IMG/VR virus record: IMGVR_UViG_2541047774_000008
Coordinates: 1 to 54,688 of that record
Source: a virus
Lineage: Duplodnaviria > Heunggongvirae > Uroviricota > Caudoviricetes
Length of the DNA stretch: 54,688 nt
Reading direction: 5' to 3' (one strand)
The notes under the pieces are model-generated. The model was given only the letters and a program-made list of their open reading frames with translations. It ran no database searches and was not told the origin of the DNA. Positions 1-54,688 of this stretch are shown here, one piece after another; positions within the stretch are counted from its first letter, which is position 1, and each line of letters starts with the position of its first letter. The translations under genes were made by a program, and so were the position numbers.

Positions 1-3000
1 TCAATGTTCGCTTCCTGTTAACTGCCGGACAAGTGCAACCAGTTCGCTTACCTGATTTTCCAGAGTGGTGATCCGGGTGCCTGCTGTTGCCAGATTTTCA
101 CGTAACGTTGTGTTTTCCTCTTCCAGCGCGGTAACGCGATCATCTGTTTCACGGGCGACCTGAACAAGTAAGCCAGTCACGGCGGCGTAGTCAACATTCA
201 GATAACGTGTTTCTTCACGTAATTCATTGCCGTCAACCGTTGGTCCCTGCAACTCTTTACCGTAATGAGTGAATGAGCCTACCGCTTCCGGTATTGCCTC
301 CATTGCTTCCTGTGCAATAACACCAGCGTAAGGTAGTCCGTTTTCCTTTAGTGTGTAGGTGTACCCGTTCATTTTACGGATAGCTTCGGTTGCGTCACTG
401 ATAATCTGAATATTGTCTTTCAGCTCGCGGTCTGATAACTGATTTAGTGTTGTACAGTTAATAGCACCGTTTACATCAAACAGCTGACCTGACGATGTTT
501 TTTGAGCATAAAACAGATACGCGGCAGACGTTCCAACCTCAAAAACGTTTTGTCGATCACCTGAACCCCACACCTTGACAGCAAATGGTAGTTCTGTATT
601 ACCTAAGTTCTGTAAAACAAAACGATTGCCAGTCCCTGTTTGTTTTGTAAGGGTTAAATCAACAGTTGAATTAACCTCATCCTTGTTGATAGTGAGCGCC
701 TGCGCTTTAGCCCCGTTAACAGCACCTGTTTTGAGTTGAACCGCGCCGTCATTACCATTTAGCAGTATCTCAGCTCCGCTAAAGAAATTTTTTAGCGACA
801 GCATCTTACTTACGCCGACTGATGAACCCAACGCCCACGCGAGAGAATTACCGGTGCTATCAAACCCACGTACAAAGCAATCCATTTTGCTATAGTCTGA
901 CGTGCTTCCAAGGACATCAATCCGCCCTCCGCCAGATTTTATCGGGTTAGATGTGGTTAATGACCTGACAGCAAGATCGGTAGATGAATTGAGATCGTCT
1001 ACTGTTAGTAATTTCTTCCATTCCTGCGTCGTTCCATTTTCAATTGTTCTTCCCCAAAAACCGGAATTGCGGCCTCCGAACTGCACAGCATAATTTTTAC
1101 TAAATTGAACATGAATGCCGCCAAGAACCATAGAGCCTGCCGGGCCGTTTGTACTGCCTGCAATTGGTCTAAATTTGTCGACGTTATCAGTATGCTGAGC
1201 GTTCCAGTCATGACCTGTTAATGTTGCGATTCCTGAGTTAGCTGTAATTAACCCAGACGCTTTAAGATTCTGCACATCAATTCTGTCATTTGCGAAATTA
1301 TATGCAATTGCGTTACTAACGCTTCCGGCATCATCATAATTGCGTTTCTGAATAAACCAGTCGCCAGCATTAGCAATGAGAGTATAAGTAGGCGTGTTAG
1401 CCGGGCGATCTGTTTCATTAAATCTTATTGCTGGGTTAGCGCTCCTTATTTGTAAAGGTTTTTCAACCGTTGATTTCAGTATCGCACTATCTACAATTAA
1501 ATTACCTTCTGAGTTAAGGTTTAGATATTTTGAAGCACCAGTTGAACCATCGTATGTAAACCTTATTGTTAATTGACCTGGCTCATTTGATAAAGTCTCA
1601 ACATACATATCAGCACCAAGACGCACAGTGCTGTCAGTTGCTAACAGTCTTGTATGGAGAATTCCACTAGATGTGTATGTATTGGTCGAATCACTATATC
1701 TATCAAGAAATAGACTGTTAAGTTGAGGGCTGTTGTTCCTACCTAAGCCAAGATTCGTTCTGGCACCATCAACAGTTGCCGCATTAGTGCCTCCTTGTCC
1801 AATAGGTAATGGAACCCATGACGATCCGTTATGGCAACCCCACAATCCAGATGTTGACACCTGAAGTCGTGGCGCTGATGGTGAGTAATTCGAATAAACG
1901 TAAGTAGTCGATTCGCCTTCTTCAATTCTTTCTGTTAATACTATTTTTTTCCATACACTCCAACCTTGTGTGCTGGTATATATCCTTCTATAAAGAATTG
2001 ATGAATTGTTATATACAAAATAGCTCTGGATACAACCATCACTACCATTAGCACCAGTTCTTTGCACTAACAATGCACCAGCAAGCTGTATCGGGTAATT
2101 TAGTTCTGGCTTTGCGTTGGCAGACATTGGTTGGTAATAAAAACCGGCTGTAGTACCTTTTATATCGTTTAAGTTCGTATTCGCATCAAGGCCAGTTTTT
2201 GCTTCAAACATGACTTCAAGTTTAGAGCGCGCTGTACTTGCATCATTCGCCCCTGTGCCACCTTGCGCAACTGCGAGCGGTTGCCATCTACCAGCTTTAG
2301 GGTTAAATGCGCCCCACTGACCGTCAGCATCAACCTGTAAGTAACAGCCGTCCGCCTGAACGTCAGTAGATAAAATGATGGTTCTTGTGTCGCTTGAACG
2401 CTGAAATCGGATAACCTCATCTTTTCTTGCGTGGCGTGTCCATTGCGGGCCTATTGTCGGATTCCAGCGATAAGTATAAAGCGAGCGCGTAGCCCATCCC
2501 TGAAATACACCTGTATACGCTGGTGTTCCATCTACCTGACTAATAAACCCCGTAAGACTGCTTTCACCGGATGCAATCGATGGAAAGCCTTTTGCATTAC
2601 TCATAATGCTCATAAATCCGATATACCCTGATGGGTTGCCGGAAATATCAGGACAATCACGCGGGGCTGAGCCAAGACCGATATTATCGCCAACAATTAC
2701 TTGCGCCTGGTTGCGATAATTAAGTGCGTCCGCCGCAGATTTCGCCGCGTTTGTTTCACTGCTCTTTGTTGCTGCCTCGCTATTTTTCGCGTTGGTTTCT
2801 GATTTTTTGGCGGCTGTCGCGTAGTTTGCCGATGCAGTTTGTGAGGCCGCTGCCGCCTGTGCGCTGTTATCCGCATTCGTCTCAGACGCTTTTGCGGCCT
2901 TCGCGGAATTTCCTGCCGCCGTTTCCGAAGAGGCTGCGCTCATTTCTGATGATTTTGCCGCCTCTTTTGAAGCCGACGCATCCCGGGCTGATGTGCTGGC

Positions 3001-3405
3001 ATCGCTGGCTGACTTCTTCGCGGCTGCCGTGTTCTGTGCCACTACGGACGCGTTACGCGCCACCTCTTCCACCATCAGTTCAAAGCGGCGCAGTGCCTCC
3101 GGACGGGCATCATCCTCCGTCATGGCACCGAGAAAATCATTCAGCGTACCCGGTTGTGAGTCTTCATACACGGTGATGATCCCGGCATGCGATGGCGGGA
3201 AGCCTTCCACCAACAGAATAACGCTGTACTGACCGTACTCAACGTCCATGCTGTAACGCCCGGCTTCATCCGGATTTTCAGATGCCACCGTGTTCACCAC
3301 CACCGTGGTGCTGTTACGTTTTGCTTTCAGCTGGATTGTGCAGTTCTGTACCGGTTTACCTGCACCGTCTTTCAGTACACCTGAAATTTTTACTGCCATA
3401 TTCAC
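1..3405 (-). CDS. side tail fibre protein with C-terminal intramolecular chaperone (peptidase S74-like) domain
   Basis: 1134-aa ORF directly downstream of lom; Ala/Ser/Thr/Lys-rich low-complexity segment; C-terminal ~150 aa (DRELKDNIQ...ENQVSELVALVRQLTGSEH) resembles the autoproteolytic chaperone of tail fibres/spikes; stop codon at 1-3. Confidence 0.85.
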   Translation of the reverse strand: MNMAVKISGVLKDGAGKPVQNCTIQLKAKRNSTTVVVNTVASENPDEAGRYSMDVEYGQYSVILLVEGFPPSHAGIITVYEDSQPGTLNDFLGAMTEDDARPEALRRFELMVEEVARNASVVAQNTAAAKKSASDASTSARDASASKEAAKSSEMSAASSETAAGNSAKAAKASETNADNSAQAAAASQTASANYATAAKKSETNAKNSEAATKSSETNAAKSAADALNYRNQAQVIVGDNIGLGSAPRDCPDISGNPSGYIGFMSIMSNAKGFPSIASGESSLTGFISQVDGTPAYTGVFQGWATRSLYTYRWNPTIGPQWTRHARKDEVIRFQRSSDTRTIILSTDVQADGCYLQVDADGQWGAFNPKAGRWQPLAVAQGGTGANDASTARSKLEVMFEAKTGLDANTNLNDIKGTTAGFYYQPMSANAKPELNYPIQLAGALLVQRTGANGSDGCIQSYFVYNNSSILYRRIYTSTQGWSVWKKIVLTERIEEGESTTYVYSNYSPSAPRLQVSTSGLWGCHNGSSWVPLPIGQGGTNAATVDGARTNLGLGRNNSPQLNSLFLDRYSDSTNTYTSSGILHTRLLATDSTVRLGADMYVETLSNEPGQLTIRFTYDGSTGASKYLNLNSEGNLIVDSAILKSTVEKPLQIRSANPAIRFNETDRPANTPTYTLIANAGDWFIQKRNYDDAGSVSNAIAYNFANDRIDVQNLKASGLITANSGIATLTGHDWNAQHTDNVDKFRPIAGSTNGPAGSMVLGGIHVQFSKNYAVQFGGRNSGFWGRTIENGTTQEWKKLLTVDDLNSSTDLAVRSLTTSNPIKSGGGRIDVLGSTSDYSKMDCFVRGFDSTGNSLAWALGSSVGVSKMLSLKNFFSGAEILLNGNDGAVQLKTGAVNGAKAQALTINKDEVNSTVDLTLTKQTGTGNRFVLQNLGNTELPFAVKVWGSGDRQNVFEVGTSAAYLFYAQKTSSGQLFDVNGAINCTTLNQLSDRELKDNIQIISDATEAIRKMNGYTYTLKENGLPYAGVIAQEAMEAIPEAVGSFTHYGKELQGPTVDGNELREETRYLNVDYAAVTGLLVQVARETDDRVTALEEENTTLRENLATAGTRITTLENQVSELVALVRQLTGSEH

Positions 3406-3463
3406 CCCACAAAAAAGCCCGCCTGAACCGGCGGGCTGTCATAACACTGTGTTACCTGGCTAA

Positions 3464-4063
3464 TCAGAATTTATAACCAACACCCACGATGAACCCGTCA
3501 GTGCGCCAGTCACCACTGCCGGAGCCTTCATAAGCGACATCAATGGCCACGGATTCGGTCGGGTTAAACTGCACGCCAGCTCCCCACGCCAGAGACGTGT
3601 TGCTGTGGCGACCGTCATCACTTCCGGTCAGCACATCGTGCTTTTTCCCCTTGTTGTCAGTTACGCGGAGATAATCCCCGGAGAAAGTCGACACACGGCT
3701 GTAAGCCACACCCGCCATCGCATACGCGCTGAACCATTCATTCACGCGCACAGACGGCCCCGCCATTACGCTGAACCAGCGGTTACGAACGGAATCTTCA
3801 TGCCAGCGGGTATCGCTGTAACAGGTAATCTGGCGATTCTTGTCTCCTGCATAGCTGAACGACGTCACCATCCCCAGTGTGTCCGTAAACTCATAACGGT
3901 ATTTCACGTTAATCCCGTTCAGATCATCACTGCCGGGAACGTTCGTCCGGGCATGAAGATACCCCGCGCTCAGCGTGGACTGATGTTCAGCCGCCCATGC
4001 AGGCGCACCGGATACGGCCAGACAGATGGCTGCGGACAAAATGGCGGCATAAAGTTTACGCAT
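3464..4063 (-). CDS. lom: Lom outer membrane protein (Ail/PagC/Lom family)
   Basis: 199 aa with signal peptide [24 protein letters not shown], beta-barrel pattern and C-terminal GYKF; sits between J and the tail fibre as in lambda. Confidence 0.9.
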
Positions 4064-4131
4064 AATTACCTCTCGCTTTTCTGCAATAAAAAAGGCGCCA
4101 GAAATGGCGCCCGCATATGGGTTATGAAAAT

Positions 4132-7100
4132 TCAGCTAATCGTGATACCTGCTGTGGATTTCTTCATCACCACAACCAGCAAATCGCTGATACTGGCTGT
4201 GGGATACCAGTCATTTACCAGCCACGCTGATACCGAAAACTCCAGCGTCATGTGACCGCAACCAGCAGGCATATCAATAACACCTGTATAAACCAGCGTA
4301 TTATCCAGCGCGGTACGGTTATAAATTTCAGCACCGTTTTTCTTCACTATCAGGCGGCATGACGAATAAATATCGTTATTCTCCCGCTCATGTTTAGCGC
4401 CACGAAACGCCACCGCGGGAATAACAATCTGCCGGTCAAACGGCTGATCGTCATAAACCCTGACGGTAATGGTCCCTGATGGCCACCGCTCCGGTGCACG
4501 GGAGTCCCGGGGGAAAGCTTTGCCCACTGTTTTAACGAGATCGCCTTCAATCTGGTTCGCGGACAGTTTTCCCAGAACCCGACAGTTCTCGTTAATCGTG
4601 ACATTGTTGAGCGTCCCTGAATTTGCATTCACATTACCGCTGATATCCGCATTTTTAGCGGTCAGCTTTCCGTCTGGTGTCAGGGAAAATGCCGGCGGAT
4701 TTCCACCGCTGGTAATGGTGGGAGCCGTCAGGCGTTTCAGGAACACGTCGTTCATGAATATCTGGTTGCCCTGCGCCACAAACATCGGCGTTTCATTCCC
4801 GTTTGCCGGGTCAATAAACGCGATACGGTTAGCGGCAACCAGAAACTGGCTCAGTTTGCCTTCCTCTGTGTCCTCCATGCTGAGGCCAATACCCGCGACA
4901 TAATGTTTGCCGTCTTTGGTCTGCTCAATTTTGACGCCCCACATGGCATTCCACTTATCACTGGCGTCCTTCCACTCTTTCGAAAACTCCTCCAGTTTGC
5001 TGGCGTTATCCTCCGTCAGCTCGACTTTTTCCAGCAGCTCCTTGCCGAGATGGGATTCGGTTATCTGGCCTTTGAAAAAATCCAGGTAACCTTCCGCATC
5101 ATCGCTCGCCCGACCAACAGCCTCCACGAATGCCGATTTGCCGACGGTGTTCACACTGCGGATATAAAAGTAATAATCACGACCCGGTTTGATATTGATA
5201 CTGGCGGCTATCCAGTACAGCCCCGTGCCAAGATAGCGGGCTGTGGTTTCAACCTGCCTGATATCGGTAATCCGCTTTTCCGAGAACCAGAACTCAAACT
5301 GTACCGTCGGATCATAAACCGCAAGATGCGGCGTTGCGGTTATCTGAAAATAGCCCGGCGTCAGCTCAATCCGCGACGGTGCTGCCGGTGCGGCGATCCG
5401 GAACGATACCGACGCCGGATCGCCCTGCTGTCCCCACGCATTTACCGCCCGGACCGTCAGCCTGTAGTTCCCCAGCGCCAGTTGCGTGAAGCGGTATGTG
5501 GTTTCCGTCGTCCTGGCCGTGCTGACCAGCCGCTCACTGCCGTCATCCGCTGCCACGGTCAGGCGAAGCATAAAGCTCACGCCCTTCACCACCTTCGGCG
5601 TGTCCCATCGCGCCAGCACCTGATATTCCCCGCTGTCTGCGGTGACTTCGGCGGTCAGATGCTGCACTGCTGGCGGCGTGACACCATTCACCGTGCCGCT
5701 CTGGTCACCGTCAAAGTGCGCCCCGTTATCCACGATGGCTTCTTTCTCCGGTACATGCTGCACGGCAGTGATGGCATACGTGCCGTCGTCGTTCTCACGG
5801 ATACTCACACAGCGGAACAGGCGCTGGCGCAGCGTCGGCAGCTTCAGCCCCCACACGCTGTATCCGGCAACGCCGTCAGGAACCCGGCTCACTTTCACCT
5901 TCACGCCGTCGGTGACGGACTGGACCTCCACGCTGACCGGATTGCCACTTCCGTCAACCAGGCTTATCAGCGTGGTGCCGGAGGATGGCAGCGTGATTTC
6001 ACGGTCGAGCGTCAGCGTCCGGGTCTGGCTGTTCACCGCCAGCACACGCCCGCCGATGCTGATCCCCGCATAGTCATCATCACAGATTTCAATGACATCG
6101 CCCGGTACATGGCGAAGCCCTTCGGCACCCACGCTGAAATCCACGGTCTGCGTCTCCAGCAGCTCCGTTTTAATCAGCCACAGCCCGGCGCGGTGTGCCT
6201 GCCCCCGGCTGGTACAGCCAAAGGCATCCATCTTCGTGACGTTACGACCGTAACGGGCAATGGCCTGCGTATCCTCCACAAGCTCTGTCGCCGTCTCCCA
6301 GCCGTTATCCGGGTCAATCCAGTTCACCTCAACGGCATTATGGCGGTCCTTCAGGGCGCTGAAGCTGTAGCGGAACGGCGCGCCATCATCCGGCATCACC
6401 ACATTACTGCGGTTATAGGTCCACACCTTATCCGACGGTCGGTCCTGCACGAACGTCAGCGTCTGCCCGTTCCATACCGGCATACAGCGCATCGCCGAGC
6501 AGAAATCGCTGAGAACATCCCACGCCTTACGCTGTGTGGTCAGCCAGGCATTACAGGTGATGCGCGGCTCCGTGCCGCCAAAACCATTCGGTACCAACTG
6601 GTCGCAGTACTGGCCGATAACGTACAGCGCCCATTTGTCCACATCTGCCGCACCAAGACGTTTCCCCATGCCGTAGCGCGGGTGGGTCAGCATATCCCAC
6701 AGACACCAGGCCATGTTGTTGCTGTATGCTGGCTTAAACGTTCCGTCCCAGATACCGCTGTATTGCCGCGTCTGCGGGTTATAGTTCGACGGCACCTGCA
6801 GAATACGCCCGCGCAGATGATAATTACGGCTCACCTGCTGGCTGCCGAACTGCTCCGAATCCACCTGCACGCCGACCAGTGCCGTATTCGGGTAGCACTG
6901 TTTCACATCGATGATTTCGGTGTATGACGACCAGAGCGTTTTGTTCTGCAGCTGGTCTGTGGTGCTGTCCGGCGTCATCCTGCGCATCCGGATATTAAAC
7001 GGGCGCGGCGGCAGGTTATCCACCACCACCGAGGCCAGATACTGCGAGGTGGTTTTGCCCTTAATGGTGATGTCTTTTTCCGTCACCCAGCCACCGTTAC

Positions 7101-7527
7101 GTTGTATCTGAACCAGCAGGCGGACTTCCGATGGATTCCTGTCCCCCTTTGAGGTGGTTTCCACCAGTGCCTGCACACCGAAGGTAAAGCGCAGACGGTC
7201 GATGTTTGCCGACGTGATGGTGCGGGTGATCGGCGTGTCATATTTCACTTCCGTACCCAGCACCGTCTCGGAGCCGGAGGATTCAAATCCCTCCGGCGGT
7301 GTCTGCTCCTGCTCGCCTGCCCGGAACACCACCGTGACGCCGGAGATATTGGTATTCCCCTCGCTGTCCAGCACCGGCGTACTGTTCAGCAGCACGCTTT
7401 TTAATCCATCCACCGGACCTTCAACCGGACCTTCGCTGATGGCATCAATCACACTCAGCAACTGCGTGGACTTCAGGTTGTCCTTCGCTTCGCGCGGGGT
7501 ATGCCCCTTACTGCTGCCTTTACCCAT
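4132..7527 (-). CDS. J: host specificity protein J (central tail fibre)
   Basis: 1131 aa, recognisably lambda gpJ-like along its length; follows I/K/L/M. Confidence 0.95.
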
Positions 7528-7587
7528 TCCTCACGCTCCATAAACGACAAAACCGCCCGGAGGCGGTTTCACATAAAACATTTTTCA

Positions 7588-8235
7588 TCAGCGACCAATC
7601 ACCACAACCTGACCACCATCACCTTCATCTGCCGTGCTGATCTCCTGAGATACCACCCGCGACCCCACACGCATTTCACCGTACAGAACGGGCAGAACAT
7701 TGCCCTGGGCAACCATGTTATCCAGTGACGAGAAATACGTGTTCTGTTTGCCGTTATCTGTACTGGCTGCCGTGGGCGTCCTGGCTTTCGGTGCCAGCAT
7801 CTGCGCCACACCACCCAGGATCATACTGGCCCCTGCTGCATACATACCCGATACAGCCGCGGCCCCCAGCCAGCCCACAGGGTTCCACCATGCCACCGCA
7901 ATCAGCGCCGCACCCAGCACCGCCTGAAACACACCGCCACTTTTGGCCCCCTCCAGACGCGGAACGATGTGGATCACGGCACCATTTGCCAGCGGCTCAT
8001 TAAGACGGGCAGACAATTCGGTTTCACCTGCATCACGCCCGGCAATCCGTACCTGATACCAGCCGTCACTCAGTTTCTGACGAAACGCCGGGATCTGCAT
8101 GGCCAGCGCCCGGATGGCTTCGGCCCCCGTTTTCACACGAAGGTCGATGCGGCGGCCAAATCGTTGTAAATTCCCGTAAAGGCAGATGCGTGCCATGCCC
8201 GGTGACGCCAGAGGGAGTGTGTGCGTCGCTGCCAT
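7588..8235 (-). CDS. I: tail assembly protein I
   Basis: 215 aa starting MAATHTLPLASPGMARICLYG and ending EGDGGQVVVIGR, lambda gpI-like; overlaps the 3' end of K. Confidence 0.9.
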   Translation of the reverse strand: MAATHTLPLASPGMARICLYGNLQRFGRRIDLRVKTGAEAIRALAMQIPAFRQKLSDGWYQVRIAGRDAGETELSARLNEPLANGAVIHIVPRLEGAKSGGVFQAVLGAALIAVAWWNPVGWLGAAAVSGMYAAGASMILGGVAQMLAPKARTPTAASTDNGKQNTYFSSLDNMVAQGNVLPVLYGEMRVGSRVVSQEISTADEGDGGQVVVIGR

Positions 8236-8876
8236 TTGTCGGTATACCTCTCTCGTTTGCTCAGTTGTTCAGGAATATGGTGCAGCAGCTCGCCGTCGCC
8301 GCAGTAAATGGCGGCATGATTCGGCACCGATGAACCAAAACAGCACAGCAGCACATCGCCCGGCTGCGCCTCTGTCAGTGCGACACGGTAAAAACCAGTC
8401 GCCTCCATATTGTCAAGATAGAGATTCTGGCCGTTACGCCACCAGTCATCCCCGCGATAAAAATCCGGCATCTCAATTTCCGCCAGATGGTATGCATCCC
8501 GGAACAGCGTGTAACAGTCCGTCACCCCGTGCTCAAAGCGCCGCCCGGTAAGATGTGGCACACAGCGGAACTTGTGAATCGCCCCCCGGCAGACCAGCCA
8601 CCACGGCAAATCACTCTGCACCTGCAGCCGCCTGTCGACCTCACTCAGCCAGGGCAGACCACCGGGGTGGCTGTGGACCAGTGCCACAACCTCCCCCTGC
8701 ATCTCTGCCTGCAGCCAGTCCTCCGGCGACATCCGGAAATACGCCTCCGGCTCACCGGAGATATTCACGCAGGGAAAATATCTGTCCCCCTCCGGCGTTC
8801 TCACCACGAAGCCGCACGACTCCGCTGGCGCACATCGCCGGGCGTGCGCCAGAATCGCTGATTCTGTCTCTGTCAT
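8133..8876 (-). CDS. K: tail assembly protein K (MPN/JAB plus NlpC/P60 domains)
   Basis: ORF 8133-8951; start placed at ATG 8876 (MTETESAIL...), 5 nt after the L stop; HSHPGG and C/H motifs; a shorter start at the internal Met (199 aa) is possible. Confidence 0.75.
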   Translation of the reverse strand: MTETESAILAHARRCAPAESCGFVVRTPEGDRYFPCVNISGEPEAYFRMSPEDWLQAEMQGEVVALVHSHPGGLPWLSEVDRRLQVQSDLPWWLVCRGAIHKFRCVPHLTGRRFEHGVTDCYTLFRDAYHLAEIEMPDFYRGDDWWRNGQNLYLDNMEATGFYRVALTEAQPGDVLLCCFGSSVPNHAAIYCGDGELLHHIPEQLSKRERYTDKWQRRTHSLWRHRAWHASAFTGIYNDLAAASTFV

Positions 8877-8880
8877 GGGT

Positions 8881-9579
8881 TTACTGCGAAAGTTTGTTAA
8901 TGGAAAGGTAGCCGCCAAAATTGCCGACGTTATTGCGGAACTTGCAACCACTCAGGCATTTGCTGCATTTATCCTTCGTGATATCGGACGTTGGCTGGTC
9001 ATATTCATCCGCGACCGCCGGGCCATCATAACCGCACTCATCGCCGCGGTAGATCCAGGTGCAGGTGTTGGCCAGCATGATGCGCCCCGGAAAAACAGCA
9101 CCATCCGTTTCCGTCGGTGTGGACAGCACAAAAGAGGCACTGACCGCGCTCAGTTCGCTGCACTGTTCGATGCGCCAGCGGCTGATCACCTCCTGCTCCG
9201 GATCGGCGTCACTGTTTCCGTTGACGAAGTTCACCGCATCCAGAAAACGGGCGTAAACCTTACGCCGGACCACCGTTCCGCCGACCAGACTCTGCAGATC
9301 TTCCGCCATCCCGGTGACCATGCCGTACAGATTAGAGACTTTAAGCGTTGGCCTTGCACTGGCTCCTTTGCCGTTCATCTCAAATCCGCTTCCCTGAATG
9401 GGATAAGCCTGATACTGCCGCCCCTGCCAGGTGACTGGTTCACCTTTTTCGTTCTGCTCATTACAGAAGAAATAACGATCTCCGCCGACTTCTGTCAGAT
9501 CAATTTCCCAGAGCACGACCAGCGCGGATTGCTCCGTTTTAGTGCACTCATTGAGTGTTTCCTGCTGTATATCCTGCAT
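8881..9579 (-). CDS. L: minor tail protein L
   Basis: 232 aa, lambda gpL-like with C-terminal Cys cluster; position between M and K. Confidence 0.9.
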   Translation of the reverse strand: MQDIQQETLNECTKTEQSALVVLWEIDLTEVGGDRYFFCNEQNEKGEPVTWQGRQYQAYPIQGSGFEMNGKGASARPTLKVSNLYGMVTGMAEDLQSLVGGTVVRRKVYARFLDAVNFVNGNSDADPEQEVISRWRIEQCSELSAVSASFVLSTPTETDGAVFPGRIMLANTCTWIYRGDECGYDGPAVADEYDQPTSDITKDKCSKCLSGCKFRNNVGNFGGYLSINKLSQ

Positions 9580-9935
9580 CAGTGAGTGACCTCTTCAAAG
9601 GTACAGTTAAAATCGGTATACATGGTATTATCCGAAATGCTCCACTCCCTGCAGACAACCCGGACAGTCCTGTTGTGTTTTGGCGGACGCCACAAAAAAG
9701 CACGAATCCCGGCATGACGGGATAAAAAACTGTCCAGCGCGGCACGGGAATATTCATCTGTGACACGAAATACCGGTTTAAACGTTTTCAGATCCGCATT
9801 CAGACCACCAGCCCGTCGCTGTTCATATCCGTCACCAAACTTTACCGTAATAACTGATGGCTTTCGTGTCGTCTCCATCCCCTCACGGGGGATCCAGTTA
9901 AAAACTTCAGGCTCAGGCACTGTACAATCCTCCAT
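9579..9935 (-). CDS. M: minor tail protein M
   Basis: ORF 9579-9965 begins with TTG; first ATG at 9935 gives 118 aa whose KFGDGYEQR motif aligns with lambda gpM. Confidence 0.8.
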   Translation of the reverse strand: MEDCTVPEPEVFNWIPREGMETTRKPSVITVKFGDGYEQRRAGGLNADLKTFKPVFRVTDEYSRAALDSFLSRHAGIRAFLWRPPKHNRTVRVVCREWSISDNTMYTDFNCTFEEVTH

Positions 9936-12900
9936 CCCGACGCGATGACTGCATAATTGACACAACCCTGCTGTCGATCAGATCCACCAGTCCCCTGGCT
10001 GAGCGCGCATCTATCTCGCCATTGCTCCCTTGATTCTGAATGCTGATGTGATACACGGGAGAGTAAACAAATCCACCGCCACCATTCACATTTCCAATGG
10101 CCCTGACCCCAAGAGAGCCGTCCGCTGCCCGTGTCAGTGGCATGATTGCTTCAGGCCCGGCCTCGCCCATCAACCCGGCACCTTTCGCAAAAGCAAAATA
10201 CGTCGGTGTATCCACAATAGTGTTACTGTAAGCACTCAGATTTGCCGATGTGTAAACACCACCTTTTGCGTTTGCCACTGCCCCCGAAATCCATCCGCCG
10301 ACCGTACCAAGCCACCCTCCGGCACCGGAGAGTGATTTCAGTCCGTTAACAATGGCTGCATTCATCAGAATTTTTGAAACTTCCCGGAGAACTGAACTCC
10401 CCCAGTTCCTCCAGTCCACAACATTCCCGGCCAGTGCATCGGAAATATTTGATACCAGCCCGTCCATCGTGGAAACGACAGCATCTGCCGCCTGTGAAGC
10501 ATAATCGGTGGCACTGTCTGCCCAGTTGGTCAGTCCCTCCTGGAGTCCGGCATTCCAGTTATTACGTAAAGCATCGGCCTTTGCATAATAATCCTGCTGA
10601 TCGCTGAGACGCTCTTCCAGATATTTTTTATTCAGTTCTTTCTCCTGTTTCCACAGAGCTTCTTCAATTTCTCCGGCCTGATACTGTCTCAGCAGCTCGT
10701 TATTTTTCTGCTCAAACGCCTGCCGGATACTCCACATTTCCTGGAGTCGTTCACGCATCCGTGAGCCTTCACCATATCCCAGCAACTGCGCTTCGTCAGA
10801 TGCCCGGGCACTGGCATTACTGTCCGCCAGACTGCTCTCATACGCAGCAAGCTGCTCACGAATCTTTTTCTGGTCGATGAGTGCTGCATTCTGCAAAAGC
10901 GTTTTTTTCTGCGCTTCTGACAGGGTTGATAATTCGCCCTGACTGACCTGATATTTCATCTTAGCCAGTTCAGTATTCTGCCCTGCCAGTGCTATTTGTT
11001 CTTTTTGCTGTTTAATCAGCCGTTTATAAATATCTTCTGTTTTTTCCGCTTCGGTCTTTTTATGCGCTTTGGGTTTATTTGCCTGGTTATTTCGCCAGGC
11101 ATCCAGTGAGTTATTGATATAATTCTGTCTGGCTGTCTGATACGCCTCTCCCACAAAGCCGAGATCATCCGCAGCATAACCCAGGCGGGCACGCTCACGG
11201 GCTTCCCCCTTCAGGCGGGACAGAGCCAGTTCGCGCTCACTGTTATTCAGTGCGGTCTGCTGTTTATCATCCAGGGTTGCCTGTGGTAGCCGTAACGGTA
11301 CATTCACCAGCCCCTGTCGCTGCTGAAGTAATTCATTACCGAGCCCGAGAAGGCGATTAAACTCGGTATGCTGCCCATTCATGATCAACAGGGACTGATA
11401 CGCTTTGTTTTGTTCCGCGGCCTGTTGACGGATCAACGCCACCCGTCGCTCCTCCAGCCCGGCAAGCACATCCTGAATGGATTGCGCTTTGCCCTGCATT
11501 TGTGTGAGACGGGACTGTTCAACTGCCAGTTGATTTGTTGCTTCTGCAAGCCCTTCTGTGACAGTTTTTACCGACGTCATGTGGTTAATCATAAAACCGT
11601 TATCGGTTGTCCAGCCCGGGTTTGCCAGCACATACTGATAGCCAGCAATTTTTTCCTGTAAGGATTTAATCTTACTTTTCTGCTCGTCAATTAACCTGTT
11701 TTGCTCATCAAGTGCCTGCCGCGTCTTTTCCTCATTATCTGACGCTTCAGGAAGCGACATTGCCGACGTTTTCTGGCGAATTTCGTCGATTGTTGCGGCA
11801 TACTGGCGTGCAGATTCTCTGGCCTGCTCCTGATTCTGATACATCGTGTACCAGGCCGTCGCCCCCAGCATGACGAGTCCCGGCACACCACCAACCAACC
11901 CCAGCGCACCACTTAACAGACGACTCCCCACTGACGTGACAGTATTCAGCGTTGTCTGTGCCGCTGTTCTGGCCGCAATATTACGGGTAAGTGACGCCTG
12001 GGCAGCTGTCAGCTTCGCTTCTGCTGCGGCCTGCCTTTCGGTACCGCGAGCAGCAACAACCGCCTGTTGCGCACGATAAACCGCCGCACGCGCCCTGGCG
12101 GTTGCTATCTGTGTCCCCCGAAGTTGCGCTTCAGCAAGAGCCACTTCGTTTCTGGCTGCAGTAATTAATCCGGCAGTTGCAGATCCAGCAGACGACGCCA
12201 TATTGCCAAAATATCGGGCTACCCCGACGGCAACCAGTGCGCCAGCTGCAGCAGCCACGGTATCCATATTGTCTGCAACACCATTCAACACCCCGGTGAG
12301 TGTCTTTGTCACTCCGCTTGCCTCGTTCGCACCACCAACCCAGGCCATAAAGGCGTTTTCAACTTTGGTTGCAGAGGATGAAACAGTATCAGGCATTGCT
12401 GCATATTCATCACGCAACGCCCCAAGCTGACTAATCAGTGCAGGAACAACCTTATCGGCGGTCAGTTTTCCGTTATCCGCCATGGCCTTCAGATCCTTAC
12501 GGGCAACACCCATTCCCGCAGCCAGCGCACGAATAACACGATCGCCGTTCTCATTCACAGAGTTAAATTCTTCACCGCGCAGCACTCCCTGCGCCAGTGC
12601 CTGACTGAACTGCGTGATCACCGAACTGGCTTCTGCTGTACTGGCACCGGATAATTTCAGGCCCGTAGAGATCGCCTCGGTGACTTTCAGTACCTCCTCA
12701 GAACTGTAGCCATACTCCCGCATGGAAGCTGCAGAGCGGGCAAAAAGGCTGGCGTTATCAGAAAACGCCGTTCCCGTTCTCTGGCTGATTGCCATTAATT
12801 CACGTTGTGATACCTGAAAATCATCACTGGACTGTGAAGCCTGCTTCAGACGGGCATTTACTGAATTCCACTCATCGGCGAGAGAAATAAGATGACCGGT

Positions 12901-13146
12901 AGCAAAAGCTCCGGCAAATGCCCCCGCCATATTCAGTGCCGAAGATTTAGCTATATTTATCTGATCCGTCACTTCTGCCAGTGCACGCCGCATTTCACGG
13001 GATGCAGCAGCGGACTGCCGGCCTCCGTTCTGCATGGTACGGTAGTAATCCTGCCCCATACGCGAAGCCCGGGAGATCTCTGACTGGAATGACCGGGAAT
13101 TTGCCGAGATTTTAATAATCAGTTCACGTAATGTCGCCACACTCAT
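9913..13146 (-). CDS. H: tail tape measure protein
   Basis: 1077 aa, Ala/Gln-rich coiled-coil centre, C-terminal Gly-rich segment; located after the G/T chaperone pair. Confidence 0.9.
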   Translation of the reverse strand: MSVATLRELIIKISANSRSFQSEISRASRMGQDYYRTMQNGGRQSAAASREMRRALAEVTDQINIAKSSALNMAGAFAGAFATGHLISLADEWNSVNARLKQASQSSDDFQVSQRELMAISQRTGTAFSDNASLFARSAASMREYGYSSEEVLKVTEAISTGLKLSGASTAEASSVITQFSQALAQGVLRGEEFNSVNENGDRVIRALAAGMGVARKDLKAMADNGKLTADKVVPALISQLGALRDEYAAMPDTVSSSATKVENAFMAWVGGANEASGVTKTLTGVLNGVADNMDTVAAAAGALVAVGVARYFGNMASSAGSATAGLITAARNEVALAEAQLRGTQIATARARAAVYRAQQAVVAARGTERQAAAEAKLTAAQASLTRNIAARTAAQTTLNTVTSVGSRLLSGALGLVGGVPGLVMLGATAWYTMYQNQEQARESARQYAATIDEIRQKTSAMSLPEASDNEEKTRQALDEQNRLIDEQKSKIKSLQEKIAGYQYVLANPGWTTDNGFMINHMTSVKTVTEGLAEATNQLAVEQSRLTQMQGKAQSIQDVLAGLEERRVALIRQQAAEQNKAYQSLLIMNGQHTEFNRLLGLGNELLQQRQGLVNVPLRLPQATLDDKQQTALNNSERELALSRLKGEARERARLGYAADDLGFVGEAYQTARQNYINNSLDAWRNNQANKPKAHKKTEAEKTEDIYKRLIKQQKEQIALAGQNTELAKMKYQVSQGELSTLSEAQKKTLLQNAALIDQKKIREQLAAYESSLADSNASARASDEAQLLGYGEGSRMRERLQEMWSIRQAFEQKNNELLRQYQAGEIEEALWKQEKELNKKYLEERLSDQQDYYAKADALRNNWNAGLQEGLTNWADSATDYASQAADAVVSTMDGLVSNISDALAGNVVDWRNWGSSVLREVSKILMNAAIVNGLKSLSGAGGWLGTVGGWISGAVANAKGGVYTSANLSAYSNTIVDTPTYFAFAKGAGLMGEAGPEAIMPLTRAADGSLGVRAIGNVNGGGGFVYSPVYHISIQNQGSNGEIDARSARGLVDLIDSRVVSIMQSSRRDGGLYSA

Positions 13147-13185
13147 TCTCCGGACGAAAAAAACCGCCGAAGCGGTTATGTTGAC

Positions 13186-13476
13186 TCACTGAGACACTAT
13201 TAAAAGCGCGTTTTCCAGTCCGGCAAATGGATCTGAGACGCCTTCTGTCTGCTCTTGTTCCCACTGAAGAAGCGCATCATTCAGTGGGACTTTGACACCC
13301 TGCGCACCGTAAACCGCAGAAACTATCTGGGCAGCCCGGATATCAGCCCGCTCGTCACCCAGCGGGCTGAACCTGTCAAATTCTGCCCACATCATGATTT
13401 CTGATGCGGACATTTCCCGGCGTAACTCTGACAATGTGCGCCCCATCCTGAGCGCCAGCATCATCAGAAAACGCAT
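13186..13476 (-). CDS. T: tail assembly chaperone extension (gpT-like), expressed as a G-T fusion by -1 frameshift
   Basis: 96-aa ORF in the -1 frame relative to G, starting 14 nt after the G stop; open in the -1 frame from the slippery site. Confidence 0.7.
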   Translation of the reverse strand: MRFLMMLALRMGRTLSELRREMSASEIMMWAEFDRFSPLGDERADIRAAQIVSAVYGAQGVKVPLNDALLQWEQEQTEGVSDPFAGLENALLIVSQ

Positions 13477-13487
13477 CCCCGGAAGCG

Positions 13488-13874
13488 CTACTTTTTTTTA
13501 ACCTCGCCGGCATCACTGATCAGTTCCAGAGACTGCCGAAGAAGCCGCGCATGCACCGGGCCATACACGGCAATCACCTGTTCACGATCATCCTCTGAAA
13601 ATACAGGTTGCAGTCCGGTATCACACAGAACATCAATGAATAGTTCAACATCTGCCTCCAGATTTCGGCGGGCGCGCTCCGCAACGGATAACGGTGTCTC
13701 ATCATCTTTTGCTTTAACGATCTCCTGCCAGCGCAACCAGGCTTCTGCAGAAGGTTCCCGTAATACAACCGTTGCCCCTTCCCATTCAGGCACATCAACA
13801 GTTTTATGGCGAAACCCCGACATCGTTGCCAGTGCCAGATTGCGGATATTTTTAGTCATCACATCTATCCTCAT
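13488..13874 (-). CDS. G: tail assembly chaperone G
   Basis: 128 aa between the major tail protein and tape measure, ending GEVKKK at the slippery run. Confidence 0.8.
   Translation of the reverse strand: MRIDVMTKNIRNLALATMSGFRHKTVDVPEWEGATVVLREPSAEAWLRWQEIVKAKDDETPLSVAERARRNLEADVELFIDVLCDTGLQPVFSEDDREQVIAVYGPVHARLLRQSLELISDAGEVKKK
13491..13499 (-). other. -1 programmed ribosomal frameshift slippery site (A AAA AAG) at the end of G
   Basis: mRNA reads GUU AAA AAA AAG UAG; the heptamer A_AAA_AAG sits in the last codons of G, and the -1 frame continues ...KKVALPGMRFLMM into the T ORF. Confidence 0.75.
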
Positions 13875-14578
13875 TAACTGACGGTAACAGTGCAGGAAGT
13901 GGAGGTCACCTTGTTAACAGGGCTTGCTGAATCAGAAATCTCGCAGGTATACGCACCGGCATCACCTGATGCTGCTGATGCCTTACTGAATGTTGCCGCC
14001 GTCTGTCCGGAAACAGGAGAACTACCTTTCTTCCAGACATAAGAATAAGGCGGCACACCACCGGCAGCCTCAACCACCATTTCGAGTTTCGCTCCGGCAG
14101 AAACCTGCAGCGTGCTGTTTAAATCGACCTTCACTTTCAGCGGCTCTGTCGTCAGCACAGGTTTACCTTTCAGGCGCAGGGAAAACGTTGCAGCCACAAC
14201 ACCATTAGTTCCTGCAGACCAGGTATGCTGACGCACCTCTGCCATAAAGGTAAATCCGTTGCCTGACGGAAAAATAACTTTAAAGCCATACGTGGTGTCA
14301 TTGTCATAGGCACTGCGCAACGCGTTCTGGGCAGCATTGAGGTAAAAGTTGCCTGACATGGAAATCTCTGACGCGGCACCAAGGCCGTTAATATTTTCCT
14401 GCTCAACAGAACACAGCGTGGTGACATCAATATCCTGCTTTTGTCCTGCGGTAAACTGCACCTCTTTGATTGTACAGCTCAGGCCAAGATAGCTGGCAGA
14501 ATCCAGGGTTTCTGCTGTTACCGGTGCAGACGAAATCATAATTTTCGTCAGTTGCGAACGCTCAAAATTAGAGGACAT
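13874..14578 (-). CDS. V: major tail protein with C-terminal Ig-like domain
   Basis: ORF 13874-14629; ATG at 14578 (MSSNFERSQ...) preceded by AGGAGA; C-terminal ~80 aa looks like a Big_2/Ig-like domain. Confidence 0.9.
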   Translation of the reverse strand: MSSNFERSQLTKIMISSAPVTAETLDSASYLGLSCTIKEVQFTAGQKQDIDVTTLCSVEQENINGLGAASEISMSGNFYLNAAQNALRSAYDNDTTYGFKVIFPSGNGFTFMAEVRQHTWSAGTNGVVAATFSLRLKGKPVLTTEPLKVKVDLNSTLQVSAGAKLEMVVEAAGGVPPYSYVWKKGSSPVSGQTAATFSKASAASGDAGAYTCEISDSASPVNKVTSTSCTVTVS

Positions 14579-14637
14579 ACTCGTCTCCTGAAAATAAAAA
14601 ACCCGCCAGCGGCGGGTGGGTAAAATCATTAACGACC

Positions 14638-14982
14638 TCAGGCTATTACCTGAAATTCAAGCGTGGCTCTGCTCAGACGGGAATCAGGATCATAACCCTG
14701 AGTTTTAGAAATAACGGAGGGTGCAAGTTGCCTTACCGCATCAAGCGCCTGCTCACGGATATCATCTGCGTCATCAGGTACTGTTGCCCAGACATCGATC
14801 TGCACGGTAATTCTGGATTCAGCCTGACCATCAAGCACATCAGACGCAGTGTCAGACACCACAGAAAATACCAGCCATGGCGGAGATACCGCAGGCTTTC
14901 CCTCCGTCAGCGGGACCACATAAGGATAAACCTGTCCTCCGGCCAGTTGAGACAGCAGGGAATACAGTGTGGTCTCTCTCAT
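14638..14982 (-). CDS. tail terminator-like protein (gpU position)
   Basis: 114 aa immediately upstream of the major tail gene; assignment is by position and size only. Confidence 0.55.
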   Translation of the reverse strand: MRETTLYSLLSQLAGGQVYPYVVPLTEGKPAVSPPWLVFSVVSDTASDVLDGQAESRITVQIDVWATVPDDADDIREQALDAVRQLAPSVISKTQGYDPDSRLSRATLEFQVIA

Positions 14983-15428
14983 TTACTTAAGACCTCATCA
15001 ATAGCCTGATTCATTCGCTGTATGGCAATCTGTGCTGCCAGTTCCTCTGTCGTATCGAAAGCCGGGCGAATGAACGGATGCGCGGGCATGTTTATCGTTC
15101 CCAGCTCCACAAAGCGCCAGTAAAACGCATTTCGGGGATCACTGGCTTTCATGCTGTTATCACTGTTTCCGGTTCGCAGGTTCCGTCCACGAATGTGGAC
15201 ACCCGAGATAATTTCCCCCCGACGCTTTGAACGCTGAGTGAGAACAACCACATTTTTCTTCAGTTTCCCGGTTCGCTCCGGCGCACGTTCAACAACTGCA
15301 TCCCGCATAACTTCAGCACCGGCACGGGTGGCATCGCGCAGTACCTTATTGTTTTCTGCCCTGCTGAGCGTCTCCAGATCCCGTGCAATATCCGCCAGAC
15401 CTGAAAAATCAAGACTGAAATCCATCAC
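14979..15428 (-). CDS. HK97 gp10-like tail-completion / head-tail joining protein
   Basis: 149 aa in the head-tail joining block; overlapping stop/start with neighbours. Confidence 0.65.
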   Translation of the reverse strand: MMDFSLDFSGLADIARDLETLSRAENNKVLRDATRAGAEVMRDAVVERAPERTGKLKKNVVVLTQRSKRRGEIISGVHIRGRNLRTGNSDNSMKASDPRNAFYWRFVELGTINMPAHPFIRPAFDTTEELAAQIAIQRMNQAIDEVLSK

Positions 15429-15763
15429 ACATTCCCCTTCTGAGAACAGAGTATCTCAAGCCGTGTGGCACGAGCATCCGGTATCGGCGGACCGTCTATA
15501 CTCAGAATCGCGCCTTTGAATGCACCAGTCAGCACTTTCAGACATGAAGTTGCTGTTACATCTCGCCGGAATCTCATCCAGACCCTCACTGTAGCCTGAG
15601 CAGTTTCTGCGCCTCCGGATATTCTCTCCCTGCCACTGATCCCCTTAACTTCTGCCCATATGGTTGCCCCCTCCGTCATTGTTTCCACAGGGTGCCCTGA
15701 CGGAGACCGAACGGTGGTGGCATTCAGAATAACCACACGATCACGTAATCTTCCTGCCTGCAT
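15425..15763 (-). CDS. head-tail adaptor (head closure) protein
   Basis: 112 aa between the gp6-like connector and gp10-like gene. Confidence 0.65.
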   Translation of the reverse strand: MQAGRLRDRVVILNATTVRSPSGHPVETMTEGATIWAEVKGISGRERISGGAETAQATVRVWMRFRRDVTATSCLKVLTGAFKGAILSIDGPPIPDARATRLEILCSQKGNV

Positions 15764-15771
15764 GAATCCTC

Positions 15772-16077
15772 CTATGTTCCGGGATGAAATCGATACATCC
15801 GCAGTCCGGTATAGAAAAAATCAGGCACTGCATCCTGCATTTCCCTGTTCTCGTACCAGTAGCCAACCAGTTGCATAAGACGCAGTTTTATCAGAGGTGT
15901 TATTACAAGCCCGGTCGTATCCTGCTCAGAAACAGTTTCATCGTAAAGCGTCCGGTTTAAAAACTTTTCAGCCTCTTCCCTGGCAGCAGCCAGATACATC
16001 ATAAGAAGAGAATTCTCCTGTTCATTGTCATCATCAATCCGGCACTGAACACGAAGCTCTTCCAGAGTGGGCATCAT
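15772..16077 (-). CDS. gp6-like head-tail connector protein
   Basis: 101 aa just downstream of the major capsid gene; YENRE motif shared with the island copy at 23598-23897. Confidence 0.65.
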   Translation of the reverse strand: MMPTLEELRVQCRIDDDNEQENSLLMMYLAAAREEAEKFLNRTLYDETVSEQDTTGLVITPLIKLRLMQLVGYWYENREMQDAVPDFFYTGLRMYRFHPGT

Positions 16078-16088
16078 TTGGGCAACCT

Positions 16089-16277
16089 CTATGAATGCTG
16101 TTTTTTAGACTTATCAGCCCCCCGCGCAACAGGTGTTCTCTTATCAGAGACAATCCCAGCTGCAGTGGCAATTTCGCGTACCCGTTCGGGTAATTCTTTA
16201 TCTTCATACTCACCGGCCCGAATAATCTCAACACGCATACCGTCCGGTGACCATTTCAGATCTTGTTTCAGGATCAT
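16089..16277 (-). CDS. hypothetical small protein (62 aa)
   Basis: ATG at 16277 with an AGGTGA-like RBS; lies between major capsid and connector genes. Confidence 0.4.
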   Translation of the reverse strand: MILKQDLKWSPDGMRVEIIRAGEYEDKELPERVREIATAAGIVSDKRTPVARGADKSKKQHS

Positions 16278-16328
16278 GATTCTTTCACCTGTCAGAACAG
16301 GGGGCGCACTTCTGCGCCCCCTGAATGA

Positions 16329-17534
16329 TTACGCCGCTGCAATCTTCAGCAGTTTGATGGCCTGCGAATCGACCAGCATGCCGCCGGTGCGCTTGGTGGT
16401 ATAAAAACCGACAAACGGTTTATTGGTGTACGGGTCACGCAGAATGCGGGTACCGATACGGTCAACGATGGTGTAACCCCGTTTGAAGTTACCAAATGCA
16501 ATGGCTTTCGCATCAGCGGCAATATCCGGCATCTGTTCGTTTTCAGCGATAGCGTAACCCGCCAGAGAGGACGGCTGCCCCAGCTCCAGCCCCGGACGCC
16601 ACAGATAGTTACCCTCACTGTCTTTCAGCAGACGGATGGCAAACAGACTGTTGTTGTTCATCATGAACTTCGCGCCAGTGCGGTGTGCCTTACGCAGCGT
16701 GTAAATCAGTTTGATAATGGCATCTGCGGTCACCGCCGTCGCTTCGCCGGATACAATATGCTGAAGTTTGCCGAACGCCCGGACCTTGTCTGTTTCATCC
16801 GTGGACTCATACGCCAGGAACCCTTTCGGCTTCTTGGTACCATCGCCGGTGGTAAAGGCAATTTCTTCCTGTTCGGCAAATTCGGTTGCCAGCTCGCTGT
16901 TGATCCATGCTTCCACGTTGAAAAAGGCATCATCCAGCATTTTCTGGGTGGCCTGCGGGTTACCGTAGATTTCCCCCATGAAAGGTTCAATCAGGCCCAG
17001 TTTTGAGGTGGCAGTCTGGGAGCGCGCGTCAGTCTCGCCAACCCATCCGGAAGCCGTGCCGCCCAGATTCACCAGTTTTTTGTAGTCGGAACCACCAACG
17101 CTGATCACCGTGGCTTCCTGGCGCATCACCACTTCATCTTTCAGCAGGGTGAGAATGTTGCGATCCAGTGCTTCCGGCACGGCATAGCCGCCGTCTTCAT
17201 CGGTGCCCACCTGTAATGCCTTGCGCTCCAGATCGCGCAGACCATCTTCACGGCCTTTACGCAGGAAGCCCACAAACGCTTCTTTATGCTCGGTGGCCAG
17301 TTTATTTTGCGCACCACCTGCCGGACGTTTCAGCTCAAGCAGCTCTTTTTCAAGATCGCTTTTGAGGTTTTCCAGCTCGCTGAGTTTCCCGTTCAGGGTT
17401 TCCACCTGCCCGGCAAGTTTGCCTTTTTCCTGCTCAATCGCATCCACGCGCTTGTCGTTCTTTGCTTTGAAGTCGTCAAACTTCTGCTGCAGCTCCTGCG
17501 CGACCTGTTCGACATCTTTAATATCAACCGCCAT
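16329..17534 (-). CDS. major capsid protein, HK97 family
   Basis: 401 aa with N-terminal coiled-coil delta domain followed by an HK97-fold capsid region (GDGTKKPKGFLAY). Confidence 0.9.
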   Translation of the reverse strand: MAVDIKDVEQVAQELQQKFDDFKAKNDKRVDAIEQEKGKLAGQVETLNGKLSELENLKSDLEKELLELKRPAGGAQNKLATEHKEAFVGFLRKGREDGLRDLERKALQVGTDEDGGYAVPEALDRNILTLLKDEVVMRQEATVISVGGSDYKKLVNLGGTASGWVGETDARSQTATSKLGLIEPFMGEIYGNPQATQKMLDDAFFNVEAWINSELATEFAEQEEIAFTTGDGTKKPKGFLAYESTDETDKVRAFGKLQHIVSGEATAVTADAIIKLIYTLRKAHRTGAKFMMNNNSLFAIRLLKDSEGNYLWRPGLELGQPSSLAGYAIAENEQMPDIAADAKAIAFGNFKRGYTIVDRIGTRILRDPYTNKPFVGFYTTKRTGGMLVDSQAIKLLKIAAA

Positions 17535-17548
17535 CGTATTTCTCCTGA

Positions 17549-18199
17549 TTAGAAGTTTAGATTTTTCAGTGCATTCAGTGCAGAGCCCACATCCTCAGCG
17601 TCGCGCAGGGACAGTGCGCCATAGCCCCCGGCCATGAATGCTTTGGCCTGGGTACGGGAGAGTCCGACATCACGCAGGACTCTTTCGATTTTTTTCTGTT
17701 CGGGGATTTCCCCGCGGGCCAGTGCGTTCTTGACGTCGCTGATCCGCGCCTCGTCGTTAGACGGGAACGTCACCAGGCTGACTTCCCAGAGGTCGATTTC
17801 TTTCAGCAGAAAGGCTTCTTTGCTCCGGTCGTATTCCCAGTCTTTCAGGACGTACCCAATAGAAAGGCCGGTTAACGAACCGGCCTTCATGTGTGCATGT
17901 GCGCGTTTTGCGAGGGGATCATCATCAATAAGCAACCGTCCCCTGACGTAAAGCCCGACATCGTCTTCCTTCATTTCGGTGTAAACACCGATGGGTTCAT
18001 CCATGCGGTGCTGCCAGAGCAGCGCAGGTAACGCTTTTCTGTCACTCCACGCCCGCAGTGAAGCAGCAAATGCCCCGGACATCACCACATCATCGTGGCT
18101 GTCCTTTACACCAAAGACGGAGCCATACCCTTCAAACTCACCGGAGTCACTGACAGATTTCAGACTCAGCGGTACATCAAGACGTTGTTTCGTCTGCAT
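17549..18199 (-). CDS. prohead protease, HK97 family (S78)
   Basis: ORF 17549-18235; ATG at 18199 is preceded by GAAGGA; motifs GAF...GLSIGY; located between portal and capsid. Confidence 0.85.
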   Translation of the reverse strand: MQTKQRLDVPLSLKSVSDSGEFEGYGSVFGVKDSHDDVVMSGAFAASLRAWSDRKALPALLWQHRMDEPIGVYTEMKEDDVGLYVRGRLLIDDDPLAKRAHAHMKAGSLTGLSIGYVLKDWEYDRSKEAFLLKEIDLWEVSLVTFPSNDEARISDVKNALARGEIPEQKKIERVLRDVGLSRTQAKAFMAGGYGALSLRDAEDVGSALNALKNLNF

Positions 18200-19418
18200 T
18201 GGCGTTATCCTTCTGCTTACCGGCTTTACTGCCATCGGATGGTTTCGTGGTCATGTTCATCGGTGTGAGATAGACATCCCCACCGGGACGCGGATTCATA
18301 TCTTCCAGGTCGCGGCAGTCATTGGGAGAGTAAATTCCCCAGTTGATCCCGGTGGCGTAGGCTTCAAAACGGGACTTCATATCCCCGCGCAGTAACGCCC
18401 CGGCGTTAAATTTGGCGTAATAAACGCCCTGCTTACTTTTTCGTACCAGTCCGGTGTTGATCCGCTGTTCGATGCGGGTCAGATACGGCACCAGTGAATA
18501 GTTGATAAATCCCAGCCCCAGCTCTTCGATATTGTTGAAGGTGGCGCGATCGGTGTTCTGCACCATGTGCAACGGCACCCGGAACAGACGACAGATTTCT
18601 TCAAGCTGAAACTTGCGGGTTTCCAGGAACTGGCTGTCCTCGGCGTTCAGCGCCATCGACTTCCAGTCCAGCCCCATCTCAAGGATCATCGGGCGGTGAG
18701 CATTGCCAAGCCCGGTGTGACGCTCCTCAAAATCTTTCTTCAGGCGCTCATAAGCCTGATCCGACAGCGTCTGTTCTGTACGCAACACACCGGACGTCAC
18801 CGCACCATTGCTGAACAGTCTGGCCCCGTGCTCTTCGGTCGCTGCTGCCAGCGATATTGCCTCGCGGGCATAGGCGATGGGATTCAGTCCCACCAGACCG
18901 TCCAGCGTCAGCGTGCGCACATGCCAGATATCTTCCTGGCTCAGTACATCCGTGGAACCGTCCGGGAATGTGACCTGATAGACCGGCTCCCAACGACTGT
19001 TAAGCTTCGGTACCACACAACCGGGATCGACGGGCAGCAGTTCAGCCACTTCGCCAAATGCTTTCACTTTGTAGGCGTAAAAGTTTCCCCTCAGGCACAG
19101 ACAGGTGACCACCAGCTCCCAGAACTCCTGCGGCGTCATATAGCCATTGGGATGCGTGGAGATCAGCTTATGCAGACGTTCGCCGGTGGCTCTCTGTTTC
19201 AGGCTGCCGTTCAGGTGATACAGATTGCAGGGCAACATCCCGACCGACTCTGCCAGCACTCTGACGCAGGAAAAAACCGCCGTCAGTCGCATGGCCCGCT
19301 GACTGCTGATCTGCTTTCCGGTATAGGTGTCGTAAGACAACCCGATGGCATCCGCCAGCTCTGCTGGCGTGGTCACCGGCGCGTCACTTTTTCGTTGAAA
19401 TAATCCCGAAAAGAACAC
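18177..19418 (-). CDS. portal protein, HK97 family
   Basis: 413 aa, portal-like, directly upstream of protease and capsid genes. Confidence 0.9.
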   Translation of the reverse strand: MFFSGLFQRKSDAPVTTPAELADAIGLSYDTYTGKQISSQRAMRLTAVFSCVRVLAESVGMLPCNLYHLNGSLKQRATGERLHKLISTHPNGYMTPQEFWELVVTCLCLRGNFYAYKVKAFGEVAELLPVDPGCVVPKLNSRWEPVYQVTFPDGSTDVLSQEDIWHVRTLTLDGLVGLNPIAYAREAISLAAATEEHGARLFSNGAVTSGVLRTEQTLSDQAYERLKKDFEERHTGLGNAHRPMILEMGLDWKSMALNAEDSQFLETRKFQLEEICRLFRVPLHMVQNTDRATFNNIEELGLGFINYSLVPYLTRIEQRINTGLVRKSKQGVYYAKFNAGALLRGDMKSRFEAYATGINWGIYSPNDCRDLEDMNPRPGGDVYLTPMNMTTKPSDGSKAGKQKDNANADETTS

Positions 19419-19600
19419 TATTTACCTCCGCCGACAGACGGCTGTGTACGGTCGAGATATCGCGCCACCAGCCACGACCAGAACAGGCACAGCACCCCGG
19501 CAACAACAAAACCCGCCGGGGGATAAATCAGCCAGGCACCATACGCCAGCAAAAGCGCACCCAGCACGCCCACCAGTGGCGCGAGAATTATCAGAAACAT
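19418..19600 (-). CDS. small membrane protein (60 aa, two TM helices)
   Basis: ATG at 19600 with GAGG RBS; strongly hydrophobic; sits between terL 3' end and portal. Confidence 0.45.
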
Positions 19601-19611
19601 AATGACCTCGG

Positions 19612-20358
19612 TTAAAGCGAACGGATGCCCACGCTGACCAGATGTTCAGACAGATCCAGCTCCGGTTCACCACCATTGACCAGCATCCGGCTCATTGCTG
19701 TAAACATCGCAACAGGGCCGTCGATTTTGGCTTCCAGCGTGGATTTATTCGGGAAGATATTGTCGTTTTTGTCCGGTTTTACCGTAACGTTAGACATCAT
19801 CCAGTTCATGACCGGATGATTGCTGTGATGGAAACGCCCGGCATAGACCAGTGATTCCGTTTCCTTCATGGCCTCTGACAGATTGCGAACCGTCTGCGGA
19901 ACCTCCACCAGCGGTATCCCTTCTTCAGCCAGTGCCAGGCTGAACTGCATCGCGCTCCACGGGTCAAATCCCAGTTCCCTGAGGTTTTCACCACCAATCC
20001 ATTCCAGTAAGTCACTTTTTATCTGAGCATGATCGATAACATCACCATCCGTCAGAATCAGCTTATCCATCTCCGCCCACTTCCGGTAAAGTTCTGCCTG
20101 CTGCCGCGAGCATCGTTCCAGCCGTCCTTCCGGAAGCCAGAATTTAAAATCGGCATGAACATGCCCGTTATCCGTTCGCCAGAGTTTTGCCGCCGCACAG
20201 ATATCAATCTTATGAGCAAGGTCAACGCCGACCCACATGGGATACGTTTTCAGCTCATGTCGTGGGGCAATGTATTCGCACTTCTCCCACTTAATCATGT
20301 CCATCCAGGCAGACTCTGCTGTTACCCACACATTCATGTGTTTGGTAAGAATATTTCA
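19612..20358 (-). pseudogene. 3' fragment of prophage terminase large subunit gene (nuclease domain), separated from its 5' part by the island
   Basis: 241-aa ORF (19612-20337) plus in-frame upstream codons to the stop at 20356-20358 (NILTKHMNVWVTAESAW...) align with the C-terminal half of the island TerL. Confidence 0.8.
20342..20348. repeat. left copy of 7-bp direct repeat TTGGTAA at the island boundary (putative att core)
   Basis: Identical heptamer at 35313-35319; in both copies the embedded ACC codon is in frame in its terL fragment. Confidence 0.6.
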
Positions 20359-20423
20359 AGTTTTTTAAAATCACCTGTATATCAATCATTTAACATGAAA
20401 AAACAGTCTTTATAAATCATCGA

Positions 20424-28988: not shown

Positions 28989-30404
28989 TTACAGTGGGCG
29001 CACGTCATCACCGTCAATAGCAATAACGCCATCACCTTCCAGCTTGTACAGCCAGCGCCGGAAGTGTTTCATCTCATACCCCAGCTTTTTCATATCATCG
29101 CGCAATAACGGGATAGTGCATTTATCGCTGCGCTGTGTGCGTGACCGGATACAGCCCCATAGTGCGGCGTGATTCTCCGTCTTGTTTCCGGCCTCCTCGA
29201 TGCGCTCCAGTTCAACGGGTGGGCGCGGTTTATCCACAACCACCAGCGACGTGATTAACTCCTTGTCAGCGTCGGTAAAAAGCTCCACCACACGTAAATC
29301 GTATGCAGCCTCTTTCAGTTCCTCCGCGTCCTTCATTTTGGTGCAGGAGATAACCAGGGCTTCACTGTCCGCACCTTCACGGCGAATACGGTATTCAGCA
29401 TCCAGAGATGCACGAAATGCACTGGAACCACGCGCTCCCTTTGTTTCATCCTTGCCGGAATGGTGAACCACCAGCACCGTGGCCCCTGTGCGTCGTTTCA
29501 GTTCGTCACATCCACGGATAAACGCTCCCATATCCCGCGCGTCATTTTCATCATTACCGCCAAAACAACGCGCCAGCGTATCCAGAATAATCATGCGTAC
29601 CGGTTTACCCGTTTCCCGTTCAACCTGGCGGGAAGCGATGACCATTTCATCGACATCAAGCGGGACTGCCGGAAAAATCGGGCGGTTTACCAGGTACAGA
29701 TTTTCCACCCGTTCATCATTAACGATTTCCCATGCCTTGATACGGCGGGGGACACCAATGCCACCTTCACCGACAACATACATCACCGAACCATGCGCCA
29801 CCCTGCGGCCTCCCCAGTGGCGACCCGTGGCAACATGACACGCCCAGGAACACGCGAGGAACGATTTATAGGAACCGCTCGCGCCGTATGTGCTACACAA
29901 TGAATTAGCCGGAATCACGCCCTTAACGACATAATCAAGCTGTGTGTCGTACCCTGCAGATCCAATGCTCATTGGTAGCGTGGTTTTTCGCTGGCTGTAT
30001 TGCTCGTCAGTAAGAATTTCCCCGCGCTCTGCCTGTTCGCGGATCCGTTGCAGGTAGTCGTGCCAGTTCTCCAGCTTCTGGCTGTGCATTCCCTCAGGGT
30101 AATAATTCGCATCCCGTACACCTGCCGCCGCCAGCTTTTGCCCGATGGCGTTAATATTTGACGGCTTGATGTGGCCTGCCTTGTACAGCCGGACACAATA
30201 GCGACCATCGTCGATAATTTTCAGGTCTGCCAGTTCGTCAAGCTGGCTGTCTCCCAGCCATACAGGCGGCACGTTGTCGCCAGCAAGTCGCCCGTCCTGC
30301 TCCTGCCACTGTTTCGCGTGCGCCCAGGCATCACTACCCGCAAAAATAATGACTTCGGTCATTTTGTCGTGCGGCTGTTTTTTTAAGTTCGGTGCCAGTT
30401 TCAT
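28989..30404 (-). CDS. replication protein, primase/helicase-like RecA-fold ATPase
   Basis: 471 aa; Walker A-like YGASGSYKS and Walker B-like MIILDTLARCFGGNDEND; ATG at 30404 overlaps the upstream stop. Confidence 0.75.
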   Translation of the reverse strand: MKLAPNLKKQPHDKMTEVIIFAGSDAWAHAKQWQEQDGRLAGDNVPPVWLGDSQLDELADLKIIDDGRYCVRLYKAGHIKPSNINAIGQKLAAAGVRDANYYPEGMHSQKLENWHDYLQRIREQAERGEILTDEQYSQRKTTLPMSIGSAGYDTQLDYVVKGVIPANSLCSTYGASGSYKSFLACSWACHVATGRHWGGRRVAHGSVMYVVGEGGIGVPRRIKAWEIVNDERVENLYLVNRPIFPAVPLDVDEMVIASRQVERETGKPVRMIILDTLARCFGGNDENDARDMGAFIRGCDELKRRTGATVLVVHHSGKDETKGARGSSAFRASLDAEYRIRREGADSEALVISCTKMKDAEELKEAAYDLRVVELFTDADKELITSLVVVDKPRPPVELERIEEAGNKTENHAALWGCIRSRTQRSDKCTIPLLRDDMKKLGYEMKHFRRWLYKLEGDGVIAIDGDDVRPL

Positions 30405-30700
30405 TTTTTACCCCTGAATGCGTTAATCATGTTTTTCATTTTCTGAATGTTTGCCCGTGCCTTTGCGTTGCTGGTGGGCTGTTTGTGTGGTGTGGCCTGT
30501 TCCAGAGAAAAATCACGCCGGAACTGATAAACAGGCATCACGCAGTCGTAGCTGTACCCATCACGGCGGTAAGTAACGCACCGTCCGGCAATACTTTTAA
30601 TCGTTACCGTGCCGCCGTAGTTATCCCGGAAAATATCGCCGGGGCGGATTTCAGGCCGAGCGGGGCCACTGGCAGTAAAGCCAGAATTTTTCTGTTTCAT
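30401..30700 (-). CDS. hypothetical protein (99 aa)
   Basis: ORF translationally coupled to rep. Confidence 0.45.
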   Translation of the reverse strand: MKQKNSGFTASGPARPEIRPGDIFRDNYGGTVTIKSIAGRCVTYRRDGYSYDCVMPVYQFRRDFSLEQATPHKQPTSNAKARANIQKMKNMINAFRGKK

Positions 30701-30730
30701 GGTTTTATTTTCCTGTCAGTGATTCCGGTT

Positions 30731-30904
30731 TTATTCCGGCGCGAATACAGGCTTCAGAAAAAAAGCCAGAGAACCAACAAACTCATCATTTCTAAGACGG
30801 CATTGTGATTTTACTTTCCCTTTATCCAGGAATATTAAAACGCGCCCTGTGTAATCTGATGGCACATTCAGCACGACAGGTAAGTGCGCTTCATGATTAT
30901 GCAT
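30731..30904 (-). CDS. hypothetical small protein (57 aa)
   Basis: Not in the ORF track (under 60 aa); ATG at 30904 preceded by GAGGGGG; translates MHNHEAHLPVVLNVPSDYTGRVLIFLDKGKVKSQCR... Confidence 0.3.
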   Translation of the reverse strand: MHNHEAHLPVVLNVPSDYTGRVLIFLDKGKVKSQCRLRNDEFVGSLAFFLKPVFAPE

Positions 30905-31365
30905 GGTTCACCCCCTCAGGGAATTTTCTTCTGTAACGCGCCTCTGCCACATATTCAGCATAGTCCGACGCAATAACGAGAATATCGCTGCCTGTTCCTG
31001 AATGCTCAGTGGTTCCAATTAAAAAACATGCGGCCTTTATCAGGTCATTAACAACCAGCAACGCATCACCCGCATCATCCGATACGCCATCAAATTCCTG
31101 TTTCAGGGCATTAAAACGATCATCACGCATAACCCCCCCCCCCATTTTCACAATCAGCAATCAGGATAGCCCTGGCCTCATTCAGTGCCATATCAGCACT
31201 AAATTGCATAACAGCCAGTGAGTGAGGAACGAAAGCCCCGGCATATTCTGTTTCGCTGGTAGCGTGCTTATGCGCCCTGTCTGCGATAACAGAAATATCA
31301 ATCAGCGCATCAATCAGTGTTTTGATGGCTTCGGCGGCTGCGTCCGGACGGGTGTCATTGCACAT
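30897..31365 (-). CDS. hypothetical gene split by a frameshift in an 11-nt homopolymer (ORFs 31123-31365 and 30897-31160)
   Basis: Upstream ORF ends ...ENGGGGYA and downstream begins MGGGVMRDD across C11 (plus strand) at 31133-31143; a 10-nt run would fuse them into about 165 aa. Confidence 0.5.
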
Positions 31366-31723
31366 GGCGCACCCCCTGACGAATACGGGCGGCGAATACC
31401 ATCACGCAGCCAGCCGGGGATTGCTGGCGTGCTTCCTGTTCGCTGGTGGCCTCAATGGTAATCACGCGCGGTTGTGCCGTGCTCAGGGCGATAAAACGCC
31501 AGATAAAATTGTTCTCGCATTTCTGAATAAACAGCGTGTTTTCTTCGCGCCCTTTCCATGTTGCCGAGATATAGCCCATGTCATTGAGCATCTCGCAGGC
31601 ATCCACCAGCGTATCAGCGGCTACGTGTACAGTGTTTTTACCGTCAGCCATGCAATCACGGTGCACCGCCAGGAAGGTGTATATAAATTTAGGGTGAGTT
31701 TGGGTATGCTGTGTTCCAGCCAT
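31355..31723 (-). CDS. hypothetical protein (122 aa)
   Basis: Codon-like 3' portion of the long 31355-32596 ORF; ATG at 31723 with GGAG RBS (MAGTQHTQTHPKFIY...). Confidence 0.5.
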   Translation of the reverse strand: MAGTQHTQTHPKFIYTFLAVHRDCMADGKNTVHVAADTLVDACEMLNDMGYISATWKGREENTLFIQKCENNFIWRFIALSTAQPRVITIEATSEQEARQQSPAGCVMVFAARIRQGVRHVQ

Positions 31724-31798
31724 AATCGTTACTCCAGTTAACGGTTTGGTTAGACGCCCTGCATGTGTTGCGAGCACTGCGGGGCGTCGCTCTTTTAG

Positions 31799-31844
31799 GT
31801 GTATTTCACCTTTGCTTTTTAATTTACTCACTGGTGAAATACAC
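31799..31844. promoter_or_regulatory. perfect 12-bp inverted repeat GTGTATTTCACC-N22-GGTGAAATACAC in the island divergent intergenic region (putative operator)
   Basis: Lies between minus-strand gene 31355-31723 and the plus-strand regulator at 31911. Confidence 0.5.
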
Positions 31845-31910
31845 TTCAAGCCTTTTTTTATCATTTTTTTTGCGTATACTGACATACACCAATTTTTAGG
31901 AGATCCAGAA

Positions 31911-32090
31911 ATGGCAACTGGTGCAAAGAACGCAAAATCACAAATGACAACTGTCAGAATCCCACATGAAGTAATGGATGATATTGAGCAACTTAAAGAA
32001 CCTGGCGAAAGTACCGCTGGTTTTTTAGTTACTGCCGCAAAAGGCGAGATCAAACGCCGCCAGCGTCGCAAGGCCAAAGAGCAGGAATAA
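31911..32090 (+). CDS. small DNA-binding regulator, possibly ribbon-helix-helix (59 aa)
   Basis: ATG at 31911 with AGGAG RBS; MATGAKNAKSQMTTVRIPHEVMDDIEQL... and basic C-terminus; divergent from the replication block. Confidence 0.5.
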   Translation: MATGAKNAKSQMTTVRIPHEVMDDIEQLKEPGESTAGFLVTAAKGEIKRRQRRKAKEQE

Positions 32091-32144
32091 CCATCACCAG
32101 CGCCGTGGTGTGAGGAATCACGGCGGCAACCATAGGAGTAAAAG

Positions 32145-32297
32145 ATGCCAAAACTTAAAAATTGTGCACTCTGTGCGATTGTTCTAATTGTCGCCGCCTT
32201 TATCTTAAAATCATGCTTCGAGAAAAAGAATCTTTGCGGAAGCAATGAAGGCGATATATTACGGCGTGCTTGCGATATAGAGTTGAAAAAAAGTTGA
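32145..32297 (+). CDS. small Cys-rich hydrophobic peptide (50 aa)
   Basis: Not in the ORF track; ATG at 32145 with AGGAG 5 nt upstream; MPKLKNCALCAIVLIVAAFILKSCFEKK...; hairpin with U-run downstream. Confidence 0.35.
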   Translation: MPKLKNCALCAIVLIVAAFILKSCFEKKNLCGSNEGDILRRACDIELKKS

Positions 32298-32740
32298 TCA
32301 TAACCTAACCGCGACAATGCCGTAGTTTCTGTAATTACAGAACAGCTCAGGATTTGCCCACCAGCCGTAAATGTGGCATTGTTGGTTATGCTCATGCGTT
32401 GGGGATAACGTGTAGCTTGTGTCGAGGGGCCACCGTAGCGGGTGGCCTTTGTTTTGCCTGTTATCCTGCAACTATGGTCATTTCGACCACGGTTGATATA
32501 ATCCCCCCGCACAGATTCATTTTTTGCGCAGTAGGTTAATTGTTCGCAAGGGCGCTCCGGTAACGGGGCGCTTTTTGTTTTTACCCACCAGCACAATAAA
32601 AATCTTCATTTTCCATTTTTGTAAAATTTCATGCTTTCCGGACGACTGGTCATATGTCATTTTTTAGCAGAAGATTTTGCCTTGCTGGTGGGTAGCTTCC
32701 CGGTCAACACGATGTACCGTATAATCAACACCGCGTGTGG

Positions 32741-33319
32741 TTACTGAATACGCTCACCAAAGTAAAACTCAGGCTGGTATTCACGTATCAGCCTTTTTTC
32801 TTCTTCCTCCAGCTCACGCTTTTTGCGCTTACATGCCTGTAGCTCCCTCCCCTTCTCACTAGCACTTATCTGGTATTGCTCTTTGCGGCGAGAAAAATCC
32901 TGTAATGCGCCCCACGGGATACCATAAGCCCCCGTTTTTCTGATACCCGGTATCACATTTCTGAATACCCAGTTACTGAAACGATGGGCGAACGTGCCAG
33001 GCGTCGTTGCTTTGCGGCTGCGGGCTATTAGTTTGTAGAAACCTGACTCAGAGATAATGCTCATATTCTGATTTCCTCCGGGGGTGTAAGTTAAATTTAC
33101 TCCCTTTTCATCATCATCAAGCATCTGCAACGCCGTACGCGAATTGGTCAGCTCCAGCGCAGCGCAAACATCCTTTGCAACAAACCACGGATCGCCGTTC
33201 AGATACACCACGCGAACGTTCACACCATCAAAGCGCAGAACGACCAGATCACGAATATCACAGAATTTTTTCACATGACGTGCGTCACCCTTGCCCGTCA
33301 CGGCAATATTTTTATTCAT
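32741..33319 (-). CDS. Bro-N domain protein (antirepressor-like)
   Basis: 192 aa; N-terminal LRFDGVNVRVVYLNGDPWFVAKDVCAALEL matches the Bro-N pattern; coiled-coil C-terminus. Confidence 0.7.
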   Translation of the reverse strand: MNKNIAVTGKGDARHVKKFCDIRDLVVLRFDGVNVRVVYLNGDPWFVAKDVCAALELTNSRTALQMLDDDEKGVNLTYTPGGNQNMSIISESGFYKLIARSRKATTPGTFAHRFSNWVFRNVIPGIRKTGAYGIPWGALQDFSRRKEQYQISASEKGRELQACKRKKRELEEEEKRLIREYQPEFYFGERIQ

Positions 33320-33376
33320 CGCTTTCTACCTCACATACAAAAAACCCCGCATTGCGTGGTGCGGGGTTGTCGGTAA

Positions 33377-33655
33377 TTACTTATTGGCGTTTTTGTATGG
33401 GCTGTTTACTTCCTTTACTCCTGGCGGATGCATAACCCACCAGAGCACATCAGAGAGCAACCAGGAAACAGACACTTTCCCTAAATGAGCACGAGCAGGA
33501 AATGCTCCCTCCTGTTCAAGTACCCAACGTCTGCTTCTTGAAAGCCCGGTACGATTGGCACACTCATGTTCGCGTATACGGCGATCATACGGTTCGCCAT
33601 GTTCTTTCAGAATCTGAATGCGTTCTTCGGGTGTAGGATAAATAAATTTTTGCAT
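33377..33655 (-). CDS. AlpA-like small DNA-binding protein
   Basis: ORF 33377-33685; start placed at the internal Met (MQKFIYPTPE...), coordinate by arithmetic; HTH-like segment; next to a second AlpA-like gene and int. Confidence 0.5.
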   Translation of the reverse strand: MQKFIYPTPEERIQILKEHGEPYDRRIREHECANRTGLSRSRRWVLEQEGAFPARAHLGKVSVSWLLSDVLWWVMHPPGVKEVNSPYKNANK

Positions 33656-33718
33656 AAAAATATCACCTATAAAAAAACCCGCCAAAAGACGGGTTGATTA
33701 TATCTCATTTAATTTAGT

Positions 33719-33952
33719 TCAGGGTTTCCATTCACCCTTTACCCATTCCAGCACCTCAGATAAGCGCCAGACTTTTGTTTGTGGGCCAATACATATTTTT
33801 CGTGGAAATTTTCCTTCCTTTTCAAGTAACGATCTGTGTCTCCTGCCAAGAGCGGTTAACCATGCACATTCATCTTCCTTAATCATCCTGTCGATTGTTT
33901 CATCATTTTCAAGTTCTTCACGCGTAACTATTTGAATCATTACTGTCACCAC
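33719..33952 (-). CDS. alpA: AlpA-family transcriptional regulator
   Basis: 77 aa with AlpA-like HTH (AWLTALGRRHRSLLEKEGKFP); immediately downstream of int. Confidence 0.65.
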   Translation of the reverse strand: MVTVMIQIVTREELENDETIDRMIKEDECAWLTALGRRHRSLLEKEGKFPRKICIGPQTKVWRLSEVLEWVKGEWKP

Positions 33953-35141
33953 TAATTTGCTTATTCAGATAGTCGTACCACCAGTTCATAGCTTCTTTTT
34001 TTCTGTCCATATACTGGCTTCTGTTATAAACCCCGGCAACACCGCCTAATGTGTGCCCAAGCAACTGTTCAACCACATTATGTTCAAAACCATGATCACT
34101 TAGTTTTGTGGCAAACACTCTTCGCATATCATGCGCCGTCCATTTCTCCGAGTGTTTCATCCTTTTCCATGTCTTACCGATAGTTACGCTTGCCGTACAC
34201 TGACGCATATCAAACCCAATCACATTTTCTTTGTTACCTGTTATTTTTTTTAACGTAACTAACCAGTTAAACATGCCATCAGGAATCGGTCTGATTATTT
34301 CCCTGCCATTTTTGCTATGATCAGCGGGAACGCGCCATAATTTCTTATCAAAATCCCACTCTACCCAGGACGACAGTAATACTTCTGACAGTCGACAACC
34401 AAAAACTACCAGGAAACGTAAAATAATTCGGTTTTCATATGATAATTCGTGATTGTCATAATCAGTATTAATACTTCGCCATAAATCTCTGATTTCATCA
34501 TCTGTTAAAACCCTGCTTCTTCGCGCAGACTTTTTTCCCACATCACAGACCTCAAGATCATCAATTTCATGACTAATCGCGTATTTTCTTACCCTACAAA
34601 ATTTAAGCGCCTGTTTTGATATACGCAACAAAGCTCCGGCCTGTACAGGTGCTACTTTTTTTATTTTGTCAAAACACTTGATCCACATAGATATAGAGCA
34701 ATCACTAAGTGGTACATGACCAATCACCGGATAAATATGTTTACCAAAGCACTGCCTGATATGTTCTGCTCCCCTACGCTTATCCATTGCATAATTATCA
34801 AGCCAGTATTCAAGTGCCTCACGAACGGTAACAGGTTGCAAGGTGGCTTCCCGTTCAATTTTTATCTGAATCCGTGGATCTCTGCCCTCCGCAAGCCAGG
34901 TTCGACACTGATCGCGCATCTCTCTCGCTGATTTGAGACTCAGATCAGGATATTTTCCAAGTGTCAGCCAGATGGGCGCGGTTCCCCTTCCCGCCAGTCT
35001 GTAAAAGAAAACAAAACTAACACATCCGTATTTACTGACCCGTACCGAAAGCCCGTTACCATCAGCGATGGTTTCCTGCCTCTCACTCCTGCGCCCAAGC
35101 AGGGAACGAAGTTTTTTATCGCTCAGTTTGTTTAGCGCCAT
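33918..35141 (-). CDS. int: tyrosine integrase, P4-like (island)
   Basis: ORF 33918-35177; first ATG at 35141 (MALNKLSDKKLRSLLG...); C-terminal catalytic region with R, H-x-x-R and Y; sits at the island right end. Confidence 0.85.
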   Translation of the reverse strand: MALNKLSDKKLRSLLGRRSERQETIADGNGLSVRVSKYGCVSFVFFYRLAGRGTAPIWLTLGKYPDLSLKSAREMRDQCRTWLAEGRDPRIQIKIEREATLQPVTVREALEYWLDNYAMDKRRGAEHIRQCFGKHIYPVIGHVPLSDCSISMWIKCFDKIKKVAPVQAGALLRISKQALKFCRVRKYAISHEIDDLEVCDVGKKSARRSRVLTDDEIRDLWRSINTDYDNHELSYENRIILRFLVVFGCRLSEVLLSSWVEWDFDKKLWRVPADHSKNGREIIRPIPDGMFNWLVTLKKITGNKENVIGFDMRQCTASVTIGKTWKRMKHSEKWTAHDMRRVFATKLSDHGFEHNVVEQLLGHTLGGVAGVYNRSQYMDRKKEAMNWWYDYLNKQISGDSNDSNSYA

Positions 35142-35161
35142 GTGATTTATAACCCGTTTTT

Positions 35162-35182
35162 GCAATACACAGTGCAATACAC
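35162..35182. repeat. 21-bp subterminal direct repeat GCAATACACAGTGCAATACAC (putative integrase arm-type site), right end
   Basis: Direct repeat of 20424-20444 with one mismatch; just upstream of the int start. Confidence 0.6.
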
Positions 35183-35312
35183 AAATGATGAAAACAGCCA
35201 GAACCTTCCAGAAAAAACAAAAACGACGAACAAGAAAAAATCTTTTTCTTTCATTTGGTTACTAAAAAAATCAGGACAGGTCGCACTGTTGTTACGGCGT
35301 GATGTTACTTTC

Positions 35313-35319
35313 TTGGTAA
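35313..35319. repeat. right copy of 7-bp direct repeat TTGGTAA at the island boundary (putative att core)
   Basis: Matches 20342-20348; lies within the FFTKK codons of the terL 5' fragment. Confidence 0.6.
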
Positions 35320-36340
35320 AAAAATTCACCCGCGCAGAGACCTGTTCTTTCGCTTTTTTCGCCAGGCGACGCAGATCATCCCAGCGTTTACAGATGCCCA
35401 GGCCGGGATTCGCTTTCTGCCAGACCGTTTCATCAAACGGATCATCTCCCTCATCGAGGGTGTAAATAATCGCAAAGTAGGAGTCGTCTTTTACAGCGCC
35501 CTCCACATCGCTGTTATAGCCACGCAATACCTTGATGGCGTAATCACGCTGCTCGTAACAAATCCCTTCCTTGTTAAACCCTGCCGTGGTGATACCAAAT
35601 AACAGGGACTGCAGGCGGGCACCGGTTGCCGTTTCCAGAACGTCCCACACGTCGCGGGTTTTATGTGCATGCAGCTCATCAATAATGGCGCAGTGGATGT
35701 TCAGACCATCCAGGTTGTTTGCATCCGAGGAAAGCGGTTCAAATTTTGATGCGCTCTGCTCCTGGTAAATCGCCAGCTTGTTGAAATCAAACAACCGCCC
35801 GAGTGTCGACCGGGCTTTTCTGACCATATTTTTGGCGTCTTCAAACACAATTCTGGCCTGGTCACGCGTGGTGGCGGCTGAATACACCTCAGCACCGCCT
35901 TCACCATCTGCCCCCGTCATATACAGGCCGATACCCGATGACAGAGTTGATTTTGCGTTTTTACGGGCGACTTCGTTGTACGCCGTCCGGAACCGGCGCA
36001 CCATCACCGGACGTCCGCTGCCATCGCTGCGCATGACAACTTCCCCGGTCTCTTCATTCACCAGCGGAATGACAAAACCAAAAATATTAATGAGGATAAA
36101 TACATGCCAGTCCATCAGTTCAATGGGCTGGCCTGCCAGCGCCCCTTTTACATGAGGCACAAATTTGTAGAAATTCAGGATGTGCTGCGCACGGGGTTCA
36201 CTGAAATAAATCCCCCGCTCTTCGCCGTACTTCAGATCATCAAGAAAACGCTGGCAGGCCAAGCGGACAAATTCGCCAGCAACAATTTCTCCTGCGACAA
36301 CACGTTCGGCGTAGCGGATCCCGTCAGCCACTTTTGCCAT
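35313..36340 (-). pseudogene. 5' fragment of prophage terminase large subunit gene (ATPase domain), separated from its 3' part by the island
   Basis: ORF 35147-36340; Walker A-like EVARKNAKST and Walker B-like AIIDELHAH; similarity to the island TerL stops at ...ARVNFFTKK, after which the frame runs into island DNA. Confidence 0.8.
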
Positions 36341-36822
36341 CAGTCTCTCGCTTTTAAAAGCTCCGCCAGCGGATCAACATCATCCGGTCCGGCGATATTT
36401 ACTTTAGCCCGGCTTGCCGGTGACATACCAAACTCTGCAAGCATTGCCCGGATCCGCTTCCAGGCATCCGCTTTCATTGCCGCCGCGGGGTGCGCCTTAA
36501 TCAGTACATCACCGCTCTGCGTTTCCGTGCGGTAGGTATACCCCTCAACATCGAGTGTTTCGCAGTGATGCCGATATTCGGTGTAGGCTTCCACCAGCAA
36601 CTCGAGCGCACGCGCATCAAGCTGAGAAATGATCCCTTCCGCATTCAGCTCTTCCGCCATTCGCCTGAACCAGTACTTCCCCTGAGCCCCTAAATGCTGC
36701 GGAATTTTAGGAAGACCTTTTTCATCCTTTTTAGCGGTTTTTTTGTGGTCTTTAACGGGGCGCTTTGAGGGGTTGCCTCGAATCAAATGCAGGCGTGGCG
36801 GGGTTTTCGGAGGTCCTGACAT
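36340..36822 (-). CDS. terminase small subunit, P27 family (prophage)
   Basis: 160 aa starting MSGPPKTP; directly upstream of the terL 5' fragment. Confidence 0.75.
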   Translation of the reverse strand: MSGPPKTPPRLHLIRGNPSKRPVKDHKKTAKKDEKGLPKIPQHLGAQGKYWFRRMAEELNAEGIISQLDARALELLVEAYTEYRHHCETLDVEGYTYRTETQSGDVLIKAHPAAAMKADAWKRIRAMLAEFGMSPASRAKVNIAGPDDVDPLAELLKARD

Positions 36823-36970
36823 AATCGGTCTTACCTATCAATCGTTTGTTCACATTTCCAAAAAAAAGTTTTCGAACCTGCGGCGATGTGAGGAAGGGTC
36901 AGGCGGCGGTACTGAGCAGCCAGGGTTGCAGAGATTTGACCCGCCCCTCCCCTACAGATGGGAACTGTTA

Positions 36971-37321
36971 TCAATTGATGCGTTCGCGCGCTGTTTTTGC
37001 TTTATGACAGGGCCAGCACAGACTCTGCAGGTTACTGTCTGCATCCGTGCCACCATGAGCTTTCGGAATGATGTGGTCCACAGTTCTGGCTTCAACGGCT
37101 CTCCCATTGCGCAGGCAGTTCTGACACAGATGATTATCACGCTTCAGTATGCGCGCACGTATGGCATCCCATTTCGAGCCATAGCCACGCTGGTGGCGGC
37201 TCAGTCCGCGTTGATGCTGTACCCATCCTTCGCCACGATGTTTATCGCAGTAACCAGAACTGTCTGTGGTTGTACCTGCACATCCACGCTTACGGCAGGC
37301 GCGTGGGATTCGTGATGGCAT
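36971..37321 (-). CDS. HNH endonuclease (packaging-associated)
   Basis: 116 aa with Cys pairs and HNH motif (DHIIPKAHGGTD...H). Confidence 0.85.
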   Translation of the reverse strand: MPSRIPRACRKRGCAGTTTDSSGYCDKHRGEGWVQHQRGLSRHQRGYGSKWDAIRARILKRDNHLCQNCLRNGRAVEARTVDHIIPKAHGGTDADSNLQSLCWPCHKAKTARERIN

Positions 37322-37328
37322 AAATACC

Positions 37329-37529
37329 TCACCCCCTGTTCAGTTGAATGACGGGCTGATTCTCGATATGTTCTGCTGTCAGTCTGAAAGTCACAGTGAC
37401 TGTTGGTGGCTCGCCTCCGCGTGACTCTGTCCTGGCGGAAAGCTGCCCTTCCAGTAACTCACCATCAACTGCAATCCCATACCCTGCGAAATGTTTACCA
37501 CGATACAGTTTAGCGACCTGAAACTTCAT
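37329..37529 (-). CDS. hypothetical protein (66 aa)
   Basis: ORF immediately upstream of the HNH gene. Confidence 0.4.
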   Translation of the reverse strand: MKFQVAKLYRGKHFAGYGIAVDGELLEGQLSARTESRGGEPPTVTVTFRLTAEHIENQPVIQLNRG

Positions 37530-37773
37530 AACTCTTCCTTTTAGACATGTTAGACGTGAACCTGTCGCACGGCAGAGTCGCCGAAAGTTTACGGTTTACC
37601 CAGGCTCACAGCTGAAAGCCTTTCTTAGATGTGCACATGCGATATGCTTTGAATGAATTATTAAAAACTTTACTCTTTTTCAAAATTTCGAATCCTGGCT
37701 CGTTAATGTTAAAGAATTAAACGTAAGAAAGTAGTATGTTGAATCGCTTATATCAAAATACATAGGACTCAAA

Positions 37774-38259
37774 ATGCCAGAACTCGTTGATCCAACAGAC
37801 TCATTAATTAGTTTTCAATACGCCTTTTCTAATGGTCTGATTAAGCCTTCACCATGCATAGTTCACCCAAATATGAAGGTGCTTTTGGATGATGCAGAGG
37901 GTACACCACGGTTTACTTATGCATTCTTTGAAGGAGAAAATGTTAAAGGTGTTGCTATATATGTCCCTGCAGAGTTTGTTGAAGGTAAACCATGCTTTGG
38001 CGTTGGCTATGCAGTAGCCGATGAATATAAAGCGCAAGGCATCGGTACTCAACTTCTCATCGCCAGCATTGAAGAAATGCAATACGGATTTAGAAATTCC
38101 TTCAATGAATTCTATGTAGAGGCTATTGTCGGGGTTGGTAATCAAGCCTCCAACAAATTAGCTGCAAAAGTTTTATCTGATACTCCTGAGCCAGGGACAG
38201 ATTCTTACTCAGGAAAACCTATCAATCAGTACATGAAACTTTTCAAAACCACAAAATAA
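37774..38259 (+). CDS. GNAT-family N-acetyltransferase (moron)
   Basis: 161 aa, plus strand against the late-gene flow, AT-rich; acetyl-CoA motif-like AQGIGTQLL. Confidence 0.65.
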   Translation: MPELVDPTDSLISFQYAFSNGLIKPSPCIVHPNMKVLLDDAEGTPRFTYAFFEGENVKGVAIYVPAEFVEGKPCFGVGYAVADEYKAQGIGTQLLIASIEEMQYGFRNSFNEFYVEAIVGVGNQASNKLAAKVLSDTPEPGTDSYSGKPINQYMKLFKTTK

Positions 38260-38437
38260 CTACCATTCTGGCGCAGATTTTTGCGCCTTTTCAGGTTTGC
38301 AGTTCACCTGCCACGCTTTGTTATGCACCTGAATGTCCCGCTTCGTCTGTTGCATTATCATAAGTAATAGCGTAGGTTGACACCTTGGCTCTCTTTCGCC
38401 ACCGGCGAATCTTTAGCGGATTATCCTTGGCCGTTTT

Positions 38438-38920
38438 TTATCTGAGACATTGCTCACGAATGTATAGCTGTGCCCCTTCCAGTTGCTTCTGCATCGTCAT
38501 CAACCGTTCTCTGAGGGTGAAATAATCCCGTTCAGCGGTGTCTGCCAGTCGGGGGCTGGTTGCATTATCCACGCTGGTGGGTCCGGTGGCTTCACGCACG
38601 GCTGCGGAGCAACTGGCATTGACCCGCAGGCGCTTACGACCAGCGGCAACATCAGCGCGCAGAGTTTCATTTTCAGCTTTCGCATTGGCTAATTCTCTCG
38701 AGTACTTTGCATCGAGCGCAGCAACATCACGCTGACGCTGTTGCATGTCAGCGATGGTGGCAGTCGCCTGCTTCAGCTCACTGACTTTTTTATCACGCTG
38801 TTCTTTGTAGGCGATGGCGTTATCACGGTAATGATTGACCGCCCACGACAGGCAGACGATGGTGCAGATAACCAGAGTATAAATAATCGCTGCGACTCTG
38901 CTCACTGATCTATCCCCCAA
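38438..38920 (-). CDS. Rz: Rz i-spanin
   Basis: 160 aa, N-terminal TM helix and coiled coil, lambda Rz-like. Confidence 0.85.
38500..38685 (-). CDS. Rz1: Rz1 o-spanin lipoprotein (embedded in Rz, +1 frame)
   Basis: 61 aa, lipobox LVVSAC and Pro-rich [23 protein letters not shown], lambda Rz1-like; wholly inside Rz. Confidence 0.8.
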
Positions 38921-39435
38921 CAGGCTAATGCGCTTTCCTGGTCACGACGAATAACCTGTCCATAGCAGTTATTTGAACGTATGCGGCAATCGCGCCCACC
39001 ATCTTTTATCCACCAGCGAATCGCCTCGCATGCGCCCTTACGATCACCGGCATTCAGCCGCTTATAAAACGTCGACGGGAAACACTTACCGGGGCCAATG
39101 TTATAGGGACAGAATGACGCTATACCCGCTTTCTGTGGTTCGGTCAGTGGTACTTTAATATTGCGCTCCACCCATGCCAACGCCTTATCACGTTCAATAG
39201 CGTTAACCTGGTCGCATTTTTCCTTCGACAGCTTCATTCCCGGTATGACGGGCTTACCATCCACCATTGTGGCACCACGACAGATGGTCCATATACCGGA
39301 ACCATCGCGGTATGCCGTAGTGTGGTTACCCTCTTTTTCATCCAGAAACTGGTCAAGTATTTGAGGAGCAGACGCGCCTGCAGCAATCAGCGCCAGAACA
39401 GCAGCTGACAGGCCGTATTTGATTTTTGCGCTCAT
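38902..39435 (-). CDS. R: SAR endolysin (lysozyme, phage-21 R-like)
   Basis: 177 aa; N-terminal signal-arrest-release helix ([15 protein letters not shown]) and lysozyme catalytic region (E...D...T). Confidence 0.9.
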
Positions 39436-39490
39436 GGATATTTATCAGGATGCTACCAATGAAAGATACTGGAAAGCCAACTGCAAAAAG

Positions 39491-39805
39491 CTAACAACCT
39501 GTAATCGAGTTATCAGAACTGTTAATTTTTATGGTATACCGCGCCTCTGAACAGGGGCGCGTTTCTGGCAACAGCTCGTCCCCTTCACATAACCCGGCAG
39601 CAACATCCAGGAAGACCTGTCTGATGCTCCTTCTGGCTGCTGCCTCATAAAACTCCAGCGCGGCACCTTCAACACGGTCCAGCGAGATGTCCAAGCCAAA
39701 AATTTCACCGTCAAAGCGTTTTTTGTCCCGTAACGCTAAAGTTACCGTAACTTTATTCTCAAAATTGCGGATCCCTTTCACAATCAGTTCATAGTTTTGA
39801 GTCAT
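39491..39805 (-). CDS. hypothetical protein within the lysis cassette (104 aa)
   Basis: ATG at 39805 with GGAG RBS; sits between holin and endolysin. Confidence 0.5.
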   Translation of the reverse strand: MTQNYELIVKGIRNFENKVTVTLALRDKKRFDGEIFGLDISLDRVEGAALEFYEAAARRSIRQVFLDVAAGLCEGDELLPETRPCSEARYTIKINSSDNSITGC

Positions 39806-39809
39806 TGAA

Positions 39810-40025
39810 TTACTCTCCCCGTGCAGCCTTACGCTTGTCTTCTCTGATTTTGAAGTACAGATTTGTCAGATAAGTCAGGAAGCCCAGAACCAGACTCCCC
39901 AGTACACCAATCGCAGCCCACTGTGACGGACTGACCTGATCAAGCCACTGTAAAAACCAGTAGCCAGCACTGCCTGCGGAGGTGCCGTAGGCAATGCCCG
40001 TTGAAATTTTGTCCATGGATTTCAT
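39810..40025 (-). CDS. S: pinholin S21 with dual-start motif
   Basis: 71 aa [49 protein letters not shown]..., phage-21 S-like; Met1 and Met4 give antiholin and holin. Confidence 0.9.
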
Positions 40026-40317
40026 AGCCTCACCTCCGCAAATAACGGATGGCGTAGTTTTACACTGAGAAATGAAAGGGATTTGAAAAGAAAAAACCGC
40101 AAAAGCGGGCGAAACGATATATACAGAAAGGAAAGCACTCTATCCAACAAACCACCCACAGTTAATCGGAATAAAAGCAGAGTGCTTATGAATGATCGCC
40201 TGCCCGAAGGTTAGTATTTCTGCACAGCAATTTTGCAAAAAAAGGCGATCATTCATAACTTAAACGTCTTTCAGTCACTCCGGGATTTCCCATCATCGCA
40301 GACTGAAAGACTCTAAC

Positions 40318-40392
<75 letters not shown>

Positions 40393-40395
40393 ATA

Positions 40396-40471
<76 letters not shown>

Positions 40472-40473
40472 AC

Positions 40474-40550
40474 TGGACCGCCACCGGGGACTCGAACCTC
40501 GCACACTCAACTTAAAGGGTTGACGCTCTTTCCTGATGAGCTAGTGGCGG
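40474..40550 (-). tRNA. atypical tRNA-like gene (anticodon loop CCUUUAA, possibly Lys-UUU-like)
   Basis: 77 nt; acceptor CCGCCAC/GTGGCGG, D-stem GCTC/GAGC, T-loop TTCGAGT, CCA encoded; C at position 33 and one A-C mismatch in the T-stem. Confidence 0.5.
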
Positions 40551-40551
40551 C

Positions 40552-40627
40552 TGGTGGCCCTTGCTGGATTTGAACCAGCGACCTGGCGATTATGAGTCGC
40601 TCGCTCTCACCACTGAGCTAAAGGGCC
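40552..40627 (-). tRNA. tRNA with CAU anticodon (Ile2/Met type)
   Basis: 76-nt cloverleaf: acceptor GGCCCTT/AAGGGCC, anticodon loop CUCAUAA, T-loop TTCAAAT, CCA encoded. Confidence 0.75.
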
Positions 40628-40821
40628 GGGCGCAGGATAATAACGTTACGAAATCAATGTTGCAAGCATTCAAAAATCACCCTTATCTCCTCCACCAGCG
40701 CATTCACCATGTCTATCCGAGATAAGTGGCACAAAAAACCCGCTTGTGGGCGGGTTTTGTTTGCTTTTGCCATCACGTACAAAATCGGCAAAATATCAGA
40801 TTTGCATGAAATATATGCCTT

Positions 40822-41517
40822 TCAATCTACTTTTGCAACACTTTGCTTTGAAAATGCCGCCTTTTGTTTTGAACGTGTTCTCATTACAAACAATAAAGCC
40901 TCACTATCAAGTCGGTGAAAAATGTGTTTCATTGCAACCCAGTGACGAGTAAATGTTTTGGACCAGTTTTTAGTTGTCACTCCCGCCAGTAATGCCAGCT
41001 CCTGGTATTCATAACCTTCCCCACCAAAAAGTTCTGCTTTTAATGCCTGCGCCGCCAGCCAGATTAATTTTTTCAGGCGTTCCTGCGTTTTCCCTGCAAT
41101 TTTTCTGGTACCGGATTGAGTATTAAATTCATTCCACGCCCACTGTGTTATCGCGATCTGATATTCCCAACAAATACTCCCGCTGTAACACCACAACAAC
41201 CAGGCTTTATGATGTTCTTCAAGAGACAGAACTGCCCGTCGCCATGATGATGTCGAAAACTCAACCTGACTTACCAGAGCAATTGATGAGCCTTTCGCCA
41301 GTGATTGTTTTCCCGGTATCGGTGGACTATCCCGCGTTATCATTCTTCCAGTCACTTCATCGCGGTACCGGATTTTTTTACGCCTGTAACGCCCTGTATC
41401 AAACATGGCATTCTCCTGCCAGGCTTCAAGCTGACCTTTTGTTGCCCCACTCAAATCAGCGGTAGCGATAATGAGCTGCTCACGCACAAACTGTAAATAC
41501 TGGTTATTCATGCGCAC
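40822..41517 (-). CDS. putative late-gene antiterminator (Q-like)
   Basis: 231 aa in the Q position between rusA and the tRNA/lysis block; call rests on position plus general family resemblance. Confidence 0.5.
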   Translation of the reverse strand: MRMNNQYLQFVREQLIIATADLSGATKGQLEAWQENAMFDTGRYRRKKIRYRDEVTGRMITRDSPPIPGKQSLAKGSSIALVSQVEFSTSSWRRAVLSLEEHHKAWLLWCYSGSICWEYQIAITQWAWNEFNTQSGTRKIAGKTQERLKKLIWLAAQALKAELFGGEGYEYQELALLAGVTTKNWSKTFTRHWVAMKHIFHRLDSEALLFVMRTRSKQKAAFSKQSVAKVD

Positions 41518-41867
41518 TCCAGTTCTGTGATTTTTATCCCCAGCCGACCACCAGGAACAGGCAGTCCGCGCACAATATTGATTTCATCAAACTGCTCGTC
41601 GTCTATGAGAAGTCCGGCATGCGTCAGCGCATCCAGTGGTGCCTTCAGGATATTGTCCAGGTCGCGGCGGCGCTTATCCGGTGGCTCTGCAATAATTTTT
41701 ATTGCCAGCCTTCCGGACAGGTTTAATTTCAACCGCTGCTGGCGAACAATTAGTGCCACATCACGGCGATAACGCTCACCGACTTTTGATACAAAATATG
41801 TGTTGCCACGACGTCGCCAGTAAGTATTCACCGTCGGCGGATAAGGCAAAACAAACTCTATACGCAT
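41508..41867 (-). CDS. rusA: Holliday junction resolvase RusA
   Basis: 119 aa with RusA motifs (PPTVNTYW...RRRDLDN...DDEQ). Confidence 0.9.
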   Translation of the reverse strand: MRIEFVLPYPPTVNTYWRRRGNTYFVSKVGERYRRDVALIVRQQRLKLNLSGRLAIKIIAEPPDKRRRDLDNILKAPLDALTHAGLLIDDEQFDEINIVRGLPVPGGRLGIKITELECA

Positions 41868-41879
41868 CAGTAACCTCTT

Positions 41880-43001
41880 TTACCCGAGCACGCCGGTTGC
41901 AAAGGCGTGATCAAGAAAACGAAAAATTAAATCAACCTGGGAACCATGCTTTTCTTCGAACGCCAGCGGATCCGCATGAAGTTCGTTGTGATGTTCCCGG
42001 CACAACGGTAGCGTGAAAATATCGTGGGCCTTTGTTCCCATCCCTCCCTGACCGTGACCAATCAGGTGATGGGGATCGTCGGCTGGCTGACCACAACACG
42101 CACACGGCTGTGTCTTCACCCAGCGCGTATATTTCTCATTTAGCCAACGGCGACGTTTAGGTCGCCTCATGAAAGATTCCGGAGACTCCGGATCAACGGT
42201 GATGCATACCACCGTCTTTTCCTGTGGTGGGTTCTGTTGCTGGTGGGCATGAGGCAACGGCGCAAGATTTTTTGTGCGCTGCTTCAGTATGCTGGTGGCG
42301 GTCTGCTCTCCCGGTACGATGTCGCTTTCGCGGTACAAGGAGCGGATTTTTTCCGCACGTACCCCCAGAGAACGACGTAATACTGCCTCCGGAAGCGCGT
42401 CCGCCACCTGATTGCAGACCGCCCACCAAGATAATTCAGCCAGCGACAATTCCCGCTCCTGCGTGCCATTCATTGCATGGCGTATGACGTCAATCATCCA
42501 TGCTGACAGGTTTTGATGAGCAAGTTGCCCGAGTGATTCGGATGTCTGGTCACGCAACTGGTTGTCGCAGTGCCAGCACAACACCATCGCGCTGGTACCG
42601 TAACGATGTATGACGATTTCACTGTGATGATAGTCACCATGAGGCCACTGGCAGGATTTGACATGACGCAACAGCCAGTCAGACAGCGCCCCAGCGCCGC
42701 CAGCAGCACGAATCACCCGCTCATCGCTGAAAAATGGCAGTAATGATTTATCCTCCGCCAGCGGCTGGCGAACGGCAGGGACGACTCCGGACGGCAGACC
42801 GCGCATGCTTTTCGGTTCAGGCTCCACCAGCACTCGAGGGTTATGAAATACTTGCATGGATTCACGGCCCGGCCTAAGGACCACCAGCCCGAGTTCCGGT
42901 ACCAGAACAGGTCGAAGTAATATCCGCACGTTACCTCCAGATCCGTTGCTGGTATGTGCGGGATGGGCGCGGTGGGCGTTCGGAATAAGGGAGCCTGACA
43001 T
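41880..43001 (-). CDS. DUF968-family prophage protein (Cys/His-rich C-terminal domain)
   Basis: 373-aa ORF; C-terminus CACCGQPADDPHHLIGHGQGGMGTKAHDIFTLPLCREHHNELH; true start uncertain (Met1 or Met49). Confidence 0.55.
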   Translation of the reverse strand: MSGSLIPNAHRAHPAHTSNGSGGNVRILLRPVLVPELGLVVLRPGRESMQVFHNPRVLVEPEPKSMRGLPSGVVPAVRQPLAEDKSLLPFFSDERVIRAAGGAGALSDWLLRHVKSCQWPHGDYHHSEIVIHRYGTSAMVLCWHCDNQLRDQTSESLGQLAHQNLSAWMIDVIRHAMNGTQERELSLAELSWWAVCNQVADALPEAVLRRSLGVRAEKIRSLYRESDIVPGEQTATSILKQRTKNLAPLPHAHQQQNPPQEKTVVCITVDPESPESFMRRPKRRRWLNEKYTRWVKTQPCACCGQPADDPHHLIGHGQGGMGTKAHDIFTLPLCREHHNELHADPLAFEEKHGSQVDLIFRFLDHAFATGVLG

Positions 43002-43209
43002 AGATTATCCAGTGACGATAATCGAGGCTGAGGGCTTTCTTAATCTCGTATCCGCGTCTGCGATAGTTATGAATTAGCCATTCGGCCTGTTCTTCAGTAC
43101 ATGGGTCATGCTGGAACCAGTCAGATTTGAAAGTGCGGGAACGCCGCCCGTGCCTGCTGGCAAAGACGGCAGAATCATCAGAATTGTGTAATTTGGTATC
43201 GTGCGCCAT
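42931..43209 (-). CDS. hypothetical protein (92 aa)
   Basis: ORF 42931-43290 trimmed to the internal Met (MAHDTK...); overlaps the start of the DUF968 ORF, so one of the two starts is wrong. Confidence 0.3.
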   Translation of the reverse strand: MAHDTKLHNSDDSAVFASRHGRRSRTFKSDWFQHDPCTEEQAEWLIHNYRRRGYEIKKALSLDYRHWIIYVRLPYSERPPRPSRTYQQRIWR

Positions 43210-43505
43210 CGGTTGTCTCTGCTGGCGCAGCAGGTGCCAGTTGTTCAGGCTGGCGTGCGAATTGTAAACCAGAATGCCAGGAAAAAACAAAACCCGCCGA
43301 AGCGGGTATGCTAAAACAAACTGAAAGTAATATACCGGACTTGTAAAGGAACGATAGAATAATTATTGGATTAAACCCTGACTCAATCCAGATTTCATAG
43401 ACAACAACTACGGACTAATCATCACAGTCATGTTTGATAGACTTAGTCCACATTGGGTGAGGGTTTACGGCGTTTTCACTAATAATTTATCGTCCAAGCT
43501 ATACA

Positions 43506-43898
43506 CTACTGCCCTGTTTTAACGAAGTTTTTAAAGGAAACAACTGCCTGATAGGGGTTTGGTTGACAGCCAAACATATTATCGCAAAAAGGCTTGATGA
43601 AAATTCTTGAGGATCCATCTTCATTTGGCATTTTACTCACTTGATAAGCGAGGAATGGACTATTTGGAGAGGGATTATAAGTGGAAATTAGCGTGTCTGT
43701 CGCCGTTTGAATTTTCCATGAGGAATTATTAGCCAACCAGAATTGCGCTCGTTTCCAATAAAAGTCACATTGCTTTTCATCATTACATGTTAGTGGCTTC
43801 ATTGCTTCTGCTTTCAACGCTGGATCGACCTTTGCTGCACACCCTCCCAACATTACTGTTGCAATCATTACACCTGCGACTAAAACAAGTTTCTTCAT
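43506..43898 (-). CDS. lipoprotein (moron)
   Basis: 130 aa with signal peptide and lipobox MLGGC; AT-rich. Confidence 0.6.
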   Translation of the reverse strand: MKKLVLVAGVMIATVMLGGCAAKVDPALKAEAMKPLTCNDEKQCDFYWKRAQFWLANNSSWKIQTATDTLISTYNPSPNSPFLAYQVSKMPNEDGSSRIFIKPFCDNMFGCQPNPYQAVVSFKNFVKTGQ

Positions 43899-44041
43899 CT
43901 CCCTGCCCCATCAATAAAAGTTCGGTTCTCTAATAACTAGAGTTAATCAACGGAAAAAACGCCGAAGCGGGTTAAGTGCGGGTGCGTTGAGGATGCCTGA
44001 CACATCAGAGGTGGCGAGGGATTTCTCCCCCGCCAGGTCTC

Positions 44042-44197
44042 TTACTCCTCAGGTTCGTAAGCTGTGAAGACAGCGACCTCCGTCTGGCCAGTTCGGATTC
44101 GTACCTCGCAGAGGTCTTTCCTCGTTACCAGTGCCGTCACAATGACGGTTAAACAGATGACGATCAGGGCGATTAACATCGCCTTTTGCTGCTTCAT
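44042..44197 (-). CDS. hokD: Hok/Gef-family type I toxin
   Basis: ORF 44042-44254; ATG at 44197 gives 51 aa MKQQKAMLIALIVICLTVIVTALVTRKDLCEVRIRTGQTEVAVFTAYEPEE, preceded by AGGAG. Confidence 0.8.
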   Translation of the reverse strand: MKQQKAMLIALIVICLTVIVTALVTRKDLCEVRIRTGQTEVAVFTAYEPEE

Positions 44198-44434
44198 AGC
44201 CTGCTTCTCCTTGCCTTTCGGCACGTAAGAGGCTAACCTAGATTTGCCGTTCATAGATTGAGCCTCAGATTAATGTTAAGCGTCTTGCCGGACGCGTAAT
44301 GTTAACTGGGGCTTTTCTCTATCTGCCTTTCAGTGTTCATGCCTGAGACAGATAGCCTCAAGCACCCGCAGCCATTCTACTTAACTCACGTCACCTCGCC
44401 AATATGAAATCAATCAGAAAGGTGATCCATAAAA

Positions 44435-45121
44435 TCACTCCTTCTCTTCTTTTCCGTAGTGGAGTTGGCCAATTTTGATAAGAGGGCGTCCCTGAGATTT
44501 GCGGTGTAGATTGGTATCGCGCAGAGAATACACACAGCCACAATATTCCTGCTGATAGAATTTTTCGCGCTTGCTGATTTCAATCATACGGGACGAGCCG
44601 CCCTGCTTGCGCCAGTTATAATCCCAGTACACCATACCCGGATAATGCGCAACAGCTCGCCGCCCACACTCGTTAACCTGCTGCATATTTTTCCAGCGTG
44701 AAATGCCCAGTGAACTGCTGATCACACTGAAACCATTTTCAGCAGCGTACAACGCTGTCCGCTCAAAACGCATGTCAAAACACATGGTACAACGGATCCC
44801 CCTCTCAGGCTCCCATTCCATTCCTTTGGCACGTTCAAACCAGTTGTCGGTGTCGTAATCAGCATCGATAAACGGCACGCCGTGTTGTTCAGCAAAGCGA
44901 ATATTTTCATCCTTACGAATTAAATACTCTTTCTGAGGATGAATGTTCGGGTTGTAGAAAAAGATGGTGTAGTCGATTCCCGAGGCCTGAAGCGCCTCCA
45001 TCACTTCACCGGAACATGGAGCACAGCAAGAGTGCAGTAGTAGTTTGTTTGCCCCGTTTGGGAGCTCCAATTTAGGCCGTTTGAAATCAGCAATAGTCAT
45101 AAATATTTTTATTGGGGTCAT
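44435..45121 (-). CDS. QueH-like (DUF208) protein, putative epoxyqueuosine reductase
   Basis: 228 aa with [12 protein letters not shown] and CGC Cys motifs typical of DUF208/QueH. Confidence 0.55.
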
Positions 45122-45274
45122 GAAAATAGCACAGAGTGTAGCATCAGAGCAGGGCTATCGGGAATATATGTCTAAATCTGGTAATATCTGGTTTTGACGC
45201 AAAGCGGACAACCACGCTGGCTCTACCCTGCGCCATGAAAATGTCAATTCACATCTGAACTAATGCTCTTTAAT

Positions 45275-45700
45275 CTAGTAACGTCTAAAATACCTAACAT
45301 TTCCTTGATAAAATGCCAGTACACGCTGCATAGCTTCGCTCTTCCGGCACTCGCGACAGATTATATTCAGGCGCCTGTCGTAGCGGCGTATTTCGCCGTC
45401 TGGTAACGACCAGATAAGGTCCGGATCAACCACTGCAGGTTTCTTCACCTTTGCCCTTGAGAGTTTTTTGCGGGCATTTTGCCAGTCCTTACGCGCCTGT
45501 TCAGACGGGAATAACCCGTAGCCAGAATTGTATACATCGCCACTGGCAACCAGCTCTCTGGCGAGAACACTCATCAGATATCTTGTCGCACCTGTTTTCG
45601 CTTCCAGTTGTCGTAACGTCTCGCGCCCGCTCAGGCGCACGAGTTCAACAACCTGCCTCTTAATTTTTTCCCGCTCTTCTTGTGTAAATACTTTTGCCAC
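45275..45700 (-). CDS. hypothetical protein (141 aa), downstream of the replication initiator
   Basis: ORF in the position of a helicase loader or accessory replication gene; no recognisable motif. Confidence 0.45.
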   Translation of the reverse strand: MAKVFTQEEREKIKRQVVELVRLSGRETLRQLEAKTGATRYLMSVLARELVASGDVYNSGYGLFPSEQARKDWQNARKKLSRAKVKKPAVVDPDLIWSLPDGEIRRYDRRLNIICRECRKSEAMQRVLAFYQGNVRYFRRY

Positions 45701-45740
45701 AAGCCCTCCTGAAAATTACCTCATGACCAGAAATTAACAC

Positions 45741-46817
45741 TTACCCCCTGAAGCCCGGCGGAATTTCGTTATCCGGTTCAGAAATATGATTCACACAACG
45801 CTGGTTGTTCGTGCCGCTTACCGGGAGCAACCAAGGGTTCTCAAAATTCCGGTCCGGTCCAAAAAACGTCGTCGCTCGCTGAACAAATTCCGTTCCCGTT
45901 TTCCCGGTAGCCGCCAGGTATCTTGCGTAACGCCTCACACCATCCAGCATGGCCTCTGGTGGCACCCCCTCGCGTAATCTGGCCTTCCAGGCACTGAAAG
46001 CGGATTTCTTCGGGTTTGCCCCAGCACGCAACGGGTATTCCCGCCAGACCTGTTCGAACACATCCGGATAATCTACTCGTCCCACAGGCTGCCCGGTGTT
46101 TTCCGGGACTACCCGATCGGCTTCCCGCTGAATGGCGGAATCGGCTTCAGGCTGCTGCAGTTGGTGTGATTGCTCCGGCCTTGCGGTCATCACCTGCTGC
46201 ACAGCGCCCGAATCGGCTTTCAGCGCATACGCTGAATCGGCTTCCGGTGTCGTGCCTGCTGGCTGACCAGGATTGACGGTCTGAACATCCCCTGCCTGGT
46301 TCGTGGCGTTTTTTACGCCATGGACCATAGTGTTTTGATCTTCTTGATCTGTATCTTTATCTGTATCTTTATCTGTCGTGACTCGTCGTGACATGTGCGT
46401 GACATTTCGTGACGCGCCGTGACAATCGCCATTTTGTTCCTGCTTTCTTTCCCTCTCTCGCTGCGCCCTCTTGCGCTCTGCAGGAGATTTTGCGGTTTGC
46501 GAAATATTGCCGTTGTCCTCTTTAAGCACCTGGCGTTTTTCCCATCCAGTGATTAAATCACCATCAAGTACCCGCCCCTGCATCGTCTGCAAAATTGAAT
46601 CAATTACCTCTTCTGTCACGTCGAGCGCACTTGCCAAATCTTCTGTCGTGACATCAATGTGACCTCGCGTGACATTTCGTGACGCGCTCACCAGGAGGTG
46701 GATATACACTGCCATCACTGTTGCAATTGGCTGCCCTGACACCCTGGCAATTGTTCGCCACTTAGGGTCATTTGGCATGTCATGCCATAATCTGAGCCAG
46801 GCGTTAGCCATACTCAC
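45741..46817 (-). CDS. replication initiation protein (replisome-organiser-like) containing the ori iterons
   Basis: 358 aa with conserved N-terminal and C-terminal domains around a low-complexity DKDTDKDTD linker encoded by the iterons. Confidence 0.7.
   Translation of the reverse strand: MSMANAWLRLWHDMPNDPKWRTIARVSGQPIATVMAVYIHLLVSASRNVTRGHIDVTTEDLASALDVTEEVIDSILQTMQGRVLDGDLITGWEKRQVLKEDNGNISQTAKSPAERKRAQRERERKQEQNGDCHGASRNVTHMSRRVTTDKDTDKDTDQEDQNTMVHGVKNATNQAGDVQTVNPGQPAGTTPEADSAYALKADSGAVQQVMTARPEQSHQLQQPEADSAIQREADRVVPENTGQPVGRVDYPDVFEQVWREYPLRAGANPKKSAFSAWKARLREGVPPEAMLDGVRRYARYLAATGKTGTEFVQRATTFFGPDRNFENPWLLPVSGTNNQRCVNHISEPDNEIPPGFRG
46377..46683. repeat. origin-like iteron arrays (CGTGAC x9) inside the replication initiator gene
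   Basis: Five CGTGAC copies at 10-11 bp spacing (46377-46423) and four CGTGAC/TGTGAC copies at 46646-46683. Confidence 0.7.
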
Positions 46818-46882
46818 CTCTTCTGATACCGAATCTTTTTACTCACGAGTTGCCGGAAGCGATTCGATATGGCTATTGTCAG

Positions 46883-47308
46883 TCAATGTACTGCCACAGC
46901 ATTTCCTGCCGGGCCACCACAGTTCATCTGATTGAAACCGGCGATTGCCACTGCGACAAAATCATCAGCGTCTCTCACCAATCGCTCCCGCGTCTCCACC
47001 AGCTCCCGAAAATAAGCTGAACTGTGGCTGCGCATTCTGGCCACCAGCAAAGGTGGCATTGCCTTTTCGATCGCTGGTAACAACGCCTGAATTTTTTCAA
47101 CTGCATCAGGGGTGTCTTTCTCTACCCAGCGGAAAATTTTCTGGGTATTGCGAGCCAAGGCTTCCGGATGACTGTCGTCATACAGTTCCGGGAACGTCAT
47201 TCCCAGCTCGAAATACGCTTTGGTAATTTTCGCAGCCGGTACTTTTTCGCCGTCCGGATGCGCCCAGGCATTCATCGCCATGCGGATGTGTTCATGCTTG
47301 ATTTTCAT
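46883..47308 (-). CDS. YdaT-like protein (cII position)
   Basis: 141 aa starting MKIKHEHI; follows the Cro-like gene as in Rac ydaS-ydaT. Confidence 0.55.
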   Translation of the reverse strand: MKIKHEHIRMAMNAWAHPDGEKVPAAKITKAYFELGMTFPELYDDSHPEALARNTQKIFRWVEKDTPDAVEKIQALLPAIEKAMPPLLVARMRSHSSAYFRELVETRERLVRDADDFVAVAIAGFNQMNCGGPAGNAVAVH

Positions 47309-47559
47309 GAATCAACTCCCATCAGCTTTTTCGTAGTAGTTTTATTCCTGCCAATAGTTAAAATTGCATCGGCAGAAAATAATCCGTTTGATGCAAGAGC
47401 GATTTTTTCAGCGTAATTTGTTTCGCCGGTATATTCTGTGCGAGGCAATTTTCCGTTATCCATCCATTTATAGATTGCTCTTTGGCTGACACCACAAACG
47501 TCGGCCACAACAGCAACGCGAACAGTTTTGATTACATCTTCAAGTGTTTTCTGGTTCAT
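47305..47559 (-). CDS. Cro/YdaS-like HTH regulator
   Basis: ORF 47305-47631; ATG at 47559 with GAGG RBS; HTH segment VCGVSQRAIYKWMDNGKLP; divergent from the repressor. Confidence 0.65.
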   Translation of the reverse strand: MNQKTLEDVIKTVRVAVVADVCGVSQRAIYKWMDNGKLPRTEYTGETNYAEKIALASNGLFSADAILTIGRNKTTTKKLMGVDS

Positions 47560-47638
47560 ATCACCCTCACAATGTGAACTTTGAGTACATGCTATAACAG
47601 AACTGACAGTACATTCAAGAGCGAATATCATTGAACTT
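47560..47638. promoter_or_regulatory. immunity-region divergent promoter/operator interval
   Basis: 79-bp gap between the divergent repressor and Cro-like genes with direct repeats AGTACAT (x2) and TGAACTT (x2). Confidence 0.5.
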
Positions 47639-48058
47639 ATGGTTCATGAAGATAAAGCGCGTAAAGAGTTCGCCAGTAGGCTTGCGCTAGCCTGTGAAAA
47701 CGCTGGTTATGAACAACATGGAAGGCAGGCAGAAATTGCCCGTCGAATGAAATTAACACCAAAAGCGGTTAGCAAATGGTTTAATGGCGAAACAATTCCT
47801 CGCCGGGAGAAATTAAGGGAATTAGCAACACTAATAGGAACAACACCAACCTATCTTTTGGGAGAGGATACAGAAGAAAGTGGACAGGTACGTTTCTATC
47901 AGGAGTTAAATCCAAGACAAAAAATCATCATTGACCTTCTGGACGAGCTCCCTGACAGTGAGACAGATGAACTTTTAAAAACTCTTGAAGAGAAAAAACA
48001 GAAGTACAATGCAATTTACGAAGAGTTAGCACGAAAGAAAAAACAAAAAGCCTCTTAA
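47639..48058 (+). CDS. phage repressor, DicA/RacR-like HTH-XRE protein
   Basis: 139 aa; N-terminal HTH (QAEIARRMKLTPKAVSKWFNG), no peptidase S24 domain; first gene of the plus-strand block. Confidence 0.75.
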   Translation: MVHEDKARKEFASRLALACENAGYEQHGRQAEIARRMKLTPKAVSKWFNGETIPRREKLRELATLIGTTPTYLLGEDTEESGQVRFYQELNPRQKIIIDLLDELPDSETDELLKTLEEKKQKYNAIYEELARKKKQKAS

Positions 48059-48355
48059 ACCAGCATAAATCCGGTAGCGCCTTCCTCCGGGTTTGTGCTT
48101 CACTTTATCCCATCTCATTTTTTTACACACAGAATGTACTAAAAGTACTTTACAACAATGAACGCAAAGTACATTATATGCCTGCCACCCACCCCGCCCC
48201 ACAGAATGCAGGGCAATACTTCGAGTTACCAGGCAGTGGTCAGGGGTTAAGTAGCCAGCCCGAGGCGTAAGAACATGACGGCAGGGTTCAACTTTAATAA
48301 CTATGCAGCAGGTTTTTGTTCCGCTACCCCGGCGTTAAGGGGAAATGAGGTCAGC

Positions 48356-48511
48356 ATGGATACTATCAATCTTGGCAACAGCGAATCTCTGGTATGTGGC
48401 GTGTTCCCCAACCAGGACGGTACGTTCACCGCAATGACGTATACCAAAAGCAAAACGTTTAAAACCGAATCTGGAGCGCGTCGCTGGCTGGAAAGAAATT
48501 CAGGTGGGTGA
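48356..48511 (+). CDS. ydfA: YdfA-like small protein (51 aa)
   Basis: ORF 48275-48511 trimmed to ATG 48356 with GAGG RBS; size and position as in the Qin dicB operon. Confidence 0.6.
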   Translation: MDTINLGNSESLVCGVFPNQDGTFTAMTYTKSKTFKTESGARRWLERNSGG

Positions 48512-48512
48512 T

Positions 48513-48641
48513 ATGGATTTCGACACAATCATGGAAAAGGCTTACGAAGAATACTTCGAAGGCCTTGCCGAAGGCGAAGAAGCTCTCAGCTTCAGTGAGT
48601 TTAAACAGGCGCTTTCCAGCTCGGCAAAATCTAACGGCTGA
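48513..48641 (+). CDS. ydfB: YdfB-like small protein (42 aa)
   Basis: Not in the ORF track; ATG at 48513; MDFDTIMEKAYEEYFEGLAEGEEALSFSEFKQALSSSAKSNG. Confidence 0.5.
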   Translation: MDFDTIMEKAYEEYFEGLAEGEEALSFSEFKQALSSSAKSNG

Positions 48642-48670
48642 TAAGCGAAGCAACACCGCGAGGAATCAGT

Positions 48671-48889
48671 ATGCAGAAACGAGAACCCGTCATCATCGCG
48701 CCAGATTATACCGATGATGAACTTTATGAGTGGATGCGCCAGAAAATTAATGCAGCGCAGGATCTGAAATGGGCCAATGAAGCCAGGGCTAAGCAGGCTG
48801 AAAATCTGTCCGCTCTGGAGCAGGATATCACCAGGCTGGAAAAAGCAGCGGCATTAAGCATTGCCAGAATGATTACATACCCGCGTTAA
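48671..48889 (+). CDS. ydfC: YdfC-like protein (72 aa)
   Basis: 72-aa ORF MQKREPVIIAPDYTDDELYEWMRQKINAAQ... preceding dicF. Confidence 0.6.
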   Translation: MQKREPVIIAPDYTDDELYEWMRQKINAAQDLKWANEARAKQAENLSALEQDITRLEKAAALSIARMITYPR

Positions 48890-49229
48890 TAGCTAACCAA
48901 CGAAGCTAAGGTTGGTAATTAAGGAGTTCTCCACGGGTGAGGTGGAGTGCGTGCGCCGGACACGGGTGAGCATCCGGCACTGACAGTTTACTGAAAGGAT
49001 ATTTCCATGAAAAGTCAGACCATAACGCGAAAGCGCACGGCGAGGTAGCTGGTTCATAGATAGCCTGTCGTTAAATTTTCGTCGGCCGTGCGCTTCCGGT
49101 TGTGGCACTCCGCGAAATGGCGCGGCGGTAAGTATGGCGGGGTTATTCCTTCCCCGTTGAGGACACCTGGTTGTCAGGTTGACCATACGCTTAAGTGACA
49201 ACCCCGCTGCAACGCCCTCTGTTATCAAT

Positions 49230-49287
49230 TTTCTGGTGACGTTTGGCGGTATCAGTTTTACTCCGTGACTGCTCTGCCGCCCTTTTT
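49230..49287 (+). ncRNA. dicF: DicF small RNA
   Basis: Sequence TTTCTGGTGACGTTTGGCGGTATCAGTTTTACTCCGTGACTGCTCTGCCGCCCTTTTT matches DicF as I recall it, with a 3' GC stem and U-run, between ydfC and dicB. Confidence 0.75.
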
Positions 49288-49456
49288 AAAGTGAATTTTG
49301 TGATGCGGTGAATGCGGCTAAGCGCACGCGGAACAGTTAAAACCAAAAACAGTGTTATGGGTGGATTCTCTGTATCCGGCGTTAATTGTTAACTGGTTAA
49401 CGTCACCTGGAGGCACCAGGCACCGCATCACAAAACTCATTGTTGAGGGCGCGATA

Positions 49457-49645
49457 ATGAAAACGTTATTACCAAACGTTAATACGTCTGAAGGTTGTTT
49501 TGAAATTGGTGTCACTATCAGTAATCCTGTATTTACTGAAGATGCCATTAACAAAAGAAAACACGAACGGGAGTTATTAAATAAAGTATGCATTGTTTCA
49601 ATGCTGGCCCGTTTACGTCTGATGCCAAAAGGATGTGCACAATGA
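49457..49645 (+). CDS. dicB: cell-division inhibitor DicB
   Basis: 62 aa MKTLLPNVNTSEGCFEIGVTISNPVFTEDAINKRKHERELLNKVCIVSMLARLRLMPKGCAQ. Confidence 0.85.
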   Translation: MKTLLPNVNTSEGCFEIGVTISNPVFTEDAINKRKHERELLNKVCIVSMLARLRLMPKGCAQ

Positions 49646-49833
49646 ATCCAGTATTTGCACTTATTCTGACGGTTTTTCTTGTTTCCGGAGAGCCAGTTGA
49701 TATTGCAGTCAGTGTTCACAGAACAATGCAGGAATGTATGGCAGCAGCAACCGAACAGAAAATTCCAGGCAACTGTTATCCGGTCGATAAAGTTATTCAC
49801 CAGGATAATAACGAAATCCCGGCAGGTCTTTAA
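49642..49833 (+). CDS. ydfD: YdfD-like small membrane protein
   Basis: 63 aa MNPVFALILTVFLVSGEPVDIAVSVHRTMQECMAAATEQ...; start overlaps the dicB stop (ATGA). Confidence 0.7.
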   Translation: MNPVFALILTVFLVSGEPVDIAVSVHRTMQECMAAATEQKIPGNCYPVDKVIHQDNNEIPAGL

Positions 49834-49926
49834 AACAGCACCGTAATAAATATCCAGTTTCATTCTTATATGTCAGCAATGGCAGAGATTTGTTCACCCT
49901 TAAATCTGTGATGAGGTTTACCAATA

Positions 49927-52368
49927 ATGAGCACTGATAAAGAAGAATTTGCACTATATTGCGAAGCAAAAAATGACAAAGTAAGAAAACGCCTAGGAAT
50001 TAAAGGTGGTTTTTACTGGACTACAGCAAAAAAATTATCTGTTGCAATCTCCCGCTGCATTACCGCAATGGATGACAACGATTATGATGAAGACGACTTT
50101 AAAAAACCCGTCCGCGTCAATTTGCCCGTTGTTGACGACCTTCCGCCAGAAGGCGTGTTTGATACTGAATTCTGCAACCGCTATGAAAAAGGCGGGAAAG
50201 ATGGCATCACAATGACATTTATCGGCCCTTCCCCCTCTGTTCAGGACAAACCAGCCAGCACTGACAATACCAACATCAACGGCGAAGACATGGCTGAGAT
50301 TGAGGAGAGCATGCTTCTGCCTGTCTCCGGTCAGGAACTGCCCATTCGTTGGCTTGCTCAACACGGCAGCGAAAAACCAGTAACGCACGTTTCACGCGAC
50401 GAACTCCAGGCATTACACATTGCACGGGCTGAAGAACTACCGGCTGTTACTGCCCTGGCTATTTCGCATAAAACCAGTCTGCTCGACTCGCTGGAGATTC
50501 GCGACCTCCACAAACTGGTTCGTGACACTGACAAAGTTTTCCCTAATCCTGGTAATTCAGACCTGGGACTAATAACTGCTTTTTTCGAAGCATACCTGGA
50601 CGCTGACTACACTGATCGGGGTCTGCTGACAAAAGAGTGGATGAAAGGAAATCGTGTTTCACGCATCACCCGCACGGCTTCCGGTGCTAATGCTGGCGGT
50701 GGGAACAAAACCGATCGCAATCCGAATTTAGTACACACCCTCGACACACTGGATGTGGAGATTGCAGCAGCCACACTTCCGATGGATTTTAATATTTATG
50801 AAATTCCGGGCAGCGTTTATCGTCGCGCAAAAGAAGTAGTCCTGAACAAAGAAAGTCCGTTCAAAGAATGGTCCGCAGCACTTCGTGCAACCCCGGGTAT
50901 TCTGGACTATTCCCGCGCCGCTATTTTTGCACTTATCCGAAGCGCACACCCTGAATTTTATCACTACCCGGGACGCCTTCAGGGGTATATCAACGCCTAT
51001 TTGACGGAAACTGATCACGAGAACCCCAGCAAGGAAACTCTCACAGCTGCCCGGCATACGCCGGAAAAAGATATCCTGGAAGAAATTAACCGCGAGGTGG
51101 TTACTGAGCGTGAAACAGAAGAAGAAAAACCACAACCATCTGACGCAATGGCAGGTGAACAGGCAACAACTGAAACAATGGAACCGGATACAACTGAACA
51201 TGGCCAAAACGCGCAGTCGCTGGATGCTCAGTCGCAGGTGAGTTCCGCTAACCAAGTAAAAGTCACCGCTGACGAAGTAAACAAAATTATGCAGGCAGCC
51301 AATATCAGCCAGCCTGACGCCGATAAGTTACTTGCTGTATCGCGTGGTGAATTTGTTGAGGGGATTAGCGACCCTAATGATCCGAAATGGGTCAAGGGGA
51401 TCCAGACTCGCGATTCTGTGAACCAGAACCAGCATGAATCGGAACGGAACGACCAAAAAGCGGAACAAAATAGCCCAAATGCGTTACAAAACGAGCCAGA
51501 AACGAAACAATCCGAACCAGTAGCGCAACAGGAACCGGAAAAAGTCTGCACCGCCTGCGGTCAGAGCGGTGGCGGCAACTGCCCTGATTGTGGCGCGGTG
51601 ATGGGCGACGCAACATACCAGGAAACATTCGATGAAGAGAATCAGGTTGAAGTTCAGGAAAATGATCCGGAGGAAATGGAAGGCGCTGAACATCCACACA
51701 AGGAGAACCCTGGCGGCAATCAGCATCACGCCAGCGATAATAAAACTGGCGAGACGGCAGATCACTCAATTAAGGTGACCGGTCATCACGAAATCACATC
51801 CACCAGCAGGACGTGTGACCATCTAATGATCGACCTTGAAACCATGGGAAAAAATCCTGATGCCCCGATCATCTCAATAGGTGCAATATTTTTCGATCCG
51901 CAAACCGGAGATATGGGACCGGAATTTAGTAAGACTATCGATCTGGAAACTGCTGGCGGAGTCATTGATCGGGACACCATTAAATGGTGGCTTAAGCAAT
52001 CACGCGAAGCGCAATCTGCCATTATGACCGATGAAATCCCGTTAGATGATGCACTGTTACAATTGCGGGAATTTATCGACGAAAACTCCGGTGAATTTTT
52101 TGTTCAGGTCTGGGGAAATGGAGCCAACTTCGACAACACGATTTTGCGCCGTTCATACGAACGGCAGGGGATCCCCTGCCCGTGGCGTTACTACAACGAT
52201 CGCGATGTACGCACAATCGTTGAGCTGGGGAAAGCCATAGACTTCGATGCCAGAACGGCTATTCCATTCGAAGGTGAGCGCCATAATGCACTTGATGACG
52301 CTCGTTACCAGGCAAAATACGTTTCAGCTATCTGGCAAAAACTGATCCCGAGTCAGGCTGATTTTTAA
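49927..52368 (+). CDS. large prophage protein with C-terminal DnaQ-like 3'-5' exonuclease domain
   Basis: 813 aa; acidic, low-complexity centre; C-terminal DEDDh-type motifs (MIDLETMG...WGNGANFD...HNALDDA). Confidence 0.65.
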
Positions 52369-52426
52369 TGTTCAACCCTAATTGCCGCTAACCGTATATA
52401 GTTAGCGGCGGTTATGAGATATAGCT

Positions 52427-52630
52427 ATGAGCAGCTTATTTTTAACCGAAGATGAATTGCTAATATTAACGGGCTGCAAATATGCAAGCCACCAGCGAAA
52501 ATGGTTAATGGAAAACGGGCTTCCGTTCTATACCAATCGTAGTGGCAAACCGATTGTCAGCCGGGATCTATTTACCTGCAATAAAACTTTACCACCACGC
52601 GAGGTAGAGCCGAATTTTGGTGCGATCTGA
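52427..52630 (+). CDS. xis: excisionase-like protein
   Basis: 67-aa ORF immediately upstream of and overlapping int; assignment by position and size. Confidence 0.5.
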   Translation: MSSLFLTEDELLILTGCKYASHQRKWLMENGLPFYTNRSGKPIVSRDLFTCNKTLPPREVEPNFGAI

Positions 52631-53655
52631 TGGGAAGACGAAGGAAAAATCCTGAACACGAAAAATTACCTCCAAATGTATACCCAAATAAATATAGTTA
52701 TGTATGGAAACCAACATCCAGAGAATCTGTCACACTAACCGCCATCAAGGATGGTTTAGCTGCTTTATGGAAAAAGTATGAGGAAACTGTAAATAATCGC
52801 GATCGTGCAATGACATTCGGTCGCTTGTGGGAAAAATTCCTCGCCAGCGCCTATTACAGTGACCTTAGTCCAAGAACACAAAAAGATTATCTGCAACATC
52901 AAAAAAAGTTGCTTGCCGTATTCGGTAAGGTACCAGCGGATTCCATAAAACCAGAACACATCCGTCGATACATGGACAAAAGAGGGGAGCAGAGTAAAAC
53001 GCAAGCCAACCATGAAAAAAGCAGTATGTCCCGTGTTTACAGTTGGGGGTATGAGCGAGGGTACGTGAAGGCTAACCCATGTGCAGGTGTAAGTAAATTC
53101 AAGGCCAAAAACCGCGAACGATATGTAACCGACAAAGAATACCAGGCAGTATTAAGCGTTGCACCTCTTCCTGTTTTTATCGCAATGGAAATTGCCTATC
53201 TGTGTGCAGCGAGGGTTTCCGATGTGTTATCGCTGAAATGGGAACAGATTGGAAACGACGGGATATTCATCCAGCAAGGGAAAACCGGAAAAAAACAGAT
53301 AAAAGCATGGAGTCCACGATTACAGGCAGCGATCGAAAAAGCAAAACAGTTACCAAAATCTGCCTATGTGATCAGCAATCAATACGGCAACCGATATATG
53401 TACAAAGGCTTTAACGAAATGTGGGTAGATGCAAGAAATCGTGCTGGAAAAATTTCAGGTATTTTAACCGACTTCACCTTTCATGATCTGAAGGCGAAAG
53501 GAATTTCAGACTATGAAGGAAGCAGCCGGGATAAGCAACTTTTCTCTGGTCACAAAACCGAAGGGCAAGTGCTAATCTATGACAGGAAGGTTAAAGTTTC
53601 ACCAACACTTGATGTCCCGTTACCTGAAAATATTCCAAGAAAATATTCCAAGTAA
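52630..53655 (+). CDS. int: tyrosine integrase (prophage)
   Basis: 341 aa; C-terminal catalytic region with HDLKAKG, GHKTEG and LIYDR (Tyr); ends 53 bp from tRNA-Ser. Confidence 0.9.
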   Translation: MGRRRKNPEHEKLPPNVYPNKYSYVWKPTSRESVTLTAIKDGLAALWKKYEETVNNRDRAMTFGRLWEKFLASAYYSDLSPRTQKDYLQHQKKLLAVFGKVPADSIKPEHIRRYMDKRGEQSKTQANHEKSSMSRVYSWGYERGYVKANPCAGVSKFKAKNRERYVTDKEYQAVLSVAPLPVFIAMEIAYLCAARVSDVLSLKWEQIGNDGIFIQQGKTGKKQIKAWSPRLQAAIEKAKQLPKSAYVISNQYGNRYMYKGFNEMWVDARNRAGKISGILTDFTFHDLKAKGISDYEGSSRDKQLFSGHKTEGQVLIYDRKVKVSPTLDVPLPENIPRKYSK

Positions 53656-53707
53656 TTCCAAGTGTGATTTTTGTCACTGACTTAATGATGTGTAAGTGAT
53701 TGAATTT

Positions 53708-53797
53708 TGGCGGAGAGAGGGGGATTTGAACCCCCGGTGGAGTTGCCCCCACTCCGGTTTTCGAGACCGGTCCGTTCAGCCGCTCCGGCATCTCTCC
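53708..53797 (-). tRNA. serU: tRNA-Ser (anticodon CGA)
   Basis: 90-nt cloverleaf with long variable arm; acceptor GGAGAGA/TCTCTCC, anticodon loop CUCGAAA, CCA encoded; 3' end faces the integrase. Confidence 0.9.
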
Positions 53798-53890
53798 GTT
53801 CAGATGGTTGCCATGATGCCAGGAAATTTGGCATTTTAACAGTCCCTGTCCGTGCAATTTTGTTCAAGTGACGAGTTTGCGAGCAAAACG

Positions 53891-54688
53891 ATGATTAAGT
53901 GGCCCTGGAAAGTACAAGAATCAGCACATCAAACTGCCCTTCCCTGGCAGGAAGCACTATCGATCCCCCTTTTAACGGGTCTGACGGAACAGGAACAAAG
54001 CAAATTAGTCACTCTTGCCGAACGTTTTTTACAGCAAAAGCGGCTTGTTCCTTTACAGGGCTTTGAACTGGATTCATTAAGAAGCTGCCGGATAGCACTT
54101 CTATTTTGCCTACCCGTTCTGGAGTTAGGACTGGAATGGCTGGATGGTTTTCATGAAGTCTTAATTTATCCTGCGCCATTTGTGGTCGATGATGAATGGG
54201 AAGACGATATCGGTCTGGTGCATAACCAACGTATTGTTCAGTCAGGTCAGAGCTGGCAGCAAGGGCCTATCGTTTTGAACTGGTTGGATATACAAGATTC
54301 TTTTGATGCATCTGGTTTTAACCTGATTATTCATGAAGTCGCTCATAAGCTGGACACCCGTAACGGCGATCGCGCCAGCGGAGTTCCCTTTATTTCGTTG
54401 CGTGAGGTTGCTGGCTGGGAACACGATCTTCATGCTGCAATGAACAACATTCAGGAAGAAATCGAATTAGTTGGTGAGAATGCAGCGAGCATTGATGCTT
54501 ATGCTGCCAGTGATCCTGCTGAATGTTTTGCCGTACTTTCTGAATATTTCTTTAGCGCCCCAGAACTTTTTGCTCCTCGTTTCCCTTCATTGTGGCAACG
54601 TTTCTGTCAATTTTATCAACAAGATCCTTTGCAGAGACTGCATCACGCTAATGATACAGACTCGTTTTCGGCGACGAATGTTCATTAA
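53891..54688 (+). CDS. mtfA: Mlc titration factor MtfA (chromosomal flank)
   Basis: ORF 53852-54688; ATG at 53891 gives 265 aa starting [26 protein letters not shown]; HExxH-type motif [10 protein letters not shown]. Confidence 0.9.

Follow-up and report, generated by a model that had tools for sequence, protein, structure and literature searches.

A predicted −1 frameshift on an A_AAA_AAG heptamer links the tail assembly chaperone genes G and T of a lambdoid Escherichia coli prophage

Two adjacent minus-strand genes, G and T, of a caudoviral sequence of 54,688 nt (IMG/VR record IMGVR_UViG_2541047774_000008; the whole stretch that was analysed is hereafter called the window) very probably form a tail assembly chaperone pair in which a lambda-type −1 ribosomal frameshift yields a G–T fusion at a low level. 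The host context of the pair is a lambdoid E. coli prophage that combines HK97-type head genes with lambda-type tail genes. The features considered in this analysis are the following, in the order in which they occur on the minus strand:

13874..14578, minus strand: major tail protein with a C-terminal Ig-like domain (phrog_158, E 1e-109; Ig_2, Ig_3; start from RefSeq)
13488..13859, minus strand: gene G, HK97-type tail assembly chaperone, 123 aa (PF06222, phrog_344, 2OB9, RefSeq WP_000164661.1)
13186..13859, minus strand: predicted GT fusion, 224 aa, obtained by translation; both Pfam domains match the fused sequence
13498..13500, minus strand: UAA overlapping GUU-AAA, which closes the −1 (T) frame just ahead of the heptamer
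13492-13499, minus strand: A8 tract (direct sequence reading)
13491..13497, minus strand: A_AAA_AAG, the slippery heptamer, in frame with G and made up of the 3′-terminal 7 nt of the A8-G run (direct sequence reading)
13186..13491, minus strand: T-domain coding sequence in the −1 frame, first post-shift codon GUA at 13491-13489
13488..13490, minus strand: UAG stop of the G frame, directly 3′ of the heptamer
13384..13484, minus strand: predicted RNA hairpins, hairpin 1 at about 13484-13415, 6 nt past the heptamer, and hairpin 2 at about 13412-13384
13186-13476, minus strand: annotated free-standing T ORF, 96 aa, ATG at 13476 (PF06223)
13155..13177, minus strand: terminator-like hairpin with a T-run, in the gap that separates the end of T (stop at 13186) from the start of the tape-measure gene (13146)
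9913..13146, minus strand: tail length tape measure protein (PF06120, HK97 TLTM, E 1e-93; TMP_3; Tape_meas_lam_C)

On the minus strand, the 3′ end of G reads GCC GGC GAG GTT AAA AAA AAG TAG, which confirms the ending GUU AAA AAA AAG UAG given in the preliminary description and places the heptamer at 13497-13491 and the stop at 13490-13488. The same description had put the start of T 14 nt later in the −1 frame, which corresponds to the ATG at 13476, 11 nt past the G stop, and it had taken the −1 frame to be open from the heptamer onwards, as is indeed the case from 13497 to 13189. Because the UAA at 13500..13498 closes the −1 frame on the upstream side, the shift is confined to 7 nt, and the overlap of the G and T frames consists only of the slippery run itself. 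Translation of the T frame from 13500 to 13186 gives a stop, followed by KKVALPGMRFLMMLALRMGRTLSEL and, at the far end, by SQ and the terminal stop. When the −1 shift is introduced at the heptamer, the predicted fusion junction reads ...AGEVKKK/VALPGMRFLMM..., with the stroke marking the shift, and the junction-spanning peptide of the predicted GT fusion is EVKKKVALPGMR.

The longest ORF for G starts at 13874 and comprises 128 aa. The start codon is more likely the ATG at 13859, which is preceded by a GAGGA 8 nt upstream and is also the G start in RefSeq and in the phage records; the Pfam match begins at residue 6. As a bare string, the heptamer is not rare in the window, with 25 copies of AAAAAAG on both strands of the 54.7 kb compared to 13.4 expected. 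When the reading frame is considered, approximately 3,300 structural-gene codons contain a single in-frame A_AAA_AAG, and this copy corresponds to codons 127-128 of the 128-codon G ORF, within the 7-nt overlap.

The domain searches assigned both genes to families of tail assembly proteins. G matched PF06222 (Phage_TAC_1) over profile positions 1-124 of 124 (E 2.8e-58, 195.7 bits, cut-off 25), as well as phrog_344, annotated as tail assembly chaperone, and the HK97 tail assembly chaperone in the PDB (2OB9, E 4.6e-49). T matched PF06223 (Phage_tail_T, Minor tail protein T; E 3.1e-19, 69.6 bits, cut-off 25.9). A search of NCBIfam gave no match for G or T, and the profile phrog_14766 (tail protein), with 224 positions, spans G and T as a single protein. 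Read along the minus strand, the major tail gene comes first, then G, T, and the tape-measure gene. Terminator-like hairpins were observed on both sides of the major tail gene and ahead of the tape-measure gene; rho-independent terminators are annotated at the equivalent position in HK446, and a similar hairpin is visible in the Sakai prophage Sp9. The module is 97–99% identical to that of the E. coli phages Evi, phi467, and several vB_Eco phages. Of 5426 complete E. coli genomes, 902 carry the module, and in these PGAP names the two parts as separate genes, namely 'phage tail assembly chaperone' and 'phage tail assembly protein T'.

Elsewhere in the prophage, several features of the genome organization were recorded as side observations. 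The terL gene is split into an N-terminal part at 36340-35313 and a C-terminal part at 20355-19612, as determined by blastn against the intact terL of strain VTB97585v. The insert between them, 14.97 kb in length, carries a tyrosine integrase beside the junction, together with genes encoding an AAA_25 protein, a capsid protein, a prohead protease, a portal protein, TerS, and its own TerL, and no tail genes were found within it. An imperfect 14-nt core is duplicated at the two insert junctions, as TTGGTAAGAATATT and TTGGTAAAAAAATT, while a 21-nt direct repeat was discarded as the insert boundary, since excision at that repeat did not restore terL. From its gene content, the insert looks like a capsid-forming phage-inducible chromosomal island (PICI), a class of elements with a median size of 14 kb that hijack only tails (PMC10085698). 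The junction between int and terL was found in 36 complete E. coli genomes. Additionally, a tRNA cluster (Gly-Thr-Lys(UUU)-Met) is situated between Q and the lysis genes; the tRNA-Lys of this cluster has C in place of U at position 33 and is about 80–84% identical to the argN tRNA-Arg of Stx phages.

When compared to relatives, the G/T junction showed a conserved core within variable surroundings. A first comparison covered eight diverse homologues; a larger set consisted of 80 loci, each from a different GTDB species, retrieved with the T-domain alignment. All 80 species-level relatives have a G-like ORF with T in the −1 frame to it. Where the two frames overlap, the slip motif was A_AAA_AAG at 48 loci, G_GGA_AAG at five, and A_AAA_AAC at four, while the remaining 23 had only the A_AAG tetramer, reading GAA AAG or GCA AAG. 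In an alignment of 95 distinct homologous junctions, the A_AAG core was invariant and the flanking G codons were variable. The final slip codon was AAG in 76 of the 80 relatives and AAC in four, and the synonymous AAA was found in none (0/80), although AAA is the commoner lysine codon (101 AAA versus 54 AAG in the structural genes of the prophage); this indicates selection at the nucleotide level. A stop codon stands directly 3′ of the slip motif in 51 of the 80 relatives (64%). The preliminary description had regarded the site as the conserved tail-chaperone frameshift of long-tailed phages, a view supported by the synteny, the Pfam families, the uniform −1 arrangement, and the in-frame heptamer. 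It had also set the heptamer apart from the G_GGA_AAG of lambda, which is correct; yet the motif is not unusual, being the majority motif of the HK97-type G family (60% of the loci).

Other explanations of the arrangement were weighed against these results. It is extremely improbable that the juxtaposition arose by chance and that the motif has no role in a decayed or non-functional prophage remnant. The break in terL caused by the 15-kb insertion may mean that the phage is defective, and the window contains many copies of the bare heptamer, but G, T, and all the neighbouring tail genes are intact, and the junction is both identical in the isolated phages Evi, phi467, and vB_Eco-606R7 and conserved in the 80 species-level relatives. 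Very unlikely, too, is a scheme in which T is made alone from the ATG at 13476, either by independent initiation or by termination and reinitiation after the G stop, the heptamer being incidental. An ATG is present at this place in the clade of the window and in 22 of the 80 relatives, from which some reinitiation product could arise, and RefSeq and the phage records list a separate T of 96 aa. Such separate annotations are, however, the usual output of ORF-based pipelines. The ATG of the window has no usable Shine–Dalgarno (SD) sequence, since a GGGG directly abuts it, and in 58 of the 80 relatives the stretch from the slip site to the conserved FxM motif is devoid of ATG, GTG, and TTG; in the Sakai prophage Sp9, the codon homologous to the T ATG of the window is ATT. 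Moreover, the T frame is conserved from the slip site onwards in the pattern K-K-V-x-x-P-x-x-x-F-L-M-x-L-A-L-R-x-G, with Pro, Phe, Met, and LALR invariant, and both the conserved K-K-V and the invariant Pro are encoded upstream of the ATG at 13476. Because conservation begins upstream of the ATG and most relatives lack a start codon there, T is, as far as these comparisons indicate, not a free-standing gene in the HK97-type G/T family. The invariance of the slip motif at the nucleotide level also argues against an incidental heptamer.

The A8 tract raises the question of transcriptional slippage, whereby the polymerase would add one A to give A9 transcripts encoding an identical protein (…VKKKVALPG…). 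As the main route to the fusion, this is quite unlikely. Programmed transcriptional realignment has been ascribed to runs of more than seven A residues, and the reporter cassettes of Antonov et al. with A7, A9, and A11 gave 10, 40, and 63%, respectively (PMC3711429). The tract in our window, at A8, stands at the lower edge of the cited slippage lengths, and among the 62 loci of its clade A8 was present in 58, A7 in two (L091 and L135), and A9 in two. In the A9 variants, found in two public assemblies, the DNA itself encodes an in-frame fusion, which suggests that the tract is unstable in length. These two loci (L172 from Logan ERR13868054 and L173 from ENA ERZ27292621) surfaced through a called protein equal to the exact 224-aa fusion, so that their ascertainment is biased, and a homopolymer sequencing error is a trivial explanation for them. 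The wider family, however, points to the ribosome. The run is A7 at 37, A6 at six, and A3-4 at 27 of the 80 loci, lengths at which polymerase slippage should be negligible, and the arrangement is retained. Since 70 of the 80 relatives thus have A3–A7, it is not run length that has been conserved; the invariant element is A_AAG as read in the ribosomal frame, which is a translational constraint, and the single tRNA-Lys of E. coli makes A_AAG intrinsically shifty. Polymerase slippage would therefore be a minor contributor at most.

With regard to elements that could stimulate a ribosomal shift, no SD stimulator was found upstream of the heptamer at a stimulatory distance. The sole SD-like sequence, GAGG, ends 4 nt before the heptamer and was rejected on spacing, considering the range of 6–17 nt upstream used by Sharma et al. 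(PMC4066793). Downstream, the scan for a structure that the preliminary description had suggested gave a divided result. In the window, the RNA is predicted to fold into a long irregular hairpin beginning 6 nt past the heptamer and followed by the second one, with a minimum free energy of −48.2 kcal/mol and a z-score of −3.66 against dinucleotide shuffles. Compared to synonymous-codon resampling of the T frame, the z-score was −2.84 over 40 codons and −1.84 over 25 codons, and two of 101 background windows from other genes were as extreme. Across the homologues, on the other hand, RNAalifold returned no pairs and no consensus structure downstream of the slip site. The fold of the window, when imposed on 94 distinct homologues, had 62.7% of its cells paired (40.6% in the basal helix), and the helix that is retained best, GCGCUC/GGGCGC, reflects no more than the coding of the invariant ALRxGR. 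On these grounds, a stimulatory structure common to the whole family was rejected for the region past the heptamer, and a hairpin specific to the clade of the window is a possible stimulator according to the folding predictions. In the lacZ reporter of Sharma et al. 2014, the bare AAAAAAG without stimulators apparently shifted at about 0.3%, and the same heptamer at 4.3% with the IS911 stimulators and at 39% with those of IS3, values for which the order of the columns was inferred (PMC4066793). Given such a low rate for the bare heptamer, contextual help is likely if the rate here amounts to a few per cent.

Under the lambda-type frameshift that we favour, the majority of ribosomes would translate G (123 aa) and stop at the UAG, and a few per cent would slip back by one nucleotide on A_AAA_AAG. 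The slip could occur with tRNA-Lys(UUU) in both the P and the A sites, or with the P-site tRNA-Lys moving from AAG to AAA while a slowly decoded UAG occupies the A site; the sole tRNA-Lys of E. coli pairs weakly with AAG (PMC5009743). After the slip, the ribosome would read the −1 frame as GUA GCG CUU and so on, producing the 224-aa G–T fusion. The same protein (…GEVKKK-VALPG…) results from a dual slip, from a P-site slip, or from an A added by the polymerase. If the lambda model applies, the tape-measure protein would be coated by the G part of the two products, and the T part of the rare fusion would recruit the major tail protein. We infer that what counts in tail assembly is the G:GT ratio, which would be fixed by the slip frequency. 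The stop abutting the slip motif is compatible with a 'shifty stop' contribution and equally with mere economy. It is conceivable, albeit unlikely, that the G:GT ratio is set by a composite of the shifty stop, polymerase slippage on the A8 tract, and heritable changes in tract length. An A9 variant would then make an in-frame G–T fusion constitutively, a further contribution might come from the clade-specific hairpin 6 nt past the heptamer, and changes in tract length would switch tail production off and on, which would be relevant to the tail-stealing satellite in the same prophage.

The frameshift proposed here has well-described counterparts. In phage lambda, the G:GT ratio is 30:1, G binds the tape measure protein, and T binds the major tail protein (Atkins et al. 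2016, PMC5009743, which summarises Levin, Hendrix & Casjens 1993 and Xu, Hendrix & Duda 2004, 2013, 2014). As in the window, the lambda pair is flanked by the major tail gene and the tape-measure gene, T carries the PF06223 domain and is read in the −1 frame, the heptamer used for the slip ends in A_AAG and is located close to the 3′ terminus of G, and a low level of fusion is expected. The lambda paradigm envisages a small, constant share of fusion, about 3–7%, on which tail assembly would depend. The two differ in the heptamer, A_AAA_AAG in the window and G_GGA_AAG in lambda; in the G family, which in the window is the HK97-type PF06222 and not that of lambda gpG; and in the position of the stop, which in the window abuts the heptamer and leaves a frame overlap of only 7 nt. 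HK97, with gp13 (2OB9) and gp14 (GT), and HK446 share the G family, the T family, and the synteny of the window, and the shift occurs at the same position relative to the xFLMxLALRxGRT motif. The G protein of HK446 is about 64% identical to that of the window, and the annotation of this phage, from the Hendrix collection, joins the homologous genes into one CDS, 'similar to HK97 gp14'. The HK97/HK446 clade has CGG GAA AAG, in which only the A_AAG tetramer is canonical, and G runs for five codons beyond the site; in contrast, the heptamer of the window is fully canonical and is immediately followed by UAG.

A closer match in sequence is the pair ECs1801/ECs1802 of prophage Sp9 in E. coli O157:H7 Sakai, whose G is 68% identical to that of the window and in which A_AAA_AAG is likewise followed by UAG. 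Sp9 ends in AGA AAA AAG TAG (A6) and has no ATG in the T frame, whereas the window has AAA AAA AAG (A8) and an ATG. ECs1801, as 'tail assembly chaperone', represents the cluster A_AAA_AAG_25 of 53 prophage genes (Sharma et al. 2014, PMC4066793, Table S4), which is marked [true], meaning that −1 programmed ribosomal frameshifting (PRF) 'can be safely inferred', with SD entered as 'N', a hairpin predicted, and no reduced synonymous variability (PMC4066793). Furthermore, frameshifting of 6% and 7% was reported in E. coli for two genes of a GeneTack cluster of 41 HK97-like 'phage tail assembly chaperone' members (Antonov et al. 2013, PMC3711429). Outside tail modules, the E. coli dnaX gene (gamma/tau) shifts on A_AAA_AAG as well, and there too the heptamer is read by the sole tRNA-Lys(UUU). 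The dnaX shift, of about 50%, is accompanied by an SD-like stimulator located 10 nt before the heptamer and by a stable hairpin 6 nt beyond it. The window differs from it in having neither an SD at a stimulatory distance nor a conserved hairpin, and in that the shift would give an extended product instead of a truncated one.

The element type, the family, and the heptamer have all been described previously, and the understanding of the mechanism is unchanged by this analysis. Its value is practical, as RefSeq/PGAP and most phage records split G and T, so that the 224-aa GT product is missing from them, and the family-wide tally of slip motifs may serve as a reference for frameshift predictors.

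The slip site of the G/T pair was found to vary among relatives. The canonical heptamer was missing from some clades of the G family, namely the phages HK446 (L005) and Klebsiella phage ST13-OXA48phi12.4 (L006) and 23 of the 80 G/T loci taken from different GTDB species (L011-L090), in which the A_AAG tetramer alone was retained. The slip region reads CGG GAA AAG in HK97-like phages, while the Klebsiella and Pantoea types carry GCA AAG followed by a stop codon. These sequences suggest that slippage of a single tRNA, either in the A site or in the P site adjoining the stop, would be enough in the clades without the canonical heptamer.

The length of the homopolymer also varied among public assemblies, reflecting either real mutants or sequencing errors. 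An A9 tract was present in Logan ERR13868054 (L172:1855-1874) and ENA ERZ27292621 (L173:1151-1170), where it places G and T in frame and encodes the same 224-aa G-T fusion that the frameshift is predicted to make. Among the variant loci (L025, L091, L135, L172, and L173), A9 was also identified in a relative from Ca. Symbiopectobacterium endolongispinus, and an A7 tract was carried by two IMG/VR contigs.

The prophage bears a tRNA cluster located between the Q antiterminator on one side and the lysis genes on the other:

tRNA cluster of the prophage
40318-40627, - strand: tRNA-Gly(tcc), tRNA-Thr(tgt), tRNA-Lys(ttt), tRNA-Met(cat)

Lys is encoded by each of the two slip-site codons at the G/T junction, so the tRNA-Lys(UUU) of this cluster could in principle influence the shift. 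Its Rfam score is low (44 bits), and its anticodon loop, CCUUUAA, has C at position 33, where U is near-universal. It shares about 80-84% identity with the argN tRNA-Arg of Stx phages.

Around the G/T pair, two terminator-like hairpins and the major tail gene were located as follows:

Hairpins and major tail gene
13155-13177, - strand: terminator-like hairpin with T-run, between T and the tape-measure gene
14601-14617, - strand: terminator-like hairpin with T-run, just upstream of the likely start of the major tail gene (14578)
13874-14629, - strand: major tail protein, longest ORF, 251 aa

Rho-independent terminators are annotated in HK446 at the positions corresponding to both hairpins, and such structures within the late operon may tune gene dosage through partial termination. 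The longest major tail ORF begins 17 codons 5' of the RefSeq start (14578); because it spans the terminator-like hairpin, the shorter form is more likely than the 251-aa form. The C-terminal end of the protein carries an Ig-like domain, as is common in siphophage tail tube proteins.

Towards its right end, the window contains three further features:

Features near the right end
44192-44367, - strand: sok antitoxin RNA (hok/sok type)
49231-49282, + strand: DicF sRNA
53708-53797, - strand: tRNA-Ser(cga)

A hokD gene is annotated in a related strain. Features of this kind are typical of early regions in Qin/Rac-like lambdoid prophages, and here they possibly mark the attachment site.

The terL gene of the prophage is interrupted by a 14.97-kb integrative element, the terL parts and the insert together spanning 19612-36340. 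A 14-nt core is imperfectly duplicated at the insert ends (TTGGTAAGAATATT at 20342-20355 and TTGGTAAAAAAATT at 35313-35326).

Insert in terL
about 20356-35312: whole insert
20868-22529: the insert's own TerL
22513-23010: TerS
23890-25323: portal
25106-25882: prohead protease
25716-26861: capsid
28989-30404: AAA_25 protein
33918-35177: tyrosine integrase

Tail genes were absent from the gene content of the insert, which looks like a capsid-forming PICI satellite. When 5426 complete genomes of E. coli were searched, 36 carried the int/terL junction. The PICI-like insert occupies the terminase gene of the same phage whose tails such a satellite would need.

Follow-up and report, generated by a model that had tools for sequence, protein, structure and literature searches.

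A run of eleven identical nucleotides at the point where two open reading frames (ORFs) change frame raises the question of whether one gene has been broken there or two genes meet. Such a run lies in the 54,688-nt stretch of viral DNA analysed here (IMG/VR record IMGVR_UViG_2541047774_000008, hereafter the window, to which all positions refer). An earlier note made from the letters alone had described the run as splitting a single gene, and had proposed a phase-variable switch, transcriptional or translational slippage, or a sequencing error as its origin. We therefore compared the locus with its homologues and weighed these readings against that of two intact, overlapping genes.

A G11 tract at the junction of two overlapping small genes

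The C11 run of the plus strand, G11 on the coding (minus) strand, occupies positions 31133-31143, exactly as first described, where the two ORFs change frame. It is the longest homopolymer of the 54.7-kb window, the runners-up being 8 nt long. The rarity ascribed to it was confirmed by dinucleotide-preserving shuffles (n = 100), in which such runs averaged 0.01 per window (one run in 1 of the 100 shuffles). Both mechanically called ORFs exist as reported: 31123-31365 on the minus strand encodes 80 aa with the C-terminus ENGGGGYA, and 30897-31160 on the minus strand has a TTG start and contains MGGGVMRDD. For the latter we moved the start to the ATG at 31130-31128. Sequence comparison supports this ATG as the start of orfB itself; the TTG at 31160 and an ATG just 5' of the run are unsupported. 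The features around the tract are as follows.

G11 tract, 31133 to 31143, minus strand: glycine run at the 3' end of orfA; probable Shine-Dalgarno (SD) sequence of orfB; hypervariable in length among homologues.
orfA, 31365 to 31123, minus strand: 80 aa, ending ...CENGGGGYA; predicted small helical protein; phrog_5146.
orfB, 31130 to 30897, minus strand: 77 aa, beginning MRDDRFN at ATG 31130-31128; phrog_24341.
orfA/orfB overlap of 8 nt, ATGCGTGA, 31123 to 31130, minus strand: orfB start codon within the last codons and stop of orfA.
Nucleotide-invariant block, 31092 to 31161, minus strand: about 70 nt, from about -28 to +39 relative to the orfB ATG.

In the window, orfA ends ...AAT GGG GGG GGG GGT TAT GCG TGA, with the orfB ATG embedded (CGT is its next codon). 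The tract lies inside orfA, and 2 nt separate it from the orfB ATG. G11 is G8 plus one GGG (Gly) codon in the same frame, G8 being the commonest two-gene length among homologues, and it leaves the same overlap as in the gene pairs annotated by RefSeq; orfB was therefore placed at 31130 to 30897.

Editing the run in silico showed what each length would encode. Lengths of 3n+2 (G8, G11) end orfA with ...GG(G)YA and give two genes. Lengths of 3n+1 (G7, G10, G13) open a single frame of 154-156 aa, and the product of G7 and G10 is an in-frame orfA-Gly-Val-orfB fusion of 154/155 aa. Lengths of 3n (G9, G12) give orfA an 11-aa out-of-frame tail, ...GG(G)LCVMIVLMP, with the stop codon 28 nt inside orfB. 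Each of the three frames keeps both protein modules, and none removes orfA or orfB. The earlier prediction that one G fewer yields a single frame was right, G10 opening that frame, but the length given for it, about 165 aa, was not: the product has 155 aa. The layout is that of a coupled pair, in which the stop of orfA overlaps the start of orfB and an SD-like run lies inside the upstream gene; dependence of orfB on the translation of orfA is predicted from it.

The pair lies in a cf-PICI-like island

The two genes belong to an island inserted in a prophage, with the following features.

Island, 20338 to 35146, minus strand: about 14.8 kb, cf-PICI-like, inside the prophage terL gene.
Icd-like host cell-division inhibitor gene, 31355 to 31723, minus strand: NF033153 phage_ICD_like, E = 3e-22; so annotated by RefSeq in homologues.
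orf57, 30731 to 30904, minus strand: phrog_340; next coupled gene after orfB.
DUF4222 gene, 30401 to 30700, minus strand: PF13973, E = 4e-24.
AAA_25/RepA-type replicative helicase gene, 28989 to 30404, minus strand: PF13481, E = 3e-44; phrog_2850.
RNA features of the surrounding prophage: 40318-40627 (minus), 44192-44367 (minus), 49231-49282 (plus) and 53708-53797 (minus).

The gene order of the island is integrase, two AlpA genes, Bro-N, Icd-like, orfA, orfB, orf57, DUF4222, helicase, SSB and a packaging module (capsid, protease, portal, adaptor, HNH, TerS and TerL). The Icd-like gene is directly upstream of orfA and overlaps its start by 11 nt. Elements of the cf-PICI class measure 10-18 kb and carry an integrase, regulation and replication modules and a packaging module of their own (10.1101/2025.02.11.637232). 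The island has a size within this range, an integrase, regulation and replication genes (int, AlpA, Bro-N, AAA_25 helicase) and a packaging module, and neither lysis genes nor a complete tail module were seen among those ORFs inside 20338-35146 that were typed. It thus resembles cf-PICIs such as EcCIEDL933 in its size of about 14.8 kb and in its integrase, regulation, replication and packaging modules, with the difference that the orfA/orfB pair is not specific to the cf-PICI backbone, being also found in islands with P4-type primase or DUF5906 replicases. The gene content fits a cf-PICI-like element, and a helper relation is predicted from it.

Several other features of the island and its surroundings were recorded. 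The island splits the prophage terL into a left fragment (19612-20337, minus strand) and a right fragment (35147-36340, minus strand), matching positions 449-671 and 169-448 of the phrog_9 TerL profile, respectively; the prophage portal (18177-19418) and protease (17549-18235) genes lie beyond the left fragment. A satellite that disrupts the packaging gene of its resident prophage by integration is notable in its own right. When the island ends were searched for att sites in the form of direct repeats, no convincing pair of at least 16 nt emerged. Near the predicted island end, a C8 run (20589-20596) lies in the short non-coding stretch between the island TerL gene and the left prophage terL fragment. 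The SSB gene is followed by a PerC-family gene (PF06069), at about 27.9-28.3 kb of the window and at 6100-6243 of L250, a Logan assembly of SRR6427413; PMC11773190 links PerC-like regulators on E. coli PICIs to LEE regulation. In orf57 a further homopolymer varies, the T7 of the coding strand (plus-strand A7, 30758-30764): T8 gives an intact product of 66 aa (L003 and 3 other loci), T7 one of 57 aa, flagged as frameshifted by RefSeq (window and L001), and T9 one of 50 aa (1 locus), this gene type being present in only 8 of the compared loci. The surrounding prophage has a tRNA cluster (Gly-Thr-Lys-Met), the sok antitoxin RNA, the DicF sRNA and a tRNA-Ser(cga); this last tRNA gene, near the window end, may be the prophage attachment site.

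Tract length varies among homologues

Among 5,426 complete E. coli genomes, 1,519 contained the homologous region. Scanning IMG/VR with a pattern that itself required the tract yielded 84 loci, which were counted with four E. coli loci (L001-L004): G7 in 24, G8 in 36, G9 in 18, G10 in 4, G11 in 1, G5TGG in 3 and G8TGG in 1. In a protein-anchored census, loci were found through their proteins and were not ascertained on the tract; among the 54 with orfA upstream, the junction was G7 in 12, G8 in 22, G9 in 11, G10 in 4, G4 in 3, and G4TGGG and G8TGG in 1 each. Complete E. coli genomes, in which length was read from the span of full-length matches to an invariant 75-nt block, carried G7 (n = 18), G8 (n = 13), G9 (n = 8), G10 (n = 3) and an 11-nt run (n = 2). 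PGAP annotated one CDS for all G7 and G10 finished genomes and two for all with G8, G9 or G11. This comparison with the homologous gene in related islands, a check proposed in the earlier note, thus recovered both split and fused forms. Lengths ranged from G7 to G12 overall and from G7 to G11 in finished genomes. All three frames were common in isolates, and the distribution over the protein-anchored loci was smooth and unimodal around G8.

The tract had also been called slippage-prone, and differences between close relatives agree with this, since length varied even on otherwise identical alleles, with G7 and G10 fusing the ORFs. Among 26 locus pairs with identical 470-nt flanks, 11 differed in tract length; L003 and L086 share 3.8 kb of identical flanks and carry G7 and G8. 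The orfA allele of the window, with all other residues identical, was found with G8 (25 contigs), G9 (22), G10 in fused form (2), G11 (4-6) and G12 (1). A kilobase-scale flank comparison, ungapped and broken by indels, left 7 usable near-identical island pairs (at least 3 kb), of which 6 had the same tract length. In the strain series 2020S05-013 (H12-H18), seven genomes share the single-CDS state, confirmed as G7 by match span in five. Because 6 of the 7 near-identical pairs agree and the seven 2020S05-013 genomes are alike, the rate of tract change, as judged from these alignments, is high relative to substitutions but not extreme. Homopolymer errors in long-read or older assemblies could account for part of the polymorphism seen in the population.

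The run is a probable Shine-Dalgarno sequence within an invariant block

Predicted duplex energies with the anti-SD were -10.7 kcal/mol for orfA, -11.1 kcal/mol for orfB (within the run) and -12.5 kcal/mol for orf57. The orfB value saturates at seven or more Gs, and G4 gives -5.4 kcal/mol. All junctions of the operon are coupled overlaps after a G5 motif, and the ATGnnnTGA/TAA design is common to icd-orfA (CAGGGGGTGCGCCATGTGCAATGA), orfA-orfB and orfB-orf57 (GAGGGGGTGAACCATGCATAA). The G-run is the probable SD of orfB, embedded in the last codons of orfA; if it has this role, GGAGGTGGC in place of the run would alter orfB expression. In phage operons, coupled overlaps (ATGA or ATGnnnTGA) likewise pair an SD inside the upstream gene with a stop/start overlap, which is 8 nt long at this junction; what differs here is that the SD appears to have grown into an unstable homopolymer of 7-12 nt abutting TT-ATG. 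A scan for promoters and terminators returned no such site at the tract.

The tract sits in the invariant block, which spans the final ~6 codons of orfA and continues through the first ~10-13 of orfB. In the 54 protein-anchored loci, third-position diversity was 0.0 over these ~70 nt versus 0.35-0.6 further out, and the flanking orfA and orfB alleles are mosaic, about 20% diverged. Since the block covers the translation-initiation region of orfB and separates mosaic alleles, the likeliest explanation is a constraint on translation initiation of orfB and/or a recombination joint between mosaic alleles. The run had at least seven Gs in 50 of the 54 loci and was interrupted in 2, although nearby synonymous sites are diverse. 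The rarely interrupted run and the invariant block together could mean that the tract is kept by selection for more than its SD role.

Probable replication slippage at a tolerant junction, and the alternative of a selected switch

We consider it probable that the G11 tract is a genuine, heritable, slipped-strand-prone homopolymer that joins orfA and orfB with all three frames tolerated, the two being separate small genes, translationally coupled, in the early leftward operon of a cf-PICI-like E. coli phage satellite. The run would do two jobs in the mRNA, supplying the glycine codons that end orfA and a G-rich SD for orfB, whose ATG follows 2 nt on. As the run abuts TT-ATG, at least eight Gs would be needed to set five Gs at normal spacing. 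Long homopolymers are known slippage sites, and a run of this length would slip during replication, altering its length much faster than point substitutions build up. From the population data and this general behaviour of homopolymers, we infer slipped-strand mispairing as the cause of the length variation. Length modulo 3 would then set the architecture, 3n+2 giving two coupled proteins, 3n+1 a fusion and 3n a tailed orfA, and the G11 of the window would be the ordinary two-gene state plus one glycine, not a broken gene. All these states would be tolerated because both modules are intact and orfB keeps its own start in each; the frequencies of the three states suggest that they are nearly neutral.

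The same variation might instead be an adaptive contingency (phase-variable) switch, in which the separate A+B, fused A-B and tailed-A states alter satellite behaviour, such as helper interference, derepression or replication control, and are selected as bet-hedging. We regard this as unlikely, and as slightly less likely still that the poly-G is a selected switch of cf-PICI and P4-like E. coli satellites generally, toggling two early-operon proteins. The persistence of the run amid synonymous diversity argues for selection, as do the presence of all three frames in isolates, which recalls classical contingency loci, and the variable homopolymer in the next gene, orf57. In other bacteria, SSRs are well-established reversible high-frequency switches (PMC5084427 and PMC1891110). 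Against a switch, the locus has no OFF state, since no frame abolishes a module and orfB keeps its predicted SD and ATG. Lengths follow a smooth, unimodal distribution in which particular frames are not enriched, SD function with its needed spacing also explains the conservation of the tract, and alleles that are stably fused persist beside others that are stably split. Profile searches (Pfam, NCBIfam, PHROGs, PDB) pointed to no known phenotype for orfA or orfB.

The poly-G/C contingency loci of Neisseria, Haemophilus, Campylobacter, Helicobacter and Bordetella also have a coding G/C run of at least 7 nt whose strain-variable length shifts the frame, and slipped-strand mispairing is the presumed common cause (PMC5084427 and PMC1891110). 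As at such loci, the tract lies in a coding region and its length is polymorphic among close relatives. Its length shifts change the product into split, fused or tailed forms, the predicted SD and ATG of orfB being kept throughout. The outcome is not ON/OFF, every frame keeping both modules and the downstream gene having its own start, and the run lies on a phage satellite, not in a gene for a surface structure. To our knowledge, SSR switching is not the usual mechanism in mismatch-repair-proficient E. coli. In H. pylori and Campylobacter, tracts near the 3' ends of genes vary the C-terminus or fuse adjacent ORFs. The present tract is alike in altering a C-terminus or fusing an ORF to the next one, and differs in that the run is also the apparent SD of the next gene and that stable fused and split alleles coexist.

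Programmed recoding is poorly compatible with the variable frame relation

The slippage reading of the earlier note would require that RNA polymerase slippage or ribosomal frameshifting (on G GGG GGN) produce the A-B fusion at a set ratio, which we find improbable. The ORFs do overlap, with the homopolymer exactly at the frame change, long homopolymers are generally known to slip, and the fusion is evidently functional, being fixed in some lineages. Recoding of this kind needs a fixed frame relation, whereas all three occur on the same allele. The downstream stimulatory structure is likewise absent: the 151 nt that surround the tract fold no more stably than shuffled versions (z = -0.56). Locked split alleles interrupt the run, and Rfam at its gathering threshold gave no family or frameshift element at the junction. 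Overlapping ORFs, a slippery homopolymer and a viable fusion are also features of IS3-family orfA-orfB, dnaX tau/gamma and the tail chaperone G/GT; here, unlike in those systems, the frame relation is not conserved, a stimulatory structure is lacking and the variation is in the DNA. On the sequence comparison, a conserved programmed frameshift is disfavoured, and the reading of a slipping junction between two coupled genes is retained.

orfA and orfB are separable genes under purifying selection

Pooled pairwise pN/pS in frame was 0.31 for orfA and 0.35 for orfB, and 1.3-1.9 in the other frames (1.5-1.9 for orfA). By this measure purifying selection acts on each half, whether the loci are split or fused. 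PHROGs holds a family for each of the three forms: orfA alone (phrog_5146), orfB alone (phrog_24341) and the fusion (phrog_2512). For G8 and G11 alike, RefSeq annotates two CDSs that overlap by 8 nt, as in strains APEC17 and ETEC1730 (G8, CDSs of 79 and 77 aa), and in strain P27 (G7) it annotates one CDS of 154 aa; an orfB CDS with the same start is annotated in L001, L002, L004 and L251. The exact orfB protein was found on 96 contigs, and fused homologues of 154/155 aa are numerous.

Each gene was also found without the other, which is the finding that the earlier note had itself named as evidence against a split gene. An orfA-like gene lacking the glycine run is followed in L089 by an unrelated gene instead of orfB. 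In L004 (strain JNU), another upstream gene precedes the same orfB, read from the same ATG, and so it does in 24 IMG/VR loci. An exhaustive HMMER search of 1.84 billion representatives returned only 48 relatives; the distant ones are mostly stand-alone orfA-like or orfB-like proteins (P0137 and P0135 being stand-alone distant relatives of orfA), and the orfB-like ones all start at the equivalent Met. L090 is a natural, tract-free orfA-orfB fusion adjoining DUF4222 and a DUF927 primase.

The gene upstream of orfB in L004 and the 24 IMG/VR loci (e.g. L112, L154 and L157) is unrelated, encodes ~122 aa and ends ...CAGGGGGGTAAACATGCGTGA. Its junction has a run of G6-7 located 5 nt before the same ATG and an 8-nt overlap, and the run length is nearly constant, which is consistent with length-dependent instability.

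Some alleles appear locked. G4 (CEYGVMRDD) and the tract-free L090 are fused; G4TGGG, G5TGG and G8TGG are split, with GGTGGTGGC likewise a locked split form. As read from these junctions, a single element family holds fused as well as split alleles that are stable. Since orfA and orfB are separable modules that can work apart or fused, the comparison suggests that they act together.

These data bear on the reading of the locus as a pseudogene, in which one ancestral gene of ~155 aa has been frameshifted and is decaying. The numerous 154/155-aa fused homologues and the PHROGs fusion family would fit such an ancestor, but purifying selection acts on both halves in split and fused loci, the ATGCGTGA overlap of the split state is a designed one with an SD, as at the neighbouring junctions, each half occurs alone with other partners and the most distant relatives are mostly stand-alone; decay of a single gene is highly improbable. 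The earlier claim that the homopolymer splits a gene, with G11 in the same two-gene frame as G8, both ORFs under selection and each found alone, was accordingly rejected.

Pfam and NCBIfam had no family for orfA, orfB or orf57, and a PDB profile search gave no match (the top entry was calreticulin, E = 0.84). Because a tblastn search with the fusion found no match in 50,697 INPHARED phage records, orfA/orfB would not be a gene of P4 proper. An AlphaFold2 model built from a 33-sequence alignment was weak (pLDDT 52, pTM 0.33) and was used for the helix/linker layout alone: it places two helical halves on either side of a low-confidence linker that contains the glycine run. A glycine run at this modelled position would agree with extra glycines, or a fusion, being tolerated.

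The eleven-nucleotide length is found in independent sequences

That the run is a sequencing or assembly error, with a true length of G10 (one gene) or G8, is very improbable. Homopolymers of 11 nt are error-prone on several platforms, but the exact G11 protein (WP_021530543.1/EQR39488.1) was found on 4-6 contigs (NCBI and Logan), and 6.2 kb of the independent assembly L250, the G11 run among them, match the window without a difference. G11 is also present on a ~20% diverged allele in the finished genome NZ_CP148493 and on L032, an IMG/VR metagenome contig, and it is in frame with the modal G8. In NZ_CP148493, 49 of 243 nt of orfA and 52 of 234 nt of orfB differ; the island there has another replicase, and the annotation of the locus shows two genes. 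The error proposed by the earlier note is, on these comparisons, essentially excluded.

Significance of a junction that probably tolerates every frame

Our search of the literature on poly-G or homopolymeric tracts in P4-like or PICI satellites and E. coli prophages found no paper on the orfA/orfB locus. The biology is ordinary in kind and unusual for E. coli, a species in which long G/C runs are otherwise rare. The locus is a trap for annotation. Its G7-G12 alleles occur naturally and call for neither a frameshifted-pseudogene label nor repair by polishing, and the number of genes reported by gene callers will alternate between one and two. It is also a clear natural case of a homopolymer being tolerated since all three frames leave both proteins intact.

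If the tract were a selected switch, it would diversify the response of clonal satellites to helper phages, or their interference with them, perhaps tuning orfB through SD spacing and coupling, and the orf57 homopolymer and the invariant 70-nt block would be parts of one designed variable module. Phage satellites would thereby gain their first described SSR phase-variation system, one of a rare kind for E. coli, and adaptive switching would add SSR-type phase variation to the conflict between satellites and helpers.

Under the reading of two coupled genes, which we prefer, the coexistence of fused and split alleles makes orfA and orfB, by Rosetta-stone logic, likely physical partners. This would give a handle on two uncharacterised early genes that lie between an Icd-like inhibitor and the replicase in widespread E. 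coli satellites.

Follow-up and report, generated by a model that had tools for sequence, protein, structure and literature searches.

The 187-bp region between the Icd-like gene and the ylcI-like gene of a satellite island probably carries a switch built from an RHH repressor and its operators: The 59-aa YlcI-type protein would bind GTG-N5-CAC sites, silence the operon of the island, regulate its own gene, and be exchanged as an immunity cassette. An earlier note on this DNA had suggested an island repressor/operator pair at this place; the suggestion is well supported by the comparative evidence, except that the unit appears to be an 11-bp site present three times and not a large palindrome.

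The window—the whole stretch of 54,688 nucleotides that was analyzed—is an E. coli lambdoid prophage whose terminase gene contains a capsid-forming satellite island (PICI). The helper prophage part encodes lysis and terminase genes, a tRNA array (40318–40627), a sok antitoxin RNA (44192–44367; 112 bits), and the DicF RNA (49231–49282; 77 bits). A perfect 16-nt inverted repeat (40186–40258; TTATGAATGATCGCCT, 41 nt, AGGCGATCATTCATAA) adjoins the tRNA array. The large-terminase gene is split by the 14.7-kb island, which spans approximately 20435–35172 and is bounded by an 11-bp repeat, likely the att core. The features that define the island and its switch genes are as follows:

35147–36340, minus strand: N-terminal portion of the terminase gene, which continues with its C-terminal portion near 20337
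20424–20434 and 35162–35172: 11-bp direct repeat GCAATACACAG, at both island ends
33918–35177, read leftwards: integrase
33719–33952 and 33377–33685, read leftwards: two AlpA-type regulators
32741–33319, read leftwards: Bro-N protein
31911–32090, plus strand: ylcI-like gene, encoding a 59-aa protein that is predicted to be an RHH DNA binder and proposed as the island repressor
31355–31723, minus strand: Icd-like gene (NCBIfam NF033153, 78 bits), heading the leftward replication/capsid operon of the island

Read leftwards, the gene order is integrase, both AlpA genes, Bro-N, the switch region, Icd-like, DUF4222, primase-like, SSB, and the set of capsid, portal, protease, and terminase genes. 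The island is assigned to the capsid-forming PICI type (bioRxiv 10.1101/2022.09.08.507074) and shows the "helper-embedded" configuration, in which the entire island is co-oriented with the late operon of the helper (PMC10111431). The annotation of E. coli OkiPb01701 (locus L001) shows almost the same arrangement. A different, second island is seen in locus L002, where it interrupts a gpA terminase gene of the lambda type. Near its left end, next to its own terminase genes, the island of the window has an AT-rich palindrome containing a (TA)n run (20602–20635), which could be a packaging or replication site.

The perfect 12-bp inverted repeat that the earlier note had placed in a divergent intergenic region is confirmed: Its arms, GTGTATTTCACC (31799–31810) and GGTGAAATACAC (31833–31844), are exactly complementary and 22 nt apart, and the region does separate divergent genes, with the Icd-like gene starting at 31723 on the minus strand and 31724 as the first intergenic base. 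Within the 54.7-kb window, the arms occur as these two exact copies only, and one other spaced inverted repeat with an exact seed of at least 12 nt within 60 nt is found; the chance expectation for such a repeat is, by our own estimate, approximately 0.1–0.2 per window. As judged by the comparison of loci, the repeat is two copies of an 11-bp site, GTG-N5-CAC, that face each other by chance. Together with a third copy, they give the predicted operators (no strand assigned):

31799–31809: predicted operator O1, GTGTATTTCAC, at approximately +5 to +16 of the predicted leftward promoter
31834–31844: predicted operator O2, GTGAAATACAC, within the leftward promoter spacer, its position relative to the ylcI ATG being fixed at −77 in every lineage
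31879–31889: predicted operator O3, CTGACATACAC, a weaker copy (9/11 identical to O2) that overlaps both the −10 and the start site of ylcI

The comparison set comprises 77 Enterobacterales loci encoding relatives of the 59-aa protein, with one genome per species, anchored on the ylcI start codon. Nearly all of them carry GTG-N5-CAC at the fixed position −77 and again at −99 to −113, and the density of the motif across the set is 10.5 per kb in the 130-nt stretches before ylcI versus 0.42 per kb elsewhere. The central 5 bp agree within one mismatch in 46 of the 47 loci with at least two sites, and this core differs among lineages, forming approximately 17 classes. In most classes, the two copies upstream of ylcI form direct repeats; three classes, that of this window among them, have them inverted. 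The O1–O2 spacing is 22–26, 35, or 45 bp across classes (35 bp in the window). The third copy begins inside the conserved −10 of ylcI (TATACT/G...) and reads cTG-N5-CAC; its core co-varies with those of O1 and O2, the copy being 10/11 identical in most classes, and O3 is predicted to be an autoregulatory site. A longer subfamily of the protein ("IRFP...NFSAWV"; K-12 YlcI and the L002 allele) has TGT-N4-ACA sites instead, in islands. A candidate fourth operator near the integrase start (GTGCAATACAC at 35172) was rejected: It belongs to the 11-bp repeat of the island ends and is unchanged in L001 and L080 despite their other operator classes.

The sites are embedded in two predicted promoters:

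31844–31849, minus strand: predicted leftward −35 (TTGAAG), sharing one base with O2
31821–31826, minus strand: predicted leftward −10 (TAAATT); TAnnnT at a spacing of 16–18 nt in 36/44 unique loci
31875–31880, plus strand: predicted ylcI −10 (TATACT); TATACT at −36 to −31 in 37/44 unique loci

A simple consensus scan called neither promoter, and both are predicted from conservation. The TTGA of the leftward −35 that adjoins O2 is invariant in 44/44 unique loci, the hexamer being TTGACG (TTGAAG in the window), and because TAnnnT comes 16–18 nt further on, O2 fills the promoter spacer. The predicted starts lie at approximately 31814 leftwards and 31887 rightwards. O1 overlaps the leftward −10 in classes with a spacing of 22–26 bp and lies just downstream of the start in the window with its spacing of 35 bp. 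This predicted geometry of O1, O2, and O3 fits a repressed leftward operon and an autoregulated ylcI.

It is unlikely that the RHH protein acts on the same sites mainly as an activator or as a dual regulator of the lambda CI type, with binding at O2 stimulating ylcI or with activation of the leftward operon. O2 is centered approximately 48 bp upstream of the predicted ylcI start, which is an activator-like position, and the −35 of ylcI is of variable quality—poor in the lineage of the window and with only 2–3 of six positions matching TTGACA in most loci. However, O2 in the leftward promoter spacer and O1 on the −10 or just past the start would both occlude RNA polymerase, and O3 overlaps the −10 of ylcI's own promoter. 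Positive autoregulation at O2 would be compatible with repression of the island operon and not opposed to it.

The ylcI-like gene has AGGAG 8 nt upstream of its ATG. Its 59-aa product is a member of NCBIfam NF041551 (YlcI/YnfO; 64 bits vs a cut-off of 30, with residues 9–50 on profile positions 1–42) and matches PHROG 949 (function unknown); RefSeq names its homologs as YlcI/YnfO family. There is no Pfam match, DUF3950 (PF13132) included, even at E values up to 1, and the 65-aa allele in L002 does match PF13132. Approximately 180 homolog clusters were found, all in Enterobacterales, and tblastn against 50,697 phage genomes gave zero matches. The earlier reading of the ORF (31911–32090) as DNA-binding-like is borne out by structure prediction. 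The AlphaFold2 monomer model (32 homologs; pLDDT 88) features an extended segment at residues 8–18, a helix at 19–28, and a long helix at 35–58—the strand–helix–helix topology in approximately 45 residues of RHH proteins (Arc/MetJ/CopG). The model is similar to solved RHH structures, and its structural neighbors include the antitoxins ParD, HicB, TacA, and MazE9. At the sequence level, no Pfam RHH model matched and the PDB sequence profile search found none, the Foldseek and PDB sequence searches with the protein gave nothing informative, and neither a helix-turn-helix family match nor homology to Stl/Rpr was found, the predicted fold being RHH. Based on the model, the protein is predicted to be an RHH DNA-binding protein, presumably acting as a dimer.

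In the family alignment, N7, K9, S10, R16, and an EIKRRQR tail are invariant, and residues 11–15, in the predicted DNA-reading strand, are the most variable. The strand residues 11–16 pair with the operator cores as follows:

strand QMTTVR: operator core AAATA
strand KKLEAR: operator core TCAGC
strand LQVSVR: operator core AACAC
strand QALKAR: operator core TGGCC
strand QQLNAR: operator core AATCG
strand QSVTAR: operator core TCTTA
strand QQIVSR: operator core AATGC
strand QTVAAR: operator core TTGAA

Operator core and β-strand class agree in 973 of 990 locus pairs, a co-variation to which linkage contributes, and the 17 pairs that disagree involve near-identical classes. Agreement with the operators is lower for the C-terminal half of YlcI, with 58 discordant pairs, and the LQVSVR and QMTTVR classes share the same C-terminus and have different operators. 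The RHH hallmark of repeated short subsites read by the strand has indirect support here from two to three GTG-N5-CAC per locus with a core that tracks residues 11–16 across approximately 17 classes. In the proposed mode of recognition, these β-strand residues would read the central 5 bp, and the invariant N7, K9, S10, and R16 would pair with the invariant GTG/CAC flanks. The predicted cognate site of a protein with the strand KKLEA is GTGTCAGCCAC and that of a protein with LQVSV is GTGAACACCAC, versus the QMTTV of the window.

The operators track YlcI and no other neighbor, because the AlpA, Bro, and Icd-like proteins are near-identical across differing operator classes. Among the window, L001, and L080, AlpA1 and AlpA2 show identities of 72/73, 92/92, 73/73, and 91/92 despite three operator classes; Bro is identical at 191/192 positions between the window and L080, which differ in operator class; and L001 and L090 encode nearly identical Icd-like proteins and have different operators. 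It is very unlikely, in view of these pairings, that the repeats are bound by another factor—AlpA, the Icd-like protein, Bro, or a host protein—and that the 59-aa protein does something else. PHROGs label Icd-like families "transcriptional repressor", and AlpA is a known regulator of these islands (PMC6092414). However, AlpA and Bro stay essentially the same where the operators change, near-identical Icd-like proteins pair with different operators, the core follows YlcI residues 11–16, and approximately 17 core variants are not explicable by a host factor.

Alignment of the three E. coli islands delimits a swapped block that extends from within the Icd-like gene through the leader and the operators to approximately ylcI codon 45; outside it, the islands are identical or nearly so. 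The immunity cassette would consist of the N-terminal part of the Icd-like gene, the leader, the operators, and ylcI codons 1–45, moved between otherwise identical islands. In L002, the 3' remnant of another ylcI allele (...REVEYRQRRKASES; 5890–5945) lies downstream of the resident 65-aa allele and is apparently the scar of a cassette replacement. Phage immunity regions show a mosaic pattern of this kind. In most related loci, the Icd-like gene is the divergent neighbor of ylcI; to the right of ylcI, an integrase is found in 45/77 loci and AlpA in 31/77. The idea of Bro-N as a dedicated antirepressor partner is weakened, as tblastn with the Bro of the window finds only 8 of the 77 loci.

The layout is that of a PICI master repressor: a gene divergent from the replication/packaging operon, with the predicted sites between them. 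In the proposed switch, the three GTG-N5-CAC copies of the divergent region would be recognized by the 59-aa RHH protein. A sigma-70 promoter would fire leftwards into the Icd-like gene, primase, SSB, and the capsid operon, with O2 in its spacer and O1 past its start. The bound protein would block this replication/packaging operon and, via O3, limit its own synthesis. Repressed in this way, the satellite island would stay quiescent, much like staphylococcal islands under Stl, with Arc/Mnt of P22 immI as a further parallel.

Downstream of ylcI, the following features are read rightwards:

approximately 32101–32125, plus strand: intercistronic hairpin, doubtful; 9-bp stem, −15.9 kcal/mol, z −1.8, not significant
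32145–32297, plus strand: 50-aa ORF, predicted exported or membrane protein with a signal-anchor or lipoprotein-like N-terminus and three conserved Cys
32425–32458, plus strand: predicted intrinsic terminator ending the ylcI–peptide transcript; 10-bp stem and T-run, conserved in L002, L090, and L082

The hairpin that the earlier note had seen after the 59-aa ORF is present, and it is not conserved in L002 or L090. The same note had described a strongly RBS-preceded, hydrophobic, 5-Cys peptide; AGGAG does stand 6 nt upstream and the five Cys are present, with the hydrophobic character confined to the N-terminal half and three of the five Cys conserved in homologs. Matches to the 50-aa protein amount to two clusters among 5.8 billion proteins and five representatives among 1.8 billion. 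A first genome-collection scan with the peptide as lone query gave no matches; an alignment query found homologs in metagenomic and viral contigs, confirmed by tblastn, of 47–53 aa and down to 55% identity. All homologs keep the frame open, with an in-frame 3-codon indel between them, and share a basic and hydrophobic N-terminus that ends in an invariant Ser-Cys, plus two further invariant Cys. The dN/dS ratio is 0.14–0.24 within the 47-aa clade and 0.4–1.8 between clades. A candidate lipobox (published pattern [LVI][ASTVI][GAS]C after a basic and hydrophobic signal sequence), as judged by eye, reads L-K-S-C in the window (the K at −2 being non-canonical), the canonical L-I-S-C in homolog P0123, and I-R-S-C in P0126.

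The peptide gene always lies directly downstream of an RHH gene divergent from an Icd-like gene. Five RHH alleles precede it, one of them from a different RHH family, with the stop codon 3 nt before the peptide start. It is absent downstream of ylcI in 74/77 loci, which makes it optional cargo and not an obligate partner; the whole stretch is present in only 17 of 5,426 E. coli genomes. The 50-aa ORF is, on the sequence evidence, a real, rare small exported or membrane protein and optional cargo of the repressor operon, and as a co-transcribed gene it would be expressed while the island is quiescent. The place behind the repressor gene is often taken in prophages by exclusion or conversion genes, as in lambda cI-rexAB; a role of the peptide in exclusion or the cell envelope is a guess.

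The other suggestion of the earlier note, a toxin–antitoxin-like module, does not hold up, and it is highly improbable that the 59-aa and 50-aa genes pair as an autoregulating RHH antitoxin and a small membrane toxin. RHH antitoxins do figure among the structural neighbors of the 59-aa model, the peptide, where present, always follows an RHH gene, and its size and layout recall Hok-type peptides. However, obligate co-occurrence, as expected of a type II module, is contradicted by the 74 loci that lack the peptide and by its place behind five RHH alleles of two families. No toxin, Hok/Gef, or defense-family match to the peptide was found in Pfam (E up to 1), NCBIfam, PHROGs, or PADLOC, and no Hok_Gef profile match and no sok/hok RNA were found at the peptide locus. 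The RHH protein has no extra toxin-binding domain, and the predicted operators would govern a divergent 10-kb operon, not just a gene pair.

The leftward leader, from approximately 31814 down to 31724, contains two hairpins:

31753–31788, minus strand: leader hairpin 1, with a 10-bp outer stem and a 3-bp inner GUG/CAC stem; 13 pairs, 10 compensatory
31727–31743, minus strand: leader hairpin 2, its loop showing the Icd-like Shine–Dalgarno GGAG (31732–31735); five pairs, four compensatory

Across 45 diverse loci, compensatory double changes occur in 14 of the 18 pairs of both hairpins, and 87.8% of alignment cells are paired versus 30–42% with partners slid; the observed covariation is reached by no shuffle. 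Hairpin 2 is 94.7% paired in the 45 loci and is present in the MFE fold, and the whole leader has a single-sequence fold z of −4.3. Rfam families (C4, isrK, sok, hok, and others) gave only sub-threshold chance matches in 31300–33400 at E up to 10. The two hairpins are joined by a conserved single-stranded UCUAACCACAA. The motif CCTAACCGCGACAATGCCGTAGTT, directly after the peptide stop codon in all peptide loci (32300–32325 in the window; L082, L090, and L002), resembles the single-stranded linker of the leader, CTAACCACAA, in the same sense and is not complementary to it; the two could be a shared RNA-binding site. That the 12-bp inverted repeat itself acts as a hairpin—a terminator, an RNA structure, or a cruciform—is hardly credible: Folded as RNA, the 54-nt stretch does reach −18.2 kcal/mol (z = −6.6), but the upstream copies are direct repeats in most lineages and cannot pair, so that neither a hairpin nor the large palindrome is the functional unit, the arms share no promoter-proximal transcript given the predicted starts at approximately 31814 (left) and 31887 (right), and no T-run follows.

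Further to the right, a small-RNA-like unit (32475–32583, plus strand) features a promoter (TGGTCA, 16 nt, TG-n-TATAAT), a predicted transcript of approximately 75 nt starting near 32509, and a strong terminator (32548–32575; fold z = −3.1), and has no Rfam match. The stretch 32354–32583, which is unannotated, has matches in 704 of 5,426 E. coli genomes. An island at tRNA-Pro (L093) has the unit as well, there flanked by ylcI and an alpA-like gene. The unit converges on leftward alpA/bro transcription.

AlpA is needed for the induction of such islands, in which it activates transcription leftwards (PMC6092414; 10.1101/2022.09.08.507074). The alpA gene of many loci sits directly to the right of ylcI and converges on it. 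The most likely route of derepression would be leftward transcription from the alpA promoter or Q-antiterminated read-through from the helper late operon. Such read-through would run antisense over ylcI into the operon; it would bypass the repressor and probably silence it. The second alpA-type gene and the Bro-N gene are separated by an intrinsic-terminator-like hairpin with a T-run (33368–33343, minus strand), the sole minus-strand terminator-like site from alpA to the Icd-like gene; with this hairpin ahead of Bro-N, transcripts reading leftwards into Bro and further may require antitermination. Alternatively, a protein antirepressor possibly lifts the repression.

A wider reading is put forward tentatively and with considerable doubt: that a large class of Gram-negative phage satellites owes its quiescence to YlcI/YnfO proteins as the missing repressors, with antirepressor-free induction by convergent leftward transcription. 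AlpA-activated or Q-antiterminated transcription would then silence ylcI by collision or antisense and read into the replication/capsid operon, and the switch would have further layers in the two-hairpin leader and in the antisense small-RNA unit that follows ylcI.

A paper on Gram-negative PICIs stated that the global repressor had not been identified, and a YlcI cassette before the replication/capsid operon would supply this missing repressor. In the literature searched, no published function or regulatory link was found for YlcI/YnfO (DUF3950; K-12 ylcI and ynfO), and Gram-negative PICI papers carry YlcI/DUF3950 only as an annotation or not at all. If true, the switch would explain heteroimmune variants of otherwise identical islands and give a first function to an E. 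coli K-12 y-gene family. The approximately 17 natural protein/site pairs would be material for how RHH strands read DNA and, if the pairing is true, for a recognition code.

Known members of the same protein family are K-12 YlcI (DLP12) and YnfO (Qin) of DUF3950 and NF041551, which share the N-terminal MATGxKNxKS arm, the strand, the R-x-P motif, and the helix. Both are of the longer subfamily, and their genes stand next to cos, divergently from the small terminase gene; K-12 ylcI (L091, E. coli K-12 580251–580445) adjoins the DLP12 cos site and is divergent from nohD. As their positions indicate, the prophage members of the family are in a packaging context, not a regulatory one.

The P1 immI region (c4 RNA-icd-ant) and the P4 CI RNA resemble the island in that an Icd-like gene heads the operon and a structured leader precedes it (PMC10111431), and immunity elements of Gram-negative islands share the same "Bro zone" (PMC10111431). 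In P1 and P4, however, the immunity factor is an antisense or processed RNA, whereas the specificity element proposed here is a protein/operator pair.

Stl/Rpr of SaPI (PMC6092414) shares the proposed logic of a repressor gene divergent from the replication/packaging operon, with sites in between and a quiescent island. Stl is a larger helix-turn-helix protein, unrelated to the YlcI-type protein in sequence and fold, and is inactivated by binding a helper-phage protein, whereas AlpA-dependent activation coexists in the island described here.

P22 Arc/Mnt (immI) is similar in its tiny RHH repressor with short operators over back-to-back divergent promoters and in the autoregulation and repression of a divergent operon deciding the fate of the element, as proposed here. 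However, there is no detectable sequence similarity; Arc binds as a tetramer to one 21-bp operator, whereas three separate 11-bp GTG-N5-CAC sites, 22–45 bp apart, are predicted here; and the controlled operon encodes an antirepressor in the Arc/Mnt system and satellite replication and capsid genes in the island. By analogy, the switch logic is the one known from P22 Arc/Mnt and SaPI Stl, reached without homology to either, and is a lead for the satellite field.

Follow-up and report, generated by a model that had tools for sequence, protein, structure and literature searches.

A HokD locus standing apart from relBE in a lambdoid prophage is predicted to be a complete hok/sok-type type I toxin-antitoxin module

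Does a hokD gene that stands without relBE represent a toxin that has lost its partners, or does it bring a control system of its own? The question is raised by a locus at positions 44042 to 44254 (minus strand) of a virus-derived stretch of DNA of 54,688 nucleotides, hereafter the window. The initial annotation described the product as a Hok/Gef-like peptide of 51 amino acids, matched it to HokD of the Qin cryptic prophage of Escherichia coli K-12, where the gene lies directly 3' of relB-relE, and singled out the lack of an adjacent relBE pair as the feature worth notice. The family assignment holds, with Pfam HOK_GEF aligned to residues 25-66 of the reading frame along its entire profile (positions 1-42 of 42; E 3e-23; score 81.6 bits, cut-off 22), as does the match to Qin HokD, which is identical to the 51-aa peptide at every residue (100% identity) and which has served elsewhere as a toxic control (bioRxiv 10.1101/2025.08.07.668861). 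The lack of relBE is likewise real: no relB or relE homologue was found across the whole 54.7-kb window by blastn and tblastn, and the same 54.7 kb hold no second hok. Sequence comparison, which the initial annotation thought might expose a truncated remnant, gives the opposite result. The locus is neither an orphan nor a remnant and is a full-length copy, and the region 43954..44402 on the minus strand makes up, as judged from its sequence, a complete type I toxin-antitoxin module of the hok/sok type, belonging to the hokD/hokW allele group, a module that is already known, having been annotated and studied as hokD or hokW-sokW.

The ATG-initiated frame at 44042..44254 (minus strand) in the list of open reading frames encodes 70 aa, MNGKSRLASYVPKGKEKQA followed by MKQQKAMLIALIVICLTVIVTALVTRKDLCEVRIRTGQTEVAVFTAYEPEE, with the Hok part running MKQQKAML...EPEE, and is assigned to PHROG 251, 'MokW-like host killing' (E 8e-33). 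Within it, the hok toxin gene occupies 44042..44197 (minus strand), with its ATG at 44197 and a Shine-Dalgarno (SD) sequence, AGGAG, at 44207..44211. The in-frame extension upstream of hok, in which the initial annotation had suspected a mok-like frame, is indeed a mok reading frame that has frame and stop codon in common with hok: the open reading frame list, the Pfam match and the layout of mokW in phage 933W all point to this assignment, and mokC of the K-12 type is extended likewise. A mok SD, GAGG (44263..44266, minus strand), can be read from the sequence 8 nt 5' of the ATG at 44254. Of 80 related viral loci, 79 keep the mok frame open and one has ATA in place of ATG; the sample is biased, having been picked using this very protein. 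When set against 68 other unique sequences, the window copy has the common allele at all positions except one, a synonymous T at 44090 (Thr36, ACT) where those copies and strain E6 have C, and no change touches the promoter hexamers, SD, start codon or the regulatory elements tac, ucb, dcb and fbi described below. The codon for Tyr47 of hok is UAC followed by G (44056..44059, minus strand), which gives UACG, the TadA A-to-I editing motif; editing at this place would recode Tyr into Cys, the residue that HokA and HokB encode there, and hokD mRNA is reported to be edited at 6% in K-12 (PMC12214031).

The module sits in the nin region of a lambdoid prophage, between replication genes and Q. This prophage adjoins mtfA and tRNA-Ser in an orientation reversed relative to that in strain E6, and its head genes are mosaic in comparison with E6; over the 541-nt locus, E6 shows 99.8% identity and the same gene order. 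On the minus strand, the repressor and cro are followed by a YdaT-like gene, a replisome organiser, DUF977 (Ren-like), QueH and hok/sok, and then by a lipoprotein gene, a small ORF, DUF968, RusA and Q. The two neighbours are as the initial annotation described them: a lipobox protein at 43506..43898 and, upstream of hok, an epoxyqueuosine reductase of the QueH family (PF02677) at 44435..45121 (E 1e-65), both on the minus strand. The epoxyqueuosine reductase of E. coli itself is the B12-dependent QueG; no paper on a prophage-borne QueH in E. coli was found in the literature searched. Among 5426 complete E. coli genomes, the junction of QueH and the hok promoter recurs in 931, the junction of hok and the lipoprotein gene in 250, and QueH, hok and the lipoprotein gene occur together in 73. 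Across 80 IMG/VR contigs, selected with the query protein or allele and to that extent a biased sample, the module forms a self-contained mosaic block whose edges recur at 44387 or 44432 upstream and at 43954 or 43960 downstream, and in temperate phages, for example Tritos, mEp460, HannyBb and Rac, it is annotated as HokD, MokW or 'host killer protein'.

Two occurrences lie outside this setting. An E. coli-type hok/sok module with 96% identity is present in PP818812.1 (Actinobacillus pleuropneumoniae phage vB_Apl-pPE4), which is unexpected for the host and may reflect host mis-assignment or very recent transfer. Plasmids of ~92-123 kb in E. coli and Salmonella (for example L084), which we take from their size alone to be P1-like phage-plasmids, carry a hokD-type module of 87-88% identity, in which the tac/fbi pairing recurs and which has its own strong terminator; in L084, the ATG does not fall at the offset assumed for mok.

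An antisense control region is found in the very place where the initial annotation expected one. On the minus strand, 44192..44367 gives a match to the entire Rfam model RF01794 ('sok'; positions 1-157 of 157), scoring 111.9 bits where the gathering score is 59 (E 5e-26). The model stops at the hok AUG and represents the sense-strand leader of hok mRNA, containing the Sok target. Comparable matches were obtained for 933W, a P1-like plasmid, an IncF plasmid and hokC, and no such leader match was found in K-12 hokD. Reading this minus-strand 'sok' match as Sok itself was considered and rejected, with the model ending at the hok AUG and sokW of 933W being annotated on the opposite strand. The sole sigma-70-like site in 43850..44480 is the hok promoter, TTGGCG-17 nt-TAGAAT at 44374..44402 (minus strand), for which the G at 44367 is the predicted +1; its -10 hexamer lies 6 nt upstream of the first base in the Rfam match and is conserved in 933W and the IMG/VR copies.

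On the plus strand, the Sok promoter, TTGCCT-17 nt-TAACCT at 44211..44239, overlaps the hok SD and dcb of the opposite strand. It was found by homology and by a pattern search in which the motif gives a single match in the window, with 0 expected by chance; the generic promoter scan did not call it, its -10 (TAACCT) being a poor consensus match that scores only 3/6. The same promoter stands at the same place in 933W, where its end lies 6 nt ahead of the annotated sokW 5' end, and is kept in 80 of the 80 related viral loci; it is absent from K-12 hokD. The predicted Sok antisense RNA (~71 nt, ~44246..44316, plus strand) is the positional homologue of the annotated 933W sokW and agrees with it in 65 of 71 nt, the six mismatches being confined to the first 10 nt. 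Both the mok start codon and the mok SD are covered by this predicted RNA, which comprises a 9-nt free single-stranded 5' tail, a long hairpin (-31.4 kcal/mol, z = -5.2) and a U-rich 3' end. A generic terminator scan returned nothing after hok or Sok, and direct folding was used instead.

With its 5' end placed at the start of the Rfam match and its putative 3' end at a weak first copy of the terminator, the full-length hok mRNA would measure ~414 nt (43954..44367, minus strand). The RNA 44367..43954 has a minimum free energy (MFE) of -163.7 kcal/mol (z = -5.8 versus shuffles). In this fold, the tac element GGGUGCUUGAGG, the first 12 nt of the mRNA (44356..44367, minus strand), pairs with CCUCAA(C)GCACCC at 43992..43980, that is, with the fbi element CCUCAACGCACCC (43980..43992, minus strand), which is complementary to the mRNA 5' end (P ~1.00). 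The tac-fbi duplex comprises 12 bp and one bulge at -21.5 kcal/mol, an equally good duplex with the 3' UTR is reached by just 1 of 200 shuffled 5' ends, and Rfam consensus helix 1, in the tac region, is matched without a non-standard pair. At the same time, the mok SD pairs with AGCC-C at 44312..44308, within the anti-SD box ucb, AAGCCCCAG (44306..44314, minus strand). Folding of the truncated RNA 44367..44003, its truncation point at 44003 (cut back to a 3' stem-loop) having been picked by analogy with plasmid R1, gives a different arrangement: tac has exchanged fbi for ucb (44314..44308), and the mok SD is paired to dcb, GCCUC at 44229..44233 (minus strand), in a hairpin whose loop faces the Sok tail. 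The 3' stem-loop at 44007..44042 (minus strand) is predicted in both folds; with R1 as a guide (PMC9841398), it would form the end of the active, truncated hok mRNA and shield it. For R1, the rearrangement from tac/fbi to tac/ucb plus SD/dcb has been described, with the same GAGG as mok SD (PMC9841398). The tac-fbi pairing recurs at the same distance past the stop codon in 933W and a P1-like plasmid; in IncF hok, GGCGCUUGAGGCUU pairs with AAGCCUGAAGCGCC, compensatory relative to the window (GGCGC/GCGCC), and in a hokC interrupted by IS421 the pairing is lost. Taken as predictions, these folds show a sequence that would encode the whole hok/sok switch device.

Among the closest known systems is hokW-sokW (with mokW) of Stx2 phage 933W and Sakai prophage Sp5, with 92.6% nucleotide identity over 418 nt (window 43970..44387). 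Its Hok is identical to that of the window at 47 of 51 residues, the four that differ being C-terminal, and the in-frame 70-aa mok, the Sok promoter, the Sok hairpin and the tac and fbi sequences are common to both. The two differ in mok codons 2-5 together with the matching Sok 5' tail (MNGKS in the window, MLNTC in 933W), in the sequence 3' of fbi, and in position: the 933W module lies near the right genome end beside a YgiW-like gene, whereas that of the window lies in the nin region between QueH and the lipoprotein gene. R1 hok/sok (parB) and its IncF relatives have the same architecture, the same predicted switch from tac/fbi to tac/ucb, the same GAGG as mok SD and likewise a Sok promoter within the mok region (PMC9841398). 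However, only a 47-nt block of R1/IncF DNA can be aligned to the window, HokW and R1 Hok are 44% identical (PMC8621323), the module there is plasmid-borne rather than prophage-borne, and in an IncF locus (L085) the frame annotated as Mok (DUF5431) differs from that of hok and stops within the hok gene, whereas mok of the window is in frame. The chromosomal hokC/mokC (gef) locus shows 83% nucleotide identity over hok and a leader scoring 119.8 bits in Rfam, and its mok, too, is an in-frame extension. In one hokC example, L087 (E. coli M37H), IS421 (IS4-like) follows right after hok, from position 768 onward, and fbi is lost, whereas the window copy is uninterrupted; L087 is a naturally occurring case of inactivation of the IS type, as reported for K-12 (PMC12214031).

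Two stretches of the module stand out in these comparisons. One is the 47-nt block, 44193..44239, which spans both hexamers of the Sok promoter (-10 and -35), dcb, and the SD and AUG of hok. Of the 1461 plasmid records that gave a match, chiefly Klebsiella and E. coli IncF plasmids, most can be aligned in their hok loci to this block alone (87%), and the overlapping frame is annotated there as 'DUF5431 family protein'. Substitutions, by contrast with an otherwise ~97% conserved module, cluster at 44241..44255, corresponding to mok codons 2-5, the Sok 5' tail and the target-hairpin loop, where they form the discrete alleles MNGKS, MSHKC and, in 933W, MLNTC. The patch forms the loop opposite the Sok 5' tail, and its alleles might insulate co-resident copies against cross-talk, with relaxed constraint in the loop as the simpler alternative; two contigs of one IMG genome (L035 and L074) differ in their allele.

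From homology and folding we infer the transcripts, their processing, the toxicity in this context and the role of the module as follows. A weak constitutive promoter would give rise to a stable full-length hok mRNA of ~414 nt, with its 5' end (tac) locked to the 3' element fbi and with the mok ribosome-binding site hidden by ucb, a state that would allow zero translation. Slow 3' trimming would then take off fbi, upon which the 5' end would pair with ucb and the mok SD region would enter the target hairpin with dcb. The refolded RNA would be captured by short-lived Sok, a transcript of the other strand (44246..44316), and degraded by RNase III; once Sok had decayed, it would be translated instead, with mok translation leading to coupled translation of hok and the 51-aa membrane peptide depolarising the inner membrane.

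By analogy with hokW-sokW of phage Sp5, the most likely role of the module is to hasten growth arrest and lysis once the prophage has been induced; alternatively, it may serve prophage retention or phage exclusion. The Sp5 system has been shown experimentally to be a toxin-antitoxin system of type I, one which aids lysis after mitomycin C (PMC8621323). HokW arrests growth and is neutralised by sokW expressed from its own promoter (Takada et al., PMC8621323), in part dependent on RNase III and Hfq, and upon mitomycin C treatment sokW vanishes and HokW shows up in the inner membrane in a RecA-dependent manner (PMC8621323). With the mechanism left as it is, the module might instead stabilise the prophage by killing cells that lose it, or serve as an abortive-infection defence, in keeping with the ability of R1 hok/sok to stabilise plasmids and to lower T4 plating (cited in PMC8621323) and with a four-fold enrichment of hok genes in prophages (bioRxiv 10.1101/2025.08.07.668861). 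We regard such a role as possible though rather unlikely: when hokW-sokW was deleted, in the sole direct test of a prophage copy from this allele group, lysogen growth was unaffected, and after induction arrest came ~40 min later and phage release was halved (PMC8621323), and hok genes were not seen to be enriched beside defence systems. Against the reading of an active module, the chromosomal hokA, hokB and hokC loci gave no post-segregational killing in past tests. A complete hok/sok-type module, with the mechanism outlined above and most likely a lysis-helper role, is as a whole very probably the best explanation of the locus.

What follows hok on the minus strand is the one respect in which the locus is unusual, and it bears on how the module would be transcribed. 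The lipoprotein gene (43506..43898, minus strand) encodes 130 aa with a signal peptide and a lipobox, MLGG/C, as read from the sequence; it belongs to PHROG 16082, of unknown function, and searches for its family gave no Pfam or NCBIfam match and, in PHROGs, only families of unknown function. The gene is contained in a low-GC cassette (43308..43953, minus strand; GC 37-41%) that is flanked by a duplicated hok terminator, a 19-nt direct repeat with its copies 665 bp apart (43289..43972). Copy 1, ACCCGCUUCGGCGUUUUUU (43954..43972, minus strand), comes right after fbi and is degenerate, with a 3-bp stem and U6 (-3.1 kcal/mol; no call in the scan), and copy 2, ACCCGCUUCGGCGGGUUUU (43289..43307, minus strand), downstream of the lipoprotein gene, is intact and like that of K-12 (-10.9 kcal/mol). 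The cassette is missing from about 31 of the 80 viral loci, in which the flanks abut on a single terminator, and the weak terminator variant, a GG-to-TT change, is present in all cassette-bearing copies and was seen only in them. Because the terminator after fbi is degenerate (-3.1 versus -10.9 kcal/mol), many transcripts may run on for ~665 nt through the lipoprotein gene; and since cassette-bearing copies have the weak terminator and the promoter scan of 43850..44480 gave no promoter-like site before the lipoprotein ATG, this gene is plausibly read through from the hok promoter. We put forward, tentatively and with more doubt than conviction, that the cassette was inserted into the hok terminator, that the first terminator copy subsequently decayed, and that the lipoprotein gene has become the distal part of the hok transcription unit. 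If true, the hok promoter, likely active in the lysogen, would express the lipoprotein, and the hok mRNA would carry a tail of ~670 nt to be removed before fbi trimming, with altered timing of toxin activation as the outcome.

The same degenerate terminator could be taken to mean that the module, though structurally complete, is a silent relic passively carried by the prophage, in which Hok is never made, for instance because read-through transcripts are never processed; the predicted fold of the ~1.08-kb (1085-nt) read-through transcript, in which the tac-fbi lock survives, would fit such a state. We consider this improbable in view of the state of the module itself, every regulatory element of which is intact and agrees with the population consensus, and which is maintained as a discrete, ~97% conserved unit across mosaic phages. 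Furthermore, the loci known to be inactive are broken by IS elements or rearrangement, as seen in L087 and K-12 (PMC12214031), of which there is none here, and the close homologue hokW-sokW is active (PMC8621323). A functional module remains our preferred reading, and leaves the question of how it relates to the relBE-linked hokD of K-12.

In a four-way alignment, the match between K-12 and the window is confined to the stretch between 44211 (AGGAGAAGCAGGCUAUG...), which lies 14 nt ahead of the hok ATG, and the terminator; between the hok SD and the terminator, nucleotide identity is 97.7%. Beyond 44211 in the upstream direction, K-12 has the end of relE, fused at this point, and is devoid of the promoter, tac, ucb, the Sok target, the mok start and the Sok promoter, all of which lie upstream of 44211 in the window. 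K-12 Qin keeps a strong terminator, has rem where the window has the lipoprotein cassette, and further downstream continues as in the window with a small ORF, DUF968 (ydfU) and Q. The relBEF arrangement is absent from the window, where QueH lies upstream of hok and the hok leader, mok and sok are all present. Among the complete E. coli genomes, at least 80% of the 541-nt locus is present in 3511 of 5426, with a median of 2 and up to 9 matching places per genome, and the K-12-type relE-hokD junction is present in 1166 of 5426. The hok homologues except hokB have been reported to be inactivated by IS elements or genomic rearrangements (PMC12214031, in which the conclusion on hokD derives from Pedersen & Gerdes 1999). 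The K-12 copy is a remnant, because it matches only from 44211 and is without the Rfam leader and the Sok promoter, and on the strength of the alignment, the absence of the Rfam leader and the literature (PMC12214031) the relBE-hokD arrangement is a derived rearrangement that removed the hok leader, the mok start and sok. The missing relBE pair, correctly recorded by the initial annotation, is therefore not a distinctive feature of this locus, relBE-hokD being the derived minority state (1166 genomes versus 3511 with full-length modules). The converse reading, in which the relBEF operon is the normal home of HokD and the present copy has been displaced from it with loss of its relBE partners and of its own control, would accommodate a peptide identical to the one that follows relBE in K-12, but is refuted by the alignment and exceedingly improbable given that K-12 homology begins only at 44211, that it is K-12 that is without the leader, mok start and Sok promoter, that full-length modules outnumber the relE-hokD junction three to one, and that the K-12 state is described as the result of an inactivating genomic rearrangement (PMC12214031).

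Automatic annotation labels the locus only as 'hokD' and omits mok and Sok, and therefore such loci could be mistaken for orphan toxins. The current understanding of type I toxin-antitoxin systems is unchanged by this locus, and what it offers is a correction: HokD beside relBE without sok is a truncated K-12 peculiarity, and the common natural form is a full hok/sok module in lambdoid prophages.

Follow-up and report, generated by a model that had tools for sequence, protein, structure and literature searches.

What would a temperate phage gain from carrying an enzyme for a step of tRNA modification that its host can already perform? The question is raised by a lambdoid E. coli prophage of 54,688 nucleotides (IMG/VR record IMGVR_UViG_2541047774_000008; this whole stretch is called the window below), which encodes a homolog of the B12-independent epoxyqueuosine reductase QueH. 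QueG and QueH share the last step of queuosine synthesis, the conversion of oQ-tRNA to Q-tRNA, and the full pathway has been described for E. coli (PMC5372724). A passage of PMC4646009 that cites Frey et al. (1988) describes the QueG step as cobalamin-dependent, and QueH is the cobamide-independent alternative epoxyqueuosine reductase (PMC6461909). Native queG is found in 5426 of 5426 complete E. coli genomes. E. coli itself makes no cobalamin de novo and has to import it.

Family membership, start codon and predicted fold

An earlier note, written from the sequence alone, had proposed that a 228-aa product with the Cys motif of DUF208/QueH is encoded in the prophage. The minus-strand ORF (44435..45121) matches the Pfam profile PF02677 (QueH) with an E-value of 1.1e-65 and 221.5 bits (cutoff 23.5) over profile positions 1-174 of 175. 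As this match is full-length and far above the cutoff, the ORF is not a chance one, and the profile search did not place its product in an unrelated Cys-rich family. The sequence of the crystallised T. maritima QueH (PDB 7lc5) matches residues 27-203 (E 7.8e-22), and the QueH Cys motif is present at residues 27-38. In an evenly spaced sample of 40 carrier rows, PGAP names the gene 'epoxyqueuosine reductase QueH' every time. The proposal of an epoxyqueuosine reductase on a prophage is thus borne out by the profile, the PGAP name, the structure matches in sequence and predicted fold, and the Cys ligands.

A search of NCBIfam with the product gave no match, and PHROGs assigns it to phrog_3217, which is labelled 'unknown function'. 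The PHROG 3217 profile begins at M41 of the queH product, and many phage annotations seemingly call a similarly shortened QueH ORF that lacks the CCAPC motif. Such shortened calls may have contributed to the label.

Counted from the first ATG, the ORF has the 228 aa given in the earlier note. The real product is likely shorter, since sequence comparison indicates that translation probably starts at M8 (45100), which gives 221 aa. This start is favoured because it is the one called by PGAP, because the seven codons before M8 vary among queH alleles (MTPIKIF vs MNLINTF) in an otherwise nearly invariant gene, and because strain ST70 has ATT where the in-frame upstream ATG (45121) stands in a multiple alignment of the upstream regions. 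By inspection, no Shine-Dalgarno motif precedes either M8 or the upstream ATG.

The cysteines were compared in an alignment of the queH product with T. maritima QueH and with 112 representatives that sample the diversity of the family, at identities down to about 37%. All seven family-conserved cysteines are kept in the phage product (C32, C33, C36, C111, C114, C194 and C196), forming a CCxPC close to the N-terminus, a CxxC in the middle and a CGC at the C-terminal end. Their columns hold Cys in 76-109 of the 113 aligned sequences, the remainder being mostly gaps from partial sequences. We take these cysteines to be the ligands of a [4Fe-4S] cluster and an adjacent iron, as in the T. maritima structure. 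C36 (about 45014-45016 in the window) aligns with Asp13 of T. maritima QueH. In this column, Cys is found in 91 of about 99 aligned representatives (about 92%) and Asp in two, so that Cys is the norm and the crystallised T. maritima enzyme is the atypical family member. The metal-site model derived from the Asp form may hence not describe a typical QueH. PDB entries for the C9S and D13N mutants of T. maritima QueH indicate by their titles that both positions have been functionally probed.

An AF2 model of the product, built from 26 sequences, reached only moderate confidence (pLDDT 76, pTM 0.78), with residues 91-100 poorly predicted. In a Foldseek comparison with the PDB, the best five matches are all T. 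maritima QueH, the C9S and D13N mutants among them (target-normalised TM 0.79-0.82, rmsd about 3 A), and the next fold is LarE with a TM of 0.36. According to the model, the predicted product shares the QueH fold.

A variable slot in the early operon

The integration site of the prophage is a tRNA-Ser gene (CGA; 53708-53797) adjoining mtfA. In strain N51, the tRNA-Ser/mtfA-side junction lies just upstream of a tRNA-Asn gene and a yersiniabactin island with its own integrase and ybtS. The gene map of the prophage was taken from PGAP annotations of near-identical genomes (Table 1). From the cro-like gene onward, all early-right genes lie on the minus strand, in the order cro-like, CII-like/YdaT, replication initiator, DUF977/Ren-like, queH, hok/sok, lipoprotein-like ORF, DUF968, RusA, Q, tRNAs and lysis genes. 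queH thus falls within the nin-like part of the delayed-early operon; it shares the strand of the operon and has the replication genes on one side and Q on the other.

Table 1. Coordinates of queH and of neighbouring features in the window.
Feature	Position	Strand	Basis or remark
cro-like gene	47305-47559	minus	PGAP
Replication initiator	45741-46817	minus	PGAP
DUF977 / LygF / Ren-like exclusion protein gene	45275..45700	minus	PGAP DUF977; PHROG 142 Ren-like, E 2e-46
Non-coding stretch upstream that accompanies queH in even the most divergent contexts	45101..45216	minus	HannyBb breakpoints, multiple alignment
Candidate extended -10 element TGcTACACT	45135..45143	minus	hypothetical; within the conserved block CTCTGATGCTACAC (45136-45149)
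queH CDS	44435..45100	minus	221 aa, counted from M8 (probable start); homolog of B12-independent epoxyqueuosine reductase
hok/mok/sok type I toxin-antitoxin	44042..44367	minus	Rfam RF01794 sok, 111.9 bits (44192-44367); PGAP hokD
Q	40822-41511	minus	PGAP
tRNA cluster Gly-TCC, Thr-TGT, Lys-TTT, CAT	40318..40627	minus	ARAGORN, PGAP; downstream of Q

Homology breakpoints around queH were compared among 80 IMG/VR loci and three others (two E. coli prophages and phage HannyBb). They recur at 45709, 45297/45278 and 45216 on the 5' side, the commonest being 45709 at the start of the DUF977 gene, and at 44429, 44367, 44262 and 43954 on the 3' side. The minimal unit, shared with HannyBb between breaks at 45216 and 44429, consists of the queH ORF and about 95-115 nt upstream. 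The DUF977 gene is the constant upstream neighbour on the same strand, whereas the gene 3' of queH differs by context and can be hokD, a KwaB-like gene or DUF1971. In the window, hok/sok lies directly downstream and forms the 3' boundary of the slot, with no part in queH function; the start of hok/mok/sok (44367) coincides with one of the recombination breakpoints. Phages Evi and vB_EcoS-813R8 have the same flanking LygF and hok genes with other cargo between them, namely a regulator and an acetyltransferase in Evi and four small ORFs in vB_EcoS-813R8. In strain 7/2 (locus L093, 2153-3792), a KwaB-like gene, related to the Kiwa anti-phage system, and a hypothetical partner follow directly 3' of queH. 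Hence, the slot after the Ren-like gene is also a hotspot for defence genes.

Genes of the classical moron type come with a promoter and a terminator of their own. The earlier note had placed queH in a moron region, and this holds insofar as the gene is variably present at a fixed position among related phages. As regards expression signals the term is loose, since queH lies on the operon strand and a consensus scan found neither a sigma-70 promoter nor an intrinsic terminator adjoining it. Elsewhere in the prophage, a gene for a GNAT-family acetyltransferase (37774-38259, plus strand) sits between the lysis and the HNH/terminase genes on the opposite strand and comes closer to a classical moron in appearance than queH.

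The sole minus-strand promoter-like site found by the scan (44402-44374) belongs to the hok module, and an Rfam scan detected no preQ1 or cobalamin riboswitch. However, the upstream stretch that travels with queH contains a 14-nt block, CTCTGATGCTACAC, which is conserved in 9 of 9 aligned contexts, including ST70 with its unrelated surroundings; the version in strain 7/2 reads TGCCACACT. The candidate extended -10 element in this block sits about 35 nt upstream of the queH start and was missed by the promoter scan because its -35 is poor. Judged by its sequence, the conserved element could permit expression of queH in the lysogen. From the gene order we infer that queH is read from pR after induction.

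The co-occurrence of queH with phage tRNA genes had been offered in the earlier note as a hint at function, with the caveat that none of the four tRNAs is a queuosine substrate by anticodon. The caveat is correct: according to ARAGORN, none of the four tRNAs in the window has a GUN anticodon. The tRNAs do belong to the same prophage, but they are not next to queH; they lie 3.8 kb or seven genes away, with hok, DUF968, RusA and Q in between. In a survey of 60 queH loci, the tRNAs are CAT with Arg(TCG) and Arg(TCT), CAT with Lys, Thr and Gly, partial sets of these, or none within the flanks. The exception is one locus (L035) with host-like Glu, Ala and Ile(GAT) tRNAs. Asn, Asp, His and Tyr tRNAs were never found at these 60 loci. 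We therefore reject a functional link between queH and the phage tRNAs and regard their co-occurrence as incidental. The CAT tRNA itself (40552-40627) is called Met by ARAGORN and tRNA-Ile by PGAP in the identical N51 prophage. It is probably of the lysidine-modified Ile2 type, and we would liken it to ileZ of Stx phages.

The large-terminase gene terL of the prophage is split by an insert of 14,957 bp (20356-35312). The intact terL of N51 aligns to 35313-36640 and 19312-20355 with a 14-nt overlap. The insert carries its own tyrosine integrase (33918-35177), a capsid gene (25716-26861) and a complete second terL (20868-22529), as well as Bro-N, AAA_25 replication-type, SSB, PerC-like, portal, protease, connector, HNH and small terminase (terS) genes; no tail genes were found in it. 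Judged from its genes, it looks like a capsid-forming satellite (cf-PICI-like) that is integrated inside the terminase gene of its host prophage.

Origin, spread and possible roles

The closest relatives outside E. coli are 79-90% identical to the phage copy and lie in ordinary chromosomal neighbourhoods. In Erwinia, the gene order is purL-queH-glrK-glnB-hmp-glyA; in Providencia, the relative adjoins tmcA, purC and dapE; a relative with 90% identity (P0001) adjoins a LysR regulator gene and acetyltransferase genes; and further chromosomal relatives are found in Photorhabdus and Ewingella. This level of identity to chromosomal, non-phage QueH of other Enterobacterales argues that the phage gene is a captured housekeeping-type gene.

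Within E. coli, queH is present in 995 of 5426 complete genomes (about 18%), and at least 80% of the gene is present in 985 of the 995. The genomes listed for the identical allele include O157:H7, O104:H4, ST131 and APEC strains; one natural lysogen with this allele is O104:H4 FDAARGOS_349. IMG/VR holds at least 188 queH loci. In GenBank phage records, HannyBb is the only credible isolated phage with queH (95% identity, annotated as hypothetical). The other GenBank 'phage' records with QueH, mostly unannotated faecal contigs or very large, doubtfully viral records, were left out of this count.

queH is under strong purifying selection. Five divergent phage and prophage alleles show pairwise dN/dS values of 0.036-0.091 at dS values of up to 0.46, no stop codon interrupts any of 86 full-length alleles (82 plus four more), and differences from the window allele in the 80 IMG/VR loci and three others are mostly synonymous. 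These data bear directly on the idea that queH is a passenger without function, which was picked up accidentally and persists because of its place between useful modules. Such an origin would agree with the full redundancy with queG by gene content and with the unrelated genes that fill the slot in related phages. The low dN/dS, the absence of stops and the near-complete retention of the gene in carrier genomes speak against it so clearly that we consider it most improbable.

The reading that we prefer, with a probability of roughly 70%, is that the gene encodes a functional B12-independent QueH, captured from the chromosome of other Enterobacterales, that makes the last step of queuosine synthesis cobalamin-independent. 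A lambdoid phage would have taken queH from another member of this order and would carry it as cargo of the rightward early operon, flanked by the Ren-like gene and hok/sok. There it would be transcribed from pR after induction, and perhaps also in the lysogen via the candidate extended -10 element. Its product, an iron-sulfur enzyme with no need for cobalamin, would act on the host tRNAs for Asn, Asp, His and Tyr and reduce the oQ in their wobble position (34) to Q. QueG needs cobalamin, and the phage QueH would thus free the step from the B12 supply. Since every E. coli has the B12-dependent QueG for the same step, the phage probably supplies a B12-free backup, and the B12-independent conversion of oQ to Q is the simplest explanation for a second enzyme that is maintained by selection. 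The activity of the enzyme in E. coli, the time of its expression and the idea that selection favours its B12-independence are what we infer here. The size of the benefit is uncertain because we know of no difference between oQ- and Q-tRNA in physiology or in decoding. In one setting, growth was unaffected by the deletion of queG (PMC11841063). This counts against the preferred reading, as does the fact that the only structural model for the QueH metal site is of the atypical Asp form.

The same enzyme might alternatively serve the phage, being silent in the prophage and transcribed from pR after induction or infection, where it would top up queuosine for the NAU/NAC codons of late phage genes. 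The placement of queH would suit this role, as the gene shares the operon strand, with the replication genes before it and Q after it; no separate promoter or terminator is predicted for it, its placement is identical in every context examined, and it occurs in the free isolated phage HannyBb. However, only limited turnover of tRNA takes place in the course of a single lytic cycle, and the conserved extended -10-like block travels with the gene. In addition, queH is kept intact in many prophages, even in the window prophage with its split terL, and this retention fits a benefit to the host. We thus regard a role confined to lytic growth as possible but rather unlikely. A repurposed QueH-like enzyme that acts on another substrate, as in a 7-deazaguanine-type DNA modification, or that has a role in defence or counter-defence would fit a slot that is a cargo hotspot with a KwaB-like gene directly 3' of queH in strain 7/2, and the modification of DNA by 7-deazaguanine chemistry is known from phages (PMC6884629). 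Yet the product shows 80-90% identity to chromosomal QueH of the housekeeping type and keeps all of the conserved cysteines, and no TGT/DpdA, QueC, QueD or QueE partner is found in the annotated parts of the window. None of eight ORFs of the inserted element that were scanned against Pfam matched a TGT/DpdA or preQ0-synthesis family. PADLOC gave no match for queH, DUF977, the lipoprotein-like ORF, a small ORF, DUF968 or the GNAT gene, and the varying downstream neighbours mean that there is no conserved partner gene. A change of substrate or role is accordingly very hard to reconcile with these data, and we give it little weight. The capture of a working, B12-independent QueH remains the reading that we favour.

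Relation to known systems

The enzyme family is known and PGAP already names the gene; it is the carriage by phages that is under-described. In the viruses analysed by Hutinet et al. (2019), no QueA, QueG or QueH homologs were found (PMC6884629), and our full-text literature searches that combined QueH or DUF208 with phage or prophage returned no paper on a prophage-borne QueH. If the preferred reading is true, the prophage gene is a virus-encoded enzyme of the tRNA-queuosine branch, which the 2019 survey reported as absent, and it would add a tRNA-specific queuosine enzyme to the viral auxiliary genes. We propose tentatively, at somewhat below even odds, that temperate coliphages spread a working B12-independent QueH through about one in five E. 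coli strains, with O157:H7, O104:H4, ST131 and APEC backgrounds among them, and thereby make the completion of queuosine cobalamin-independent. With a B12-independent bypass in about 18% of complete genomes, phages would offer a simple example of how the tRNA modification capacity of a host can be changed by a virus. Queuosine tunes NAU/NAC decoding, and phenotypes in stress, biofilm formation and virulence have been connected with it (PMC10570037; PMC9508795). If queH is expressed in lysogens, this would amount to a lysogenic conversion that alters the host epitranscriptome in B12-limited niches. The beneficiary would be the lysogen if the candidate promoter is real and the phage in lytic growth if transcription comes from pR only.

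Compared with other members of the QueH family (DUF208, PF02677, COG1636; T. maritima structures PDB 7LC5, 7LC7 and 9DEU), the phage protein has the same full profile, predicted fold, Cys motifs and length class. It differs from them in its location on a temperate phage genome instead of a chromosomal housekeeping locus, in a host that already has QueG, and it differs from the T. maritima enzyme in having Cys at the position of Asp13, as most of the family does. As cargo, queH resembles the accessory genes (morons or AMGs) of the lambdoid ren-nin region, which likewise occupy a variable slot with breakpoints hugging the gene. Phage 7-deazaguanine gene sets (FolE, QueD, QueE, QueC and DpdA, for example in phage 9g) are also phage-borne genes of the queuosine/archaeosine pathway. 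However, these sets put preQ0-type bases into DNA, whereas the prophage described here has only the tRNA-specific last-step enzyme with no DpdA/TGT partner. The closest functional counterpart is QueG (YjeS), a cobalamin- and [4Fe-4S]-dependent enzyme that acts at the same step and is present in every queH-carrying genome. QueG and QueH are non-orthologous and differ in fold and in the use of the B12 cofactor, and QueG is encoded on the chromosome of every E. coli. The two enzymes form a pair that parallels the B12-dependent and B12-independent pairs of the MetH/MetE type (PMC6461909).

Follow-up and report, generated by a model that had tools for sequence, protein, structure and literature searches.

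A predicted replication origin built on phased hexamer arrays inside the initiator gene of an Escherichia coli lambdoid prophage

The ori of phage lambda lies inside gene O and combines iterons with a 39-bp region of high AT content; each iteron, of about 18-19 bp and with an internal dyad symmetry, binds one O dimer (PMC6022878). The SPP1 initiator gp38 (G38P) binds the direct repeats of oriL, which are located inside gene 38 and adjoin an AT-rich DUE (PMC6316719). ORF13 of TP901-1 and Rep2009 of Tuc2009 also bind repeats within their own genes, where these serve as ori (PMC8965321). Origins inside initiator genes are already established by lambda, SPP1 and these lactococcal phages, and the arrangement discussed here is conceptually not new. 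A paper on Pseudomonas MD8 contains only a passing reference to repeats within an O-like gene. Literature searches by phage name, by hexamer and by replisome organizer combined with iterons returned no description of the repeats detailed below, and no origin mapping, footprint or binding result for this initiator family.

The gene under study comes from an E. coli lambdoid prophage. The window is the whole stretch of DNA that was analysed, 54,688 nucleotides (54.7 kb) long. The main functional blocks of the gene and of its putative origin are the following.

45741..46811, minus strand: replication initiator gene, 356 aa plus stop, from the open reading frame call and a match to phrog_3729 'replication initiation protein' (E 2.4e-257)
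46527..46811, minus strand: coding region of the N-terminal winged-helix DNA-binding domain (aa 1-95)
45744..46109, minus strand: C-terminal module (aa 235-356), with mosaic relatives in loci L003, L004 and L005 and a match to phrog_1701 'DnaD-like helicase loader' (E 1.6e-62)
46647..46683, minus strand: array A, three CGTGAC (46647, 46668, 46678) and one TGTGAC (46658-46663), spaced by 11, 10 and 10 bp
46615..46620, plus strand: single inverted hexamer (GTCACG on the plus strand), 27 bp from array A
46377..46423, minus strand: array B, five CGTGAC (GTCACG on the coding strand), starting at 46377, 46387, 46398, 46408 and 46418
46325..46376, no strand: AT-rich segment, candidate DNA-unwinding element, purine-rich on the coding strand and encoding DKDTDKDTDQEDQN
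46342-46376, within the AT-rich segment: 12-bp tandem repeat TCTTTATCTGTA, 2.9 copies (TRF)
46297..46327, no strand: imperfect palindrome with a 13-bp stem, at the iteron-distal edge of the AT-rich segment

The open reading frame spans 45741..46817 on the minus strand, with its real start at the ATG at 46811, as in RefSeq and in the annotation of phage Tritos; all homologues begin with MANxW. Close relatives are named 'phage replisome organizer' in RefSeq, and the Tritos annotation uses the same family name. Phages pAEv1818, phi1 and Firinga, like loci L003-L005, have the gene order repressor, cro, cII-like, initiator, then helicase or loader. In the prophage, a cII-like gene of the YdaT family lies directly upstream of the initiator gene, and DUF977/LygF is the next gene after it. 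In the closest relative, the annotation shows no P, DnaC-like or DnaB gene from the replication module to the terminase genes; a lambda-P-like gene is present in the relative L005. Homology and gene context support the assignment as replication initiator, and the identity proposed in the initial annotation from the repeats was reached independently through the phrog_3729 match (E 2e-257) and the gene position in relatives. Of 5426 complete E. coli genomes, 2651 contain all or part of the replication module, and 1647 of them have it at near full length. The module is also present among isolated phages of Escherichia, Aeromonas, Pseudomonas and Ralstonia, which include Tritos and Evi, the former with the same arrays.

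The initiator consists of an N-terminal winged helix, a basic/acidic linker that harbours array B and the AT-rich repeat, and the C-terminal module. A search with the N-terminal part gave 812 homologues. The closest match to the winged helix is the N-terminal domain of DnaD, a fold of the 'replisome organiser' type to which the SPP1, TP901-1 and Tuc2009 initiators belong. The Pfam scan at E <= 10 gave no match to Phage_rep_O, the matches listed being HTH_Crp_2 (0.068), PhyR_sigma2 (0.11) and Phage_rep_org_N (0.15). The last of these (PF09681) is weak, with 12.5 bits against a gathering score of 23.3, residues 5-123 being aligned to profile positions 1-118 of 121. A PDB sequence search with the N-terminal profile retrieved nothing for this domain, only weak DnaT matches that trace back to the C-termini of certain aligned sequences. 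The initiator can thus be regarded as an analogue of lambda O without homology to it. At the other end of the protein, the C-terminal module is exchangeable between initiators with different N-termini (L003, L004, L005) and is the presumed interface for helicase recruitment. Its last 20 residues (45744-45803) align with the C-terminal tail of DnaT, and this offers a lead that they may mimic it; the passages available from a 2026 preprimosome paper (PMC13377028) contain nothing on the function of the extreme C-terminus of DnaT.

The initial annotation had counted nine CGTGAC copies in two helically phased arrays. Both arrays are indeed present inside the initiator gene, with eight exact CGTGAC and one TGTGAC, all in the same orientation, plus the inverted copy at 46615-46620, which had been missed. 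The five hexamers of array B are exact on the plus strand, as first described, and spaced by 10, 11, 10 and 10 bp; array A starts at 46647 rather than 46646, with TGTGAC as one of its four copies. The units thus measure 10-11 bp, with a conserved 6-bp core devoid of dyad symmetry, and the two arrays lie 229 bp apart. Array A falls in the winged-helix coding region, at residues 43-56, which form the end of helix 3 and the loop before the helix-turn-helix. Array B encodes CHGASRNVTHMSRRVTT (C-H-G-A-S-R-N-V-T-H-M-S-R-R-V-T-T) in the inter-domain linker. The peptide DKDTDKDTD had been ascribed to the hexamers, but this stretch of the linker is encoded instead by the adjacent 12-bp tandem repeat (46342-46376). 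CGTGAC shows no overall enrichment in the 54.7-kb window (29 copies against 24.9 expected); its distribution is uneven, with 9 of the 29 copies concentrated in 307 bp, and arrays A and B are the only two sites of the window with at least three YGTGAC per 50 bp.

Array B and the AT-rich segment that adjoins it occupy the linker together, around residues 130-160. This segment contains the 40-mer of lowest GC content (25%) in 45200-47700 and two GATC sites, at 46337 and 46346. The 50-mer of lowest stability in the gene is also located here, at -55.9 kcal/mol, the mean being -71.9 +/- 4.2 kcal/mol. The near-invariant ACAGATAAAGATAAAGA at its start follows array B in nearly all homologues, its D and K residues being encoded by GAT and AAA, both AT-rich, even where the host is GC-rich. 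The AT content after array B reaches 62-82% in most homologues, even with the gene as a whole at 38-50% AT. The neighbouring palindrome could fold into a single-stranded DNA hairpin of -10.9 kcal/mol (z = -5.5) and is conserved only partly in L003 and L004. The lambda ori also has a palindrome beside its AT-rich region, and by this weak analogy the palindrome at 46297..46327 might be part of the origin.

The DnaA box TTATNCACA has no exact occurrence in 45200-47700 and a single match with one mismatch, at 45787, far from the arrays; DnaA boxes are not obligatory for phage origins. An Rfam scan of 45000-48000 at E <= 1 gave one spurious lncRNA match only, and therefore no known RNA element there. 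The promoter and terminator scan gave counts at chance level, with two promoter-like matches against 2.5 expected.

Detailed insights were obtained by comparing 54 genome loci together with phage records. The comparison with related phages suggested in the initial annotation largely bears out the arrangement: both arrays occupy the same gene positions in about 23 species (nt ~129-160 and ~380-430). About 7 of 55 distant homologues (L030, L032, L045-L048, L058) have no clear phased array, so that such arrays inside the gene are not a universal trait of the family. The hexamers of array A at gene nt 129, 139, 149 and 160 are conserved across species, and the inverted copy at nt 193 is kept in most homologues of the GTCACG class. 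Spacing within the arrays among these ~23 species is 10 bp in 99 cases and 11 bp in 30, with no other value, and the positions flanking the 6-bp core are weakly conserved. In more distant homologues these two positions are occupied by GTAACG, CGAACG/RGAACG or GCAACG. Determined independently for each region, the phased hexamer agrees between the two arrays in 39 of 43 genes. Behind the second array there is nearly always a purine repeat rich in AT. Five plus four copies in one orientation at 10-11 bp, of a hexamer class that switches with the initiator lineage, correspond to what is generally understood by iterons, namely three or more repeats in one orientation and in helical phase, specific to their own initiator.

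Mosaic relatives separate the arrays from the rest of the module. L005 and L007 keep the N-terminal domain and the GTCACG arrays (6 + 5 copies), with changed intervening amino acids, a DnaT-like C-terminus and a lambda-P-like neighbour. Conversely L003 and L004, also from E. coli, keep the C-terminus and have an N-terminal domain without detectable homology (hhalign probability of 0.4% against the family profile); they carry AAGGGGCTT in two and three copies at 11-bp spacing, in the same two-array plan. These sequence comparisons show the arrays travelling with the N-terminal domain, independently of the C-terminus, the neighbouring genes and the host.

The codon usage points to the DNA rather than the protein as the conserved object. 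The 10-11 bp spacing is not divisible by 3 and the hexamers fall in codon phases 3, 1, 2, 1 (array A) and 2, 3, 1, 3, 1 (array B), all three phases being represented. Synonymous recoding with fixed amino acids yielded 1.3 GTCACR on average and never more than 6, against 9 observed, a number reached in 0 of 20,000 runs. Codons were then compared across 19 species with a locus GC content of 34-63%, including E. coli, Aquitalea, Entomomonas, Rahnella, Serratia, Bordetella, Pseudomonas, Acidovorax, Stenotrophomonas and Chromobacterium, a codon being called frozen when one synonym is used in at least 94% of species. Among conserved codons, 9 of the 11 with their third base in a hexamer are frozen, against 1 of 46 outside (Fisher p = 6e-8; Mann-Whitney p = 9e-7). 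Array A provides clear examples: V47 is GTC in 19/19, T48 ACG in 19/19, G50 GGT in 19/19 and H51 CAC in 18/18. Judged by these comparisons, the hexamer DNA itself is under selection. The DNA code, acting in three frames, dictates the invariant residues of an otherwise disordered linker, a clear example of amino-acid conservation imposed by a cis-acting DNA element. Conserved residues in such genes could thus be misread as reflecting protein function, and the same caution applies when such genes are recoded. Selection on the hexamer DNA proves a cis-acting function, but not that this function is initiation.

Taken together, the two CGTGAC/GTCACG arrays are probably iterons bound by the winged-helix N-terminal domain that the gene encodes, forming with the AT-rich repeat the origin of the prophage inside its initiator gene, a reading in which good confidence can be placed. 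The lambda-style location of ori proposed in the initial annotation gains support from the DNA-level selection, the positional conservation, the covariation of the hexamers and the AT-rich segment. Array B is proposed as the core iteron array of the predicted origin, array A as an auxiliary initiator-binding array. A mechanism can be inferred as regards the binder of the repeats, the melting at 46325-46376, the role of array A and helicase loading. Transcription from an early rightward-type promoter (cro-like, then cII-like, then initiator) would produce the initiator, whose monomers would bind the direct repeats head-to-tail, the 10-11 bp spacing placing all copies on one face of the helix. 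Array B would be filled in this way, and array A probably likewise, perhaps being brought alongside by looping or wrapping. The resulting nucleoprotein complex would destabilise the adjoining AT-rich, strand-asymmetric segment 46325-46376, and the C-terminal module would then recruit the host DnaB helicase machinery. The helicase-loading steps are conjecture, since no helicase-loader gene is found in the prophage.

The arrays could instead be bound by the initiator for purposes of control, through autoregulation, a transcriptional roadblock (especially at array A, 130-170 nt into the open reading frame) or copy control of the titration or handcuffing type, with replication starting elsewhere. 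The location of array A, in sequence coding for a folded domain near the 5' end of the gene and with an inverted copy 27 bp away, would suit an operator or roadblock. Moreover, some homologues (L036, L054, L039) have array B only, and the two arrays may therefore have separable roles. In iteron plasmids, initiation and control both act through one set of sites. A purely regulatory function is nevertheless considered unlikely: in nearly all homologues examined, array B directly adjoins the least stable, AT-rich segment, a hallmark of origin cores, the 54.7-kb window contains no other hexamer cluster that could act as a separate origin, and in-gene repeats coincide with the mapped origin in SPP1, TP901-1, Tuc2009 and lambda (PMC6316719, PMC8965321, PMC6022878).

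It appears far less plausible still that the hexamers are bound by another protein, be it a host factor, the cII-like YdaT-family protein, a Cro-like protein or DUF977/LygF, as part for example of an in-gene promoter or anti-termination site. The CII protein of lambda binds direct repeats set 10 bp apart (TTGCN6TTGC), and a cII-like gene lies immediately upstream of the initiator; one weak sigma-70-like match (9/12) also overlies array B on the plus strand, at 46399-46426. The promoter-like matches are however at chance level, and a promoter activator would not require as many as nine copies in two arrays. It is with the N-terminal domain of the initiator, rather than with the host or the neighbours, that the hexamer class changes: the GTCACG and AAGGGGCTT types both occur in E. 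coli, with different N-terminal domains and the same YdaT-family and DUF977 neighbours, and GTCACG arrays persist in elements of Pseudomonas, Aeromonas and Bordetella despite different neighbours.

Finally, the similar peptides encoded by the two arrays (ASRNVTRGHIDVTT and ASRNVTHMSRRVTT) and the residues invariant at the protein level (S44, N46, V47, T48, R49, G50, H51, V54, T55, S134, R135, V144, T145) could suggest that the repeats simply follow from a peptide repeat (SRNVT...VTT, present twice) or from low-complexity sequence prone to slippage, and have no cis-acting function, but this is close to refuted by the reading of the hexamer in all three frames, by synonymous sites that are frozen in hexamers and vary freely at other invariant residues, by L005 and L007, in which amino acids and copy number are altered and hexamers and phasing kept, and by the recoding simulations, in which the observed count was never reached.

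Returning to the iteron reading, the determinants of hexamer recognition were sought in the protein. No residue of the helix-turn-helix proper co-varies with the iteron class; class-specific positions are found only in the loop encoded by array A and in the basic linker. This loop, within the folded domain, reads NVTRGH with GTCACG and ATERGR with CGAACG. The array-A loop (aa 44-55) might read the variable NNN of NNNACG, the site and its reader sharing the same nucleotides, although this proposal is rather doubtful. If true, a shift of origin specificity would have to involve protein and DNA simultaneously, and this would account for the discrete classes. Alternatively, the loop changes passively and specificity resides in the basic linker or in subtler positions. 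The analysis brings a precise origin prediction, namely iterons at 46377-46423 and an unwinding element at 46325-46376, and NNNACG classes that switch together in two arrays may be of use in studies of incompatibility and host range and for orthogonal phage-derived replicons.

As in lambda, the predicted origin would lie in the initiator gene between the N-terminal DNA-binding and C-terminal recruitment domains, with a repeat array followed in the gene direction by an AT-rich unwinding region (PMC6022878), and the initiator gene comes directly after a cII-type gene in the early operon. Like lambda O, the initiator is modular and mosaic, the N-terminal domain and iterons being exchanged as a unit and the C-terminal domain matched to the loader. 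In contrast to lambda, the repeats are direct, with a 6-bp core, instead of 18-bp dyads, a second array lies inside the region coding for the DNA-binding domain, and the prophage has no P-like gene, judging from the annotation of its closest relative.

The likeness to SPP1 G38P and oriL resides in direct repeats next to an AT-rich segment within the initiator's own gene, the DUE in SPP1 and a candidate DUE here, and in an N-terminal winged helix of DnaD-like type, with a family name shared in the NCBI and Tritos annotations. SPP1 differs by its second origin, oriR, located elsewhere, and by its own loader G39P and helicase G40P, whereas the prophage has no second hexamer cluster in the 54.7-kb window and its closest relative has no loader or helicase gene from the replication module to the terminase. 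The hosts also differ, being proteobacteria in the present case.

The TP901-1 and Tuc2009 organisers also have a direct-repeat-rich region in the cognate gene, which was demonstrated to be the origin in the lactococcal phages (PMC8965321). Repeat sequences and hosts are different, and any protein homology would be remote. The available parts of the work on TP901-1 and Tuc2009 report neither a plan of two arrays nor NNNACG classes. Plasmid iterons are about 17-22 bp long and lie outside the rep open reading frame, usually with DnaA boxes. The present sites differ from them by a 6-bp core, a location within the open reading frame and the lack of a DnaA box near the arrays. The predicted origin would thus represent a known arrangement in an uncharacterised family.

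Two arrays of the hexamer CGTGAC (GTCACG on the coding strand) lie inside the initiator gene of an E. coli lambdoid prophage, which adjoins tRNA-Ser and mtfA. This gene is 100% identical to the copy in strain 14EC020, and the surrounding 2.5 kb (45200-47700) are 97% identical to phage Tritos. The local order is as follows, array B being the second array when read along the gene.

CI-like repressor: 47639-48058, plus strand, the sole plus-strand gene of this order
Cro-like gene: between the CI-like repressor and the YdaT-family gene, minus strand
cII-like YdaT-family gene: 46883-47308, minus strand
Initiator gene: 45741-46811, minus strand, 356 aa counted from the annotated ATG
Array A: CGTGAC at 46647, 46668 and 46678 and TGTGAC at 46658 (plus-strand positions), encoding ASRNVTRGHIDVTT
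Single inverted hexamer copy: 46615-46620
Array B: five CGTGAC at 46377, 46387, 46398, 46408 and 46418 (plus-strand positions), encoding CHGASRNVTHMSRRVTT
Imperfect palindrome: 46297-46327, 13-pair stem, abutting the far side of an AT-rich segment (46325-46376)
DUF977/LygF 'Ren-like' gene: 45275-45700, minus strand, next after the initiator gene
QueH, hokD, RusA and Q: after the DUF977/LygF gene, in that order, minus strand

Nine CGTGAC copies had been claimed in the initial annotation. The five at 46377-46423 are exact, but the second set comprises three exact copies plus the TGTGAC, and the DKDTDKDTD peptide attributed to the repeats comes instead from an adjoining 12-bp tandem repeat (46342-46376). 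CGTGAC occurs 29 times in the whole window versus 24.9 expected, so the hexamer signal is purely local; a scan of the whole window finds at least three YGTGAC per 50 bp in arrays A and B only. A further repeat, ATCGGCTT, is present four times at 46116-46247 (46116, 46140, 46212 and 46236; spacing 24/72/24). Its copies share one codon phase and encode (E/K)ADS(A/G) in the middle linker of the initiator; one pair is deleted in the E. coli relative L004.

The 10-11 bp period of the hexamers is no multiple of three, and the codon phases of GTCAC(G/A) on the coding strand are 3, 1, 2, 1 in array A and 2, 3, 1, 3, 1 in array B. When the protein was kept fixed, 20,000 synonymous redraws gave 1.3 copies on average and 6 at most, versus 9 observed. 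Codons were aligned across 19 species whose locus GC ranges from 34 to 63%, and residues overlapped by hexamers use one codon each: V47 (GTC), T48 (ACG), G50 (GGT) and V54 (GTC) in 19/19, and H51 (CAC), S134 (TCA) and V144 (GTC) in 18/18. The codons of the other invariant residues are free, such as E57 (GAA 10, GAG 9), S61 (four codons) and L63 (six codons). Among conserved codons, 9 of 11 inside hexamers are at least 94% monomorphic, versus 1 of 46 outside (Fisher p = 6e-8), and codon entropy also separates the two sets (Mann-Whitney p = 9e-7). With the former codons frozen and the latter free, the invariant C/G-H...S-R...V-T residues of an otherwise variable, low-complexity linker are best explained by the DNA motif and not by protein function.

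Database searches with the N-terminal 160 aa of the initiator returned 812 homologues, and 54 genomic loci from different species were compared. The same arrays occupy the same gene positions (nt 129/139/149/160 and ~380-430) in about 23 of the 54 loci, with the hexamer inverted at nt 193. Among these species are Shigella, E. albertii, Aquitalea, Entomomonas, Rahnella, Serratia, Bordetella, Pseudomonas, Acidovorax, Stenotrophomonas, Gilvimarinus, Chromobacterium, Superficieibacter and Scandinavium, and the pattern is also found in Pseudomonas phage phi1 and Aeromonas phage pAEv1818. Inside arrays the spacing is 10 bp in 99 cases and 11 bp in 30, with no other value. In farther homologues GTCACG is missing and another hexamer, phased alike, fills both positions: GTAACG in Pantoea, Enterobacter, Marinobacter, Sphingomonas and an acidobacterial MAG, CGAACG/RGAACG in about 16 beta-/alpha-proteobacterial and acidobacterial loci, and GCAACG in Ralstonia phage Firinga. 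When the best phased hexamer was searched separately in the two regions of each gene, both agreed in 39 of the 43 genes having one in both, the other four being ties or register shifts. Seven distant members (L030, L032, L045-L048, L058) show no clear array. In two of them, L046 (Serratia MAG) and L058 (Pantoea), the same N-domain is joined to a different C-terminal part, YVYYVATTDGDVVRVGISRNPWARCKDL, which may resemble a GIY-YIG/T5orf172-like motif, and ACTACG/TAGTA-type repeats stand in place of phased NNNACG arrays.

Mosaic relatives in E. coli show what moves together with the sites. The N-domain is preserved (~87% DNA identity) in L005 and E. albertii L007, which retain 6+5 GTCAC copies despite a peptide changed by a 15-nt insertion and substitutions; their C-terminus is DnaT-like, followed in L005 by a lambda-P-like gene. 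In E. coli L003 and L004 it is the C-terminal half that is preserved (92-96%), with a DnaC-like ATPase after it; their N-domain has no detectable homology to the initiator family (hhalign probability 0.4%), and GTCAC is absent altogether. Instead, AAGGGGCTT occurs in two copies at nt 185/196 and in three at nt 441/452/463, with 11-bp spacing and differing codon phases (3411-3428 and 3144-3172, respectively, in L003; the same in L004), and all five GGGGCTT copies of the 5.6-kb locus lie within the gene. A purine-rich repeat, at which the recombination joint lies, comes after these arrays. More than one protein family therefore has the two-array plan. Such mosaics assign the sites to the N-terminal domain rather than to the C-terminus, the flanking genes or the host.

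The gene was taken for the replication initiator, which is corroborated by a full-length match to PHROG 3729 'replication initiation protein' (E 2.4e-257). A Pfam scan gave no family with E < 0.01: Phage_rep_org_N aligned over its full length below threshold (E 0.15), and Phage_rep_O gave no match. AlphaFold2 (72 sequences) predicts a confident N-terminal winged helix (pLDDT 80.5), with helices 4-14, 16-25 and 29-45, a loop 46-55, a helix-turn-helix (HTH; 56-63 and 67-77) and a wing 78-87. On this model, array A encodes the last part of helix 3 together with the loop that leads into the HTH. Consistent positions specific to an iteron class are confined to this loop and the basic linker. Within the folded N-domain, they occur only in the array-A-encoded loop (46646-46681, aa 44-55; NVTRGH vs ATERGR), and none of the HTH residues compared tracks class.

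Immediately past array B along the gene comes segment 46325-46376, where GC falls to its 40-mer minimum for the 2.5-kb region (25%) and stability to its 50-mer minimum for the gene (-55.9 vs -71.9 +/- 4.2 kcal/mol); its coding strand is strongly purine-rich, and it has two GATC sites. Most relatives of the GTCACG class show ACAGATAAAGATAAAGA at the head of the 40 nt past array B, and the AT content of this stretch is 62-82% even in genes of 38-43% AT, with D and K residues written in the AT-rich codons GAT and AAA. L029 (50% AT) is an exception, and so is phi1, in which an additional GTCAC copy downstream displaces the measurement. Other iteron classes have equivalent (AGATAA)n or (CAGATA)n repeats. 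The adjoining palindrome (single-stranded hairpin -10.9 kcal/mol, z = -5.5) is only partly conserved in L003/L004. It recalls the lambda origin, where a palindrome lies beside the AT-rich region.

In relatives, the gene directly downstream is DnaC-like, P-like or DnaB: a DnaC-like ATPase accompanies the same C-terminal half, and lambda-P-like genes or DnaB are found in others. In the window the initiator is not succeeded by a helicase or loader gene (45275-45740), and annotation of the closest relative (L001, 1-9000) shows none over the stretch covered, which runs from the replication module to the terminase genes; isolated phages such as Tritos and Evi are likewise loader-less. No fold assignment was obtained for the C-terminal module of the initiator. 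Its final 20 aa, QRCVNHISEPDNEIPPGFRG (45744-45803, minus strand), are near-identical to the very C-terminal end of DnaT, the host's primosomal protein (6aep_A; E. coli residues 159-179). Several homologues whose C-domains otherwise differ finish in the same tail, which may serve for docking to the host primosome. Elsewhere in the prophage, the epoxyqueuosine reductase gene QueH lies beside hokD (44435-45121), just downstream of the replication module, and four tRNA genes cluster in the late region (40318-40627; Gly-TCC, Thr-TGT, Lys-TTT and a CAT-anticodon tRNA annotated Ile by RefSeq).

Direct repeats that are phased and specific to the cognate N-domain, an adjacent conserved unwinding-prone segment and a position within an initiator gene of the early operon together give the anatomy of a predicted iteron-type origin. 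The lambda-style arrangement initially proposed is matched at the sequence level, with a protein outside the O family. The initiator would bind the hexamers and the DNA would open at 46325-46376, array A being part of the nucleoprotein complex or serving autoregulation; DnaB would be recruited without a phage loader. The protein probably belongs, as a remote proteobacterial member, to the replisome-organiser/DnaD-like group, its PF09681 match being sub-threshold.

The principle of an in-gene origin is textbook knowledge; the literature searched describes neither these particular iterons nor their two-array plan, the discrete NNNACG specificity classes or the frame-independent imprint on the protein. 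For a prophage module very common in E. coli, the present locus offers a solid origin prediction that lends itself to experiment. Its closest validated precedents are SPP1, where direct repeats, together with a DNA-unwinding element rich in AT, lie within gene 38 (G38P/oriL; PMC6316719), TP901-1 ORF13 and Tuc2009 Rep2009, where repeats in their own genes act as ori (PMC8965321), and lambda, with its O protein and in-gene ori-lambda (PMC6022878), in whose manner the predicted origin would work.
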